This document shows, piece after piece, positions 1 to 64,000 of a stretch of DNA of 64,000 bases. Numbering within the stretch: position 1 is the first letter of the stretch; every line of letters begins with the position of its first letter. The DNA is from Verrucomicrobiota bacterium (GTDB lineage Bacteria > Verrucomicrobiota > Verrucomicrobiia > Limisphaerales > AAA164-E04), in assembly GCA_047947115.1 (NCBI GenBank), contig CP170459.1, positions 3,744,001 through 3,808,000 on the forward strand, written 5' to 3'. The notes below the pieces were generated by a model, which saw only the letters and a program-made list of their open reading frames with translations, did no database searches and was not told the DNA's origin. A program made the position numbers and the translations under genes.

Positions 1-829
1 TTCCCATCGGTTCAAGACCAGGGCTGGTGCGATTCTCAGCACGGGGGCGGGTTTCGTCACCTTTGATGCCCAGCGCGGCGGATTCTATGCCAGTGGATCG
101 GGTTACGATAGCGGGCAATTGTACACGGGGTTCAGTCGCCTGGTCGGCTTGGGCAGGGATCGGGAGGTCTGGACTTACACCGAATCGATCGGGGGGCAGA
201 CCTACAACGTCCGCAGAACGACCCGATGGGTGTCCGATACTGAGAAAGTGGTGACGTCACAGCGGGAGGGAGGCGCCGCGACCGCCGACGTCGTACGATT
301 GACGAAGGTGGTGAAGGGACAGGGTAAAGGTCAGGGCCAGGGAAAGATTGCCCCCTCCTCGCTAGAGGATTTCTACGAATTCTGTGACTTGTTGGAGGGA
401 CGTTGGATGCGCGATGTGATCCTGATTGCCGACTGGCCCGGGGTCGGATTGAAACGGGGGGAAACACTGACCGGCTATGATTCGTTCTCAAAATTACTGG
501 ACGGGGAGTTACTACAGTGGCGTTCGTCTGCTGGAGAAGCGGAATACACCGCCTTTTTCCACTGGGACAGCGCGTCCTCAACCATCCAGACCACGGCCTA
601 CAACGCCTCTGGCGCCATGCATCATCTGGTGTGGTGGAAGGAGGGAGACGGTCATTATACGTTTAAGTTGGATCGAGCCTTTGAGCGAGATGGCAGGCGA
701 TTGAAAGGGCAGGCAAGTTTTGTTTTCGAGGACGATGGCCGTGCCTTTCGATTCCTCGGGGAAGGCCTCAAGCTGGGGGGTGAAAAACTGGATCCCCTCC
801 GTGACGTGTTCCGTAAGGTTTCCAAGTAA
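1..829 (+). CDS. 5'-truncated hypothetical protein with lipocalin/DUF1579-like beta-barrel domains
   Basis: Frame of ORF 119..829 is open from base 2 (SHRFKTRAGAILSTGAGFV...). Contains an 'LLEGRW' strand motif like neighbouring island proteins and a GQGKGQGQGK linker. Confidence 0.7.
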   Translation, partial: SHRFKTRAGAILSTGAGFVTFDAQRGGFYASGSGYDSGQLYTGFSRLVGLGRDREVWTYTESIGGQTYNVRRTTRWVSDTEKVVTSQREGGAATADVVRLTKVVKGQGKGQGQGKIAPSSLEDFYEFCDLLEGRWMRDVILIADWPGVGLKRGETLTGYDSFSKLLDGELLQWRSSAGEAEYTAFFHWDSASSTIQTTAYNASGAMHHLVWWKEGDGHYTFKLDRAFERDGRRLKGQASFVFEDDGRAFRFLGEGLKLGGEKLDPLRDVFRKVSK

Positions 830-902
830 AGGCGTGTACCCTTCACCATGTTATGGAGGGAAAAAACGCCTGTAACTGAAGCGAAGATAAAGCCGAAAAG
901 AA

Positions 903-2705
903 ATGAACAAGAGATTAGTGAGTCTGTTTTTACTGGGATCCTTTTGCGTCACGGGATGGGCGCAGGATTGGTCCGCGATGCGGGGCGCCTGGAAGAGGGA
1001 AAACCGATACCGTTTTCAATGGGATGTCGATGACACCGATCTTTCGGCCGTCATCGGTCTGCAAGTGGATGCTGAAGGCACGGTCGAGAGCATGTGGGAG
1101 GCTTGGGTAGCGCCGCCCAATGAAAACGGATTCAGCCCCCGGATGTATGTGAGTTCCGGCGGGACGGTGGGCTATGCGGCCCAAACCTTCAAAGACGGGG
1201 AGATGCATCTTTTTTGGATGCCCCGGAACGGAGGAGGGGGTGGGGGGCATGTCTCGGCCAAGCTCTCCAAGGATGGGATGTCGACGGAACAGCGGGGAGG
1301 AATGTCGCTTGGTCCGAACGGTTTTTCGGAAAACACCGGGTTGAAAATAGGCCTGACCAAGTTGCCTAACAGCGATGTGAAGGGTTGGAAAACCCTTCGC
1401 GCGCTCCGCGAATCAGGGGTGATCAAGATGTCCGATCCGAATGAGACATCCCTTTTCGAACCCAGCCTGGAACCGCTTCTGGGGCGTTGGCAGTCGACTC
1501 GGCCCGACGGCAGCCTGGCGTTGGAGATTCGCTGGAGGCCCTCTTGCCAGGGAGCATTTTTAGTGGAGCGTTACGCTTTCTTTGACGAAGCCGGCAGGGT
1601 CACCGCTTCGGGACTCAACATTAGCGGGAAAGATCCGTTTTCCGATCAGGTCTTAATGTGGGGCAACAGTGATCAAGGCTTTCACCAAAAGGGGGGGTGG
1701 GATTTTAAAGGGGATAAGAGCTTCATCCAGCGCGAGGGCAACCACCGATTGGTTCGAAACCTCAAAGAGGATGGCACGATCCAGGCCCACTGGGAGCAGA
1801 GAGTGAACGGGGAATACCAGAAGGGCAAAGACTCCCAGTCTTATCGGTTGACCAAGGTTCCCTCCAGCGATGAGGCACTCTCTGTCATAGAGACTCACAT
1901 TGACCGTTTTGTCACCGTGTTCAACCGAGGGGATTTACGCGAGCTAAAAAAGCTCTACGCGAAAGATATCGTCAAGGTCACGAGTCGATCCAGAAATCCG
2001 TTGATCGGGTGGGATGCGGTAAGGGCGGATTTTGAAGGACGCGCAGGGGCGGCGGATAAATTGAAGGCCAAGGTTTTACGTGCCTCATTTTTAACGCCTG
2101 AATACGTGATGGGATCAGGTGAGTTCATGTTCGTCGGGCCGGATGGTAAGACCAAGGCTGCTGGTAAGTGGGGTAATGTTTTCCGCATTGAGAACGGTCG
2201 TTGTCTGCTGGTGCAGGAAGCGGCGTTTCTGAACCGGATCGAGGGGGCTGCCTTTGATGCTTCCGGCTGGGAGCTCGGATCCGTTCAGGCGGACAGGCTG
2301 ACAAAGTCCGAGCGTTCGGCTTACCGGAGTGCTGATCGCAGTATCGCGGACTACGTTGAAGGTTGGAAGCGGCGGGAGGTCGGGGCCTTGGTTGATGTGT
2401 TTCACCATGCCGCGATCCGTTCGGTTTCAGGCGTCGAGGGAGTTCGATGGAATCACGCTTCGATTGAGCGATCTTTCAAACAGGAGTTGGCTGGATCAAT
2501 AGGTCAGCAGTCGCCTGAACTTGAGGCCGTGACACTGGGTGCGCGCCCCATTGGCGGAAGAATGGTGATGGCGTTTGGTCAATGGCAGGGCAAGTCCAAG
2601 GAGGGCGGCCGGGTGACCGAGGGGGGGCTCTGGGGCAATGTCCTGTTGCAAGACGGTGACCAGGTCAAAATCATACTCGAGTCCGCAGGTGTTTATCAGC
2701 CGTAA
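903..2705 (+). CDS. Secreted protein: two beta-barrel-like domains plus two C-terminal NTF2/SnoaL (DUF4440-like) domains
   Basis: Signal peptide MNKRLVSLFLLGSFCVTGWA. 'FVTVFNRGDLRELKKLYAKD..LIGWDAVRADF' and 'YVEGWKRREVGALVDVFHHAA' are SnoaL-type. The N-half matches the N-half of 11649..13733. Confidence 0.75.
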   Translation: MNKRLVSLFLLGSFCVTGWAQDWSAMRGAWKRENRYRFQWDVDDTDLSAVIGLQVDAEGTVESMWEAWVAPPNENGFSPRMYVSSGGTVGYAAQTFKDGEMHLFWMPRNGGGGGGHVSAKLSKDGMSTEQRGGMSLGPNGFSENTGLKIGLTKLPNSDVKGWKTLRALRESGVIKMSDPNETSLFEPSLEPLLGRWQSTRPDGSLALEIRWRPSCQGAFLVERYAFFDEAGRVTASGLNISGKDPFSDQVLMWGNSDQGFHQKGGWDFKGDKSFIQREGNHRLVRNLKEDGTIQAHWEQRVNGEYQKGKDSQSYRLTKVPSSDEALSVIETHIDRFVTVFNRGDLRELKKLYAKDIVKVTSRSRNPLIGWDAVRADFEGRAGAADKLKAKVLRASFLTPEYVMGSGEFMFVGPDGKTKAAGKWGNVFRIENGRCLLVQEAAFLNRIEGAAFDASGWELGSVQADRLTKSERSAYRSADRSIADYVEGWKRREVGALVDVFHHAAIRSVSGVEGVRWNHASIERSFKQELAGSIGQQSPELEAVTLGARPIGGRMVMAFGQWQGKSKEGGRVTEGGLWGNVLLQDGDQVKIILESAGVYQP

Positions 2706-2789
2706 TCGGTCGCTCAAATGGAGCTTTTCGAGCCGTTCGATCAACAATCACGACAGAATTTTAAAAATGAAACAAAGATAACAGAAAAA

Positions 2790-4460
2790 ATGAAAACAAA
2801 GATAACAGATAGAATGAAGGGGGCGGCATGGCGTTTGGGCGGGATGCTTTTCCTCGTGATGCTGCCCTTGGCCGGGTTGTCGCAACAGGGGCAGGGTCGG
2901 TCTTTTGAGGTGCGGCTCAAGGAAGCGACGAAACCATGGGACTACGGCGTGATCGCCTACGTCGCGGTCGATCCGGCGAAGGAAGATCTTTACCTGGAGT
3001 TCGTCGAGGAATGGGCCGAGGAGATCGACAATCGGATTATCGAAAAAGGCTATGCCCTTCAATCGGGTTGGAACAAAACCGATTCGGATTCAGCAGTGTC
3101 TAACTATGTCTATTGGATGGTCTCCCGGGAAGTGGAGGCCATGTTGCCTGGTAATCCTCTGGGAAGTGCCATGATGAATGAGGTTTGGAGTGAGATCGCA
3201 AAAGAGGAGGGTGAGGCGAAGGCGGAAGCGATAAAGACCCGTCTCGAACAGAAATTCGAAGCCTCTGCCAAGATGATCGGCACGCAGACCGTCGCCCTGA
3301 TTGATTGGACCTATGCCACCGACTGGGAAGCTGTTGATTTTGACAAGGTCCGAATAGAGTTCGGCCAGATGGTTCCTCGCGAGGGTAAAGAGCAGGCGTA
3401 TGTGGCTTTGGAACGGGATTATTTTTCAAAGCTCTGGCAGTCCCACTTAGGTTTTGACTTCTCATTCACAGGGTGGAGCATGATGAAGGAAATCGCGAGC
3501 ACTGGCGTGACCCCGGAGGCCCCTTTCATCACCATCCGAACCTACCGTAGTGACAAACCTTCCCCGACCGCAGCCCAGTGGGAAGCATTCAGGAAAACCA
3601 GCCTCAAACTGCCGGAAGGGACGAACATGGGGGCTTTGAGAGAATTCACGAATATCACCTATCGGGGCGTCCATACCTCTGACGCAACCCGGTCGCCTGA
3701 GGCAAAGGCTTGGTCGGACTTGGTCGGCACTTGGACGGCTCGAAATCCCAATGGCGGATGGCGGACGAAGACGATCAGTCCCTTCATTGAACAGATCCAG
3801 TACTTTGGCCCTGATGGCAAGATGGGTGGTGAGCAGCGTAAACCGATGTCGATCCGTCACATCAAGGGACTCAATTACTTTAGTGCTCACATGTCGGGAG
3901 GTAACTACACCAGCATTTTCGATGTGCATGACGGCAAATGGTATGAGCAATCCAGATCGATCTTTGAGGAGGCCAGTGGTCAGCCGGACCGCTTCTTTAT
4001 TTACAGCAAATCGGACCAACCCGAGCCGATTGACCGATCCGCATTCACAAGAAGTGGACCCGAAATCGAACAGGTTAAGGCAACCGTTCAGGCCTATGCA
4101 GCGGGTGACATTGACGCCTATCTAAGCCATTTCACCGAGAATGCCACCGCCGGCCACAACAGTTGGTCGAGAGAAGGGAGTGTGCCGGTCTCGACCATCG
4201 CCGCCGTTCATCGGGATCATCACCGTCAGCTGGCTGGGAAGATCGAGATCACCAAGTCAATCTATGAACTGGTTACCCTCAAGGGAGGTGGAAAACATGC
4301 TCACGCCTGGTTGAACTTCAAACACACCTACAAGACCGGCGAGATCGTCGAAGTGCCCGTCTTTGTGGCGTTTGGGATCAATCGGCAGAACAAGATCACA
4401 TACGAGTGGGCCTTCTATGACAGCGCTCTCCTGCCCAAGGCCTCGCCCTATAAAGAGTAG
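2790..4460 (+). CDS. Secreted protein: dimeric alpha/beta-barrel (NIPSNAP-like) region + lipocalin-like domain + SnoaL domain
   Basis: Signal-like N-terminus; start 2790 or 2814 is more likely than 2718. Paralog of 7106..8803, sharing LVGTWT..NP.G..RTKT, HDGKWYEQ, GGKHAH.W.N and VFVAFG..K.TYEWA. Confidence 0.75.
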   Translation: MKTKITDRMKGAAWRLGGMLFLVMLPLAGLSQQGQGRSFEVRLKEATKPWDYGVIAYVAVDPAKEDLYLEFVEEWAEEIDNRIIEKGYALQSGWNKTDSDSAVSNYVYWMVSREVEAMLPGNPLGSAMMNEVWSEIAKEEGEAKAEAIKTRLEQKFEASAKMIGTQTVALIDWTYATDWEAVDFDKVRIEFGQMVPREGKEQAYVALERDYFSKLWQSHLGFDFSFTGWSMMKEIASTGVTPEAPFITIRTYRSDKPSPTAAQWEAFRKTSLKLPEGTNMGALREFTNITYRGVHTSDATRSPEAKAWSDLVGTWTARNPNGGWRTKTISPFIEQIQYFGPDGKMGGEQRKPMSIRHIKGLNYFSAHMSGGNYTSIFDVHDGKWYEQSRSIFEEASGQPDRFFIYSKSDQPEPIDRSAFTRSGPEIEQVKATVQAYAAGDIDAYLSHFTENATAGHNSWSREGSVPVSTIAAVHRDHHRQLAGKIEITKSIYELVTLKGGGKHAHAWLNFKHTYKTGEIVEVPVFVAFGINRQNKITYEWAFYDSALLPKASPYKE

Positions 4461-4516
4461 GAACCTCATTGGGCGAGTCCTGCGAATCGCGGCAAAAAGG
4501 CATAAATCGAACCACC

Positions 4517-4711
4517 ATGACAATTCCCAATAGACTGAAAAAATCCCTCCGAGCGATCGTCGTCGTCGGTTGTCCTCAAGGGGCTATGGTCACGCACGCG
4601 TCCATGCCCGAGGCCGTTAAAGCGAGTCTAAACCGGATGGTGGGGCAATGGGTGCTGAGCACCGAACTCGGCGACCGTACTGTTACCGAAAGCATTACCT
4701 TTGAGTCGTCA
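4517..4711 (+). pseudogene. 5' fragment of another secreted beta-barrel protein, truncated by the IS3 remnant
   Basis: MTIPNRLKK...ASLNRMVGQWVLS resembles the island 'L.G.W' motif. The frame runs directly into the IS sequence at ~4712. Confidence 0.55.
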
Positions 4712-5733
4712 ATTCTCTCCTGAACTTGTCGTGGAAACTTTCGACATACCCGTTCTACCATGGGCTACCAGGATCAATGTAGAGCGTTTTGATACCCTGT
4801 TCCTTGAGCCACTCTCCCAATGAACGTCCGATAAACTCTGGACCATTGTCCGATCGGATGAAGTCAGGTGCTCCATATTTGTCGATCATTTTTTCCATCA
4901 GTGCTTGAACCGTCTTGGAACCTATATGTCTGGCCACATGGAGACAATGGGCCTGGCGCGTGTATTCATCGACAACACTCAAAATCCGGCAACTGCCTCC
5001 TTTGAGTGTCCAGTCATGGATAAAATCCCAAGTCCATACATGCCCGGGATAGGATGCCTTCTGCGGGTGCCGTCCAGTGGATTGCCCCAATCGCCGCTGC
5101 TTTTTCTTTGGAGGTGGAACCAGGAGCCCTTCTTGCCGACGAACCTGTCTGACTCGATCATTACTGACTCTATGGTTCTCATTACGCACTAACCTCCCAA
5201 TCTTATCTGCTCCTCATTCCGGGTATTCATGACTAAGCCTGACAATGGCCTGTTCCACAGCAAAGCGGTATGGTGACGGAAACTTGGCTTCGTATCGGAA
5301 CGTGGACCTATTGATTTCAAAGAAACGGCAAGCTTGCCGTTGAGAGCAACCTTCCTCTTTCTTGGCCTGTCTGGCAAGATCGCGGCGATGAGCGGGGCTC
5401 AAAGCTTTTTTTCAATGGTCTCCTTGAGAACTTTGATTCCAAGCATGGCCTCGGCATACATTTTCTTGAGCTCGGCATTTTCCTTTTCCAGGGCGTTCAA
5501 CCGCTTGGCATCGGCTTCACTCATGAGGCCGTATTTTTTGCGCCACCGATGGAGAGTTGCTATGGATATTTGCTTCTGCCTACGGAACGCCTCCTGGTTC
5601 AGATCGCTCCTATCGGCCTCCCGCAACAAGCGGATAATTTCTTCTGGTTTGTGTCTTTTTTGCTTCATTGTGAGTTGTTTTGTTTATTCAAAACTTCTCA
5701 CTCGCTTTGGGCCAGTTTTTCAGGCGGCGGCCA
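4712..5733 (-). mobile_element. Degenerate IS3-family element (IS407-like orfA 5399..5668; broken orfB)
   Basis: Left end TGGCCGCCGCCTGAAAAACTGGCCC at 5733. orfA HTH motif ...TLHRWRKKYG. orfB motifs WTWDF, SDNGPEF, PGSPW*NGYVESFHDKFRRE, with a frameshift and a nonsense codon. Right end missing. Confidence 0.9.
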
Positions 5734-6180
5734 TCGCCTTTGACTGAGTTTTTTCAAGTTGGGCTCAATCATTTGTCGTCGATGTCCAAACCCAACTGCA
5801 CGCACTTTTTTTGCAGCCACTCCACCTCCATGGTCAACTGGCCAACCTTGGCCTGTAGGGCATTTCGCACCGGAGTAAAGTCCTTGTCCTTCTTCTTTTT
5901 CGTATCTTTCTCGAAGGCGGAATCCATGTTGTCCATCAGATGCTTCTTCCATTCACTTACCTGGACCGGATGGATCTAATATTACGCCGCAATCTCTGAT
6001 GCCGTCTTGATACCCTTAATGGCCTCCATGGCCACTCTTGCCTTAAATTTGGAGCTATGGCGCCGCCTGTTCTGTTTGCTCATTCTGATTTTGTCCTTTG
6101 ACTTGCGTCATCCTACAAAACCCAAGCTCTTTATCAAAAATTTAGCTTAACTCCTGGCCCAGTTTTCCGGGTCCGCCACA
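5734..6180 (-). mobile_element. IS3-family remnant (left end plus orfA with internal stops), related to IS at 10120
   Basis: End TGTGGCGGACCCGGAAAACTGGGCCA at 6180. Reading from 6084 gives MSKQNRRRHSSKFKARVAMEAIKGIKTASEIAA*Y*IHPVQVSEWKK...QAKVGQLTMEVEWLQKKC, homologous to orfA 10196..10492. Confidence 0.85.
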
Positions 6181-6278
6181 ATAGGCAATGGAGGGGCCAT
6201 TGCATCGTGTAAATATGATGGAACCTGGCATGTCTCGTGTCGATCACAAAGAGGAAGTTTGTGCAATGGATCGATGGT

Positions 6279-6839
6279 CTACTTGGAGCCTTTTGGGGCT
6301 GACTGCGCAGCGATGCGTTTGTGTTCGGTCGATGGCAGTTGGTTGACGCGTCCTTGGGCATCGATCTGGATTCGGATGAAAGTGTAGTTCTCATCGTCGC
6401 GTCGAATGTCCATTCCGACATGCGATTCGATCTCTCCATCCTCATTCAGGCTCTCGGTTCGGAAGATGGTCTTGTCCTTGAACAAGGAGCCCTTGTTTTC
6501 CCAGTAATCGCCCTTGCTGTTGATGAAAACAGTTCTCACGGTTTTTTCTTTCTTGTCGTAAAACCGCATTCCGTGAATTTGGTTGCCGTTGCTGTGGCTT
6601 CCCTGGATTTGAATCATCGTACCCTTCAACTGAGCAGTGAAGGAAACCGTCCACTTGCCGTCTGGGAAGGTGGCTTGCCATGTGCCGAGCTGCCAGGCCA
6701 TGGGTTGAAGGGGGCTGATAAGGTTTTGCTCATCGGCTCTTGTCATGCTAACCCATGGCAGTATGACAAGGAACAGGGTCCAGACGGAGGCCCGGAGGTG
6801 GTAACTGATATTATTTAGCAATCTCACATTGATAACCAC
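6279..6839 (-). CDS. Secreted single-domain beta-barrel (DUF1579/lipocalin-like) protein
   Basis: Hydrophobic signal followed by PLQPMAWQLGTWQ motif; 186 aa; start uncertain. Confidence 0.65.
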   Translation of the reverse strand: MVINVRLLNNISYHLRASVWTLFLVILPWVSMTRADEQNLISPLQPMAWQLGTWQATFPDGKWTVSFTAQLKGTMIQIQGSHSNGNQIHGMRFYDKKEKTVRTVFINSKGDYWENKGSLFKDKTIFRTESLNEDGEIESHVGMDIRRDDENYTFIRIQIDAQGRVNQLPSTEHKRIAAQSAPKGSK

Positions 6840-6884
6840 GACTTGTGGGTACCAACTGCGCCAAAAAAATCTCCTTAGATGTTG

Positions 6885-6912
6885 GGTGGACTTAATTCAG
6901 GTGTCCCAGGTA
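6885..6912. repeat. Orphan IS3 terminal inverted repeat of the IS at 8872/14024
   Basis: GGTGGACTTAATTCAGGTGTCCCAGGTA matches the reverse complement of TGCCTGGGACCCCTGAATTAAGTCCACC (14024) at 26/28 positions. Confidence 0.85.
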
Positions 6913-7105
6913 ATTCATTTTTTTAACGCCATTTGAAGTGATGCATGGCCGAAATTGCTATCTTTTGTGACCAAAAGAAATCGTTTAGCCCGGTGGCCGA
7001 TTTATCGCGCATTTAATATGCAGAAACCAGTCAAAAAATTTGCAATCTTGTGACTTTTTTGGCGGGTTTATCCCGCGTTGCACGTTTCAATATTGTAATT
7101 CATCT

Positions 7106-8803
7106 ATGAAAAATACAAGACTTCTCATAATTTATACACTATTAGCCACTTTGTTGGCAAGCTGCGCTACAACGAACCAGACTTCGACCGAAATTGCCGC
7201 ACCGAAAGCAGAACAAAATCAACAAACCACACCGGCCGAAGAAGTTCCTTATTCGGTTCGCTTAAAGCAAGCAAGGCAACCGTACGGATTTGTCCTATTC
7301 CAGAGCATGGATGTTGCTGATGGAATGGAGAAACAATATCTAAGGGTTGAAAAGGAGTGGCTTAAAATCCACGAACATTTGGCCAAGCAGGGAAAAATCC
7401 TTTCCTGGGGCCTGGCCAAAGCCAGAGAGAATAGTCTTGGTTATGAATACGTAACCTGGAAGACGTTTAGGTCACTAAAGGACCTAGAGGCAACTTACGA
7501 TTGGGACGAATTAGGAAAGTGGATGGGACAAGAAAAATTAGATCTGCTTTTCGAAAAGACAAATGAGGCAAGAACGATAACTGGAAGTCAAGTCCTGCGG
7601 CTGCGCGACTACGCTCAAATGCCCTTATCCCAGACAAGCATTTTTGAGAACCTCTCACCACAAGACATCTCATTCAGGTTAAATTTCCTCGCCCCAACAC
7701 CTGGAAAAAGAGCCAAATATTTGGAGATTGTCGAAAAGGCATACAGTCCATTGTTTGAGAAAAGGGCCGAGATAGACAAAACTTTCCTCGGCTGGGAATA
7801 TCAGGAGCTCATGTATTACAATGGCCAGGGCAACACAGAGCCATTTAGAGGAATAGATATTTTTAGAAATGACATCCCAGAGCTGACAGAAGCTGAGCAA
7901 GAAATCGTAAATGCTGAACTCCCAAGCTGGCCGGAGGATATCTACCCAATGTCAAAGCGCGGGGAGTTACGGACTATGACTACCGTCACCTTCGATATTG
8001 TGCAGGTCATCATGCAAAATGCTGAATCGACTCTCATGAATGAGCTAGTTGGCACTTGGACACACACAAACCCTGATGGCTCATACCGAACAAAAACAGT
8101 TACTCCTTATGCTGAGCAACTCAGTTTTTTCGCTTCAGATGGAACTCTTTTGCAGAAAAGGCAGCCTATTCCCTTGCGCATCGAAGCAAGCAACAAATTG
8201 ACTAGGTTCACGGGCTTTTTCCCAAATGGAAAAACATGGAATGCGTCCATACAAATTCACGATGGAAAATGGTATGAGCAGGATAGAGCCTTCACCGACC
8301 TCGAACAGTTTGATGGTGTTTATCCAGCGGCGCCCGATGCCTACTTCGTCTACGAAAAGTCAGCAGAACCGGCTCAAAGAAATCTTGCTGCCTACGACAA
8401 TTCTGAGGAAGGCACGGCCCTAATTCGAAACATCGTAGAATCATATGCCAAGGGTGATTTCAAAAAACTTCGTAGCTACTTTAGTGATGATGCAAAAGTT
8501 GTTCACAACCAATGGGGACCAGCCGCCGAAGGAATAACTATCGATGAGCTAATTGAGACTCATAAAAAACACCATGCCACACTTGCAAAACCTGTCGAAG
8601 TCCTGAATAGCATCTACGAAGCGGTCACATTGCCAAATGGCGGCAAACATGCACATGGATGGATTAACATGCGTAATACAACCAAATCAGGAGAAGTCAC
8701 AGACACCAACGTTTTCGTCGCATTTGGTGTAGGAAATGATGGCAAAGCCACCTATGAATGGGCTCTTTTCGACCCGGCAGGAATACCATCATACCAAAAG
8801 TAG
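7106..8803 (+). CDS. Lipoprotein: NIPSNAP-like region + lipocalin-like + SnoaL domain (paralog of 2790..4460)
   Basis: ATG at 7106 gives MKNTRLLIIYTLLATLLASC (lipobox LASC). Shares motifs with 2790..4460 and 11649..13733. Confidence 0.8.
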   Translation: MKNTRLLIIYTLLATLLASCATTNQTSTEIAAPKAEQNQQTTPAEEVPYSVRLKQARQPYGFVLFQSMDVADGMEKQYLRVEKEWLKIHEHLAKQGKILSWGLAKARENSLGYEYVTWKTFRSLKDLEATYDWDELGKWMGQEKLDLLFEKTNEARTITGSQVLRLRDYAQMPLSQTSIFENLSPQDISFRLNFLAPTPGKRAKYLEIVEKAYSPLFEKRAEIDKTFLGWEYQELMYYNGQGNTEPFRGIDIFRNDIPELTEAEQEIVNAELPSWPEDIYPMSKRGELRTMTTVTFDIVQVIMQNAESTLMNELVGTWTHTNPDGSYRTKTVTPYAEQLSFFASDGTLLQKRQPIPLRIEASNKLTRFTGFFPNGKTWNASIQIHDGKWYEQDRAFTDLEQFDGVYPAAPDAYFVYEKSAEPAQRNLAAYDNSEEGTALIRNIVESYAKGDFKKLRSYFSDDAKVVHNQWGPAAEGITIDELIETHKKHHATLAKPVEVLNSIYEAVTLPNGGKHAHGWINMRNTTKSGEVTDTNVFVAFGVGNDGKATYEWALFDPAGIPSYQK

Positions 8804-8871
8804 AGTAAACATCGGATTACATGACAAAATGTCACACATTGTAATAATGGAAGGTAACGTGGTTCCTGAAA

Positions 8872-10119
8872 TGCCTGGGACCCCTGCATTAAGTCCACCT
8901 TGAGTGATAGGATTTTCCAGCTAAGAAAGGAAAATCCTAATGAAAAAGACACGTAGATCGCCCGAACAGATTATCCGCATCCTTCGTGACAGCGAAGGAC
9001 TGAGTGTGGATGAAGCCTGTCGCAGGCATGAGATCAGCGCGCCAACCTACCACCGCTGGAAAGCGAAGTATGGTGGAATGGGCGTCAAGGAAGCCCAGAG
9101 GCTGAGAAATATTGAGAAAGAGAACTCGGAGCTGAAGAAGATACTGGCCGAGCAGATGCTCAAATCCAAGGCACTGGAGATTGCTCTAGAAAAAAACCTC
9201 TGAGCCCGGAGCGTCGGCGTCGTATGGCTCTGAAGATTCAGGAGACGCTGTCATGTTCCGGGCGAAGTGTCTGTCGCTGGCTGGGATTGAATCGCAGCAC
9301 ACTGCGTTACGCTCCCAGGGCAGTGCCGGACAAGAAGAAGCTGCTTGAAGCGGTGATCGTGAAGATGTCGAAGAAGTATCCCTGCTTCGGCTATCGCAAG
9401 ATCACGCGTAAGCTGGTCGAGCAAGGCTGGGCCGTGGGCAAGAAGCTGGTGCAGCGTGTGCGTGAGGAGTGTTTAAAGGTGCCTGCTCCCAAGCCGCGCA
9501 AACGCCGTCAGGGCATCTCTACCGGGCTTCCTCAGCAGGCGAAGCATCGAAATCGTGTCTGGGCGTGGGACTTGGTTAGCGACCATACGGTGCTTGGAGG
9601 GAAACTGCGGGGCTTGAATCTGATCGACGAGTTTACGAAGGAATGCCACTGCATCCACTCTGACCGTGCGATCAAGGCAACGGACGTGCTGAGCATCCTC
9701 GAAGAAGCCATTAAGGAACATGGTGCACCCGAGTATATCCGCTCGGACAACGGGCAAGAGTTTATTGCTACAGCGATTCAGCAGTGGCTCCGGGATAGAA
9801 GGATCAAGACGATCTATATTGACCCTGGATGTCCTTGGCAGAACGGCTACTTGGAGAGCTTTAACGATAAGTTCCGCCGCGAGTGCCTGAACCGTGAACT
9901 AATCTAAACGTTGAGTGAATCCCGCGTCATCTTCGCCGATTACCGGCATCTTCATAACTACGAAAGACCGCATCGCTCTCTGGCTTGCTCACGCCCCAAG
10001 CGTATGCCAAACAACTTACCTACCTCTCTGGCCTCGGTCGGGCTACACCCTCCCTCAGACAGAGAGGCGGTCAACCGCAACCTAAATCACAAGTAAACAC
10101 CTGGAAAAAACCACTTGGA
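8872..10119 (+). mobile_element. IS3-family (IS407-like) element, orfB inactivated, right end replaced by next IS
   Basis: IRL TGCCTGGGACCCCTGCATTAAGTCCACC. orfA 8940..9203 with an A7C slippery run. orfB to 9907 (WAWD, SDNG, PWQNGYLESFN) ends at a premature TAA; the YERPHRSL tail follows the stop. Confidence 0.9.
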
Positions 10120-10195
10120 TGTAGTGCCCCCCAAAAAAGGGACCAGTAGTTAAGAGAGATTTTTCCGGTGTCAGAGAGTAAAATCGAGACACCAA

Positions 10196-10492
10196 ATGAA
10201 AGCAAAACGCAAACGATACGACGCCCAGTTCAAAGCCAAAATCGGCTTTGAAGCCATCCGTGGAATCAAGACGGTTCAGCAGATCGCCAAGGAAAACCAG
10301 ATCCATCCGACACAGGTGAATCAATGGAAGCAGATCCTCATTGAAGATGCTTCAAGTTTGTTTGAGGGGAAGCGTCCATCTCAGGACCAGGACGATTGGG
10401 CGAATGAACGAGACCGACTCCATGCCAAGATCGGGCAGCAAAGCGTTGAGATCGATTGGTTGGCAAAAAAGTGCAAGCAACTGCATCTCTAA
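10196..10492 (+). CDS. IS3 transposase OrfA
   Basis: HTH motif (FKAKIGFEAIRG...IHPTQVNQWK). A_AAA_AAG slippery site at 10465-10471. Confidence 0.9.
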   Translation: MKAKRKRYDAQFKAKIGFEAIRGIKTVQQIAKENQIHPTQVNQWKQILIEDASSLFEGKRPSQDQDDWANERDRLHAKIGQQSVEIDWLAKKCKQLHL

Positions 10493-11373
10493 CCGAGCGT
10501 CGGGCGATGGTCGTAAAAGGCCATCGCCAGATCAGTTTGAGAAGGCAGTGTGAACTTTTGAATATTAGTCGTAGCAAGGTTTTCTACCAAGGCGCTCAGG
10601 AATCGGAAGAGAACCTCCACTACATGCGATTGATCGATGAGATCTATATGGATCAACCCGTTTACGGGTATCGCCGAATGACAGCGGTGCTGCAACGGAT
10701 GGGGTTTCAGGTCAATGAAAAGCGAATTCAACGGCTGATGAGGTTGATGGGATTGGAGGCCGTTTATCCAAAACCAAGAACCAGCATCCCCATGCCAGGC
10801 CACAAAAAGTATCCATACCTTTTGCGGAACCGAAAACCCACCGGCCCCAATCAAGTATGGAGCATGGATATTACATATATTCCTATGAAAATGGGATTTA
10901 TGTATCTGATGGCCGTTATGGATTGGTGGAGTCGTTTGGTGATCACGTGGGAATTATCCAACACGATGGAAGCTGAGATTTGTGCCAAGACAGCAGGTGT
11001 TGGACTGAGTGCAAGCAAGCATACTCCTCTGATTTTTAACGTGGATCAGGGCAGCCAATTTACCAGCAACGTTTTCATTGATACGATCGAGTCATACGCA
11101 GTGAAGGTAAGCATGGACGGCCGTGGACGTGCATTGGACAACGTCTTTATCGAACGCTTATGGCGTAGCATTAAGTATGAGGACATATACCTTCGTGGCT
11201 ACGAGGATGGGCTCTGCCTGCACCAAGGATTAGAGAGGTGGTTCGACCACTACAACAATCACCGGCCTCACCAAGCGCTTGATTACGCCACGCCATGGGA
11301 GTGGCATTTCACCGCCCAGAAATATGGAGCGACAATCCCGACTTGGATCGACGAGGAGGAACTCAAAATCTAA
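10456..11373 (+). CDS. IS3 transposase OrfB (DDE), fused to OrfA by programmed -1 frameshift
   Basis: Motifs YGYRRMT, WSMDITY, DQGSQFTS, DNVFIERLWRSIKYE and YNNHRPHQALDYATP. Confidence 0.92.
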   Translation: MVGKKVQATASLTERRAMVVKGHRQISLRRQCELLNISRSKVFYQGAQESEENLHYMRLIDEIYMDQPVYGYRRMTAVLQRMGFQVNEKRIQRLMRLMGLEAVYPKPRTSIPMPGHKKYPYLLRNRKPTGPNQVWSMDITYIPMKMGFMYLMAVMDWWSRLVITWELSNTMEAEICAKTAGVGLSASKHTPLIFNVDQGSQFTSNVFIDTIESYAVKVSMDGRGRALDNVFIERLWRSIKYEDIYLRGYEDGLCLHQGLERWFDHYNNHRPHQALDYATPWEWHFTAQKYGATIPTWIDEEELKI

Positions 11374-11648
11374 TGTGAGGTAACAAAACAAGGAGACTCA
11401 AAGCAACTTATTGGGATGCCTCATGAACATGCGCGCAGAAAAATCCAGTCCTCCATTCCAGCCCGCGAGTGCCGCTTCGCGGAGACATAAGAAGCGGGCT
11501 TCCATTCCGGACTGGATTTTTCTCTTCCGATCGGGCACCCTTGAAGAAGTTGGCAGCGGAATGCCAGTTCAAACACCAAAACCGACACCGGAGAATATAT
11601 CTTAAATTTCCGCCTCCGTGGTCCCCTAGTTGGGGGGCACCTCAATCG

Positions 11649-13733
11649 CTATAACTTTTCGTAAATCAAAAATTTGGTAGGTTCCCCACTACTATCGCGC
11701 CAAATACCCCGCATCTGTTCATACCATTTATTATCCTTAATCTTATATATCGAATGATACGTTCCATTTGCGTGAAAGGAGTAGAAATGATTCAAACCAC
11801 CCTTGACTTCAATTTTCATCGGCAAGATAAACTTACTTTTTAAAAGACCATCGGAATCATAAAGTTCCAATTGTTCGGTTCCTTGCGTGATATGCTTGAT
11901 GCGATAACTACCATCCTCATTGGTATGCTTCCAAGAACCCTTTAATTTTTTCCATTCATTTTTCACAGGATGAAATTCATGGTTAGCCTTTATAAGGATC
12001 TCAAACTGGGGACCGCTCGCCATTTTCCGCAACTCACCCCACTCAACATTAGGCTTGTTAAGAATACTCATTGCTTTTTGGGTGGTAGATTGCCAAGCAC
12101 TTTCACCAGGAAGACTCTCCGCGCTTTTAAAATGTGCAGTAACAAAATCATGGGTTATACCTGATCGATTAGACTCGATTAGGCGATGTAATGCCCACCC
12201 CCCAAAAGTCGGATCCATGCTTGAAACAATTTGCCAAAATGGTTTTGCCATGTTCATTTCTGCAAAAAGGTAGTCCTGAATTTTACCAGGTTGCACATTC
12301 ATATAGCCCATGTTGATTTGCCGGATATCCATGCCTCCTGAATTAGGCGACCAATATTGATCGACAGCCTGATAAATATCACTTCCGGCAGATTGAACAT
12401 AAGGCCATGTCCTTTCTCCTAAATCTGCTCTACTGCCAACAGCTGAATAATCCAACGTGTCCCATATAGAACCGTTTTGCATATCTTCCATCGACGCATA
12501 CACCTGCACGGTAGCGTAGTTTGGCTCACCCATATTTGCGTTTTTTATTTTGGCCACATGCCAATGAAGCAAGCTACCTCTTTGCATTCTCTGTTCGTGA
12601 AGTCCTTTCCATTCCTCTTCAGCAGCGAGATATGATTGAACGTCTTGGTCGGCAACTATTTTAAAATCTGTCTTAATGTAACCCGTAAATCTTTGGGATT
12701 CTTTTGTCCTTTGAAAATATGAACGTTTAGTCTTAGCGTTACTATCTTCAGCATTATCAATATTAGCATTTTGTTTTCTTTTAAGTATATAACCGCCAAC
12801 AACATCTGTGTAAATGCCGTTATCTTTTGACTGCCATTTGGCATGTATTTCATTTAAACTAAGGAAAGACCTAACTAGACGACTATCACCCTGACGTTGT
12901 CCTGTGGTCATGCTCCCCATGAAATCCCAGCCGCCAACTTGAGAAAAACCATTTTTAGTTATGCTATACATCACGAGCTCTCCATTTGCGTGATTTCTCC
13001 GAGTTAGGTTGTAACCGCCACCGGTGGGGTTACCCTCTTCATCGAAAAAAACGAATCTCTCATGAAGACTTGCCCCGAGATCAAATTCCCGAAATAGAAT
13101 TTTCAAATTAACATTTCCCGACTCACCAATGGATTCCCAAGACCCATGAAGATCTTCTAATCTTGGGTCTAATGTTTTTATTTTATTTTTGGCCCATACA
13201 ACTTCGCCTTTATCTCCGGGGTTATAGTCAATTTTTTGTGCTTCGATACTTGGAGTCTTTTCAATATACGATTTATCAAAGCCAATAACATTCACTGAGT
13301 ACTCTGAGAATTTGTCCCGCTTTTTATTCCAAGATAACTCAATTTGCCCTGAGACATTGCCATTCTCAGACGATCCTGAGAAGGTGACGACGCTTCCTTT
13401 GTCTTCAAACCTTTCGGTTGATCGTCCCAATCGGCCATTGGAGTCAGCCCAAAGTCTGTCTCCAATTTGATTATTTTGAATAGTTTGAAATGCACTCCAA
13501 GCTGATACAGGCTCAAGAGTTTCCGGATCGATACTAACGTGAGCTACCCGTTGCAAACCAACTACACCGTCCGTCCAATACCATCTGAAACCTTGACGCT
13601 TAGTTCCATCTTCATCTACGGAATGCCACTTCCATGCCCCATCTAGCGGGTGTTTTGAAATTTCTTGGGCATCGACTTCCACAAACGTACTTACCAATAT
13701 TAAGGCAATGCCTAGTATTTGAATGTTTTTCAT
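11649..13733 (-). CDS. Secreted mosaic protein: beta-barrel pair (as in 903..2705) + NIPSNAP-like + lipocalin-like domain (as in 7106..8803)
   Basis: Signal peptide from ATG 13733 (MKNIQILGIALILVSTFVEVDA). Motifs ERFVFFDEEG..GGWDF..QRQGDSRLVR, YLAAEEEWKGLHE and GSWKHTNEDGSYRIK..KWYEQ. Visibly AT-rich. Confidence 0.8.
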   Translation of the reverse strand: MKNIQILGIALILVSTFVEVDAQEISKHPLDGAWKWHSVDEDGTKRQGFRWYWTDGVVGLQRVAHVSIDPETLEPVSAWSAFQTIQNNQIGDRLWADSNGRLGRSTERFEDKGSVVTFSGSSENGNVSGQIELSWNKKRDKFSEYSVNVIGFDKSYIEKTPSIEAQKIDYNPGDKGEVVWAKNKIKTLDPRLEDLHGSWESIGESGNVNLKILFREFDLGASLHERFVFFDEEGNPTGGGYNLTRRNHANGELVMYSITKNGFSQVGGWDFMGSMTTGQRQGDSRLVRSFLSLNEIHAKWQSKDNGIYTDVVGGYILKRKQNANIDNAEDSNAKTKRSYFQRTKESQRFTGYIKTDFKIVADQDVQSYLAAEEEWKGLHEQRMQRGSLLHWHVAKIKNANMGEPNYATVQVYASMEDMQNGSIWDTLDYSAVGSRADLGERTWPYVQSAGSDIYQAVDQYWSPNSGGMDIRQINMGYMNVQPGKIQDYLFAEMNMAKPFWQIVSSMDPTFGGWALHRLIESNRSGITHDFVTAHFKSAESLPGESAWQSTTQKAMSILNKPNVEWGELRKMASGPQFEILIKANHEFHPVKNEWKKLKGSWKHTNEDGSYRIKHITQGTEQLELYDSDGLLKSKFILPMKIEVKGGLNHFYSFHANGTYHSIYKIKDNKWYEQMRGIWRDSSGEPTKFLIYEKL

Positions 13734-14023
13734 TTTTTTACGATATCTTGTTGGGTTCAGGGCATTGTTGGATTTTGCTGCAACTGAAATGCTTTTTTCG
13801 TTGTTAGTAACATTTACGTAGGTTCCCCAAAAAGACGAAACCAAATTAGCCCATTTTTCTTTACACGTATTAATGTCTCGAAGGGCGACATAATTTTTTA
13901 TTTTTTGGGCAGACCAATGTCAAAGGTCTCTTTAAGAAACGGATGGACGGTTTAGGGCCGCGCATTTGCTCAACAATCGAGGAGGCGCCATCTACACCAG
14001 CGAGCGAGCAGACCAAGCTGTCC

Positions 14024-14482
14024 TGCCTGGGACCCCTGAATTAAGTCCACCTTGAGTAATAGGGTTTTCCAGCTAAGAAAGGAAAATCCTAATGAAAAAG
14101 ACACGTAGATCGACCGAACAGATTATCCGCATCCTTCGTGACAGCGAAGGACTAAGTGTGGATGAAGCCTGCCGCAGGCATGAGCTCAGCACACCAACCT
14201 ACCACCGCTGGAAAGCGAAGTATGGTGGAATGTGCATCAAGGAAGCCCAGAGGCTGAGAGATATTGATAAAGAGAACTCGGAGCTGAAGAAGCTATTGGC
14301 CGAGCAGATGCTCAAATCCAAGGTACTGGAGATTGCTCTAGAAAAAAAACCTCTGAGCCCGGGGCGTCGGCGTCGTATGGCTCTGAAGATTCAGTAAGCG
14401 ATGTCATGCTCCGGGCGAAGTGTCTGTCGCTGGTTGGGATTGAACCGCAGCACACTGCGTTACGCTCCCAGGGCAGTGCCGG
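14024..14482 (+). mobile_element. Truncated near-identical copy of the IS at 8872 (IRL, orfA, start of orfB)
   Basis: Aligns with 8872..~9329 with scattered substitutions. An extra A in the slippery run and a TAA at 14395. Similarity stops after GGGCAGTGCCGG. Confidence 0.92.
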
Positions 14483-14802
14483 CCGTCGACTTTCTGGCCC
14501 AAGTTGAGTGAGTAGTTAGGGTGATCCATTTTGGGGTTAGGAATAGTGGGCTAGAATCTTTATGAGTAGAAGAAATTAAGCGATTTTTAACTAGCTTGAT
14601 ATCACATCTGAAAGGCCTTAATTGATACCTAATCAACCCGTGATCGCTTCAGAAATTGGTAAAGTTGGCGTCAGAAGTTTTGCCTTTTTCTCGTAAAATG
14701 ATTCCTTTTAGGCCATACAAGACCCATACGCTAAATTAAGTTTTTCTGTGTTCCTATCGGGTTAGGGTAATCAAAAACCATTAAAAATTACAGGGTTAGA
14801 AG

Positions 14803-14873
14803 TGGAGCCAGCTGTCGGGGTCTAACCGACGACCGACGGTTTATCCCGACGCGTCGGGACTCAACCACTGAGC
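14803..14873 (-). repeat. Rebuilt partial copy of tRNA-Thr: D-arm (14860-14873) + 16-bp palindrome (14844-14859) + 3' half to CCA (14803-14843)
   Basis: 40/41 match to 15130-15170 and 13/14 match to 15182-15195. TCCCGACGCGTCGGGA is its own reverse complement. Confidence 0.95.
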
Positions 14874-15112
14874 AGGACTTCTCGAATCCATTTAGCGGAT
14901 TTCATTCGCTTGATTTGCCGTTCACGTGCCATTGCGCATGCTCTTGTAGGATGTTCCTCTGACCAAACCAAATTCCAGGGGCCATTTTTGGGGGTGAAGC
15001 GTGTGCCAGGTTCGTTGGGGTCGTTATGGATTTGGATGCGCCTCGTCAGATCCTCAGTATGGCCTATATAAAATTTACCATCTAAGTTCTCTAGAATGTA
15101 TGTCCAAAACAT
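14861..15112 (-). CDS. Small stand-alone GIY-YIG nuclease family protein (83 aa)
   Basis: WTYILE..GKFYIGHTEDLTRRIQIHN..RFT..GPWNLVWSE..AMARERQIK, which carries the YIG, R, HN and E catalytic motifs. ATG lies 17 nt after the tRNA CCA. Confidence 0.9.
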   Translation of the reverse strand: MFWTYILENLDGKFYIGHTEDLTRRIQIHNDPNEPGTRFTPKNGPWNLVWSEEHPTRACAMARERQIKRMKSAKWIREVLLSG

Positions 15113-15129
15113 GGAAGGGAGGGGATAAA

Positions 15130-15204
15130 TGGAGCCAGCTGTCGGGGTCGAACCGACGACCGACGGTTTACAAAACCGTTGCTCTACCACTGAGCTAAGC
15201 TGGC
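15130..15204 (-). tRNA. tRNA-Thr(TGT)
   Basis: GCCAGCT TA GCTC AGTGGTA GAGC A ACGGT TTTGTAA ACCGT CGGTC GTCGG TTCGACC CCGAC AGCTGGC T CCA folds as a full cloverleaf with encoded CCA. Confidence 0.97.
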
Positions 15205-15298
15205 CTTTGAAGGTGAATTGTTGTGGGGAGCTTGTATTTACTACCCGAACACGCGGTCCATTGTAGGAGAGATTTTTTTTGAATCAAGCCCTTTTCGA

Positions 15299-17299
15299 TC
15301 AAGGAAGCCTTTTGATGCGCAGATTTTTGTATTCTACGCCCGTGCCGTGGTCCTGGAGCATGATTTTTCCTTCTGTATTTTGCCCGTAATGGGGCCATTC
15401 GGCAAATTTGCTCATCATGACTGCTTGTTTGAATGCTTCGGTGTCGGTGCGAGTTTCCACGATTTTGACTCCGTTCAGCCAATGCTCGATGACGGTTCCT
15501 CTGGATAGGATGCGTCCCCGGTTCCATGTTCCAGGCGGATGTCTGGGGTCGAGACTCCAGTCTCCCATGTCCAGTACGTATAGTGTGGCTGTGATGTAGT
15601 ATTTCTCTTGTGAGGTGGCAGGATTGTATCCCGGGTAATGTTTTTCGTCGTCGAGTATCTGGTATTCTGGGCCCAGAAATCGTCCATCGTAGTCGGTCAT
15701 GCGGTACTTGACTCCACTGTTTCCTCCTTTACCGATCCGGTATTCAAATTGAAACTCAAAGTCGCCGTAGGTTTCTTTTAAATACAGGGCGGTGTGTTCG
15801 CCGTTGTCGCGATCGGTTCGCATGTTGAGGATACCGTTTTCAGTTCTCCAGCCTTTTGGGGTGCTGCCATTGTGTGCTTCCCAGTCGTTCTTACCGTCGG
15901 AATAGATCAGCGTCTTCCAAGGTGTGTTGGTTCGTATGTTCCATTCGGACAGGCTGATGGCTTGTGTACGGTTTGATTCGATTCCTGCCTTGTTGACGGT
16001 GGTGACTTGATAATCCTCCTCGGTCGCTCCGGCTCTGTTTGGATCGAGGAATGTTTTGGGTGGCAATGCCTGCCCGTTAAGTGGCTGGTCGCTGTAGTTC
16101 CAGGCGTGATACGCCCCGGTTGGATTCCAGCGTGGATCCTTCTCTCCGCCAACGGTGCCAATCTTTTTACCTTTGCGATAAATCGTGAACCCTTGAATGC
16201 CTGATTCGATGTCAGCGAAGGCTTCCCAGTGCAGTATGGCTTTTTCACCTTCACATTCGACTCTCAGGTTGTGTGGTCGGGGAGGGGCTGTGGTGTCTGG
16301 AATATTTCCGGTTTTGCTGAACGCCTGCCAATCTCTGGCGAAGGAGTGATTCAGCAGGTAACTGTCTTGATGGTTTGATGCTTCTTCCTCTTCTGAGATA
16401 TCCAGACTTTGATGTTTACCTATCCAGAATGGTTGCTGGGGCAGGGGGCGGAGGGTTGGTTGATTGGGGGTTGGTGTCTCTAATGGATCAGGTAAACGGG
16501 CTTCAATCATTTGATCGAAATACCTGAGCGCCAGTTGTCGGCTTTGGCTGTTTTCATGCTCGGACTCAGGGTGGATAGCGAGGGTCCATGGTGCTTTTTG
16601 GGTTCGCCCATATTCAAACACCTGGTAAACTCCTTCGATGAGTTGGCGGAACCGGTTTCCTTCCATGTATTCCTTCTCTCCATAACAGAAAAGGATGGGA
16701 ACTTGAAAGGTGGCCGGGTTTGAACCGGGTTCCTTGGGCTGGCTGCGTTCGTAGGTACGTCCTACGGGGGAGAGCCCGCCCGATCTGGGAAATGCCGCGA
16801 TGATCCGTTCGGGATAGAGGTAGCACATATTGACGGTCCAGATTGCTCCGCCCGAGTGTCCCCAAAGACACCATGGGACCGTTTCGAGTTCCGGATGTCC
16901 GGTGGCTTTTGCGAATTGCCCAATGGCATTTAGGAAGGCGTTGGCTGATCCGTCTTCAGGCATCGTCCAAGTCGAGCAATCTTCCTCCGGCGCCCAGAGT
17001 TGCGAACCCATCAGGGCAAATCCGTGTTTTTGTGCCAGGGCCTGCCACTGGATGTCGTTTGCGTGTTCCAATCCAAACATACGAGCTCCAGGTCCACAGC
17101 CATGCTGGCGAAAGAGGATGCCGCGAATTTCCGGGGTATCTTCCGGCAGCCACAGGCGATAATCGGCTTTTTCAAATGCGTCTTCTTCTCGCGGTTGCAC
17201 GGTGCAGTCAAAGGACGCCGCATGCACCGCCTTGAAAGCAAAGAGGACGGTGAGTGCGGTTAATGAAAACGCGCACTGGATGCTGGATTTGTTTGTCAT
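15299..17299 (-). CDS. Secreted alpha/beta hydrolase + FN3-like + DUF1080 (3-keto-disaccharide hydrolase-like) fusion
   Basis: Signal peptide; nucleophile elbow WGHSGG; DTTAPPRPHNL..W FN3-like segment; DUF1080 motifs YGDFEFQFEYR, GNSGVKYR, EYQILDD and GKIMLQDHG. Confidence 0.8.
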   Translation of the reverse strand: MTNKSSIQCAFSLTALTVLFAFKAVHAASFDCTVQPREEDAFEKADYRLWLPEDTPEIRGILFRQHGCGPGARMFGLEHANDIQWQALAQKHGFALMGSQLWAPEEDCSTWTMPEDGSANAFLNAIGQFAKATGHPELETVPWCLWGHSGGAIWTVNMCYLYPERIIAAFPRSGGLSPVGRTYERSQPKEPGSNPATFQVPILFCYGEKEYMEGNRFRQLIEGVYQVFEYGRTQKAPWTLAIHPESEHENSQSRQLALRYFDQMIEARLPDPLETPTPNQPTLRPLPQQPFWIGKHQSLDISEEEEASNHQDSYLLNHSFARDWQAFSKTGNIPDTTAPPRPHNLRVECEGEKAILHWEAFADIESGIQGFTIYRKGKKIGTVGGEKDPRWNPTGAYHAWNYSDQPLNGQALPPKTFLDPNRAGATEEDYQVTTVNKAGIESNRTQAISLSEWNIRTNTPWKTLIYSDGKNDWEAHNGSTPKGWRTENGILNMRTDRDNGEHTALYLKETYGDFEFQFEYRIGKGGNSGVKYRMTDYDGRFLGPEYQILDDEKHYPGYNPATSQEKYYITATLYVLDMGDWSLDPRHPPGTWNRGRILSRGTVIEHWLNGVKIVETRTDTEAFKQAVMMSKFAEWPHYGQNTEGKIMLQDHGTGVEYKNLRIKRLP

Positions 17300-17333
17300 A
17301 TTGAGGGACCTTTGCCTTTATTGGAACGGGGTA

Positions 17334-18302
17334 TCAGCCGAGTGCCTTCTGCACGGCGGATTGCATTTTCCGGAGTCCGGTTTTGGCCACGCTGGCGGCG
17401 TCTTGTTCCCAGTAAGATCGGTTGAAGACCTCCAGGGACAGAACAGGGGTGGCGCCGACCGCTACGAATCCGTTCAAGATGTCGTTCAATGGTGCAATAC
17501 CGTCTCCAGGGTAAACTCGATGTGAGTCATTGATTGTTTCTCTGGGGGGATCCGCCGGGTAATCATTGAAATGAAACACCTGCATGGCTTGGGGGCCCAG
17601 GAGTTTCAGGCCTTCGAAGGGGCAGCCGCCTTTATAGGTATGATAGACATCTCCAAGAAAACAAGCTTTTGGGTGTCCACACTCGATGGCGATGGAAACA
17701 GCTTTACTGATGCGACCAATGACGGGGTGTCCTCCCCACATTTCAATCATTGGAATCACTCCAATGGATTCTCCGATTTCCAGCAGTTTTGCGTATCGTT
17801 CGGCAGCAGCCTCCACCTCAATCTGTTCGCCGCGAGAAGTGCCCGCGGGCGGAGCGGCCATTCGAATGCCTCCTATTTGTGCCAGTCGATCCATCTCGCG
17901 CTTGGCTTGTTCCAGTCCGGCTGCACGTTTGACGTCGTCATTCACGATCCAGGGGGCAAATCCAATGGCGCTTTCAACCGTCATGCCGTGGTCGGCAATA
18001 CGTTTGGCGAGGTCTTTGAGGGATCCTCCACCGTCCGCATACTGGTTGATGCCGTCAAACCATGGTTCCAGAGCATCGTAACCAGCCTGACCTGCAACAT
18101 CGATTTCCTTGATGATGCCAAGTTTTTGGCCGCGGATCGTGCTTGTATTCAAGCAATAGCGGAATGCTCTACCTTGGGGGCTTTGTGGAGTTGCCGCTTT
18201 GAGTTGTGTTTTTCCCAAAGCCAGGGCTCCCATGGCGATTCCTGCTGATTTTAAGGCGTTGCGTCGACTGCATTCCATAGATGGATGATTGATTGGTTTC
18301 AT
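17334..18302 (-). CDS. Tat-exported sugar phosphate isomerase/epimerase (xylose-isomerase-like TIM barrel)
   Basis: Twin-arginine SRRNALK; motifs AGYDALEPW, DVYH, HFND, PGDG and SLEVFN. Confidence 0.88.
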   Translation of the reverse strand: MKPINHPSMECSRRNALKSAGIAMGALALGKTQLKAATPQSPQGRAFRYCLNTSTIRGQKLGIIKEIDVAGQAGYDALEPWFDGINQYADGGGSLKDLAKRIADHGMTVESAIGFAPWIVNDDVKRAAGLEQAKREMDRLAQIGGIRMAAPPAGTSRGEQIEVEAAAERYAKLLEIGESIGVIPMIEMWGGHPVIGRISKAVSIAIECGHPKACFLGDVYHTYKGGCPFEGLKLLGPQAMQVFHFNDYPADPPRETINDSHRVYPGDGIAPLNDILNGFVAVGATPVLSLEVFNRSYWEQDAASVAKTGLRKMQSAVQKALG

Positions 18303-18713
18303 AACTGGATTTGCCGGCGACTTTAACTGATAAGATGGTCAAAGGTGAATCTTTTTGTTTGAGGCTGCCGATTTTCGGTGAGTCATGATTCATCTCTGTT
18401 TTTGTTTAAGATCGTTATGAGAGGAGGTTGCTATAAATGCAATGCAGAGCATTGCGAAAAGGGTTTACGGTAGCGCTGTTTAGGGGTTCATTTATTAATA
18501 AGATAAGCTTATATGTCGCAATTTAGTTATAAAAAACTTTCCTAATCGGCTAAAATTTGTATAAAGTCCCTAATATTTCTATTTGGCAAAGGATTTGCTC
18601 GGGTTGCATCAGGTTGCTGGGTTTTGGTTTCATTGCATGCAATGTTAATTCAAATTCGGAGGCTAAGTTGTATGGTACGGCATTTAATTTATGGATAGGA
18701 TAGAGAGACATAT

Positions 18714-19103
18714 ATGTTAGGCAGACTTGTTAAACGAGGCAGTCGGTTATACTGCGTGGCGGACCAGGGGGGACAACTGGATGTTTCGAAACTGGCACGC
18801 CTGAGCGGATTCAGAGCGAGTGAACTCGCCAATTTGTTGAATGTGAGCGATCGCCATCTGGAGCGGGCGTTTCAAACCATTCTCAGTATGTCTCCGAAAA
18901 CCTGGCTGCGTGAACAGCGCATGGTTTATGCCAAGGAGTTGTTTGACCGCGGGATGCATAAACGTGAGGTTGCTTCCATCACCGGCTTCAAGTCTTACAG
19001 TCATTTTGCCGCCGAAGTGGCTCATTATTTCGGTAAACGACCCAAAGAACTGGAGCGCTGCACGGGGAAACGAACCAAGGTATTGATTGAACAGTTTATT
19101 TGA
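18714..19103 (+). CDS. AraC-family HTH regulator (DNA-binding domain only)
   Basis: ELANLLNVSDRHLERAF...SPKTWLREQRM..A...EVASITGFKSYSHF. Confidence 0.88.
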   Translation: MLGRLVKRGSRLYCVADQGGQLDVSKLARLSGFRASELANLLNVSDRHLERAFQTILSMSPKTWLREQRMVYAKELFDRGMHKREVASITGFKSYSHFAAEVAHYFGKRPKELERCTGKRTKVLIEQFI

Positions 19104-19171
19104 TTTCCCAAAAGAGCTGGTTTGTAGGGTGGCCAGAAGTCCCTTTGCTTGCTAACACTTGTTCATACAAC

Positions 19172-20215
19172 ATGAACAAGTTTGTTATTATTCAACTCCT
19201 GATGGGGATGATTCCCTTTCTTTCTGAACTTTCGGCTGAGAAAGCTGACACTTCCGGTATTTTTGACGTTTATTCCTACGAAACACCTCAAATGGGTGTC
19301 CCGTTTCGTATCATTCTTTACACCGATCAGGGCAAGTCCCATGCCGACCGAGCCGCTTCACTGGCCTGGAAACGTATCGCTTCACTCAATCACATTCTTA
19401 GCAACTACGAAACCGAAAGCGAACTGAGCCGCCTGGGTTATGAATCAGGTGAGGGAATCTGGACAAAAGTGAGTGATGACATGTGGACGGTGCTGGCGTC
19501 TGCACAGCGTTTATCGGTTTTATCCGAAGGGGCGTTCGATATGACGTTGGGGCCTGCTACAGCTCTTTGGCGCAAGGTTCGACGAGAAAAGCGAATGCCC
19601 TCGTCATCGGCATTGGACTCCATGTGGGAACGTACTGGTTGGGATCGATTGTTGATGCGGCCTGAGGATCAGTCTGTCTGTCTGACCGTTTCCGGCATGC
19701 GCCTGGATCCCGGAGGGATTGCCAAGGGCTTTGCGTTGGATGAAGCGGTGGAAGTGTTGAAAGAGCAAGGAATACCGCATGCATTGATATCAGGCGGGGG
19801 GGACATGGTCTTTTACGGCGGAAAACCAACCGGAGATCCATGGCAGATTCGCTTGGCCGGTTTTACGGAAAGCAGGGAAGAAGGCCCGATGATTGAATTG
19901 AAGGATGGCGCGGTGGCTACTTCGGGTGATCTTTTTCAATATGTGGAAATCGATGGTGTTCGGCATTCGCACATTCTCAACCCCCGAACAGGTCTCGGGC
20001 TCACCGTCCGTACCTTGACCACAGTCATTGCCTTCACAGGCATCCAGGCGGATTCCCTGGCAACGACCTTGTCCGTGCTTGGGCCTCAGCGGGCACCCGC
20101 ATGGACTGAAAAGCATGTGAATGATTGTGGGGTGAGAATGTTGTGGCTGGACGAGGATGTTGTCACCCGCGAATGGGTACATGATGATCAGAACTCTTGG
20201 TTTGGATCCAGGTGA
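19172..20215 (+). CDS. apbE: FAD:protein FMN transferase
   Basis: Motifs MGVPF, SELSRL, SEGAFDMTLGP, LDPGGIAKG, GGD, AVATSGD, HILNPRTG and ADSLAT. Start 19172 or upstream. Confidence 0.93.
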   Translation: MNKFVIIQLLMGMIPFLSELSAEKADTSGIFDVYSYETPQMGVPFRIILYTDQGKSHADRAASLAWKRIASLNHILSNYETESELSRLGYESGEGIWTKVSDDMWTVLASAQRLSVLSEGAFDMTLGPATALWRKVRREKRMPSSSALDSMWERTGWDRLLMRPEDQSVCLTVSGMRLDPGGIAKGFALDEAVEVLKEQGIPHALISGGGDMVFYGGKPTGDPWQIRLAGFTESREEGPMIELKDGAVATSGDLFQYVEIDGVRHSHILNPRTGLGLTVRTLTTVIAFTGIQADSLATTLSVLGPQRAPAWTEKHVNDCGVRMLWLDEDVVTREWVHDDQNSWFGSR

Positions 20216-20273
20216 TTCAGGCTTTGCTGAAGCAGATGTTGAATAATTAAGTGATAAAGGTTAGAAATTTTCC

Positions 20274-20582
20274 ATGTTCGTAAACGCCGGACCAATGGTT
20301 TTGCCGGGCATCGATCCGCGGTCAGATCAGCAAACGAAGGAATTCCTTGATTCGGGATACCTCGTGATTTGCTGGGATGATCCCATCAATCTGATGGATT
20401 ACGTCACACACGTCTTCCAAAAGGTCTTTGGGTGGAATCGAGCCAAAGCCGAACATCATATGATGGAGGTACATCAGCAGGGAAAAAGTTTACTGACACG
20501 CGCGAGCATGGAAACAGCAGAGCATTACGTGCATCAATTGCACCGGTATAATCTCCATGCCACCATGGAAAAAGCTGAATGA
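20274..20582 (+). CDS. clpS: ATP-dependent Clp protease adaptor
   Basis: VICWDDPINLMDYVTHVFQKVFG...MMEVHQQGKS. Confidence 0.93.
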   Translation: MFVNAGPMVLPGIDPRSDQQTKEFLDSGYLVICWDDPINLMDYVTHVFQKVFGWNRAKAEHHMMEVHQQGKSLLTRASMETAEHYVHQLHRYNLHATMEKAE

Positions 20583-21043
20583 AATTGATTCGCAAGGGAG
20601 ATGGGCGTTTTGACATGGCGCTGGATGTTGAGGAATGGCAGGCGTTAAAAAAGCTGGTCAGCCAGTATCCCAAAACCCCCGCGGACCACCACTCCTTGAC
20701 ATGCAAAGATGAACCTGACCCGGATCTGAAGGATTCCGATGATTGGTTGAAGGAAAGCGGTAGCGTTCATCAGGCGCAACGCCATCGACAAATCAGGGCA
20801 TGGATCGACTCCATTCATCCTGATCAAGATGAGGCAACCTATAAAATTGAATTCGACCCTTCGAAGGCGGATTGGTTGATCGAGATTTTGAATGACATTC
20901 GTGTTGGCTGCTGGTTGAGCCTGGGATGTCCGGCACCGGAAGATTTGACAGAGGCTGAGTGGAGGGAAGAGGATTGGCCGACGTTGTGGGCGATGGAGAT
21001 TTCCGGGATGTATCAGTCCGTCCTTCTGAAATGTTTGATGTAG
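20579..21043 (+). CDS. DUF2017-like protein
   Basis: ATGA overlap with clpS. 'WLIEILNDIRV' resembles the WL..LND.RL motif of DUF2017, a family usually found next to clpS. Confidence 0.6.
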   Translation: MKLIRKGDGRFDMALDVEEWQALKKLVSQYPKTPADHHSLTCKDEPDPDLKDSDDWLKESGSVHQAQRHRQIRAWIDSIHPDQDEATYKIEFDPSKADWLIEILNDIRVGCWLSLGCPAPEDLTEAEWREEDWPTLWAMEISGMYQSVLLKCLM

Positions 21044-21064
21044 TTCAACCGACTGATCGTCACC

Positions 21065-21781
21065 ATGGTCGCTTTTCTTGAGAAAAAACTTTGGTTTCCT
21101 GATCCGCGCACCTATGACCGGTACCTGGATGAGGGGCTGCTCGCTGTTGGGGGCGACATGAGTGTGGAGCGACTCAAACTTGCCTACCGACTTGGGATAT
21201 TTCCCTGGACCGAAAAGCCGATCACCTGGTGGTGTCCGGATCCCAGGGGGATCTTCGACCTGCAACGGCTGAGAATATCGCGCAGTCTGGCGAAATTCAT
21301 CCGCAAGAAGGTGTATCATTGCACCTTCGACCAGGCGTTTGAACAAGTGATTCGGGCGTGTGCCGAAACGCCACGTCCGGGGAGTTGGATTACGGAATCC
21401 TTTATCCAGGCTTATGTTCGCCTTCACGAAGCGGGGGCAGCCCATAGTGTGGAATGTTGGCATGGAGATCGATTGGTCGGTGGTGTGTATGGAGTGGCGG
21501 TTGAGGGTCTTTTTGCGGGGGAATCCATGTTTTATCGAGCCAGTAATGCATCCAAAGTTGCTTTGGTCCATCTGACCGATCATTTAAACCGGCGCGGGTA
21601 TCAATTGTTCGACGTGCAGATGATCACTCCTGTGACGGAAAGCCTGGGAGCCCGGCTTGTGTCCAGGAACGATTACTTGTCCCGCTTGAAGGCCGCACTT
21701 TCCCATCCTTGCACATTTGGAGGGGATGAAGCAGAATCCGGACGTGAACCCAGGACATCCCAGCCAAATCATCCGCAATAG
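21065..21781 (+). CDS. aat: Leucyl/phenylalanyl-tRNA--protein transferase
   Basis: Motifs GLLAVGGD, AYRLGIFPW, WWCPDPR, AHSVECW, FAGESMFY and ASKVAL. Confidence 0.96.
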   Translation: MVAFLEKKLWFPDPRTYDRYLDEGLLAVGGDMSVERLKLAYRLGIFPWTEKPITWWCPDPRGIFDLQRLRISRSLAKFIRKKVYHCTFDQAFEQVIRACAETPRPGSWITESFIQAYVRLHEAGAAHSVECWHGDRLVGGVYGVAVEGLFAGESMFYRASNASKVALVHLTDHLNRRGYQLFDVQMITPVTESLGARLVSRNDYLSRLKAALSHPCTFGGDEAESGREPRTSQPNHPQ

Positions 21782-23993
21782 GAGTTTGAAACAGCGTTTT
21801 CAGGGGCTTGTCAGCACCGTCTTGGTGCACGGTCTCTATTATGTGATTCTGTCGGGCAGCCTGCTGCTTGCCCAGGAAATGTTGAATGAGGAACATCTCG
21901 CTCAAAAGGTCAACTCATCTATTGTGACCATCCGGCATCTGGACCGGACGGGACAGGAAAGTGGTATCGGAACGGGATTCATCATCGGGGAGGACGGGCT
22001 TGTTGCCACCAGCCTGCATGTCATCGGCGAATCCAGGGCAATAGAAGTCATATTGGCCGATGGATCAAGGCATGAACCGGTTGCCATTCATGCCTGGGAC
22101 CGTACCTTGGATCTTGCGGTGATCCGCCTGGAGAAAACCGGTCTAAACGCATTGCCATTGGGAGATTCGGATGTCTTGTCGTCGGGTGAAAAGGTGGTTG
22201 CCGTTGGGAATCCGATGGGACTGGAGCGGAGTGTGGTGAGTGGCTTGATTTCCGGATTTCGGCGCTTTGAACATTCCCGAATGATCCAATTGGCCATCCC
22301 CATCGAACCGGGAAACAGTGGAGGTCCACTTTTCAATGTTCGGGGAGAGGTTCTGGGATTGCTCAATATGAAGTCAACCTTGACCCCGAACCTGGGGTTC
22401 GCCACCCCCGTAAACGCACTCAAACCGCTGCTGGCACGTCCCAATACGGTCAAGATGGCTCGATGGTTGAGATTGGGCAGCTTGGATGCATCACGATGGG
22501 TTTCCAGTATGGGAGCCTTGTGGAGTAGTAAGGTTGATCGGATTTCTGTGCAGGGGCAGGGTAGTGGTTTTGGGGGACGCTCACTCTGTCATTTTCATGA
22601 GCAGCCCAAGGCATTTCCGTATGAAGTGGAAGTTCGGGTCAAACTGGCGGATGAATCCGGTGCTGCAGGGTTGATATTCGGATCGGATGGCAAAGACCGG
22701 CAATACGGTTTTTATCCGAGCAACGGGCAGATGCGACTGACGCGTTTTGAAGGACCTTCGGTGTATCAATGGACGATCCTGAATCAAATCCAATCACCCC
22801 ATTATCGCGAGGGAGATTGGAACACGATCAAAGTAAGACATTCAGAACACCATATAAAGTGCTATGTCAATGATCAGTTGGTGATTGAATCTTCGGATAA
22901 TGGGCTGTCGCTGGGCCAGATCGGATTGGCAAAGTTTCGGGATACGCAGGCTGATTACTCGGGCTTTGTGGTCAACACCGGACTGGGTGTTGATTACGAG
23001 TTGTTGGATGATGGCCGGTGGGAGCAGGCGATGAGAGGACTTGAATCCTATCTGAATTCATCAGAACCCTCCTCGGAAGTTCTATTGAACCAAGTAAAAA
23101 CCCTGAGCCCGGAACAACTCGGGCACATGGCTGATATCCTGGCTGATCGGGCAGAGCAATTGCGCCTGCTTTCGGCAGACGCCCACCGTGCCCGGATGCA
23201 GACCAAATTGAGTGAAGAACTCAGCAAACCTGAAGAAGAGATCAACTTGCTTTATGCTTGTCTGATCATTGCCCAGCATGATCATCCCGATTTGAATCTA
23301 ACCGCCTATCTGGACGCCGTCGATGGCATGGCCCGGGAAATCCTGAGTAGACACAATGGAGGCGCATCGCCACAAGAATTGATGAGCTCGTTATTGGAGT
23401 ATTTGTTTGAGGAAAACGGTTTTCATGGGAGCTACGCAGATTACGAAAACGCCGCGAACAGTTACCTGCACAAGGTTATCGATGATCGCGAAGGATTACC
23501 CATCACCCTGTCTGTTCTTTTTATCGAGCTGGCGGAGCGATTGGGGATTCATGGGGTGACGGGACTTCCGTTGCCGGGGCATTTTCTGGTTCGGTATGAA
23601 TCAGGAGCCGAATCCGTGCAATTGATCGATGTCTTTGAAGGCGGCAAGCGAATGAGTTTTACCGAGGCAAATCTACTGGCAGAGTCGCTGCAGCAAAGTC
23701 CGGTCAACAGTGAGCAGATGACATCTGCAAGTAAAATGGAAATCATTCGGCGCATTCTCACCAATTTGAAATATGGAGCACAGAATAAGGAAAGCTTTGA
23801 AAAAGCCTTGCCTTATGTCGATCTGCAGATTGCCATTGCTGCAGACGATGTGGGACTGCGGCTTGAACGTGCCACCATGCTGCTTCGGACGGGGCAACGC
23901 GAAAGAGCGCGACAAGACTTTCTCTGGCTTCTTGAAAAACGCCCGCCCGGCATTCGGTTGGAGCGCATACGCCAAGCCTTGGAAACACTTTGA
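21717..23993 (+). CDS. S1C trypsin-like serine protease + DUF1080-like + transglutaminase-like (SirB1-type) + TPR fusion
   Basis: Protease motifs GTGFII, TSLHV, DLAVI and PGNSGGP. SirB1-type motifs NSYLHKVIDDREGLPITLS and LPGHFL. Start uncertain. Confidence 0.82.
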   Translation: MEGMKQNPDVNPGHPSQIIRNRSLKQRFQGLVSTVLVHGLYYVILSGSLLLAQEMLNEEHLAQKVNSSIVTIRHLDRTGQESGIGTGFIIGEDGLVATSLHVIGESRAIEVILADGSRHEPVAIHAWDRTLDLAVIRLEKTGLNALPLGDSDVLSSGEKVVAVGNPMGLERSVVSGLISGFRRFEHSRMIQLAIPIEPGNSGGPLFNVRGEVLGLLNMKSTLTPNLGFATPVNALKPLLARPNTVKMARWLRLGSLDASRWVSSMGALWSSKVDRISVQGQGSGFGGRSLCHFHEQPKAFPYEVEVRVKLADESGAAGLIFGSDGKDRQYGFYPSNGQMRLTRFEGPSVYQWTILNQIQSPHYREGDWNTIKVRHSEHHIKCYVNDQLVIESSDNGLSLGQIGLAKFRDTQADYSGFVVNTGLGVDYELLDDGRWEQAMRGLESYLNSSEPSSEVLLNQVKTLSPEQLGHMADILADRAEQLRLLSADAHRARMQTKLSEELSKPEEEINLLYACLIIAQHDHPDLNLTAYLDAVDGMAREILSRHNGGASPQELMSSLLEYLFEENGFHGSYADYENAANSYLHKVIDDREGLPITLSVLFIELAERLGIHGVTGLPLPGHFLVRYESGAESVQLIDVFEGGKRMSFTEANLLAESLQQSPVNSEQMTSASKMEIIRRILTNLKYGAQNKESFEKALPYVDLQIAIAADDVGLRLERATMLLRTGQRERARQDFLWLLEKRPPGIRLERIRQALETL

Positions 23994-23998
23994 ACGGA

Positions 23999-25816
23999 CT
24001 AGTCCGCGATGAAAAACACCTGCTTATTGTGGGGGAAAAAGGAGTAGGGGGAGGTGGCGTTCTGGATGACGCTGTAGGGGCCTTCCACTCGGGCCGATGA
24101 CAATAGTTTGCCGGTAAATTCAACAACAATCTTTCCGTCCGTGCTGAGTTGAATGGATTGAATGCTTGCGGGAGCCTCTTTTGACAGCCAGTAACCGTAG
24201 AACCTGGCATCGGCAAAATCGGAGATAATCAGGGCTTTTCCATCCGACCACATGCCGGATGGGCTTAAGTTTCCGGCGGTCTTCAGGGAGTCGAATTCTT
24301 TCTCAACAATCCTGGATTTGTCCTGCATGCTGTAGGCATAGACCTTGTCGTCTTCCCAGTCAGCAACCCACATGGTGTCGCCGTCGGACCATAAGGCGGA
24401 AGGAGCCTTGTTGCCTGCATTTTCCAGGGTGTTGAAATCCAGTTCGGGTACCGCCTGGCCCGAAGCCAGATCATAAGCGTAAATCTTGTGGTCCTCCCAA
24501 TCAGCAATCCACAGGGTTTGTCCGAGGATGAACATGCCCCTCGGCCAATGGTTGCCTGTTGCGGACAGAGATGAGATTTCGGATTGAGGAACGCGTTCCA
24601 AGGTTGAGAGGGAATAAGCATAGACATGGTCGTCCACATCATCCACCACATACATGATGAGCCCATCGGAACAGATGCCCGTCGGGCTGCCATTGCCGGC
24701 GCTTTCCAACAATTCTTTAGGCAGATCCAATGATTCATTTCTTTCACCGGTTGTGGCGTTGTAGGCATAGATCATGTTGTCCTCAATGTCTGCAGACCAC
24801 AATGTGGCGCCATCGGACCAGATGCCGGTGGGGTGGATGTTTCCAGGCTCAGCCAGCGAGTCCCAGTCCAGATCACGATTTCGAGATGTATCAGATGCGA
24901 TATCGTCCATGGGAGTGGGGGCGGCGATTTGGGCGGCATACACCCTTCCTTGTCGCCAGTCGGACACCCACATCGTGCTTCCATTCGACCAGAGTCCGGC
25001 CGGACTGGTGACGCCGGCTTCTCTCAGTGACTGGTAGTCGAGATCCTTTGCAGCATCACGCTTTCCGGTGGCCAGATCATAGGCGAAAATTTTCCCGTAA
25101 GTAGTTCCGCTCCAGGGTTTGAATCCTCCCTTATCGGCGACATAGAGTGTCGTGCCGTTGGACCAGATGTCACTGGGACTCAAATTGCCATCGGCTTCCA
25201 GGTTATTGATGTCCCGATTCGGCAACCGTTGGGTCGTTGCCAAGTCATAGGCGTAAATTTTTGTATCTTTGGCATCGGCAACCCACATGATGGTTCCGTC
25301 TGACCAGATGCCGGTGGCTTCGGTATTGCCGGCAGGCAGCAGGGAGTCGAATTCCTTTTCCGGTTGCCGTGTGGTCGTGGACAGGTCGTAGGCAAACAGG
25401 CGATCTTCAAAATCATCACACACCCACATGGTTTTTCCATCGGACCAGATTCCCCTCGGAGAACGGTTTCCTGCGGGTGTCAGGCTGTCAAAGTCATGGG
25501 CATGATCTCTGGCTCCGGAGATGCTGTATGCAAACAGTTTGCTGAGCAGCCCCCAGTCGGAGGACCAAATGGTAGTCCCATCTGACCAAAGTCCGACAGG
25601 TCGCCCGTTCCACCCGGCTGCATCGGTAAAGAACCTCAATTGAAACTGTGCCGAAGTCCCAGCCACCAGACCCGGAGCCCAGGCTGAAGGGGTCAGAGAG
25701 AGAGAATCCTGCAATGGGTCTGCTTCCTGTGTCTGCGACCGACCTGTGCCGAGTGTCGCAATGAACCATGTTGCCAGTAGCAAACGGGAGGGATTCGATA
25801 AAAAACTTCGGATCAT
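23999..25816 (-). CDS. Secreted repeat protein, probable beta-propeller (10 x ~48-aa 'GIWSDG..MWVAD..D..YAY' repeats)
   Basis: Signal peptide; two blocks of five repeats; short C-terminal domain. Confidence 0.8.
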   Translation of the reverse strand: MIRSFLSNPSRLLLATWFIATLGTGRSQTQEADPLQDSLSLTPSAWAPGLVAGTSAQFQLRFFTDAAGWNGRPVGLWSDGTTIWSSDWGLLSKLFAYSISGARDHAHDFDSLTPAGNRSPRGIWSDGKTMWVCDDFEDRLFAYDLSTTTRQPEKEFDSLLPAGNTEATGIWSDGTIMWVADAKDTKIYAYDLATTQRLPNRDINNLEADGNLSPSDIWSNGTTLYVADKGGFKPWSGTTYGKIFAYDLATGKRDAAKDLDYQSLREAGVTSPAGLWSNGSTMWVSDWRQGRVYAAQIAAPTPMDDIASDTSRNRDLDWDSLAEPGNIHPTGIWSDGATLWSADIEDNMIYAYNATTGERNESLDLPKELLESAGNGSPTGICSDGLIMYVVDDVDDHVYAYSLSTLERVPQSEISSLSATGNHWPRGMFILGQTLWIADWEDHKIYAYDLASGQAVPELDFNTLENAGNKAPSALWSDGDTMWVADWEDDKVYAYSMQDKSRIVEKEFDSLKTAGNLSPSGMWSDGKALIISDFADARFYGYWLSKEAPASIQSIQLSTDGKIVVEFTGKLLSSARVEGPYSVIQNATSPYSFFPHNKQVFFIAD

Positions 25817-25923
25817 GATGGAATCGCTTCAGTAATAATGTCGTTGGTTGAATGATTGACTCCCTGTCAGTTGGAGGCCTTTCACTTTATCGTGAGCTTA
25901 CCCCCCTGACTTGTGGACGAGCA

Positions 25924-26994
25924 TTACGGAAGAGGCACGGTTCCTTCAGGGAACAACCACTCCCACACTTGCTCATCCTCAAAACCGGTCAAGTCCTTGA
26001 AAGGAGTGCTCAGGCTGCTGAATCGTCTGTCTACATCGAAAGCGGCATCGATTGTTGGGATCAATTCATCCAGAGGATGTCGGTAGGCCTGCAGGATCTC
26101 AGGCAGTTGCTCGCAGAGCAACGCTGCCATCAGGTAGGCACCTGTCCGGGAAAAGTGTGAGAGATCATCGCATTCATTGCCGCAGACGGTGATAAAGGCG
26201 CTGGAAATAATGCCCATGCGCGCGTAGACCTCCGCGCTTTTCAGGTTCAGGTCTAGATATTGGGAATGTTTTTGGTTGGCAATCTTGATGACGCTGTCCC
26301 GTCGCTCCGCAAGTTCATTGATGTGGTTGTCTTTGGCGTCATACAAGCGGATGGCAACCGGTGTGACCAAAAGCGGTACCGCGCCGATACCTCGGATTTC
26401 ATCGACAATCTTGCCCAGGTTTTCCTCAAAGAGAGCCGTGCTGGTGCCGTCCCTGTGTTCAATATGCCCAAACTGAAGTATGACAAAGTCAGGTTGCAGC
26501 ACCTCCAGCGCTTTTGTCTTGTTGCGGGCAAAGTATTGAATCGTGCCCATTCCCGCTTCAGCGAGGTTGATGAAGTTGGCTTCCGGTCTGAAAAAATCCT
26601 GAAAATGCTGGCCCCAACCATGGTATTGAATGGATAATGCCGAAAGGTCAGCCATGGTCGAATCTCCCAGAAGCACCACCCTTGGCTCAAATTCGTCCAA
26701 ATGAACATCCGGGACCAACTGGACAAATCCCTGATCTCCTTCAGGAAAACTCAAAGGCACACGGTCCGAAGGCAGAAACACGTCACCAGGATCACTCCAT
26801 GAGGTCAAGTCAGAGGAAAACCGTGGACGATAGGCCCTGCGCTCTTCCACTTGCCCGGTCCAGGAAGTGTCGTCGCCCACCTGGTAACGGATGATCTGGG
26901 CATGGGCCCAACCGGCAAGAAACAAAATGGCCAAGGTAATTCCTGTGCGCTGCAAGCTCTTCAAACTGATTGTCATAGTTTTCAATGTTTCCAT
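25924..26994 (-). CDS. SGNH/GDSL esterase, rhamnogalacturonan acetylesterase-like
   Basis: Motifs LLGDSTM, GWGQ, NLA..G, IQFGH-type block and D..HF. Confidence 0.85.
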   Translation of the reverse strand: METLKTMTISLKSLQRTGITLAILFLAGWAHAQIIRYQVGDDTSWTGQVEERRAYRPRFSSDLTSWSDPGDVFLPSDRVPLSFPEGDQGFVQLVPDVHLDEFEPRVVLLGDSTMADLSALSIQYHGWGQHFQDFFRPEANFINLAEAGMGTIQYFARNKTKALEVLQPDFVILQFGHIEHRDGTSTALFEENLGKIVDEIRGIGAVPLLVTPVAIRLYDAKDNHINELAERRDSVIKIANQKHSQYLDLNLKSAEVYARMGIISSAFITVCGNECDDLSHFSRTGAYLMAALLCEQLPEILQAYRHPLDELIPTIDAAFDVDRRFSSLSTPFKDLTGFEDEQVWEWLFPEGTVPLP

Positions 26995-27291
26995 TCCTTT
27001 AGATGAAGGTCGATGCGGCGTCCGGACACAACTGGATTACGTGTTCAAGAGACGCCGGTTGATTGCTGATCGCCTTAAAAACGGAGTACGAACCGTACCG
27101 AAATGAGGTGGCATGTGCAATCCTAAAAGGCCATCAAGATCACCCAATACAAGGGGATACATTAATGGTTTTTCATTTCCCATTTCCCCAGGCGGACAAG
27201 ACCATTCGTGAGAATCCTTAGCGCTCAATTTATTCCATAAAGTTTGCGTTTGATCTTTATTGTTTCTATCTGGCAACGTTTGAAAGATATC

Positions 27292-30200
27292 ATGACAAGA
27301 GATCTGCTTAAACAAACCTGCAAAAAGCCCGTGCAGACGTTCTGTGTCCAGTCTGGCCCAGGCATGCAAGCTTTCCTGGTTTGGATGGCTTGTTTCCTCT
27401 TTTCAATGCAGGTCAATGCCCAGGTGCATACGATTCGAATCGACGAGGTCATGCCGCATAATGGCCGTACTTTGTCGGACGAATCCGGCAAATTCCCTGA
27501 TTGGGTGGAGCTTGTCAATACAGGCAATCAAGTGGTGGATTTGCGTGATCATGGATTGTCCATCGATCCGGAAAGGCCATTTTTGTTTCAATTTCCCACC
27601 TATCAACTGGCGCCAGGAGAGCGTGTGGTTGTTTTCTGTTCGGGACGTGATGATGTTCCGTTGGCGCCGGTAAGGCCAAGAGGAGAATCGGCCGTCAAGC
27701 CTTCCATGGACGGCGTGGTGTTTCATCTGGATGCGTCGGTGCAAGGCGCTTTTGAACTGCATGGAAACGGGGGGATTGCACAGTGGGCGGATCAGAGCGG
27801 GCAAGGCCATCATGCCCGCCAAACAGAACCGGAAAGGGCGCCCGTTTTCTCACGACTTGCGCCTCAAGGAACACCGGCCGTTTTCTTTGACGGCGAAAAT
27901 GATTTTTTTGAGTTGGATCCATTGAATAACACTAAAATGGTGTTTTGGGTCGGCGCTGAACACCCCTTTGCAACGGATGATTTTCGTCCCATCCTGGGAC
28001 ACTCGACCCAGAGCCCAATGATCCGGGGTTCGAACCACCAACTGGTGCATCACTGGTACGGAACAACCTGGCTGAATTCCGGGATTTTTATGAACGGGCA
28101 GTTGATTGATGGAGCCATTGAAGCTGCCCCGCTGTCCACTGCGTTGCTGACGTTTCGAACCCAGGCGCCACAGGCCATCAATACGTTGGGAACCGACCGG
28201 TTCATTGATAATCAATATTGGCATGGTTGGTTTTCCGAACTGATCTTTTTCGATCGCCTTCTTGGTAGTGATGAAGAAGCGGAAATACAGCGTTATTTGA
28301 TGGAAAAATGGGGCTTGCCGACACGTTATTTCCACGCGCCCTTTACGTTGCCGAATGAGAATGGGCTCCTGTTGTTGTCCGGTCCCGAAGGCGCTAGGTT
28401 GGACGCAGTCGCGTTGAAAAGGACCCTGAGGGATGTGTCCCTGCAAAGATTGGCTGACCGCAACGAGTTTGGTTTTGTGAAACATCCGTCGCCCGGATCT
28501 CCCCCGCAGGACAATGGTTACATGGGGATTCTTGAACCTGTTCATGCTTCGATCGCAGCGGGGGTGTATGATCAACCCGTATCGGTGGAACTCGGCCACG
28601 AGGATGGTGCTGTTCAGATTCGCTACACCTTGAACGGCGATGAACCGGGAGAGGACTCGATACTTTACTCCACCCCCATCAGCATCGCACGGTCCAGCGT
28701 CCTCAAAGCCAAAGCGTTCCGCCAGGATTATTTGTCGGGTGAGACCATGACGGCGTCCTATCTCATTGAATTTCCAACCACGATACCCGTTGTCTCCATC
28801 AGCGGACCTCCCGATGACTGGTTCAGCGCCGAAAGAGGTATTTATGCACTGGGCGAACGTGCCGACGCCGAGCGCCCACATTTTGGGGCGAACTTTTGGC
28901 AGGCCTGGGAGCGGGAAGTGGAGTTTGAATGGTTCGAACCTACTGGGGAACGAACGCATCAACAAAGGGCCGGAGCCAAGATTCATGGTGGGTGGTCCAG
29001 GGCATCAGATCAAAAATCCGTCGTGCTGATTGCCAGATCTCGTTACGGAAACAACCGGTTTGATGGCCGCTTTTTTGACTCCAACGAAAAGGTATCCGTC
29101 AAACAGTTGCTCCTGCGCAATGGTGGCAATGACTGGACACTTGCCATGCTGCGCGATCCGCTTGGGCAATCCCTGATGGGTGACATTGGATTGGACACCC
29201 AGCCTTATCGACCGGTGCATGTTTTTCTGAACGGCGAATATTACGGGATGCACAATCTGCGTCAGCGCGCCAACGAACATTTTCTTTCGGCAGAAACCGG
29301 GATTCCGGATGATCAGATGGATGTGGTCGCCAGTAATTTCGATGCGCTTGCCGGAGACCATGCCGGAGCGCTGGCGTTCATTCGTTGGATTGCCTTGCAG
29401 GATGCTTCTGATCCGAAATTCGAAGAGGAACTGGAGCGTCAAATGGATTTGGATAATTTCCTGGATTACATGATCGGGGAAATCTGCATTGATAACTTTG
29501 ATTGGCCCAACAACAACGTCCGCTTTTGGAAGGAACGCCAACCGGACGCGCGATGGCGATGGATGCCGTTCGACGTCGACGGAGCCTTCAATCCCCTTGG
29601 TTGGAGCATCCAGGTCAACACCATCCGAAGAATTATCAACTACAAAGTGCATTCCGCTGCCAAGGTGTTCGTAGCTGTCACTGAAAACGAAGCTCTCCTG
29701 CGACGTTTTATCCTGCGGTTTCAGCATCGACTCAACAACACCTTCTCCACTCACAACATGCTTTCCCGCCTTGAATCCATGGCATCGGCAATCCGCCCTG
29801 AAATGCCCCGGCACATCGAACGCTGGAAAGGAAGCAAGGTGGGGAATCTGTCATTCCCAAACACAATCAATGAATGGGAAGAGCGCCTGGACGTTATCCG
29901 GGAATTTGCCAGCGAGAGACCCGATGCGATACGTGGATTTGTGGCTTCGGAGTTTGGATTGGAAGAGCCCGTCTCCATTCGGTTGAATGTGCCTTCGTCT
30001 GATACTGGTGAGATCAGGATCGACGGATTGCCGTTGGTTCACCCCCAGGATGGCCCGTGGGAAGGACAGTTTTTCACGGAATACGACATCACTGTTTCGG
30101 CGCAACCAAAAAACGGATTTGCGTTTCGAGGTTGGGCCGAGTTGAACACCACCTCCCCGGAAATCACGGTGAGCCCTTCCCGGATTCGTTCTCTGACACC

Positions 30201-33200
30201 CGTGTTTGAGCAGATTGCGGAACCCATGCCAGCGGGAACGGAAGGAAGGATTCTTATCTCTGAAATCATGTATCATCCTGCCACACACAGGCCTAATGAA
30301 GAGTTCATCGAGTTGGTGAATGTGGATGATCATCCGGTGCAATTGCATGGGTGGAGCGTGGATCGAGGCATTTCGTTTGAATTCCCGGATGTGACGTTGG
30401 AGCCGGGTGGCTACGTCGTTGTGGCGGCGGATCCGGTGGCTTATCAGACTGCCTATCCGGATGCCCCGACGCCTCTGGGACCATGGTCGGGAAAACTCAA
30501 GAACTCAGGGGAACAGATCCGATTGAGGAATCATTTGAATCAGACAGTGGATGCTCTTGATTTTAAAGATGAGGGGGACTGGAGTGAAAGGGTCAGGGGA
30601 GTCCCGATGGGAGGACATCAGGGCTGGATGTGGTCCAATGCACATGATGGCGACGGGTATTCCCTTGAGCGAATCTCAATGAATGCCGACGGTAAACAGG
30701 GCCAGAATTGGGGCGCTTCAAAACAACTGGGCGGCACTCCCGGTGAGGTGAATTCCATCCATCAATCGATCCTGGCGCCATTCATCCTGCAGGTGAAGCA
30801 TACCCCCGCCGTACCAGGATCCGGCGACCATGTTTGGGTCAGTGCGAAGGTGGAACAAAGCGGAGATGAACCGCCATCCGCCGAAGTATGGTTTCGCATC
30901 GATGGGGAGACAGATTTTCAAATGCTGGCCATGCAAGATGATGGACTGGGCAAGGATCAAAAGGCAGGCGACGGTTTGTTTGGCGCCGAAATGCAACGGT
31001 TTCCAAACGGAACGATTGTTGAATTTTACGTAAAGGCAAAGAGTTCGAATGGCCTTACAAGGACCTGGCCCAACACGACTCCAGAAGGCCAGGTTGCCAA
31101 TGCCTTGTTTCAGGTGGATGACACAGTTTATCCGTCCCGGCATCCGGTTGCCCGGGTGATCACCACTGAGGCGGAGCGGCTGGAACTGGAGGCAATCGGG
31201 CGTTTGCCTTGGAACGCCAGTAGTGATGCGCAGATGAATGCCACATTTGTCATGATTGAAAACGGCATCGAAGAGATCCGGTATCAATCCGGTTTCCGTA
31301 TTCGGGGCACCACTTCGCGCAGTCTGAACCCAAAGAACCGGCGCGTTAATTTTCCCGGCGATCAACCCTGGCGTGGCAGGTCCTCCGTCCTGTTCAATGC
31401 AGTTAACGTGCCTTCCCACATCCTGGGATCCGAGCTGTTTCGCTTCGGTGGCGTGCCGGTATCTCCGGCCCGGCCTGTGATGTTTCTTGAAAACAATCGA
31501 AACCATGCTTCGGCTGATTTTTCCCAATTTGGCATGTATGCCCAGATGGAAGCCTTGAACGATTTGTTCGTGGAGCAACGATTCGCCGGGAATGAGAACG
31601 GGAATCTCTACCGACCCTACGGCTATGGAAATCTTGAGTTCCTGGGAACCGATCCGATGGCCTATCAGGAGCCAGGTTATTACGTGAAAGCAACCAATGT
31701 GGAAGAAAACGATTGGTCCGATTTGATTCGACTTACGCAGACATTGGCGGAGACATCCGATGCCCATTATGAAACCGCTGCTGAGACCGTGGCCCATGTA
31801 GAAGAGTGGTTGCGGTACTTTGCAATTGATACATTGACTGCCAACATGGAGACCAGTTTTGCCAACGGTGGAGCGGGGGACTATGCTTTTTATATCGGGG
31901 AAAGGGATCGTCGAGCGGTCCTGATTCCTTACGATCTGGACTCCCTGTTTGGGATGGCGGTAGGCGGTGTGGAGATGCCGATCTTTCGAGCCATCGCCAA
32001 GGAAGTGCCGGCTCGTTTCCTTCAATCTCCCGGGTTAGCACGTCGTTATTATCAGTTGTTGCAGTCTTTGGCCGATGACCTTTTTGCCCCGGAGAATATG
32101 AATGTTTTGTTGGGGAATACGCTCGGAAACTGGACATCTCCCTCTTTTGTAGAGCGTATCAGACAATTTGCCATGGCGCGGCGTAATGCGGTTCTGGCGC
32201 AGATTCCACGGTCTCTACAAGTGACGGTGGACCTTCCTTTGGCAGACCCGGATTACCTCCGCTATTACCAGTCCGCAACTTCGACGATATCCCTGCAGGG
32301 TGTCGCCAACGCATTGGAAACCGATCGTGTCCTCGTTCAGGGAATCGATGCCCGGTGGTCCGCATGGGAGGGTAAATGGTCCGTTCAGGATGTACCATTG
32401 CATGCCGGCGTGAATGAAATTGTGATTCAATCGCTGGATGCTTCAGGGGATGAAATTGAAAATCTGCGCTTGAGAGTGTTTTTTGAGGGGGGAACTTCCA
32501 GTTTATATTCGGGTGAACTGCAGGGGGACACGGTATGGAGCCCGGCCTCAAGCCCCATTCAAGTGGAAACGGATCTGGTGGTTCCCGAGGGGGTGACTTT
32601 GATCGTTCTGCCCGGGACTTCCGTAGAGTTTCTGGCCGGCTCCATGTTGACGGTTCGCGGAACATTGAAGGTCTTTGGCACTCCTGAGAACCGCGTTTAT
32701 TTCTCAGCACAACGATTTGCCGCCCAACGATGGGGGGGGATTCATTTTGACCACACCATGCAGCATAATGAATTGAACAACGTGACCATCGAATGGACGA
32801 TCTCTCCGGGTATCAATGTCGACCATTCGCGTTTGGACATTAAGGGAGGTCGATGGATAGGTGCTTACAATAGTTTTATCATCAGCTGGTATAGCACCCT
32901 TGCAGTGCGCGATTGCATTTTTCCTGACGTCACAGTCGGCGAGCCCATCGCTGGCATAGGAATTCCGGATGGTGGTTACTGGATTGTTGAGGGGTGTGAA
33001 TTTGGTAAAACGACCGGTTACTCGGATATTATTGATTTCACCGGAGGAAAATTGCCCGGGCCGGTCGCGCAATTCTTGAACAACCGGTTCAATGGCGGTC
33101 CGGATGATGCCCTGGATCTGGATGGTGGCGATGCCTATGTTGAAGGGAATATCTTCATGAATTTTCATCAAGCCAACGCCAGCGACAGTGAATCCCACGC

Positions 33201-35997
33201 TATTTCCACCGGACTTTACGATGGCGTGGCATCGAATCTCACCATCGTTCGAAACGTGTTCATCGACAATGACCATGACATATTGTTAAAGGAGTGGTCA
33301 TCTGCCCACGTGGCGCACAACACCTTTATTAACTCCAAAAAGGGCGCGATCAGCCTGAGAGAACAAGTGCGTCAAACACAGCCTCCCTTGTCACTGCACA
33401 TGGAAGGCAATCTTTTTCGTTGTGAAAAGGTGCTGCATGCCCTTGAGGATATTTGGGGATTGTTTCCCGACTATAAAGTTTCCATTCATCATTCAGTCCT
33501 GCCCGAACCTTGGGATGCGTTTGGGGAAGGCAATCGGGTTTTGGAGCCATTGTTTGTGGATGAAGAGATCCTTGATTATCGCCTGGTTGAGCATTCCGGA
33601 CTGCAGGGGTTGGGGACATTGGGATTGGATCCCGGGGCATATGTTCCGTCCGGAGTAGCCGTCGCAGGCATTCCCTGGACCCCTTTGCCGACACGATCCA
33701 TTGAACTGGAAGTGGGAGGCCCGGGGGTTGTGGCTTATCGTTGCCAGGTGAATGACGGGGACTGGAGTGTTGAGATGCCAGTGGATACGCCCGTTGTTCT
33801 CACTGATCTGGCGGATGGAGTTCATCAATTGAAATTCGTCGGAAAAAATGTGGCGGGTGTATGGCAAACCGAAGAGGATGCATATGTTTCGCCTTCATTC
33901 GTCGTGGATGCAAACGCTTCACCCATTCGGCTGAATGAAATACTGGCGCAGCCGATCTCCTGGTCCGATGATCCGATGCGAAAGTGGGAATTTGTTGAGT
34001 TGATTCACTTGGGGAATCGGGTTCATTTGCTCAAAGATTATACCCTCAGCGATGATCCCGCGGTGCCCGATAAATTTCGGTTTTCCCAGATTGCCCTCAT
34101 GGAGCCCGGTAAACATTTGGTGGTGGGTGAAGATGGAAATCACTCCCTTCAAAAATGGATGCTTCCATTCGGACTCAAAGGGCAGGGTGAATCGGTTTAT
34201 CTCTACAGGCAAATCGGCGAGTCTTTTCAGTTGGTGGACCAGATCACATTCGGGATGCAACCTGAGGGATGGTCCCTGGGAAGGGATGCTTCAGGCCGCT
34301 GGTCGGCCAGTGCCCCTTCACCCGGTGGGCCAAACCGTCATTCCATACGCCTGGGATCATCGTCGGATGTGATGATCAGTGAGTGGACTCCTTTGGAAGC
34401 AGGAGATTTCAAAAGCGGATTTATTGAATTGCACAACACAAGTGCCTGGCCGGTTGATCTGTCCGGGTGGAGACTTGGATCCGAACCGCTTGCCTTTGCG
34501 GATTCCATGCTGTTTCCTGAACTTTCCTTCATCGGACCCAACGAATATTTGATCTTGGAGAAAGGGAAAAGTGTCTGGGATCTTCCGGTGGGCATGGGGG
34601 GTGAGCAGGACGCGTGGTCTTTGCGCAATGAGAAGGGGGACGTGGTGGATCGGGTCTGGCATGCCAATCCGCGATCCGGCTACAGTTTTCGCAGGGACTC
34701 GACAGACCCCACCGCGCTGGTTCAGGGATCACCTTCACCCCAGCAGCGTGATGAAGTTGTCTTAGGTCAATCCGCTTTGCTTATTAATGAGATTGCCGCA
34801 GACAATCGGGCTTTCCTGAGTCCATGGTCCACTTTCGCGGATTGGGTGGAAATATGGAATGCCTCAGGAGACATCGTTTCCCTGGATGGGATCGGTTTAA
34901 GTGATGATGGTGAGGATCCATTTAAATGGATTTTCCCGGAAGGAACACAGTTGGCACCTTTTGAGGTGATTGTTGTCTGGCTGGACGCAGATCATCCAGC
35001 AGGAGTCGCCAATGCCGGTTTCAGGTTGAAATCGGGCGGCGACCAGCTTTGGCTATTTGATGCTCAGAAGAGAGGCGGTGAGCTTATGGACACGGTTGTC
35101 TTTGGTCTTCAGATTCCTTCCTTTACCATCGGTCGAGATCCGGGGAGCTTGGAATGGGGCTTGACCGAACCCAGTCCGGGATGGGGGAACTCCAGCGTTG
35201 TTCTGGGTGATTCTCAATCCGTGAAAATAAATGAATGGATGGCTGATCCGGTTTCCGGCCCGGATTGGGTGGAATTGTTCAATACGTCCGATCAACCAGT
35301 TTCCCTTGCGGGCATGCGTCTTTCCGACGATCCAACCGATGCAACGAAGCATTTCTTTACACCTCTATCCTTTTTAGGGGTAGGAGTAGGCGCTTACTTG
35401 CAGATAGAAGCAGATGGCAATGGCAATCAGAACCGTGAAGCCGGATTCAAAATTTCGGCTGGCGGTGAATCTCTGGCCTTGTTCGGCAGTGATGGGCATC
35501 TTGTTGATTGGGTCGATTTTGGCCGCCAGGAAACCGGTGTTTCCCAAGGGCGCTGGCCTGATGGTTTCGAAGTGGTGTTTGATTTCTTTCAGTCAGTGAG
35601 TCCCGAAAGAATGAACGTGTTGGATGGAGATCTCGACGGTTTGCCCGATCGATGGGAATTGTCCAACGGCTTTGATCCTGATCTGGCGGGAGAAGCCGCC
35701 TTGGATCCTGATAACGATGGAGTGTCAACCTACCATGAATACCTGGGGCATACCGATCCAAACGATGCGTCCAGTGTATTTGGCATTGAACAAATCGGAC
35801 TGGACGAAACGCGTTGGATCATCACTTTCCAAGGAAGATCCCAGCGGGGCTACGAAGTGCAAACCACCTCCGATCTGACCTCGGACACATGGCAGACTAT
35901 CTGGGAGGTGGCTCCCGTGAGCGAAGATGTTGAACTCACCCTTCAACTCCCGTTGGAGGAGGAAAGCAAGTTTATCCGACTGCAGGCCTTTCAGTGA
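27292..35997 (+). CDS. Giant (~2900 aa) secreted protein with multiple lamin-tail domains, two CotH-kinase-like domains and a beta-helix region
   Basis: Repeated INE..(D/E)WVEL.N...DL.G..LSD LTD motifs; IRYTLNGDEP; CotH motifs DNFDWPNNN..WMPFDVD and LIPYDLD; DGDLDGLPDRWE. Start uncertain (27244/27292/27364). Confidence 0.88.
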   Translation: MTRDLLKQTCKKPVQTFCVQSGPGMQAFLVWMACFLFSMQVNAQVHTIRIDEVMPHNGRTLSDESGKFPDWVELVNTGNQVVDLRDHGLSIDPERPFLFQFPTYQLAPGERVVVFCSGRDDVPLAPVRPRGESAVKPSMDGVVFHLDASVQGAFELHGNGGIAQWADQSGQGHHARQTEPERAPVFSRLAPQGTPAVFFDGENDFFELDPLNNTKMVFWVGAEHPFATDDFRPILGHSTQSPMIRGSNHQLVHHWYGTTWLNSGIFMNGQLIDGAIEAAPLSTALLTFRTQAPQAINTLGTDRFIDNQYWHGWFSELIFFDRLLGSDEEAEIQRYLMEKWGLPTRYFHAPFTLPNENGLLLLSGPEGARLDAVALKRTLRDVSLQRLADRNEFGFVKHPSPGSPPQDNGYMGILEPVHASIAAGVYDQPVSVELGHEDGAVQIRYTLNGDEPGEDSILYSTPISIARSSVLKAKAFRQDYLSGETMTASYLIEFPTTIPVVSISGPPDDWFSAERGIYALGERADAERPHFGANFWQAWEREVEFEWFEPTGERTHQQRAGAKIHGGWSRASDQKSVVLIARSRYGNNRFDGRFFDSNEKVSVKQLLLRNGGNDWTLAMLRDPLGQSLMGDIGLDTQPYRPVHVFLNGEYYGMHNLRQRANEHFLSAETGIPDDQMDVVASNFDALAGDHAGALAFIRWIALQDASDPKFEEELERQMDLDNFLDYMIGEICIDNFDWPNNNVRFWKERQPDARWRWMPFDVDGAFNPLGWSIQVNTIRRIINYKVHSAAKVFVAVTENEALLRRFILRFQHRLNNTFSTHNMLSRLESMASAIRPEMPRHIERWKGSKVGNLSFPNTINEWEERLDVIREFASERPDAIRGFVASEFGLEEPVSIRLNVPSSDTGEIRIDGLPLVHPQDGPWEGQFFTEYDITVSAQPKNGFAFRGWAELNTTSPEITVSPSRIRSLTPVFEQIAEPMPAGTEGRILISEIMYHPATHRPNEEFIELVNVDDHPVQLHGWSVDRGISFEFPDVTLEPGGYVVVAADPVAYQTAYPDAPTPLGPWSGKLKNSGEQIRLRNHLNQTVDALDFKDEGDWSERVRGVPMGGHQGWMWSNAHDGDGYSLERISMNADGKQGQNWGASKQLGGTPGEVNSIHQSILAPFILQVKHTPAVPGSGDHVWVSAKVEQSGDEPPSAEVWFRIDGETDFQMLAMQDDGLGKDQKAGDGLFGAEMQRFPNGTIVEFYVKAKSSNGLTRTWPNTTPEGQVANALFQVDDTVYPSRHPVARVITTEAERLELEAIGRLPWNASSDAQMNATFVMIENGIEEIRYQSGFRIRGTTSRSLNPKNRRVNFPGDQPWRGRSSVLFNAVNVPSHILGSELFRFGGVPVSPARPVMFLENNRNHASADFSQFGMYAQMEALNDLFVEQRFAGNENGNLYRPYGYGNLEFLGTDPMAYQEPGYYVKATNVEENDWSDLIRLTQTLAETSDAHYETAAETVAHVEEWLRYFAIDTLTANMETSFANGGAGDYAFYIGERDRRAVLIPYDLDSLFGMAVGGVEMPIFRAIAKEVPARFLQSPGLARRYYQLLQSLADDLFAPENMNVLLGNTLGNWTSPSFVERIRQFAMARRNAVLAQIPRSLQVTVDLPLADPDYLRYYQSATSTISLQGVANALETDRVLVQGIDARWSAWEGKWSVQDVPLHAGVNEIVIQSLDASGDEIENLRLRVFFEGGTSSLYSGELQGDTVWSPASSPIQVETDLVVPEGVTLIVLPGTSVEFLAGSMLTVRGTLKVFGTPENRVYFSAQRFAAQRWGGIHFDHTMQHNELNNVTIEWTISPGINVDHSRLDIKGGRWIGAYNSFIISWYSTLAVRDCIFPDVTVGEPIAGIGIPDGGYWIVEGCEFGKTTGYSDIIDFTGGKLPGPVAQFLNNRFNGGPDDALDLDGGDAYVEGNIFMNFHQANASDSESHAISTGLYDGVASNLTIVRNVFIDNDHDILLKEWSSAHVAHNTFINSKKGAISLREQVRQTQPPLSLHMEGNLFRCEKVLHALEDIWGLFPDYKVSIHHSVLPEPWDAFGEGNRVLEPLFVDEEILDYRLVEHSGLQGLGTLGLDPGAYVPSGVAVAGIPWTPLPTRSIELEVGGPGVVAYRCQVNDGDWSVEMPVDTPVVLTDLADGVHQLKFVGKNVAGVWQTEEDAYVSPSFVVDANASPIRLNEILAQPISWSDDPMRKWEFVELIHLGNRVHLLKDYTLSDDPAVPDKFRFSQIALMEPGKHLVVGEDGNHSLQKWMLPFGLKGQGESVYLYRQIGESFQLVDQITFGMQPEGWSLGRDASGRWSASAPSPGGPNRHSIRLGSSSDVMISEWTPLEAGDFKSGFIELHNTSAWPVDLSGWRLGSEPLAFADSMLFPELSFIGPNEYLILEKGKSVWDLPVGMGGEQDAWSLRNEKGDVVDRVWHANPRSGYSFRRDSTDPTALVQGSPSPQQRDEVVLGQSALLINEIAADNRAFLSPWSTFADWVEIWNASGDIVSLDGIGLSDDGEDPFKWIFPEGTQLAPFEVIVVWLDADHPAGVANAGFRLKSGGDQLWLFDAQKRGGELMDTVVFGLQIPSFTIGRDPGSLEWGLTEPSPGWGNSSVVLGDSQSVKINEWMADPVSGPDWVELFNTSDQPVSLAGMRLSDDPTDATKHFFTPLSFLGVGVGAYLQIEADGNGNQNREAGFKISAGGESLALFGSDGHLVDWVDFGRQETGVSQGRWPDGFEVVFDFFQSVSPERMNVLDGDLDGLPDRWELSNGFDPDLAGEAALDPDNDGVSTYHEYLGHTDPNDASSVFGIEQIGLDETRWIITFQGRSQRGYEVQTTSDLTSDTWQTIWEVAPVSEDVELTLQLPLEEESKFIRLQAFQ

Positions 35998-35998
35998 C

Positions 35999-36133
35999 TC
36001 AAGCGTCCTGGCTGGGGCCTTTCAGGACTTTGTAAAGGCAAAGCAGAAAGAGTGTGGTAACAGATCCTACCGAAAGGATCATCATCAACCAACCACCCGT
36101 CGTCAGACCTTCAGCCAAAATGGGGAATATCAT
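35999..36133 (-). CDS. 44-aa membrane peptide, probable small subunit (MetS-like) of the NSS transporter
   Basis: MIFPILAEGLTTGGWLMMILSVGSVTTLFLLCLYKVLKGPSQDA. ATGA overlap with the transporter stop; GGAGG lies 7 nt upstream. Confidence 0.78.
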   Translation of the reverse strand: MIFPILAEGLTTGGWLMMILSVGSVTTLFLLCLYKVLKGPSQDA

Positions 36134-37767
36134 ATGGAAACCTCCTCGTCTTCCTTTTCGTGTTGTTGCCACCGTTTACCGGCCTGGGCGGCCAGGGCGC
36201 ACATGAAACCGATCACCACCAGGATCAAAGCAACACTCAATCGTGCGGCCGGACTTGCGGGGGTGTCTTTTGAGCCGATTAAATCCAGCATATAACCGCT
36301 CAAAGCAAATTCACCTGTTTCAAGACTGTATCCAAAAACGTTGGTCAAAACCCACATCGCAAAAATGGCCAGCAAAAAGAAAGGGCACAGGTATTTGATG
36401 ACAATCTTGTAGATAGACGGAACGCGAATTTCGGCTCCCCGATGCATTTCTTCCCATCCTTTTTCGATGCCAATGACCCAGCCGAAGATGATGATCTGAA
36501 TGGTAGCCAGAACAAACAGCGAAAAGGTTCCCACCCAGAAATCAATGGTGTCGAGTGCTTTGATGTCTTTGCTGAACCAGACCACGAACAAACACCCCAT
36601 GGCAGTGACTAATCCAAGCAAGGCGACCGACTGTTTACGGTTCATCCCTGTGCTTTCTTCCAAAAAGGCAATGCCCGGTTGGAGCATTGAGAGCGAACTG
36701 GTCACCGCTGCCAGGAAGAGCAGGATGAAGAAGATGGAGCCAAACACCACCCCGGCGGGCATATTGGCAAAGACCAGCGGCAGGACCTTGAAACCCAGTG
36801 CGAAGGTGCCCTGGCCGACAATACCAGCGGCTCCCAGGAACATGTATGCGGCAGGAATCGTAATCATCCCACCCAAGGCGACTTCGCAGAATTCATTGGC
36901 GCTGGTGGCACTCAAACCGCTCAGCACCACGTCGTCCTTTTGTTTCATATAACTGGCATAGACGATAATCACTCCAAAACCTACTGACAGGGAGAAAAAG
37001 ATCTGTCCGGCGGCTGCCAGCCAGAGTTCCGGATTCTTGAGTTTTTGAACCAGATTGCCGGGGTTCCACATGTAGGCCAGGCCGTTCATGACATTTTGGT
37101 CTGGGTGATCCGCCAACGGAGTTCCAAGAGTTAATACCCGCACTGCTATCACAATAGCCAACAACACCAACAACGGCATTGCGAACTTACAGAACCATTC
37201 GATTCCTTTGTTCAACCCTCGATAAATGAGGAAAAAGTTGAACAGGAATACCAAACCCAAGTAGAAACCGACTTGGTTCATGCCAAATCCTATCGCCGAA
37301 CCATCTTCCCCGATCCCTATAAATTTTCCCCAAAAATCACCGTAGGCATCGACTTCGTTGCCAAAACTGAGGTTGCCCGTTAAAAAATTCACCGCATATC
37401 CCAGGCACCACGCCTCGATATAAACGTAATACATGTAGATAATGACCGGAATGATCACCCCCAGCACCCCGATATACTTGGCGTAAGGTTTTTTAAGGAT
37501 GGCGTGGAAAATGCCGGGTGTGGAATTGTAGCCACGCTGCCCCCCATAACGTCCCATGGTCCATTCCGCCCAACAAATGGGGATGCCAATGATCAGGAGT
37601 GAAATGAAGTAGGCAACCATGAAAGCGCCCCCGCCATCGTCGCCTCCATATTTGGCAGCCTGTCCGGGAAATCGCAGGAAATTGCCCAACCCGACAGCGC
37701 TGCCCGCGACTGCCAGGATCACGCCCAGGCGCGAGCCCCACGATTCGGTGGTCTTGGTGTTTTGCAT
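36130..37767 (-). CDS. Sodium-dependent transporter, neurotransmitter:sodium symporter (NSS) family
   Basis: AGSAVGLGNFLRFP, GGGAFM, WLAAAGQIFFSLS and AAVTSSLS. Confidence 0.95.
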   Translation of the reverse strand: MQNTKTTESWGSRLGVILAVAGSAVGLGNFLRFPGQAAKYGGDDGGGAFMVAYFISLLIIGIPICWAEWTMGRYGGQRGYNSTPGIFHAILKKPYAKYIGVLGVIIPVIIYMYYVYIEAWCLGYAVNFLTGNLSFGNEVDAYGDFWGKFIGIGEDGSAIGFGMNQVGFYLGLVFLFNFFLIYRGLNKGIEWFCKFAMPLLVLLAIVIAVRVLTLGTPLADHPDQNVMNGLAYMWNPGNLVQKLKNPELWLAAAGQIFFSLSVGFGVIIVYASYMKQKDDVVLSGLSATSANEFCEVALGGMITIPAAYMFLGAAGIVGQGTFALGFKVLPLVFANMPAGVVFGSIFFILLFLAAVTSSLSMLQPGIAFLEESTGMNRKQSVALLGLVTAMGCLFVVWFSKDIKALDTIDFWVGTFSLFVLATIQIIIFGWVIGIEKGWEEMHRGAEIRVPSIYKIVIKYLCPFFLLAIFAMWVLTNVFGYSLETGEFALSGYMLDLIGSKDTPASPAARLSVALILVVIGFMCALAAQAGKRWQQHEKEDEEVSI

Positions 37768-37825
37768 GAGGCGGAATCCTAAGGACTGATTCCCGCTTTG
37801 GCCAGTCGATAATTTGGGTTCCTCA

Positions 37826-37851
37826 TTTAATGGATGAACTGGTCCATTAAA
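37826..37851. terminator. Hairpin downstream of the toxin gene
   Basis: TTTAATGGA-N8-TCCATTAAA inverted repeat. Confidence 0.4.
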
Positions 37852-37864
37852 CTACATGCCTCAA

Positions 37865-38266
37865 TCAGCTACAGGCATTTACCGTCGAGACACCTTCATA
37901 TGCCAGTATGCGTTCATCTGCTGTCAATAAACGCAAGGAATTCAGGCGAGCGGTTGCCACCAGAATCCGGTCAGCGGGATCGGCATGAAATTCTCCGGGT
38001 AACTGATAGGATTCAAAAGCAACTGCCTCTTCTATTGGTTGAATTCTAGCGTTCAAAAAGAGTGATGCCTTTTGGAACCAATCGCGCACAGGTATTCCTA
38101 GATCCAATTTTCCGCCGTGTGCCAAACGGCTGATTTCAAGTGCAGATATCGCGCTTATCCACAGGGTGTTGGATTCATTTTTAAGAATTTGGCAGGCTTT
38201 TTTCCCCAGCCTGGGTGAAGCGATTTGAGACCATACAATGACATGTGTATCCAGCAGGATATTCAC
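37865..38266 (-). CDS. vapC: Type II toxin, PIN domain (VapC family)
   Basis: ILLDTHVIVW, ISAISALEI, HADPADRILVATA and LLTAD. GTG start overlaps the antitoxin stop (GTGA). Confidence 0.92.
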   Translation of the reverse strand: MNILLDTHVIVWSQIASPRLGKKACQILKNESNTLWISAISALEISRLAHGGKLDLGIPVRDWFQKASLFLNARIQPIEEAVAFESYQLPGEFHADPADRILVATARLNSLRLLTADERILAYEGVSTVNACS

Positions 38267-38490
38267 AATGACATTTCCCAATCTTTGTCAAAATCTGTAT
38301 GAACAATGTCTCCGTGCACTTTGGTCACATCACGTAGTGCTCCAAGTGTGCGACTTTTTGGTTTGATAGGCTTAATGACAGCCAATGGTTGCCCTCGCAA
38401 AGTTACTGTCATTGATTCGCCGGTCTGATTGACTTCTTTGAGGATGCCAATGCACTTGGCTTTGAATTCTGAAATGATCACGGTTTTCAT
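38263..38490 (-). CDS. Type II antitoxin, Phd/YefM family
   Basis: MKTVIISEFKAKCIGILKEVNQTGESMTVTLRGQPLAVIKP. Confidence 0.9.
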   Translation of the reverse strand: MKTVIISEFKAKCIGILKEVNQTGESMTVTLRGQPLAVIKPIKPKSRTLGALRDVTKVHGDIVHTDFDKDWEMSL

Positions 38491-38500
38491 TGATTTAACC

Positions 38501-38524
38501 TGACTTAGTGATGTGACCAGGTCA
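38501..38524. promoter_or_regulatory. Probable TA operator: TGACC-A-GGTCA palindrome plus degenerate neighbour TGACT-T-AGTGA
   Basis: Tandem 11-bp palindromes 11-34 nt upstream of the antitoxin ATG. Confidence 0.55.
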
Positions 38525-38641
38525 ATAGCAAAGCGAATATCCAAATTTGCCGCATACTCTGTTCACCGCATTAGGTGAATTCCATCCCTTCAATCCTGTT
38601 CATCCTGTCCAAAAAAAAGACATCCAACACTTCAAAGCCTT

Positions 38642-39286
38642 TCACTCCAATAAATCAGCCCGTAGTTTGGGGGGCAATCCCAAGTGGTAGGTCATGAATC
38701 TCCCGAGGTATTTGAAGATTTCCAATCGAACTTTTGAAAGATGATCGGAAGTAAAATCAATGTCATTGGTCCCTTCTTCCGACCAAACCTTGAAGGTTTG
38801 CTTGGCTTCGGCGCTCAGGCGGTCATTTTTCCATTGAGGTTCGAGCCCCAGGATCCTGAGAAGGATGAATTCGAAATTGAGGACATGCAACAGGTCGGTC
38901 TCCTTTACCTTATTCAACGGTTCAAGAAAGTGGCCCATCAACTCAAACATGCCGTCGGCAGGTGTGTCTTCCTCGGTACTTTTGCTGATTAATTGCGCGA
39001 CATAGGTGGCCTGATTGACTTTGTCCATGTCGCGACTCAACCTTTCAAAGACCTTGGTCAAACTAACCTCTCGCAAGGTGTGCAGGGTGGATCGATGGCT
39101 GCGTTGGTAAGTGAGCTGGCAGTGATGAAACAAATCCAGTTTGCCGCGGAATTCTGATTTGGGTCTCAGTGCTCCTTTGGCCATGGTGGCGATACGACCG
39201 GCGTCCTGGGTCAGCCAATGGACGATCAGGCTCGATTCGGAATAGCGAATCACTCGCAGGACGATGCCTTGTGTTTGCTCGGTCAT
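38642..39286 (-). CDS. recO: DNA repair protein RecO
   Basis: GIVLRVIRYSESSLIVHWLT..GRI..MAKGALRPKS; located beside ybeY and phoH. Confidence 0.92.
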   Translation of the reverse strand: MTEQTQGIVLRVIRYSESSLIVHWLTQDAGRIATMAKGALRPKSEFRGKLDLFHHCQLTYQRSHRSTLHTLREVSLTKVFERLSRDMDKVNQATYVAQLISKSTEEDTPADGMFELMGHFLEPLNKVKETDLLHVLNFEFILLRILGLEPQWKNDRLSAEAKQTFKVWSEEGTNDIDFTSDHLSKVRLEIFKYLGRFMTYHLGLPPKLRADLLE

Positions 39287-39312
39287 GCAGGGGGGCTGAG
39301 GTGATCGGTTGA

Positions 39313-39786
39313 CTACCTTTGGATCAAGTCATCCAGATCGAATTGTTCGGCCACTTTGGTCATCCATTTGTTTTCGTGCCGTTTCATCACCTTCCGCTTT
39401 TCGGGTTCCAGATCATCAAATCCTTTGAGATGAAGCAACCCATGAATGACATACCGAATCGATTCTTCATGCCATTGTGTGCCAAATTCAACGGATTGTT
39501 TGGAAGCCACTTCCGGACAGACGAGGATTTCACCGATCAAAAAGTCTGGCATGGCTTCCTCGCTCAGATCAAAAGTGATGACATCGGTGGCACCTTCGTG
39601 TTGCAGGAAATCCTGATTCACCTCGGCCATACGCGTTGAGGGGAGGAACTGAACCGATATCTCAGCTGATTGATTCTCGAAAAGAGCCTCTGCAACCCAG
39701 GTGCCGATTTCGCGCACGAGATTCACATTCAAAGGCCATTTGCGTTGGCGGTTCCGCACTTCCAGCTGGATATCGGGTTGATCCAT
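39313..39786 (-). CDS. ybeY: rRNA maturation RNase YbeY
   Basis: TDVITF and HGLLHLKGFD motifs. Confidence 0.93.
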   Translation of the reverse strand: MDQPDIQLEVRNRQRKWPLNVNLVREIGTWVAEALFENQSAEISVQFLPSTRMAEVNQDFLQHEGATDVITFDLSEEAMPDFLIGEILVCPEVASKQSVEFGTQWHEESIRYVIHGLLHLKGFDDLEPEKRKVMKRHENKWMTKVAEQFDLDDLIQR

Positions 39787-39834
39787 TCGGTTGTTTCAGT
39801 TCACTGTTGCAATTCAGGGATCCCGGAGTAGATC

Positions 39835-40800
39835 CTATCTTTGCTCGTAATCCTGTCGATGTGTTTCGTAAGCCGCGACAATTTTCTGAACGAGACGATG
39901 GCGGATGACGTCCCGTTTCTGGAATTCCACCATGGCGATTTCCGGGATGTCTTTCAAAGCTTTCCTGGCTTCCAGGAGTCCTGACGGTTTGTGTTTCGGC
40001 AGATCAATCTGGGTGGGATCTCCGGTAATAACCGCTTTGGAGCTCATCCCCAGGCGGGTCAGAAACATGAACATTTGCTCAGTGGTTGCATTCTGTGCTT
40101 CGTCGAGGATGATAAAGGCGTAGTTCAATGTGCGGCCACGCATGTAGGCGAGGGGGGCGATTTCGATGACGCCACGATCGCGGTACTTTTCGATTTCCTC
40201 CGCCGGGATCATGTCATGCAAAGCATCCTGCAGGGGGCGCAGATAAGGATCGAGCTTTTCGTATAAGTCGCCGGGTAGAAATCCCAATGCCTCGCCCGCC
40301 TCCACGGCGGGCCGGGTCAGGATGATGCGGCTGACGGTTCCGGCTTTGAGGGCGGTGACCGCCATTGCCATGGCCAGGTAGGTCTTGCCTGTTCCCGCAG
40401 GCCCCATGCCAAAAGTGACATCATGCTTGCGCATGGCTTCAATGTATTGCTTTTGACCGGCGGTTTTGGGGTGAATCGGAGGTTTGCGATTGGAGGTCTG
40501 GATGCGTTCGCTGTAGAGACCTTTCAATGCGCCCGAGCCATGGTTCTTGACGACTTCCAGCGCTTGATCGAACTCTCGCGCGCGGATGGCCGTTCCTGAT
40601 TGCATGGCTCCCTGGAGTATTTCAAAAAGTTCCTTGGCTGATTTGACCCGGTCTTCGTCTCCTTCGAGTTTGATCCATCCGTCCCGGGTGACCGCCTTGA
40701 CGCCGAGTTCGGATTCAAGTTTTTCCAGGTTACGGGATTCGTTGGCAAAAAGCTGTTGCACCTGGTGGGCGCTTTCAAAATGCAAGGTTTCGGATGCCAT
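39835..40800 (-). CDS. phoH: PhoH family ATPase
   Basis: GPAGTGKT, RPAVEAGEALGFLPGD, LAYMRGRT and DEAQN. Start at MASETLHF (40800). Confidence 0.95.
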   Translation of the reverse strand: MASETLHFESAHQVQQLFANESRNLEKLESELGVKAVTRDGWIKLEGDEDRVKSAKELFEILQGAMQSGTAIRAREFDQALEVVKNHGSGALKGLYSERIQTSNRKPPIHPKTAGQKQYIEAMRKHDVTFGMGPAGTGKTYLAMAMAVTALKAGTVSRIILTRPAVEAGEALGFLPGDLYEKLDPYLRPLQDALHDMIPAEEIEKYRDRGVIEIAPLAYMRGRTLNYAFIILDEAQNATTEQMFMFLTRLGMSSKAVITGDPTQIDLPKHKPSGLLEARKALKDIPEIAMVEFQKRDVIRHRLVQKIVAAYETHRQDYEQR

Positions 40801-40982
40801 GATAGGGTTGTTTTTATCTGTAGATGTCCCACATGAACACAGATTTTCCTGGAGACCAAGGATTCCTTGTTCCAGGAATTTTTTCATTATCTGCGCATAG
40901 CTGTCATCTGTGGATTGAAAAAGAGTATGGGTTTTAAAGTGAATGGATAAGCCTGGACCGGGAACGATTGGTTGCTGCCTTT

Positions 40983-41498
40983 TTAATCCGGTTTGGAATC
41001 GGATCCTCCCATGGCGGCGAAGACGGTTCTTAATTTTTCTGCAAGTGCTTCGAGCGCTTCGGGGAGTACTGCTGTGTTGCCGATGACGGGCATGAAATTG
41101 GTGTCTCCGTTCCACCTGGGCACCACATGAAGGTGCAGATGCTCTCGGATGCCCGCGCCGGCTACTCGTCCGAGGTTCAATCCCACATTGAATCCTTGAG
41201 GTTGCATGACTTCTTTGAGCACCTTGATGCAACGTTGACTCAAGCGCATGAGGTCCGCGAGTTCCTGGTCGTCCAGGTCCTCGAGTTCGGCCACTTGCTT
41301 GTAGGGGACTACCATCAGATGCCCGCCATTGTAAGGATAACGGTTCATCGTCACGTAACAGGTCTTGTCGCGGTGAACGACCAAATTCGCCACATCATCG
41401 CCGGACTGGGCGATGCGTGTAAAAAGGGACTCATCCCCTTGGGGTTCCTTGGGGCTGAGGATGTAATCAATACGCCAGGGAGCATGCAAATGATCCAT
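40983..41498 (-). CDS. HIT family hydrolase (Ap4A phosphorylase-like)
   Basis: LHAPWR, NRYPYNGGHLMVVP and HLHLHVVPRW.GDTNF. Confidence 0.93.
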   Translation of the reverse strand: MDHLHAPWRIDYILSPKEPQGDESLFTRIAQSGDDVANLVVHRDKTCYVTMNRYPYNGGHLMVVPYKQVAELEDLDDQELADLMRLSQRCIKVLKEVMQPQGFNVGLNLGRVAGAGIREHLHLHVVPRWNGDTNFMPVIGNTAVLPEALEALAEKLRTVFAAMGGSDSKPD

Positions 41499-41548
41499 GG
41501 GCTGAAGACTAGTTGGCCTCTCGCTGGAAGTCAAAGGAGAGCATCGAA

Positions 41549-42757
41549 TTATTCTTTGGAGAGGATTTCGATTTGGCGATACTCCACGAACATATCCTGT
41601 CCACCATGCAGTTGCAGAGCGATATGGCCGGAGGTGCGTCCCGGATCATTCAGAAGTTCGGCTGATTTGATGCCGTTCACATGGACGGTGATGCGTTTTC
41701 CATGGGCAGATACGGTCAGGTCGTTCCATTCATTCTTTTTGAACCAGGGAGTTTTCTTGTCGGCGGGATGTTGAACCACCCAGGCGCGACCGCCCGTTTC
41801 ATAGAGTCCTCCGGTCTCGTAAGATGTGTCGATTTCAACCTGAAACCCGTTGACGCCCACGTTGTTTTCTTTCTCATCCACGCGGAAGTAAAATCCACTG
41901 TCTCCATTGGTTACCTTGAATTGGGCTCTTACGGTGAAATCTTCGAACCTTTTATCCGTCACCAGCAAACCATGGCGGTTTTCACTTTTCTCGCTGGTCC
42001 CCTGGATCACGCCATCGACAACCTCCCATTGACCGCCGGGAAGCGCATGCCATCCGTTCAACGTTTTACCGTCAAACAGCGGCTTCCAGGTGTGCTTGCC
42101 AAGGTCCTGAATCCGGACGTTGCGCCAACGAATCTGCATGGGCTCATCACTATTGGTACCGTGAACCTGCAGCGCGATGAAACCGGACACGTTCAATGAA
42201 TCACGTAAATCGGCCGCTGGCACACCGTTGATCCAGGTCTTGATCGAATCGCCGATGGCCTCGACGCGGTAGTGGTTCCATTCGTTCTGTTTGAACGCGG
42301 CCTGAGCCTTTGGGTTGTCGGTCAAGGGATTCAGCCAACCGCGACGGCTTTCGTCGTAAATCCCTCCTGACCACGCGCGCTTGCTGGGGTCGATTTCCAC
42401 TTGGTATCCATGCACGACTCCATTGTGGACTTCGGGTTTGCTGAGGCTGCGGATTTGAATGCCGGAATTCATGTTGGGGTGGACACGGTATTCCAGTTCC
42501 AGAATGAAATCGGAGTAATCGCGATCGGTGCACAAAAAAGTGTTGGGGCCGCCCTTGACGGTGGTTCCGACGATCACGCCGTCTTCCACATGATACTTGG
42601 CATTGCCTCCACGTTGAATCCAGCCGGAAAAATCCTTTCCATTGAAAAGATCCTTCCACTCCGCACCGGTGGCCGTCATCGAAAGTGAAACCAATAACAG
42701 GCCCATCATCCAGTGGAGACTGGATGCCATAGATTGTTTGTTTGCGTAATTGTTCAT
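41549..42757 (-). CDS. Secreted tandem DUF1080 (3-keto-disaccharide hydrolase-like) protein
   Basis: Two LF(N/D)GK..GW...DF.L/V...(N/D)SG...G(Y/F)QVEI...G.IALQ.H domains. Start 42757 or 42730. Confidence 0.88.
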   Translation of the reverse strand: MNNYANKQSMASSLHWMMGLLLVSLSMTATGAEWKDLFNGKDFSGWIQRGGNAKYHVEDGVIVGTTVKGGPNTFLCTDRDYSDFILELEYRVHPNMNSGIQIRSLSKPEVHNGVVHGYQVEIDPSKRAWSGGIYDESRRGWLNPLTDNPKAQAAFKQNEWNHYRVEAIGDSIKTWINGVPAADLRDSLNVSGFIALQVHGTNSDEPMQIRWRNVRIQDLGKHTWKPLFDGKTLNGWHALPGGQWEVVDGVIQGTSEKSENRHGLLVTDKRFEDFTVRAQFKVTNGDSGFYFRVDEKENNVGVNGFQVEIDTSYETGGLYETGGRAWVVQHPADKKTPWFKKNEWNDLTVSAHGKRITVHVNGIKSAELLNDPGRTSGHIALQLHGGQDMFVEYRQIEILSKE

Positions 42758-42895
42758 CGGAGGCTGAATCAGTTTCCCAAAAAACACATCTTGCGCAATG
42801 CCAAAGTTTAGTTGCTGAATGGGCTGGGATTTCCGTCTTGATCCCGCTTCAAACCTTGTGGTAACCAGATGGCAATCAGAAGGCAAAGAAAGTGT

Positions 42896-43667
42896 TCATG
42901 CCTCCGGTTGAATAAACGGAGGGGCAATCGCCGCATTGCGCCCACTTCGAACCTTGTGGCCGGCGAATTGTTATCAGGCCGCAATGGGAGTGCTGTCGCA
43001 TTTCGAATATCACTGGCTGCCCGCATTCCATGTCATTTGTTTAAGAAAGTTCCAAGGGAGAAGTATGGGATGAGGTGGCACTCATGCCTCCGGTTGAATA
43101 AACGGAGGGGCAATCGCCGCATTGCGCCCACTTCGAACCTTGTGGCCGGCGAATTGTTATCAGGCCGCAATGGGAGTGCTGTCGCATTTCGAATATCACT
43201 GGCTGCCCGCATTCCATGTCATTTGATTAAGAAAATTCCAAGGGAGAAGTATGGGATGAGGTGGCACTCATGCCTCCGGTTGAATAAACGGAGGGGCAAT
43301 CGCCGCATTGCGCCCACTTCGAACCTTGTGGCCGGCGAATTGTTATCAGGCCGCAATGGGAGTGCTGTCGCATTTCGAATATCACTGGCTGCCCGCATTC
43401 CATGTCATTTGGTTAAGAAAATTCCAAGGGAGAAGTATGGGATGAGGTGGCACTCATCTCTCCGGTTGAATAAACGGAGGGGCAATCGCCGCATTGCGCC
43501 CACTTCGAGCCTTGTGGCCGGCGAATTGTTATCAGGCCGCAATGGGAGTGCTGTCGCATTTCGAATATCACTGGCTGCCCGCATTCCATGTCATTTGATT
43601 AAGAAAGTTCCAAGGGAGAAGTATGGGACGAGGTGGCACTCATCCCTCCGGTTGAATAAAAGGAGGG
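42896..43667. repeat. Tandem array of 186-bp units (4 full + partial fifth), each a pair of inverted GGAG-type REP-like hairpins
   Basis: Unit starts at 42896, 43082, 43268, 43454 and 43640, with only a few substitutions between units. Confidence 0.95.
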
Positions 43668-43718
43668 AGGCAATTGGGGTCGACAGGTCTTTGAATCTGA
43701 TTTATCACATGCTTCTCT

Positions 43719-45029
43719 ATGCCGGAATCCTTGAACAACGAATCCAACGTCGCACGCAGCGCCAAGCGTAAGGCTTATATCAATATCGTTCTGCCTCTGT
43801 TCATCACGTCGATCATTGCTTATCTGGATCGCGTCAGCCTGAGCTACGCAGGACTGACCATGAATGAGGAATTGGGGTTTTCGGAAGCGGTGTTCGGTTT
43901 AGGTGCAGGGATCTTTTTTGCCGGCTATGTATTGTTTGAAATTCCAGGGGCTCTCATCGCTGAGCGCTACAGCCCCAAGTTGTGGTTGGCGCGCATCATG
44001 ATCTCCTGGGGCCTTATCTCGGGGATGATGGCTTTCATGACCGAAGTGTGGGAGTTTTATTTGCTGCGCTTTCTTCTGGGCGTGGCTGAGGCCAGTCTTT
44101 ATCCGGTCATATACGCATCCTGCATACCACGATGGTTTGCGCCCGGGGATAGGTCGCGGGCTATTGCGGTTCTTCTGACGTCCTTGCAAATGTCGAGTAT
44201 CATCGGCGCTCCGTTGGCGGGGTGGGTGTTGGGACTGTCGTTTTTTGGGCTTGAAGGTTGGCAAGGGTTGTTTGTCCTGGAGGCTATTCCTGCTGTGCTG
44301 TTTGGGATTATTATTGTTTACTGGATGGCTGATTCACCCGAGGAGGCCAAATGGTTGACACCGGAAGAACGTCAATGGCTTACCAGCGATTTGAAAAGCA
44401 AAGCCTCCCAAAACAAACGCATCAGGAATTATACCGTTTGGCAGGCACTTTCTGATCGGGAGGTCCTGAAACTTTGTGTAACTTATTTCCTGTGGATCAC
44501 CGGTTACTGGGGGTTTGGGTATTGGATGCCCTCTGTCCTGAAATCCTTTTCATCGTGGTCCAATTTTGCCGTGGGATGGATGATTGTGATTCCGATGACT
44601 CTTTCATTGCTGTTCATGCTCTGGATTGGTCATCACTCCGCTGTTACGGGTGAACAGCGTTGGCACGGCGCGATTGGGACCTTTATTGCTGCCGTCGGCA
44701 TGTTTTGTGGTACCCTGACGAATCATCCTGTTCTGGCCTTTGCCTTTTTATGTCTGGCGGCCATTGGTGTGTATGCTCCATTCGGTGTTTGGTGGTCCTA
44801 TCCCACCTCTTTTCTTTCAGGTTCAGCGGCAGCGGGTGCTATTGGACTGATCAATTCCTTTGGCAACATTGGCGGTTTTGTGGGGCCTTATATCACGGGG
44901 TATCTCAAAACCTTGACGGGAAGTTTCACCCTCGGCTGGATTTATCTGGCGTTGTCGTTGACGGCCTCTGGGATATTGATGTTGACCTTGCGCAAAAAGG
45001 AAACAGAAGAGGTGTCGTCAACTGTCTGA
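43719..45029 (+). CDS. MFS transporter, anion:cation symporter family
   Basis: AYLDRVSL, GIFFAGYVLFEIP, LARIMISWG, RFLLGVAEA and GLINSFGNIGGFVGP. Confidence 0.93.
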   Translation: MPESLNNESNVARSAKRKAYINIVLPLFITSIIAYLDRVSLSYAGLTMNEELGFSEAVFGLGAGIFFAGYVLFEIPGALIAERYSPKLWLARIMISWGLISGMMAFMTEVWEFYLLRFLLGVAEASLYPVIYASCIPRWFAPGDRSRAIAVLLTSLQMSSIIGAPLAGWVLGLSFFGLEGWQGLFVLEAIPAVLFGIIIVYWMADSPEEAKWLTPEERQWLTSDLKSKASQNKRIRNYTVWQALSDREVLKLCVTYFLWITGYWGFGYWMPSVLKSFSSWSNFAVGWMIVIPMTLSLLFMLWIGHHSAVTGEQRWHGAIGTFIAAVGMFCGTLTNHPVLAFAFLCLAAIGVYAPFGVWWSYPTSFLSGSAAAGAIGLINSFGNIGGFVGPYITGYLKTLTGSFTLGWIYLALSLTASGILMLTLRKKETEEVSSTV

Positions 45030-45095
45030 CTGCCGTTTTTCAGGGGTGGTCGAATGTTTTTGAATAGGGCGTGGTTTTGATGTACGAGTTCCCCC

Positions 45096-48000
45096 ATGAA
45101 ATTCCACAACGCACATGGCATCTTGGTGGTTAATTTGGCCCTGACTTTGTTGCTCGAACAGTCTCATCCAGTGAATGCACAGGATGAAGCCGATCTGATC
45201 GCCGCTCTGGTTGAGCAGCCACAGGGATTTCCCGCATCGAAATTGCCTGGAGAATTGCTTTGGCCTGTCTTTGGTGAAGAACCATCCGGTTCTGAATTTG
45301 CCAATTTCAGTTTGACGATGGATTATGCATTGTCTTCCGGAAAAACGGCGCAACTCCATCTTGGGAACGATATCAAGATCCACCTGCCCGCCGGAGCGCA
45401 TGTGCTGTATCTGGAACACGAGCACCTGGATCAACAGCCAGGGCGTTTGCTTGCATTGGTGGACGGCAAGGAATCGTTGAAAATGGAACTCCCCAATGTG
45501 CCCGCCGCTTCTTACAAATCGACGACCGAAGAGGCTAAGGATACATTTGCAACCGACGGAGATTTCACCGCATCTGTTCAGTTCACCACTGAAGGTCATG
45601 GCACATTGTTTTCGAAGAGCGCGCCTGAAGGGAAATGGACTCCCAATGCGAAGGCTTTATTCATCCGCGACGGACGGCTGATCTACGATATCGGATGGGT
45701 GGGCGCCATCTCCGGGCGACCTGTCGTGGCCGACGGTGAGCGGCATCATGTGGTGTTGCAAGTGAGAAACGGTGACGCCGAGTTGTTTCTTGATGGCAAA
45801 TCACTTGGCAAAAAAGAGGATTTCCACGCAGAGGATGATCCCGAGCATGTATTCAAAATCGGAGCCGCGGGCTCGGATTTCGGTCTTGATTGGGAAGGTG
45901 GCACCATCCACTCATTACGGTTTTGGAAAGGGGGACTTCGACGTTTGAACTTTGGTCATTTGTTGGAAGGTCGTGAGGAAGTTGGTGTGGCTCCCAGTTT
46001 CGAATGGGAGGGGAAGGAAGTCAAAGAAACCTTCGATGGGGAAGGGGTGGAAGGATTGGCCGTGACTCTGGGGCTGGAGGGGCCTGTGGAAGTGAAACAA
46101 GCCTGGACCCAGCCTTTGGTTCAAACGGATCATGCGAAGTTGATTCAAGGATGGAGTGATGAAACATTCCAGACAGGGCAGGAAATATATCAGACCCTTT
46201 GCATTACGTGTCATGGCACATCCGCCGTTCAGGGGTTCTTGCCGACCTCGTTGAAGTTTCATGAAGGCGTTTTCAAGAATGGAAGTGATCCATACAGCAT
46301 GTTCCAAACGTTGACACATGGTTATGGATTAATGGTTCCTCAGGGACAATATACCGCGGCGGAAAAATATGCCGTGATTCAATATATCCGCGAATCCCAG
46401 ATCAAACCCAGCAATCCGGGCCAGTATGTTGAGATCACCGATGCATACCTTGCTTCTCTTCCCAAGGCTCTTCGAACTTATCGTGCATCAGAACCCATTG
46501 TAAATCGTCGAGGTAAACAATACGAAAAAATGGATTTCGGCCCCGCTCTCATGTGGACCTATCAGGTCAATCAAGCCAAAGAAATCCCGGAATGGAACAT
46601 TGCTCAAAAAGGAATCAATGTGAGATTGAATCCGGGGAAGGGAGGTGTTTCCAAAGGTCGCGCCTGGATGGTGTATGACGAGGACACCATGCGCGTTGCC
46701 GCTGCTTACAGCGGAGATGAGTTCGTCGACTGGCGTGGGATTGCTTTTGACGGATCGCACGGCACGCATACCAGCATTCGTGGCGATGTGGCCTACATCA
46801 CGCAGGATGCACCTGCCTGGCGGCATCCAGTCACCGGCCAGTGGAATGATCAACGCATCATCGGGCGTGATGGACGTCGTTTCGGTCCCTTGCCGAAAGA
46901 CTGGGTGCACTACAAGGGTTTGTATTACCACGGAGATCGAGTGGTGATTCGCTATACGGTGGGTGAGGCCATGATTCTTGAGAATCCGAGTGTGTTTGAA
47001 TACGGTGATACGCCCGTCTTTATACGCACATTCAACCTGGAGAAATCAGATCACGACCTGGTGACACGGCTTGCAGAGGATGATCCAGATCTCGCGGTGG
47101 CGATCCATGGCAGTGCTGAGGTTCAAGTAGTAAGAGAAGGTGGTTTCATTGTCATGACCATTCCAGCCACTGCAACCCCACTTCGTTTCAATGTTTGCCT
47201 TTCAAAATTGGATCAACCTTCCCTGCAAGGGTTGATGGGTGCCATCCCTGTCAAAGACCTGGCTCCGCTCACTCAGGGCGGTCCGGCGCGCTTCGGGCAA
47301 CAAGTTGTCACGACACAAGGAGAAGTTGGACTTGATGACGGACCGTTCGCAGTGGATGTCATCACAGTGCCGGATGCGCAGGATAATCCATGGGAATCCT
47401 GGATGAGGTTGGGTGGATTCGATTTCTTCCCGGACAACCCGGATCGGGCGGCAGTCTGCACATGGATGGGGGATGTCTGGTTGCTGGACGGAGTGGCCGG
47501 TGATTTGCACGACCTCAAATGGAGGCGAATTTGTTCCGGCCTGTTTCAACCCTTGGGTTTGAAGATACACAGCGGAAAGATCTATGTGACATGTCGAGAT
47601 CAAGTAGCCCGCCTGCATGATTTCAACGGAGATGATGAAATCGATTACGTCGAAAGTTTCAATAATGACGCCCAGGTTACCGAGCACTTTCATGAGTTTG
47701 CCATGGGACTGCAAATTGATGATGAAGGGAATTTCTTTTATGCCAAATCCGCTCGTCATGCCAAAACAGCCTTGGTGCCGCATCATGGAACCTTGTTGCG
47801 TGTTTCGGCAGACGGTTCGCGTACAGACATCATTGCCAATGGATTCCGTGCGGCCAACGGCGTTTGCATGAATCCGGATGGTACATGGATCGTCACCGAT
47901 CAGGAGGGCCATTGGAATCCCAAGAACCGGATCAATTATGTCAAGGAAGGTGGGTTTTATGGCAACATGTTCGGTTACCATGATGTCACAGACAGCTCTG

Positions 48001-48689
48001 ATGAAGCCATGGAACAGCCTTTGTGCTGGATCACCAACGCCTTCGATCGGTCACCTGCCGAGTTGCTTTGGGCGACCGAGCCTGCTCAGTGGGGTCCGCT
48101 AAATGGTGTGTTGCTGAATCTGTCTTACGGGTATGGGAAAATCTACACCGTGCCGCATGAACTGATTCAGGGACAGGCGCAAGGAGGCATGTGTCAATTG
48201 CCCATTCCTCAATTTCCGACCGGGGTGATGCGCGGGCGTTTCCATCCTGCGAATGGCCAACTATATGGCTCCGGCATGTTTGCCTGGGCGGGGACCCAGC
48301 AACAGGCAGGTGGTTTTTATCGTATTCGATATACCGGAAAGCCCGCCTATATGCCCATCGCCATGGAAGCGATCTCGACGGGGATGCGGATCACATTCAG
48401 CGATCCGTTGGACAAGGATTTTGTTGAGAAGAAAGCCAAATATGGCGTTGAAATATGGGATCTGAAACGCACAGCAAATTACGGATCCAAGCATTATAAT
48501 CAGCAACCACTGGATGTCACATCCGCCACCTTGTCAGATGACGGACGCACTCTATATCTGGAAATCGACGACCTCCGTCCAACCTGGGGTATGGAAATCC
48601 GCTGCGAACTCAAAGGTCCCGGCGATAAAGAGCCTGTAACCCGCGTTATTCACAACTCGATTCACCATCTGGGGAGTGGTTTGTTTTGA
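45096..48689 (+). CDS. Secreted LamG-like + cytochrome c + beta-propeller dehydrogenase-like protein (PVC type, DUF6797-like)
   Basis: Heme motif CITCH; VADGERHHVV LamG-like segment; GLFQPLGL, GFRAANG, DQEGHW and RGRFHP. Confidence 0.8.
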   Translation: MKFHNAHGILVVNLALTLLLEQSHPVNAQDEADLIAALVEQPQGFPASKLPGELLWPVFGEEPSGSEFANFSLTMDYALSSGKTAQLHLGNDIKIHLPAGAHVLYLEHEHLDQQPGRLLALVDGKESLKMELPNVPAASYKSTTEEAKDTFATDGDFTASVQFTTEGHGTLFSKSAPEGKWTPNAKALFIRDGRLIYDIGWVGAISGRPVVADGERHHVVLQVRNGDAELFLDGKSLGKKEDFHAEDDPEHVFKIGAAGSDFGLDWEGGTIHSLRFWKGGLRRLNFGHLLEGREEVGVAPSFEWEGKEVKETFDGEGVEGLAVTLGLEGPVEVKQAWTQPLVQTDHAKLIQGWSDETFQTGQEIYQTLCITCHGTSAVQGFLPTSLKFHEGVFKNGSDPYSMFQTLTHGYGLMVPQGQYTAAEKYAVIQYIRESQIKPSNPGQYVEITDAYLASLPKALRTYRASEPIVNRRGKQYEKMDFGPALMWTYQVNQAKEIPEWNIAQKGINVRLNPGKGGVSKGRAWMVYDEDTMRVAAAYSGDEFVDWRGIAFDGSHGTHTSIRGDVAYITQDAPAWRHPVTGQWNDQRIIGRDGRRFGPLPKDWVHYKGLYYHGDRVVIRYTVGEAMILENPSVFEYGDTPVFIRTFNLEKSDHDLVTRLAEDDPDLAVAIHGSAEVQVVREGGFIVMTIPATATPLRFNVCLSKLDQPSLQGLMGAIPVKDLAPLTQGGPARFGQQVVTTQGEVGLDDGPFAVDVITVPDAQDNPWESWMRLGGFDFFPDNPDRAAVCTWMGDVWLLDGVAGDLHDLKWRRICSGLFQPLGLKIHSGKIYVTCRDQVARLHDFNGDDEIDYVESFNNDAQVTEHFHEFAMGLQIDDEGNFFYAKSARHAKTALVPHHGTLLRVSADGSRTDIIANGFRAANGVCMNPDGTWIVTDQEGHWNPKNRINYVKEGGFYGNMFGYHDVTDSSDEAMEQPLCWITNAFDRSPAELLWATEPAQWGPLNGVLLNLSYGYGKIYTVPHELIQGQAQGGMCQLPIPQFPTGVMRGRFHPANGQLYGSGMFAWAGTQQQAGGFYRIRYTGKPAYMPIAMEAISTGMRITFSDPLDKDFVEKKAKYGVEIWDLKRTANYGSKHYNQQPLDVTSATLSDDGRTLYLEIDDLRPTWGMEIRCELKGPGDKEPVTRVIHNSIHHLGSGLF

Positions 48690-48690
48690 A

Positions 48691-48718
48691 CCGCACCACC
48701 GCAGTTGCGGTGGTGCGG
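48691..48718. terminator. GC-rich hairpin between convergent genes
   Basis: CCGCACCACCGCA-GT-TGCGGTGGTGCGG, a perfect 13-bp inverted repeat. Confidence 0.65.
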
Positions 48719-48732
48719 CTCAGAAAAACTCC

Positions 48733-49314
48733 TTACTTTGCTTCTTTTATCGCCTTGATCAGTGCTTCAATGCCGTGGCGGTCGCGGTATCCTTCCAGGA
48801 AGAGCTTGGACCGGATGATGCCTTCGGAATCGATGATGAAGGTTCCAGGGTAGGGGACTCCGTCAATTCGGGAGCCAACCGCTTCTTTGTTCAAAATTTC
48901 GTAGGCTTTAATCGTCTTGCTGCCGGGGTCGGAGAGCAGGGGATAGGTGATGTCACTCTTTCGGGTGAACTTCATCAGGGTTTCCACAGAATCGTAGCTG
49001 ATCCCAATCACTTTACCACCGGCGGCTTCGATTTCCTTCACACTCTGTTGCAACTGAACCAGCTGCTTTTTGCAGAACGGTCACCAATTGGCCGACCGAT
49101 AAAACACCAGAGCAACCGGGCCCTTTTTGAGGAAGGAACTTAGGGGCTGATCTTTGCCATGTTGGTCTTTCAGCGTCCAGTCCGGCGCTTTACTACCGAC
49201 ATCCAGGCCGGTTTTTTCTGGGTTTGACGGTTCTGCGGCGAACACGGAACTCAGCATCAAACTTAGTCCCGCAAACAAACAGGCCCATGTTGTTCGAATC
49301 GATTGGGGTTTCAT
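48733..49314 (-). CDS. Peroxiredoxin-like (AhpC/TSA) selenoprotein, UxxC motif (193 aa with in-frame TGA at 49081-49083)
   Basis: Two track ORFs lie in one frame: VGSKAPDWTLKDQHG...LVFYRSANW-TGA-PFCKKQLVQLQ...IGISYD...YPLLSDP...PGTFIID. The TGA sits at the first Cys of CxxC. Confidence 0.82.
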
Positions 49315-49372
49315 GAGTTGCAAACTATACCTGATTAGATGAGATACAAGAGTGAATATTCCCCAACAAAAG

Positions 49373-49505
49373 GTAGGGTCGCGCTGCTGCGTGACCGCAC
49401 TGCGAGCAGAGGTCAACGAACACCTGAGGCTACCCTCGTTCCACGTGTTTTGTTGAAGGATGTTCTGAGAGAGAAGTGAGGGTGCGAGGTGGAACTCGCC
49501 CCTCC
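49373..49505. repeat. Single diverged REP-doublet related to the 186-bp array unit
   Basis: GTAGGGTCGCGCTGCTGCGTGACC...GAGAAGTGAGGGTGCGAGGTGGAACTCGCCCCTCC versus array GAGAAGTATGGGACGAGGTGGCACTCATCCCTCC. Confidence 0.7.
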
Positions 49506-49520
49506 GTTGGGGGAAAGCGG

Positions 49521-50522
49521 TCAGCTTGCGCAGGTCAAAACGATTTTTCCGAATTGTTCACTGTGTTTCATCCGTTCCAGTGCGGTATTGACTTCTTCCA
49601 AGGGGTAAACCGCATCGACGATGGTTTTAACCTGGTGTTCCTGGATAAAGGACATCATGTTCCGGAAATCGGCAGGCGAACCAAGGCTTGATCCTTGAAG
49701 TCTTATTTGTTTCCAAAACAATTTGAACATGTTGATTTGTTGAGGGTTCCCCAAGGTGGAACCGTAATTCACAATGCATCCGCCGGGTTTCACCAAATCA
49801 ATCAAACCATTGTAGGTCTTGCCTCCGGCGCTGTCGATGATCAGGTCCGGAGCGCCGGCCTCTTTTGCCATGGAATTTTCCCATCCGTCATCCTTGTAAA
49901 GGAATCCTCCTCGAGCCCCCATTTGGATGGCTTGTTTGATTTTATTATCATTGGAAGAAGTCACCCAGGCTTTGGCGCCCGTAGCCACTGCAAACTGCAG
50001 GGCTGCCAAAGCAACACCTCCCCCTACACCGGTTATCAAGACGGTTTGCCCTGTTTTAAGTCCACCTTGAGTGAAAAGGGAACGCCAAGCGGTTAATCCG
50101 GCAAGGGGAAGCGCTGCCGCCTCCTCCCATGATAAAAAATCCGGTTTCTCGTGAAGCGTTTCTTGTGGCACCAGAATGTGCGTGGCAAATGTGCCGTCAC
50201 GCGGCATGCCCAGGACTTCAAATTCGGGGGCTTGGGCTTCCTCTTGATCTCCCCAGTTGATGCCGGACTGCAGGATCACTTCCTTGCCTTTCCATGATGC
50301 ATCCACTCCATCACCGGTTTCGAGCACGACACCCGCTCCGTCTGATCCCAGAACGACCGGGAGTTTTATTTTAGGATAGAGCCCTTGTGTGATCCAATAA
50401 TCACGCCGGTTGAGAGCCGCGGTTTTGAGTTGAATCACCACGTGGCCGGGGGGTGCATTCAGATCATGACGATCTTGAATGCTCAAAGGTGTGTGAAGTT
50501 TTTCAAGGACTGCTGCTTTCAT
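49521..50522 (-). CDS. MDR-superfamily NAD(P)H oxidoreductase (quinone oxidoreductase-like)
   Basis: AALNRRD, VLGSDGAG, AAALPLAGLTAW, VLITGVGGGVA and FGKIVL. Confidence 0.92.
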   Translation of the reverse strand: MKAAVLEKLHTPLSIQDRHDLNAPPGHVVIQLKTAALNRRDYWITQGLYPKIKLPVVLGSDGAGVVLETGDGVDASWKGKEVILQSGINWGDQEEAQAPEFEVLGMPRDGTFATHILVPQETLHEKPDFLSWEEAAALPLAGLTAWRSLFTQGGLKTGQTVLITGVGGGVALAALQFAVATGAKAWVTSSNDNKIKQAIQMGARGGFLYKDDGWENSMAKEAGAPDLIIDSAGGKTYNGLIDLVKPGGCIVNYGSTLGNPQQINMFKLFWKQIRLQGSSLGSPADFRNMMSFIQEHQVKTIVDAVYPLEEVNTALERMKHSEQFGKIVLTCAS

Positions 50523-50705
50523 GTGAACGGATCAATCTGTTTTGCCGAATTCAACAGCATCATGATGAATATTCCAAGTAATGACTGTGATTTTCGGGTT
50601 ATCATGACGCATGCTTGCAAGTATGCGAGGTAGAATTTGGGGAGGAGGATGTCCCTGGGTTCTCCTATGTAAGACGAGAAGCAGGGGATGGAATCCACAA
50701 GGTTT

Positions 50706-50881
50706 CGCGTCGAGACGACCCGATCTACCTGCCGATGCCAACAGGTAGAACGTGCCGTCCCCGGCGCGTCCTTGTGGTGTGCATGTTCATAATTGCCATG
50801 CAAAGGAAAACCCGAGGGCATAGGACACCCCACAATCGCATCACTACCGTTTGCGGACGCGTCGAGACGACTCGATCTACC
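50706..50881. repeat. Cluster of three GTAG-type REP-like elements
   Basis: CGCGTCGAGACGAC(C/T)CGATCTACC at 50706 and ~50858, plus inverted GGTAGAACGTGCCGTCCCCGGCGCGTCC at 50744. Confidence 0.75.
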
Positions 50882-50913
50882 TGCGATGTTTTATCGCACA
50901 CAAATTAAAAAAA

Positions 50914-50953
50914 CTCTGCGTCACTGCGTCTCTAGCGCAGCGGGCGTGAGAAT
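50914..50953 (+). repeat. Solo copy of the GxxExxY element right end
   Basis: CTCTGCGTCACTGCGTCTCTAG-CGCAG-CGGGCGTGAGAAT versus 54097 CTCTGCGCCTCCGCGTCTCTAG-TTCCGAGCCATCGGAA-CGGGCGTGAGAAT. Confidence 0.85.
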
Positions 50954-51060
50954 GAGAAGCATCGGTGGGACCATATACGCAAAGACTTTTGGCAATCAGC
51001 ATAGTATTCACAAACCATGTTGAAAATGGTTTTCGCTGGCTTAATGATCTAACGGGCTTC

Positions 51061-53649
51061 ATGCTCATGGGTCCTGTGAATTTGTTTGATCTCATAAAAG
51101 AACGTGTCCCGAATCGTGAGGATGCCACCAGCGAACGTTTGCTGGAGGTGTTCATGGATTATATCGAGGAACTCAAGCTCGAGCTGTATCCGGCTCAGGA
51201 GGAAGGTATCCTTGAGCTGTTCGACGATAAGAATGTGATTCTGAACACACCAACTGGCTCCGGGAAATCCCTGGTGGCCATGGCGCTGCATTTTAAATCC
51301 CTGGCGCAAGGTCGGAAATCGGTTTACACCTCACCGATCAAGGCTCTGGTAAATGAAAAGTTCCTGGATCTTTGTGGGCGGTTTGGGGCGAATCAGGTCG
51401 GTTTGATGACCGGGGATGCCACCGTCAATCGTGACGCGCCCATTTTGTGTTGCACGGCCGAGATTTTGGCCAACATCGCGCTGCATGAAGGCGACCAGGC
51501 AGAGGTGCATGACGTGGTGATCGACGAGTTTCACTATTACTCGGACCGTGATCGTGGGGGCGCCTGGCAAACTCCTTTGCTGACTTTGTCTCAGTCGAGA
51601 TTTTTATTGATGTCCGCCACGATGGGCAATGTTGAGTTTTTCGTCGACGAACTCACCCGCCTGACCAAGGTGGACACCAGCTTGGTTCAATCCTTTGAAC
51701 GACCGGTGCCTTTGGAGTTCAGTTTTGAAGAATTGCCGTTGGATCAGGTGGTGGAGACTTTGGTGCAGGACAACAAAGCTCCTGTTTATATCGTTCATTT
51801 CACGCAAATGGAAGCGGCCCAGAATGCACAGAACTTCACCAGCATCAATGTTTGTTCAAAGGAAGAAAAACAGCAGATCGCCGAGATGTTGCAGGGGGTC
51901 CGTTTTTCCAGTCCATATGGCAAGGATATCAAAAAATATCTGCGGCATGGGATAGGGATTCATCATGCCGGATTGTTGCCGAAGTATCGCATCCTGGTTG
52001 AACGCATGGCTCAAAAGGGGCTTCTTAAATTGATTTGCGGCACGGACACGCTCGGCGTCGGGGTGAATGTGCCGATTCGTTCGGTCCTTCTGACCAAGCT
52101 GTGCAAATATGACGGTCAAAAGACGGGGATCCTGACGGTGCGCGATTTTCATCAGATCTGCGGGCGTGCCGGTCGCAAAGGGTTCGATGATGTTGGATGG
52201 GTGATTGCCATGGCTCCCGAACATGTGATCGAGAACTTGAAACAGGAGCGTAAGGCTGCCGAAAATCCCAAGAAGAAAAAGAAATTCGTCAAAAAACAGC
52301 CACCGAAGCGCGGATTTGTTCCCTGGGATCAGAAAACGTTTGAACGTTTGATAGGAGCCTCGCCCGAACCGTTGACTTCGCGGTTTCAGATCACCCATGG
52401 CACCTTGTTGAACGTGCTGAGTCGACCGAGTGACGGTTGCATGGCCTTGCGAAAGTTGATCCGTGATTGCCATGAAACCGATGCGTCCAAACGAGCGCTT
52501 CGACGTCGTTCGTGGCAGTTGTTTCGATCCTTGCTGGAGCGCGGCATCATCGAATGGGTGAAACCTGAAGAACACAACGGGGCTCATGTACGCGTGAATG
52601 TTGAATTGCAGGAAGACTTTTCCCTCAACCAGGTGCTGGCGCTTTACATGATCGACACGCTCCCTGAACTGAATAAGGAAGATCCTTTGTATTCATTGGA
52701 CTTGTTGACCTTGGTTGAATCCATTCTGGAAGATCCTCGTCATGTTCTCCTGCGACAACTGGACAAGGTAAAGGAGCAAAAAATCGCCGAATGGAAGGCG
52801 GATGGGATGGACTACGATCAGCGCATGGAGGAGCTGGAGAAACTGGAATATCCCAAACCCAACCGTGAGTTTATCTACGAGACGTTCAATCAATTTGCCA
52901 AAACGCATCCTTGGGTGGGGGAGGAAAATATCCGCCCCAAATCCATCGCACGCGAGATGGTGGAATCGTTTCTTTCTTTCGAAGATTACATCAAGACATA
53001 CAGCCTTCAAAAGGTGGAGGGTGTGTTGTTGCGCTATGTGACGGAGGTTTACAAGGTGCTGACGCAAACCGTGCCGGATGATTTCAAGACTCCGGAAGTG
53101 CGCGAGGCGATCTTGTTTCTGGAACTGATGATTCGCCAGACCGACTCCAGTCTGCTGGATGAGTGGGAACGCATGCGTGATCCTGAGGCATTCGGTCAAC
53201 GTCAGGAAAAGGAGATACAGGAAAAGCCCAAGCCGGAAGAAGAGGTGTCGTATCTGGATCCGATACGCAATCGCAAGGCATTCGAGGTGGTGCTGCGAAA
53301 CCAGACTTTTTCGATCGTGCGCTTGTTGGCGATGGGGCATTTGGAAGAAGCGGCGCAGCGTTTGGCTGAGTTCGCCGGGCAGGAGTCCGTGGAGTGGCCG
53401 GTGCCCCGTTTGGAGGATGCCTTTGCTGGTTATTTCAATGCCTACGATCGCATCCGCATGGACGCCGACGCACGCAATCCCAAATGGCTGCGGATCGAAT
53501 CCGAAACTCCCGAGAACTGGTCCGTTCTCCAAACCATCCTCGACCCTGAAGACCATGCCGAATGGGCGTTGAAGTTCGAAGTGGACATCAACGCATCCCG
53601 TAAGGAGGCGCGGCCGGTTATGAGGTTGGGTGGGGTTGAGAATTTGTGA
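51061..53649 (+). CDS. Ski2/HelY-like DExH helicase with DUF3516-type C-terminus
   Basis: [32 protein letters not shown] and [12 protein letters not shown]. Start uncertain. Confidence 0.9.
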
Positions 53650-53655
53650 GGTTTG

Positions 53656-54150
53656 TTTATAATCACGCTCGTCCCTGCGGGACTAGAGGCGCAGAGGCGC
53701 GGAGGTTTTTATGAAGGAGAATGAAATTGGGACGGCTGTGGTGGAGGCTTCGATTCGGATTCATCGGGAGCTGGGGCCGGGCTTGTTGGAGAGTGTGTAT
53801 GAGATTGTGCTGGCACATGATTTGAAGGAGAGGGGATTCAAGGTTGAACGTCAGGTTACTGTTCCTCTTAAATATAGGGGGTTGGAATTTGATGTGGCGT
53901 TCAAGGCTGATTTGGTTGTGAATGATCTGGTCATTGTGGAGCTGAAGTCGGTTGAGGCGATCAACAACGCTCATCTCAAACAACTTCAAACTTACCTGAA
54001 ACTCATGAATCTCCGGCTCGGTTACCTCCTGAATTTCGGGGAAGCCCTCATGAAAGACGGCATCCGCCGAGTCGCCAACGGCTTCAAATAAAAACTCTCT
54101 GCGCCTCCGCGTCTCTAGTTCCGAGCCATCGGAACGGGCGTGAGAATAAA
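53656..54150 (+). mobile_element. Putative mini-element: GxxExxY gene bounded by ~50-bp imperfect terminal inverted repeats
   Basis: Left end 53656-53704 and right end 54097-54150 are reverse complements apart from a central hairpin. Inserted between convergent genes. Confidence 0.6.
53711..54091 (+). CDS. GxxExxY protein (PD-(D/E)xK nuclease-like)
   Basis: LGPGLLESVYE, ADLVV..VIVELKSV, QLQTYLK and GYLLNFG. GGAGG SD is supplied by the left repeat. Confidence 0.93.
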   Translation: MKENEIGTAVVEASIRIHRELGPGLLESVYEIVLAHDLKERGFKVERQVTVPLKYRGLEFDVAFKADLVVNDLVIVELKSVEAINNAHLKQLQTYLKLMNLRLGYLLNFGEALMKDGIRRVANGFK

Positions 54151-54159
54151 ACACACACC

Positions 54160-56922
54160 TCACCTCCCAAGATCCGCCACCACCTTGTGCCGAAAGCGGG
54201 CAGGGAAGGGATTCCAGGGGTTGAGTTGGGGTTGGTCCCAGTTCCAGATTTTGCCGTCGGCCGTCATGCCGCTAAAGTAGGTGATGTAGACCCAGTCATT
54301 TCGTCTGCCAATTTGTCTGGACTTCGTTGGCTTGGCTATAATGTCCTGATCAGTGTTGATATCGAGGTTCTCAATAATGAATTCCGATTTCCACAACGTT
54401 CCGTCCTCTTTGATCCAGTAGAATACGCTTTTACCAAAGGGAGGGGTATCATATGAGACGTATTGCTTCAGGCCTGGCAGTTCCACTTTGCAAAGGAATC
54501 TTTTGGCCCCATTGGGAATCTTTATGTTACTGCTTTTTTCAAGCAATACATGAGGCGGAATCCACAGGGAACCTTCCGAATCTTCAGCAAGGAAGGACTT
54601 GTTTTGAGGATATATAGAATTCCATTGTCGATCTCCAAAGATGAGGGGCGTTGGTATGGATTTGTCGATCATTTCATCTCCCGGTTTCTTTCCTAAATTG
54701 ACCCAAACATTATCCCAAGCCCACAGGGTGCCGTCCTGCTTTAATCCAAGCATACCAGCTGGGCATCTTGTAATTTCCTTCCACTGGTGCTCTGGGAAAA
54801 CTTGTGTCATGGGTTCCAAGTCCCCTGTGTTTTTGTTATCCTGAAGTTTATAATTGGCTCTCCATAAATGATTTTTTTCATCGATGGCATAGACTGCTTT
54901 GTGTGTCAGTGCCAGATTACGGAAGCGATTCCCTTCAACCAATTGATGAGGGACAATTGGATGGTCAAATGGTGATTTGGATCGAATGAAATGATCTTCT
55001 TCCTCTTGTGACCACATCCAAAGCCGTCCTTTTGTGTCCAATATGAAACGATGATGATAGTTTCCAGCGGTTTCCGTTACGATTGCTTGAGTTGCTATTT
55101 CACCTGAATAAAATAAGTTGCGGCTCAGAATGGCTGGAACGGTTGGTGGTCGGTTTTTGAAAGCATCCGGAGTGTGAAAATGGCTCCATAGTCGATTCGG
55201 ATTTACAAAACTCAGACGTCCATCTCTCCGTAGTGTAATCGCCGCCTCTCGACCATTATCTCCGAGATCGGAATGCACCGCAAAAGTGCCTTGATTGAGG
55301 GGAGAATCTCCAGGTTGTTGGAGTAGATTCGATTTACTCCATTCATCCATGTGTTCGGTGGGAATGGTCAATATCTCAGAAGTCTTTAGTTGAGGTTCGA
55401 TCATGGTGACACGTTCCCAACTGCGGTCGATCATGATACCAAGCCAAAGCAGGATGACAACGGCGCTCCATCCCCATCGTTTCCAGTTCTGGACTTTGTG
55501 ATTTAATAAGATGACCGGTGCAGTAAAGTTGCTTCGACTCCACCATAGGGCAACGATGGAAAGAACAAACACAATGCCAGCGGGAACGGTAAAGAGTCCG
55601 AGAATAAAACCATTTTCATTCCCGTTGGCCAAGGCATAGAGAAATCCAAGGTAAAAGATCATCAATGGCATCAAGGCCAAGGAAAAACTGAAAGATTTCA
55701 GGAAAGAGGAAGTCAGGGATGAGATGTAGAAACTGAATGCGCTTACCACTAAAGCAGCCATGGTAATGACGCATAGGGCAATGTTGTGATAATAGGGGCC
55801 GAATGTGGAAAGAAAGGAAACGTGTTTATCGAAGGTAAAGGGCAATCCGGCAGCAAATAGCCAGCCTAGAAACAGGCAGGCGAGCATTTTGAAGGTGAAT
55901 TGGAAGCGTTTTGAGACAGGAAGCATCAATTCCCATGTGTGGGCATCCTGACGCCGGATATCTGCCACAGTCATCGCCGCAATCGAGCAGGGGAGAATGA
56001 ATAGTAGATACCTGAAGACAGTTGGAAGCATGCCAAAAATTTCCGTTTCGTGACTCGATTCTCCGCCACGGATCAGGGACTGATGCCAGAAATGCCCCCC
56101 CCAAGTGAAGGCTATCAATATAAAACCGACCAATAGGTTAATTTGTTGGAGCCTTATTTCGCGCTTTATAAATGTCCACACCGGGGATTGAGGTTTTTTA
56201 AAGACACGTTCGCCGTGAATTTTTTGTGACGTTGACTTCCAATAATTGAACTCAATGGCTTTACTTTCAAGACCAAGATCCTCCCATGTCAGAAACTGTC
56301 TCCAAGCTGCCCAGATGCCCCATGTTCCATAAACTAAACTTAATGACATGAGTATTGTGAATGCCCCCGGATTTGAAATTGCTATTCCAGAAATGGACAT
56401 TAGTAGATCGAGAACCATCCAAACAGTTGGTATGAACAGTGCCGGTATGGCCCCTGTCAACCAGAATGAAGCTGTCGGGTTTCGTAGTTTCAGGGTGAAA
56501 TAAATACCTGGCCCAAAACACATCCATGGCAACCAAAGAAGCCAGAATGGAATGGTTGTCACATTATTGGTCCAGCCATACACGTCCGTTCGAGGGAGTA
56601 GAAGTATGGATGATCCGAGCAATAGGCTGGTAGTGATGTATGCCATGCTAAGACTGGTGAGTTTTATTTTCCATAGCGCCCTTCTGTTTTTAGGCTGAAT
56701 CATCCAAGTGCCAAACAATGTTTCGCCTAATTCATGGCCAAAAGCTGCTGTTATCAAATAGCAGAGCATTAAAGCAAATGGCACCAACGCCCAGGTTGAT
56801 TTCGGCATGAGTTGCGGATTGCCCCATTTGGCAGCGGCCAGAACAAAAAGGAGCAAGGCTCCGCCTGCCATCATAGGTCCTTTGAGCAACTGCAGCTCTT
56901 TTTTAAGAATGGGATTCGACAT
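54160..56922 (-). CDS. ABC permease (two ABC-2-like membrane halves) with C-terminal RCC1-like extracellular domain
   Basis: MSNPILKKEL and FIKREIR starts of membrane halves; GLKQDGTLWAW, IKEDGTLW and ADGKIWNW RCC1-like repeats. Overlaps the ATPase gene end. Confidence 0.75.
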   Translation of the reverse strand: MSNPILKKELQLLKGPMMAGGALLLFVLAAAKWGNPQLMPKSTWALVPFALMLCYLITAAFGHELGETLFGTWMIQPKNRRALWKIKLTSLSMAYITTSLLLGSSILLLPRTDVYGWTNNVTTIPFWLLWLPWMCFGPGIYFTLKLRNPTASFWLTGAIPALFIPTVWMVLDLLMSISGIAISNPGAFTILMSLSLVYGTWGIWAAWRQFLTWEDLGLESKAIEFNYWKSTSQKIHGERVFKKPQSPVWTFIKREIRLQQINLLVGFILIAFTWGGHFWHQSLIRGGESSHETEIFGMLPTVFRYLLFILPCSIAAMTVADIRRQDAHTWELMLPVSKRFQFTFKMLACLFLGWLFAAGLPFTFDKHVSFLSTFGPYYHNIALCVITMAALVVSAFSFYISSLTSSFLKSFSFSLALMPLMIFYLGFLYALANGNENGFILGLFTVPAGIVFVLSIVALWWSRSNFTAPVILLNHKVQNWKRWGWSAVVILLWLGIMIDRSWERVTMIEPQLKTSEILTIPTEHMDEWSKSNLLQQPGDSPLNQGTFAVHSDLGDNGREAAITLRRDGRLSFVNPNRLWSHFHTPDAFKNRPPTVPAILSRNLFYSGEIATQAIVTETAGNYHHRFILDTKGRLWMWSQEEEDHFIRSKSPFDHPIVPHQLVEGNRFRNLALTHKAVYAIDEKNHLWRANYKLQDNKNTGDLEPMTQVFPEHQWKEITRCPAGMLGLKQDGTLWAWDNVWVNLGKKPGDEMIDKSIPTPLIFGDRQWNSIYPQNKSFLAEDSEGSLWIPPHVLLEKSSNIKIPNGAKRFLCKVELPGLKQYVSYDTPPFGKSVFYWIKEDGTLWKSEFIIENLDINTDQDIIAKPTKSRQIGRRNDWVYITYFSGMTADGKIWNWDQPQLNPWNPFPARFRHKVVADLGR

Positions 56923-57823
56923 GGTCTTTGCGGTGGTTTTTGACGGTGGCGAGGAAGATGTCTTCGAGTGAGAGGGCGTCGAGTTGGACGCTTTCCGGTG
57001 CATGGGACCGGGCCCATTGTTCGGCGGCGGCGGTGTCACCCCGGAGGATCAGTTCGGCTTGTCGTCCGTCGAGACGGCATTCCAGGACGGTGTCGTGATC
57101 GAAGGGGAGGGTGACCGGTTCCGGGAATCGACAGCGGAGTCGTTTGAATTCTGATTGCGCCTGTTCGGTCGGGAGCGTCAGGAGTTCACGCCCTTGTTCA
57201 ACGATGGTGAATTCATCTATCAACCCCTCGAACTCGGTGATCAGATGGGTGCTGACGAAGACGGTTCGGTTTTCCGGATCGGCGTCCTGATAGGCCCCGA
57301 TGACGGTGCGGATGAATTCGCGTCGGATCAAAGGATCGAGTCCAGAGGTGGGTTCGTCGAGAATGAGTAGTTCCGGCTCCGGGCAAAGGGCTCCAATTAA
57401 AGCGACCTGCATTTTCTGACCTCGGGAGAGGTGGTTGACCTTGTGTCCGGGATCGAGTTCGAATTGATCGATCAGTTTTTTTTGAAGCTTCTGATTCCAA
57501 TCTTCCCGGAAAGCCGCGAGGTATTCGAAGTAATCCTGGATGGACATCCAGTTGTAAAAGCCGATTTGATCCGGCACGTAGCACAGTTTGGATTTGACCG
57601 CGACCTCGTGAACGGCGGGATCGAGTCCAAACAAGCGCACTTTACCCGAGCTTGGTTTCAATAAATCGAGCAGGCATTTGATGGTGGTGGTTTTGCCGGC
57701 GCCATTGCGACCAAAGAAACCGTAGCAACGACCAGCCTGCACCTGGAGATTCAGGCCGTTGACCGCATCGGTCCGGCCGTATTGCCTGACCAGATTTTCA
57801 ATGTAAATAACGGGTTTGCTCAT
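56903..57823 (-). CDS. ABC transporter ATP-binding protein (YtrB-like)
   Basis: GRNGAGKTT, LSRGQ, LILDEPTSGLD and VSTH. Confidence 0.95.
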   Translation of the reverse strand: MSKPVIYIENLVRQYGRTDAVNGLNLQVQAGRCYGFFGRNGAGKTTTIKCLLDLLKPSSGKVRLFGLDPAVHEVAVKSKLCYVPDQIGFYNWMSIQDYFEYLAAFREDWNQKLQKKLIDQFELDPGHKVNHLSRGQKMQVALIGALCPEPELLILDEPTSGLDPLIRREFIRTVIGAYQDADPENRTVFVSTHLITEFEGLIDEFTIVEQGRELLTLPTEQAQSEFKRLRCRFPEPVTLPFDHDTVLECRLDGRQAELILRGDTAAAEQWARSHAPESVQLDALSLEDIFLATVKNHRKDHVESHS

Positions 57824-57860
57824 AACTTTGAACGATTGAAATGATTGGGATGGAAAAGGA

Positions 57861-58274
57861 TTAAACTTTGTTGGTTTTTTCCGAGGTTGATTCTCTCAAC
57901 TGAAATTCGCCGAGGCGTTCTTCGACAGCTTCCAGGAAATCTTCACGCGAAACCTGCAATTGATGGGCCTGGACAATGGCGGCATCGATCACTTCTTTCA
58001 GCATCTCTTTTTTGACGCTGGATTTCAGTGGAGAGCTTTGTTCACGAACGAAGCAACCGCGACCGGGGCGATGTTCGACGACCCCCTGACGTTCCAGTTC
58101 GCCATAGGCTTTGGAAACGGTGTTGCGGTTGATGCGGAGCTGTTCCGCCAGGGTGCGGATACCAGGAAGCGCCTCCCCCGCTCGAAGAGCCCCACTGGCT
58201 GCGGACATCCTGACCTGATCCACAATCTGGAGGTAAGTTGCCTTGCCTGAGTTGAAATTAAGTTCGAGGAACAT
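57861..58274 (-). CDS. GntR regulator, YtrA subfamily
   Basis: YLQIVDQV...LRAGEALPGIRTLAEQLRINRNTVSKAYGELE; short C-domain; heads an ABC operon. Confidence 0.93.
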   Translation of the reverse strand: MFLELNFNSGKATYLQIVDQVRMSAASGALRAGEALPGIRTLAEQLRINRNTVSKAYGELERQGVVEHRPGRGCFVREQSSPLKSSVKKEMLKEVIDAAIVQAHQLQVSREDFLEAVEERLGEFQLRESTSEKTNKV

Positions 58275-58289
58275 AGGGTAGCCTTATTG

Positions 58290-58320
58290 TTTAGGTGACA
58301 TATGCAACTATGTCACTAAA
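58290..58320. promoter_or_regulatory. Probable YtrA-type operator palindrome
   Basis: TTTAG-GTGACATA-TGCAAC-TATGTCAC-TAAA, ~20 nt upstream of the GntR ATG. Confidence 0.7.
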
Positions 58321-58498
58321 GCTTGGATCGTCAACCTTTTTTTTGACAGGATTTACAGGATGAACAGGATTGTTTGTAAAAGAAGTGGACGGGGAGCGCG
58401 AGGGAAGGATTTTTTGGCATTATAGCCCCATGGGTTGAGGCTGGAATGGTTGACGCCTGGGAAGTGATCCGTGGCGTCATTTGGTAAAGAATGATCGG

Positions 58499-58924
58499 TT
58501 AATCGACCTTTTTATAGGTGTCCATCGATGGTTCTTCATCCCGGTGGCTTTTGAAGTTTGTTGCCAGGGTGAGGGATTTGTATCCCATGCGGTAGACGAT
58601 GCTGCGATCGTCGTAAATAGGGGAAATGTTGTCTTCGCTTTCACCGCCTTTAATGTCGGTCAACAGCAATACCTTGAGATCGCCCACGGTGGACACTTTG
58701 GCTTTGCCTTCGGCGTAGATCCCCGTCTGTCCCTCGAGTGATTGGATCCAGAATTTGAAGGTTTCCCCTTTGAATTCCAGGATGTATTTGGCTTTTTCGC
58801 CGTATTCGCTTTTCTTTTCAACCGCCCATTTTCCGGCCAATCGATCCAGTTCTGCGCTCTGCCCCGTCAATGGCAGCAAAGCGATCAGTGCAAACATCCA
58901 CAGATAGTTTTGAATTGTTTTCAT
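58499..58924 (-). CDS. Small secreted beta-barrel (lipocalin-like) protein
   Basis: Signal peptide, then AELDRLAGKW. Confidence 0.7.
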   Translation of the reverse strand: MKTIQNYLWMFALIALLPLTGQSAELDRLAGKWAVEKKSEYGEKAKYILEFKGETFKFWIQSLEGQTGIYAEGKAKVSTVGDLKVLLLTDIKGGESEDNISPIYDDRSIVYRMGYKSLTLATNFKSHRDEEPSMDTYKKVD

Positions 58925-59089
58925 AGTCTACTTGCTTTCATGATTCCTGCTGGAACTCCTATTGTTATGAGGCATCACGAAAACCAACAAGACGAAAGCA
59001 CGTTTTTGCACCATTTTTTACAAAAGTATGAGAGGGTGGCAGCCGAATCTCCTGTAAACAAGGTAGGCTTTCTGCCGATTTGTGTGCAG

Positions 59090-60493
59090 ATGTTGCTTTG
59101 CCTGGGTTTGGTAAACATGATTCCTCTACCATCGCTGGCTGCTTCGGCAAAGCCCAACATCGTGCTTATCATGGCCGATGATTTGGGGTGGAGTGATGTT
59201 GGTTTCAATGGAAACAGTGTGGTTCAAACACCTCAATTGGATGCCATGGCGTCCAATGGTCTGGTGTTTGATCGGTTTTATGCCGCTGCGCCCGTGTGCA
59301 GTCCCACCCGTGGATCCTGCCTGACGGGCAGGCATCCGTACCGTTATGGCATCCCTACTGCCAATGCCGGGCATATGCTTCCGGAAGAAGTAACTTTGGC
59401 TGAAATCCTGAAAGAGCAGGGGTATGCGACCGGTCATTTCGGCAAATGGCATTTGGGAACATTGACCAAAGAAGGCAAAGATTCCAACCGTGGAGGCGAC
59501 CGGAATCAGCAATATTATGCTCCCCCGACCGAGCATGGTTTTGACACTTACTTCAGCACGGAGGCAAAAGTCCCCACCTGGGATTCGCAGTGGGCGCCTC
59601 CCAAACATGGCGGACAGTGGTGGGATCCGGTGGCGCCAACGAAGCGCAAAAGCTATGGCACTTCCTATTGGACTCCCGATGGACGGGTTGATGAGGCACT
59701 GGAAGGAGATGATTCCAAAGTGATCATGGATCGCGCGGTTGAGTTTATTAAGGGAACAGTCAAGGCCGAGCAGCCATTCTTTACGGTCGTTTGGTTTCAT
59801 GCGCCACATTTGCCGGTCGTGTCCGGAAAACGTTGGACCGATCTATACGCCACACTGGGTGGTTATCACCGTAACTACTATGGATGTATATCGGCGTTGG
59901 ATCATCAGGTGGGGCGCCTCCGTGCTAAACTGGACGAACTGGGAGTGAAGAAGAATACCATGGTCTGGTTTTGCGCCGACAACGGACCCGAAGGGCAGTC
60001 CTTCAGCGCGCCGGGTTCCGCGTGGCCTCTGAGTGGGCGAAAGCGAAGTTTGTGCGAGGGCGGGATTCGTGTGCCAGGGATCCTTGAGTGGCCCGCCATG
60101 GTCAGCGGGGGGGGGCGTACGAATGTGCCCGCTGTAACAAGCGACTACCTGCCGACCATCGTTGAAATGCTTGGCACATCGTTGCCTGACCGACCTGTCG
60201 ATGGCATGAGTTTGATCCCGGTGATCGCAGGAAAATCGAATGAACGATTGAAAGCCATTGAAACCCGAAAGCTCGGATTCCAATCAGCCAAACAATTTGC
60301 CTGGATGCATGGCTCTTTGAAATACTACAGTCCGGACATGGGTGAAACGGATTTTCTTTTTGATCTCAATTCCGACATTTCCGAATCCAGCAACCTGGCG
60401 CAGAAACGCCCCGAGGCACTTCGAATCATGAAACTGGCGTTCCTGGACTGGAGGCAATCTTGTGTCGACAGCGCGAATGGTGAGGATTATTGA
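59090..60493 (+). CDS. Formylglycine-dependent sulfatase (S1)
   Basis: KPNIVLIMADDLGW, CSPTRGSCLTG, GKWHLG, ADNG and GRKRSLCEGGIRVP. True start lies downstream of the track start 58742. Confidence 0.93.
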   Translation: MLLCLGLVNMIPLPSLAASAKPNIVLIMADDLGWSDVGFNGNSVVQTPQLDAMASNGLVFDRFYAAAPVCSPTRGSCLTGRHPYRYGIPTANAGHMLPEEVTLAEILKEQGYATGHFGKWHLGTLTKEGKDSNRGGDRNQQYYAPPTEHGFDTYFSTEAKVPTWDSQWAPPKHGGQWWDPVAPTKRKSYGTSYWTPDGRVDEALEGDDSKVIMDRAVEFIKGTVKAEQPFFTVVWFHAPHLPVVSGKRWTDLYATLGGYHRNYYGCISALDHQVGRLRAKLDELGVKKNTMVWFCADNGPEGQSFSAPGSAWPLSGRKRSLCEGGIRVPGILEWPAMVSGGGRTNVPAVTSDYLPTIVEMLGTSLPDRPVDGMSLIPVIAGKSNERLKAIETRKLGFQSAKQFAWMHGSLKYYSPDMGETDFLFDLNSDISESSNLAQKRPEALRIMKLAFLDWRQSCVDSANGEDY

Positions 60494-60515
60494 CCGACTA
60501 CCCAATTGACCTTAT

Positions 60516-61998
60516 CAGCCCGTTAAAAAAGTCACAATTCTTCACGAAAAGATTCGTGATTGATCACATGATCAAGTAAAGTATTTGCCATGGCACTTGG
60601 CAAACGGAAAACGAAACAGCAAGAACTGTTCATTGCCTCCAATCAGATTCCCAAAACGCCGGCTCACCCGTTTTATTCCAAACTCAATCAGGTTTTTGAT
60701 GAGTGCGGATTTGATGCTTATGTCGAAGAGTTGTGCGCCCCGTTTTACAAGAATTTTGGTAGGCCAGGCATTGCGCCCGGTATTTATTTCCGGATGATTT
60801 TCATCGGATACTTTGAAGGGCTCAACAGTCAACGTGGTATCGCATGGAGATGTCATGATAGCCTTTGCCTGCGTGAATTTCTCGGCATCAGTTTGACAGA
60901 GAAAACTCCTGTTCACGCATCGATGACAATTATCCGTCAACGCTTGTCCGATGAAGTGTTTCACAAGGTTTTCCTTTTTGTCCTTGAACAACTCAAAGAG
61001 AAAAAGCTTTTGAAGGGAAAAACTCTTGGTGTTGATGCCACTACCCTGGAAGCCAATGCAGCCATGCGTAGCATCGTGCGCAAAGGGACGGGTGAGGATT
61101 GGAAAGAATACCTTCGTGAACTGGCCAAAGAAGAAGGCATTGAAAATCCGAGTGATGAAGACATTCAGCGCATCGACCGAGGGCGCAAGGGGAAGAAAGT
61201 TTCCAACAAAGAATGGCAAAGCAAGTCAGATCCGGACAGCCGCATTACCAAGATGAAAGATGGGCGCACACATCTTGCATATAAGGCTGAACATTCGGTG
61301 GACTTGGAAACCGAGGCAATTGTTTCTTGTCATGTCACACATGCAGATCAAGGCGATACAACCACGGGGCCTGAGAGCCTCATCTTGGCTGAAGCCAATC
61401 TACAATTAATCGAATCAGAAAGGACCGTTGAAGAGGCGGTGATGGACAAGGGATATCACAGCAACGCATTGTTGGAACGGCTCACGCAGTGGGGTATCCG
61501 CACATACATACCAGAGAAGAAGCAAAAGAAGCGTAAGTGGGTGGACAAGCCGGAAAGCTACGAACACGCATTCCGTGGTAATCGACGAAGAGTTCGGAGT
61601 GTCAAGGGTAAGCGACTGAGTCGAAAACGAAGCGAACTTGTGGAGCGAACATTTGCTCATGTGTGCGAAACAGGAGCTGGACGTCGAACCTGGCTCCAGG
61701 GAATGGAAAATGTCACCAAGATTCACACACTGAAGTGCGCAGCATTCAACCTCGGATTGCTGATGCGGAAAATCTTTGGCCTCGCCAAGCCAAGAAACTG
61801 GGAAGCGAGCCTCGCTACCGCTTTGACGGCTGCTTTTGTCATAATTTTTGGCGAATGGATGACTCAGGGGGCGATAAATATGGCTCCCGCCGTCCTTTTA
61901 CTGATTTCCACCATTTTATTATGCAGCTTGATGAAATCGAAGCCGGACGAGATTCGGATCATTCGGTTTTTCGAAATTGGCACTTATTAAACGGGCTG
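60516..61998 (+). mobile_element. Intact IS1182-like insertion sequence (1483 bp) with 4-bp TTAT target duplication
   Basis: Ends CAGCCCGTTAAAAAAGT and ACTTATTAAACGGGCTG; TTAT at 60512-60515 and 61999-62002. Confidence 0.88.
60590..61990 (+). CDS. DDE transposase (DUF772 + DDE; IS1182/IS5-like)
   Basis: GRPGIAP, VDATTLEANA, DPDSR, AYKAEHSVD, MDKGY and RSELVERTFA. Confidence 0.92.
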   Translation: MALGKRKTKQQELFIASNQIPKTPAHPFYSKLNQVFDECGFDAYVEELCAPFYKNFGRPGIAPGIYFRMIFIGYFEGLNSQRGIAWRCHDSLCLREFLGISLTEKTPVHASMTIIRQRLSDEVFHKVFLFVLEQLKEKKLLKGKTLGVDATTLEANAAMRSIVRKGTGEDWKEYLRELAKEEGIENPSDEDIQRIDRGRKGKKVSNKEWQSKSDPDSRITKMKDGRTHLAYKAEHSVDLETEAIVSCHVTHADQGDTTTGPESLILAEANLQLIESERTVEEAVMDKGYHSNALLERLTQWGIRTYIPEKKQKKRKWVDKPESYEHAFRGNRRRVRSVKGKRLSRKRSELVERTFAHVCETGAGRRTWLQGMENVTKIHTLKCAAFNLGLLMRKIFGLAKPRNWEASLATALTAAFVIIFGEWMTQGAINMAPAVLLLISTILLCSLMKSKPDEIRIIRFFEIGTY

Positions 61999-62047
61999 TT
62001 ATCAGGTATTAAACAATCAAAAAACATCAACGAAGCAAAAGTTGCCC

Positions 62048-62743
62048 ATGTCTCAACCTTCTCTTTATCAAAAACTCAAGGAATCTCCATTGGCAGTTCG
62101 TGGTGTGCCGTTCATTCTGTTTCTCATCCTGACGTCGGGACAGGGGCAGTTCGGAGATGCTTCCGCTTACTGGCTTTATCTGATCAAAACCATTGTCGGC
62201 ATGGGTTTGATTGCCTGGATGTGGCCCCTGGTCCGGGAGATGCGTTGGAATGTCAGTTGGGAAGCGGTCGTGGTCGGGGTGGGGGTGTGTATCCTGTGGG
62301 TGGGGCTGGATCCCTTCTTTCCACATTTAAGCGATTTTGGGGATCAGGAAGACAATGTTGATTTTGTCTGGAACCCTCATGCGTTTTTTGGCGAACACTC
62401 CACATTGGCCTGGGTGTTTATCGTTGTTCGCATTTTTGGTATGTCAGTCGTGGTGCCTCCTCTTGAAGAAGTCTTTTATCGTTCGACCGTCTATCGTTTT
62501 ATCATACGTCCAGATTTTGAACAGGCGCCTGTGGGGCAGCTTCATTTGAAAGCGTTGATAGCCACTTCACTTCTTTTTGGCTTGGCGCATAACGAGTGGC
62601 TTTCAGGGATTCTTTGTGGATTGTTGTATCAATGGCTCGTGATTCGAAAACAACGGCTCGGAGATGCCATCACCGCCCATGCCATCACGAATTTCCTCTT
62701 GGGAATGTATGTCGTCGTTCGTGGCGCCTGGCAATTCTTCTGA
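62048..62743 (+). CDS. CPBP/CAAX intramembrane metalloprotease
   Basis: VVPPLEEVFYR, FGLAH and AHAITN motifs. Confidence 0.9.
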   Translation: MSQPSLYQKLKESPLAVRGVPFILFLILTSGQGQFGDASAYWLYLIKTIVGMGLIAWMWPLVREMRWNVSWEAVVVGVGVCILWVGLDPFFPHLSDFGDQEDNVDFVWNPHAFFGEHSTLAWVFIVVRIFGMSVVVPPLEEVFYRSTVYRFIIRPDFEQAPVGQLHLKALIATSLLFGLAHNEWLSGILCGLLYQWLVIRKQRLGDAITAHAITNFLLGMYVVVRGAWQFF

Positions 62744-62842
62744 ATCGTCCGGTTGTTTTTAAGCAATTGACCGGTGTAATCCATGCTCGACAAGTCCGGC
62801 GGTTGTGCTTCATAATGTCTGCTCCAATCAGAAATCAATAAC

Positions 62843-64000
62843 ATGAGTCATCCATCCAAAAATCAGTCGGGTTCGGAGAAAACTTCGAGCCGTAATGATC
62901 AGCAGGTGAAATCCACCCGCAGACGCTTTATTCAATCTTCCTCGACTGCCATGGCAGCCGGGATTGTGGTTCCCCAGTTCATCGTCAAAGAGAAAGGATT
63001 TGCCGCCAATGACGATACCATTCGAGTTGGTTTGATCGGTTGTGGCGGGCGTGGTACCGGAGCAGCCAGTCAGGCGATGAAGGCCGATTCCAACGTGATG
63101 CTGACCGCGATGGGCGACATGTATCCTGACCGGCTGGACGTCAGTTATAATGCGTTGAAAAAGGCTGCCGAGGATAAAATTCAGGTGACACCCGACAATA
63201 AATTTACAGGGTTTGACGCCTACAAAAAGGTGTTGGAAAGCGGAGTGGACCTCGTCATTCTGGCAACACCTCCCGGATTCCGTCCGATGCATTTGAGAGC
63301 TGCAGTGGATGCCGGCAAGCACATTTTCTGTGAAAAACCCATGGCAACCGACGCCCCCGGACTTCGGTCTGTCATTGCTTCAGCGACAGACGCCAAAGCC
63401 AAGAAGCTTGCTCTGGTGGCCGGCTACTGCTGGCGATACAATTACGCTCGACGCGAACTGTACGACAAGATTCACAATGGCGCCATTGGTGATGTCCGAT
63501 CCATTTACGCAACGTATTACACCGGACCAGTGAAGCCCATGCCTGCGGATGATACCCGTGCAGCAGGGATGTCTGATTTGGATTGGCAGGTGCGCAACTG
63601 GTACAATTTTACCTGGCTCAGCGGAGACAGTCTGGTTGAGCAGGCGATTCACAGTGTGGATAAAATCGCCTGGTGCATGAAAGACGAACCCCCGGTCAAG
63701 GCAGTTGCCACAGGCGGACGTCAAATCCCCAATAATAGTGGAAATATCTTTGATCATTTTGCGGTTTACTACGAATACGCCAACGGATTGCGCGCTTATT
63801 TGGGAAGCCGTCAGATTGCCGGTTGTCACAATGAAAACAATGATTACATTCATGGCGCCAAAGGAATAGGTGAGATCCTCGGGTGGTCGCGCGTTCAGAT
63901 CCGTGGTGAAGAAAACTGGCGTTATCAAGGTAAAAACAATGACATGTATCAAACCGAGCACGATGAATTGTTTGAATCCATCCGAAAAGGCAACCCGATC
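62843..64000 (+). CDS. Tat-exported Gfo/Idh/MocA oxidoreductase (3'-truncated by window end; absent from ORF track)
   Basis: Reads MSHPSKNQ...TRRRFIQSS...IRVGLIGCGGRGTGAA...ATPPGFRP.H...GKHIFCEKP. Confidence 0.92.
   Translation, partial: MSHPSKNQSGSEKTSSRNDQQVKSTRRRFIQSSSTAMAAGIVVPQFIVKEKGFAANDDTIRVGLIGCGGRGTGAASQAMKADSNVMLTAMGDMYPDRLDVSYNALKKAAEDKIQVTPDNKFTGFDAYKKVLESGVDLVILATPPGFRPMHLRAAVDAGKHIFCEKPMATDAPGLRSVIASATDAKAKKLALVAGYCWRYNYARRELYDKIHNGAIGDVRSIYATYYTGPVKPMPADDTRAAGMSDLDWQVRNWYNFTWLSGDSLVEQAIHSVDKIAWCMKDEPPVKAVATGGRQIPNNSGNIFDHFAVYYEYANGLRAYLGSRQIAGCHNENNDYIHGAKGIGEILGWSRVQIRGEENWRYQGKNNDMYQTEHDELFESIRKGNPI

Follow-up and report, generated by a model that had tools for sequence, protein, structure and literature searches.

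A small gene for a single-domain GIY-YIG nuclease and a 16-nt palindromic hairpin, here called the plug, probably constitute a minimal selfish element, in which the nuclease would act on single-stranded DNA hairpins in the manner of Ssn and the plug would serve as its recognition signal. The underlying layout of a tRNA gene, a nuclease gene and a plug is real and widespread. It is apparently undescribed; no description was found in the literature, of which subscription journals and supplements, notably that of PMC11893778, could hold one. The unit was identified in a window of 64,000 nt, which is the whole stretch of DNA that was analysed. An earlier note on this DNA, made from the sequence alone, had listed a tRNA, a spacer, an open reading frame, a D-arm copy, a palindrome and a tRNA 3' half, and all of them are present where the note had placed them:

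15260..15287, minus strand: candidate sigma-70-like tRNA promoter, TTGATT-16 nt-TACAAT, picked out by eye
15130..15204, minus strand: intact tRNA-Thr(TGT) (ARAGORN), host gene and homology anchor
15171..15181, minus strand: tRNA nt 24-34, CAA-CGGTT-TTG (CAACGGTTTTG), a 3-bp mini-hairpin that is replaced by the plug in the copy
15113..15129, minus strand: pyrimidine-rich 17-nt spacer between tRNA-Thr and the nuclease ORF
14861..15112, minus strand: P0001 gene, 83-aa single-domain GIY-YIG nuclease (ORF and PF01541)
14860..14873, minus strand: copy of tRNA nt 10-23, GCTCAGTGGTTGAG, 13/14 identical
14844..14859, minus strand: plug, 16-nt perfect palindrome TCCCGACGCGTCGGGA of the Asn-clade type, replacing tRNA nt 24-34
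14803..14843, minus strand: copy of tRNA nt 35-75 through CCA, 40/41 identical (E 3e-13 in the 6.08-Mb genome)

According to ARAGORN, tRNA-Thr(TGT) is the sole tRNA of the window and the sole Thr-TGT gene of the genome. Read-through from the candidate promoter would bring about transcription of the nuclease gene as well; no Shine-Dalgarno sequence is visible in the 17-nt spacer ahead of the P0001 gene. The intact tRNA and its copy are offset by 327 bp, and this interval contains the GIY-YIG ORF only and no integrase. The final codons of P0001, including its TGA stop, lie within the copy of tRNA nt 10-23, and a check of the sequence bore out the claim that the A>T mismatch in this D-arm copy creates the stop. 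The T-loop change TTCGA>TTAGA in the copy makes a second in-frame stop. The copy is devoid of tRNA nt 1-9, so that its cloverleaf cannot close, and the plug was computed to fold as a DNA stem of 7 bp.

The tRNA-Thr unit is not an assembly artefact, since four environmental DNA runs from four studies contain it, three of them in full and the fourth without the tRNA-adjacent stretch. A 376-nt environmental contig extends from the downstream flank through the plug. The TGA stop is the same in all four runs, the TTCGA>TTAGA change is missing in three of the four, and the copy of tRNA nt 35-75 is 41/41 identical in three environmental runs. A joint skipping the unit was not found in the contigs of the four DNA runs, which show presence only; this counts against the selfish-unit reading. 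The runs differ from the ORF at five sites, each of them a first or second codon position, which hints at a weak constraint on P0001 and likewise counts against that reading. Downstream of the unit, IS3-like transposase genes and fragments were observed at window positions 8940-11373 and 14092-14500, and the read coverage in the DNA runs forks near 14453-14523. Two unannotated secreted-looking proteins, at 7040-8803 (plus strand) and 11649-13844 (minus strand), face each other across the IS elements and have motifs in common, for example G.W.HTN.DGSYR.K.

P0001 matches the Pfam GIY-YIG model PF01541 over residues 1-73 of 83 (E 1.3e-17, 64.3 bits, cut-off 22.6). Among 22 aligned homologs Y5, Y15, G17, R25, H29 and E64 are invariant, and the catalytic Tyr, Arg, His and Glu of the GIY-YIG superfamily are present. 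The nearest solved relatives are UPF0213 (1zg2, 1ywl) and Slx1 (profile E 2.5e-15). Prokaryotic stand-alone Slx1-like or UPF0213 proteins consist of the same minimal domain, and Slx1 cuts at branch junctions; however, in the accessible part of PMC1564403 the stand-alone proteins are described as predicted repair enzymes, and neither linkage to tRNA genes nor hairpins are mentioned there. The 83-aa P0001 has no C-terminal DNA-binding domain beyond the nuclease domain, and with the group I intron endonuclease model TIGR01453 it reaches 15.1 bits, below the cut-off of 56.05. On these grounds, membership in the Seg-type or intron GIY-YIG homing endonucleases was rejected.

A closer functional parallel is offered by SsnA from Neisseria meningitidis (CDD cd10448), as described in the accessible part of PMC11893778. 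Here, too, a small single-domain GIY-YIG gene lies beside its own GC-rich hairpin repeat, and the NTS core of this repeat, which is dispersed through the genome, resembles the plug core TCCCG..CGGGA. Both proteins are single domains of less than 150 aa. It was shown that SsnA binds the hairpin repeat and cleaves single-stranded DNA on the upstream side of this repeat, that it needs both sequence and structure, and that it is inactive on double-stranded DNA and RNA; a mobile origin was suggested by the authors for the Ssn system (PMC11893778). In contrast, the P0001 family is lodged in tRNA genes and forms tandem arrays, its hairpin replaces host hairpins, and it has no CGTC-type leader. The word "tRNA" occurs 0 times in the main text of PMC11893778. 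The SRM motif, searched for with the degenerate pattern of that paper, is present neither at the Thr unit nor within 500 nt at any of 223 loci (0/223); the pattern is a strict one, since the five Ssn-like proxy loci L244-L248 are also without a match. As judged by proxy proteins from exact-NTS loci and not by SsnA itself, the Ssn clade (six exact-NTS-locus proteins and five similar ones) has a support of 98, and P0001 falls into a separate clade with a support of 96. On the profile of the proxy proteins P0001 reaches 34.5 bits, compared to 84-183 for these proteins themselves. Membership in Ssn was therefore rejected by tree, profile and SRM test, tree and profile being based on the proxy proteins. 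By analogy, the P0001 unit likely works in an Ssn/SRM-like and partly in a SegB-like manner, being a member of neither.

Relatives of P0001 are linked to tRNA genes and end in a plugged tRNA copy, as the earlier note had expected of homologs. At 28 GTDB loci of relatives a tRNA was identified in 22 cases, 15 of them with tRNA-Asn(GTT). After removal of 8 redundant entries from 80 metagenome loci, an intact tRNA-Asn was found upstream in 47 of the remaining 72, a strict plug (TCCCG..CGGGA) at the gene end in 58, and a plug together with an Asn-loop piece in 51; tRNA-Thr was found at none of these 72 loci. Many metagenome loci without that pattern have an att-like tRNA end, a second plugged copy upstream, or a damaged plug. 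In three phylum samples, 22/29, 24/29 and 14/29 of the top loci have a tRNA or tmRNA in sense orientation no more than 300 nt away. The 15 of 29 matches in the Patescibacteria sample that have no tRNA nearby count against the selfish-unit reading. One family member lies directly beside tmRNA (L227) and another (L285) directly beside what we take to be an RNase P RNA-like start, which suggests that other stable-RNA genes are also hosts.

Two layouts were identified in the family, with the intact tRNA either upstream, as at the Thr unit, or downstream and overlapping the gene end. The tandem multimers that had been proposed do exist: in G496 the array comprises at least 14 units, each about 299 bp long, with the contig ending inside it, and G464 contains 5 plugged units of 382 bp each. 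Nuclease matches occur in 86/251, 38/81 and 48/81 genomes of the three phylum samples, counts which include non-tRNA relatives; in the order, 13 of 151 genomes match at E<=1e-8, and 6 have an identity of at least 54%. Viral contigs gave 44 matches, 43 of them weak and partial and one of full length (L143), and the nine plasmid records are all only 38-43% identical, which gives no evidence for phage or plasmid carriage. The nuclease family is chromosomal.

In a quick tree of 146 proteins, from which 46 of 192 proteins, about two of three metagenome rows, had been dropped, P0001 is nested in an Asn clade (SH-aLRT 97 and 95) with members from Verrucomicrobiota, Planctomycetota and Acidobacteriota. 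An fMet-linked paralog of the same genome falls into a separate clade (support 99) with a TCCCGC-type plug, and smaller clades are each confined to one of fMet, Met, Pro, Val, Ala, Leu and Arg. The trees comprise 82-84 columns and leave deep forks unresolved; within the quick tree, the plug type tends to follow the protein clade. Other plug types, TGGCGCC..GGCGCCA, CGCCC..GGGCG and TCCGCC..GGCGGA, were observed with other protein clades (L274, L308, L226, L228, L267).

Three parts make up the fMet-linked unit of this genome (C1:3011372-3010973), which lies 41 kb from the real fMet gene: an att-like piece of 47 nt, a gene for a distant GIY-YIG protein, and an fMet copy with TCCCGCGACTGCGGGA in place of CCTGAAGG. 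A plugged fMet copy that has no nuclease gene but an upstream region of its own (C1:3052681-3052607) is located just before the real tRNA-fMet. A third small GIY-YIG gene (C1:1875575-1875781) has neither tRNA nor plug and falls outside the P0001 clade; it is flanked by a different hairpin repeat of the TTCGACTC..CTTCGCTTTGCTCAGC type.

The exact 16-mer of the Thr unit occurs once in the genome. The identical sequence is one of the three commonest among 101 scored plugs, with six occurrences each including the Thr unit, and 47 plugs are located at tRNA-Asn nt 24-33. Dispersed TCCCG..CGGGA hairpins with a perfect stem of at least 6 bp number 63 in the genome, which is the highest count of 40 5-mers of the same composition, the next one reaching 35. 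For the six-base version 33 hairpins were counted versus 0 for the reversed control, the highest value among the 251 genomes of the phylum sample. A dense cluster of about 20 TCCCG..CGGGA matches, mixed with GGTAG-tagged repeats, lies at C1:1343156-1354751 between genes of an apparent sugar-nucleotide or polysaccharide locus. Across the phylum, plug and nuclease co-occur weakly: a nuclease was found in 13 of 28 genomes with at least four plugs, as counted by hand, versus 86 of 251 overall, which counts against the selfish-unit reading.

Plugs also occur in genomes without a nuclease match, as would be expected if the plug were a REP-like element moved in trans by an HUH (RAYT/Y1) transposase, with the GIY-YIG protein as a passenger at tRNA integration sites. 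HUH enzymes are capable of cutting single-stranded hairpins and of joining them again. The genome has five matches to Y1 (HUH) transposases, which favours such a transposase and counts against the selfish-unit reading; moreover, a GGTAG tag lies near 21 of the 63 plugs, and the D loop provides a GTAG at the Thr unit. However, no plug lies within 2.5 kb of any of these five matches, so that RAYT adjacency was rejected; of the nuclease genes, by contrast, 58 of 72 have a plug at their end. The Thr unit contains no Y1 gene, the plug type tracks the nuclease clade, and GTAG does not directly precede the plug at fMet, Ala and Leu sites. Movement by an HUH enzyme is thus rather improbable. The GTAG/CGTC REPs and the RAYT/REPIN systems resemble the plug in that short palindromes are disseminated by a small enzyme which acts on single strands and has its gene close by, and GTAG REPs are known in Verrucomicrobia, according to the accessible part of PMC3733652. 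They differ in that the enzyme at the Thr unit is GIY-YIG and not HUH, and in that the plug enters REP-like repeats by replacement and is not the unit of which they consist. Membership in the REP/RAYT (IS200/IS605-type) systems was rejected, no HUH/Y1 transposase with a plug within 2.5 kb being present.

What the plug replaces was determined by aligning each plugged copy to its local tRNA; the set comprised non-duplicate loci of 55 bits or more whose plugs have a 7-point anchor on either side. The 41 distinct replaced tracts, 3-17 nt long, fall into 24 site classes and sit in the D, anticodon, variable and T regions. A Watson-Crick pair is formed by the tract ends in 41/41 tracts and in 24/24 classes, compared to 6.7 classes expected from the same tRNAs, some of the classes overlapping and not being fully independent. 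When the seven natural cloverleaf arms and one 3-nt tract are excluded, a terminal Watson-Crick pair is found in 16/16 classes versus 4.4 expected. The base pair flanking the tract occurs in 14/24 classes versus 9.2 expected and, being only slightly in excess, is not part of the rule.

The same rule extends to repeats other than tRNA copies. Of the 63 genome plugs, 16 lie in repeat families with at least three unplugged copies; the eight top alleles, two of which belong to one family, represent seven families, and six of the seven obey the rule. Examples of replaced repeat tracts are CGCAG (18 copies), GCTGCGC (18) and CAAGACG (13). Some replaced tracts are GNA-loop mini-hairpins, which are stable in single-stranded DNA. 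Swaps in tRNA copies and in other repeats mark the plug as a mobile hairpin that replaces hairpins, with tRNA copies as one of its homes. The earlier view that the plug takes the place of the anticodon arm is thus correct for the Thr unit and not in general. Near C1:819512, 1643425 and 1952539, a TTCCG..CGGAA hairpin is the alternative allele at plug repeat sites, and a second swapping element is hinted at by these alleles.

No mechanism for this hairpin-for-hairpin rule was found described in the literature. A bolder reading is that the 83-aa protein excises small hairpins at their base and inserts its own 16-nt plug in their place, pair for pair and without homology, which would define a new class of mobile element; it may be correct, yet we consider it doubtful. 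At the Thr site, homology to T(T/A)AACCG would give the same junction, so that homology and the hairpin rule are not distinguished by this one site. We know of no strand-joining step for a GIY-YIG hydrolase, and first-time insertion of a plug is consequently not accounted for by the model.

The usual tRNA of the P0001 clade is Asn, and Thr represents a switch. Among the tRNA-Thr loci of 28 relatives, none has the nuclease gene or a plug. In four genomes of the same genus tRNA-Thr is syntenic upstream and has no unit behind it, with differing downstream flanks; two of these contigs end 73 and 162 nt past the tRNA. These relatives, candidates for the empty sites that had been sought, match on the upstream flank only, which counts against the selfish-unit reading. 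In a second species of the genus (G001), a plugged Thr copy with the plug at the same position lies upstream of tRNA-Thr, and a decayed ortholog of the nuclease gene is found behind a tRNA-Thr att piece. From these Thr-linked relics it follows that the move from Asn to Thr predates the genome studied here. In relatives the ORF frequently extends across the plug and is ended by the TAA that the Asn loop supplies, with GRVPTxRD as C-terminus. The Thr copy is devoid of this TAA, and the A>T change, which is not present in the gene-less plugged Thr copy of G001, gives a stop instead. Judging from the sequence, this stop may reflect selection on protein length after the tRNA switch. Retargeting from tRNA-Asn to tRNA-Thr likely proceeded via the common D arm and T(T/A)AACCG.

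tRNA-Thr also serves as an island site. The 3' end of tRNA-Thr(TGT) recurs 780 kb away as an att-like copy of 53 nt (C1:4538856-4538804). This copy is followed by DNA resembling that directly after tRNA-Thr in G002, and its neighbourhood is a probable integrase island. This would agree with an ordinary att duplication by an integrase, combined with a chance similarity to the D arm, as the origin of the Thr unit. Such an origin is barely conceivable, as there is no integrase within the 327 bp and the D-arm copy, plug and 3' half recur at dozens of loci in the same register, exemplified by the 47 plugs at Asn nt 24-33. An integrase-bounded island was rejected, since no integrase lies between the tRNA copies and the duplicate is not contiguous. 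The homolog survey likewise refuted a plain att scar, in agreement with the earlier note, the duplicate being split by the plug.

A different role for the plug follows from homing of the SegB type, in which the double-stranded DNA of the intact tRNA gene would be the substrate of the nuclease, and the plug a scar that resists cleavage and protects the copy. SegB, a free-standing GIY-YIG enzyme encoded beside tRNA genes in the tRNA clusters of T-even phages, cuts within tRNA genes and drives tandem amplification by recombination, as described in the accessible part of PMC13096335. It differs from the chromosomal P0001 family in being phage-borne, in cutting double-stranded DNA and in having neither plug nor pseudo-tRNA in that part of the source. 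The restriction of each protein clade to one tRNA type, and the arrays, explicable by a break in the intact gene that is repaired again and again, would speak for such homing. On the other hand, P0001 with its 83 aa has no DNA-binding domain and scores 15.1 versus 56.05 bits with the intron endonuclease model, plugs are found at many positions of one tRNA, the donor still has an intact, cuttable tRNA, and a scar needs neither a conserved stem nor a presence in unrelated repeats. SegB-like homing is therefore unlikely. Of the two roles that had been offered for the plug, the conserved, clade-varying stem favours the recognition signal and not the scar.

In an RNA-level module, the nuclease would serve as a toxin or in defence, and the tRNA-like transcript with the plug would act as its decoy or antitoxin, a design known from type III toxin-antitoxin systems. 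The co-orientation behind the tRNA promoter and the repeats adjoining the nuclease gene are consistent with this, and six RNA runs contain an unspecified part (0.17-0.24 of words) of a 1.5-kb stretch. However, the copy without nt 1-9 does not close a cloverleaf, decayed genes survive beside tRNA pieces in G001, and RNA is ignored by SsnA (PMC11893778, accessible part). In addition, the plugs at many tRNA positions and in non-tRNA repeats follow a local hairpin rule and not the tRNA shape. Such a module, whose decoy or antitoxin RNA the earlier note had raised as an alternative, received no support and is very unlikely.

The selfish unit proposed in the earlier note remains the best reading, in view of the tRNA-linked homologs, the arrays, the patchy presence and the exact swaps. 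In the model that we favour, the nuclease gene would be transcribed from the tRNA promoter, and the nuclease would act on single-stranded hairpins like SsnA, binding them and nicking at the stem bases, with the plug as its cognate site; neither an integrase nor a transposase would be involved in spreading the plug. The plug is taken as the recognition site by analogy to SsnA and on account of its conserved, clade-linked stem. A nick in or beside the plugged copy would leave ends homologous to the intact tRNA, and recombination in the course of host repair could then copy spacer, gene and plug into an empty tRNA allele or add another unit. Crossing 3' of the plug would give the layout of the Thr unit, and crossing 5' of it the mirror layout, in which the intact tRNA lies downstream. 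In this way both layouts, gene-less scars and tandem arrays may arise by recombination with the intact gene. Cutting at stem bases would also allow the plug to replace other small hairpins, via a joining step that the model does not name. With the 3' half of the tRNA retained, the unit could be transported at the ends of islands by integrases that target tRNAs. Spread between species thus probably rides on tRNA-integrating islands, with the retained 3' half as att site; att-like pieces lie directly upstream of the nuclease gene in the fMet unit, in G001 and at several loci of relatives.

New in the present analysis are the switch from Asn to Thr with its compensating stop, the counted Watson-Crick rule and the extension of this rule to non-tRNA repeats. 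The hairpin-for-hairpin rule is an unexpected sequence signature that predicts exact cut positions. If the reading as a new class is true, this class would use tRNA genes as promoter, landing pad and amplifier, and its units of about 0.3 kb would be among the smallest autonomous mobile units and a natural editor that swaps hairpins in single-stranded DNA. Two of the natural protein-plug pairs are present in this genome, and such pairs could enlarge the set of site-specific single-strand nucleases that Ssn provides as tools. For the lineages concerned, the element would account for odd pseudo-tRNAs and short palindromes, and it offers a testable role for many stand-alone GIY-YIG genes annotated as hypothetical.
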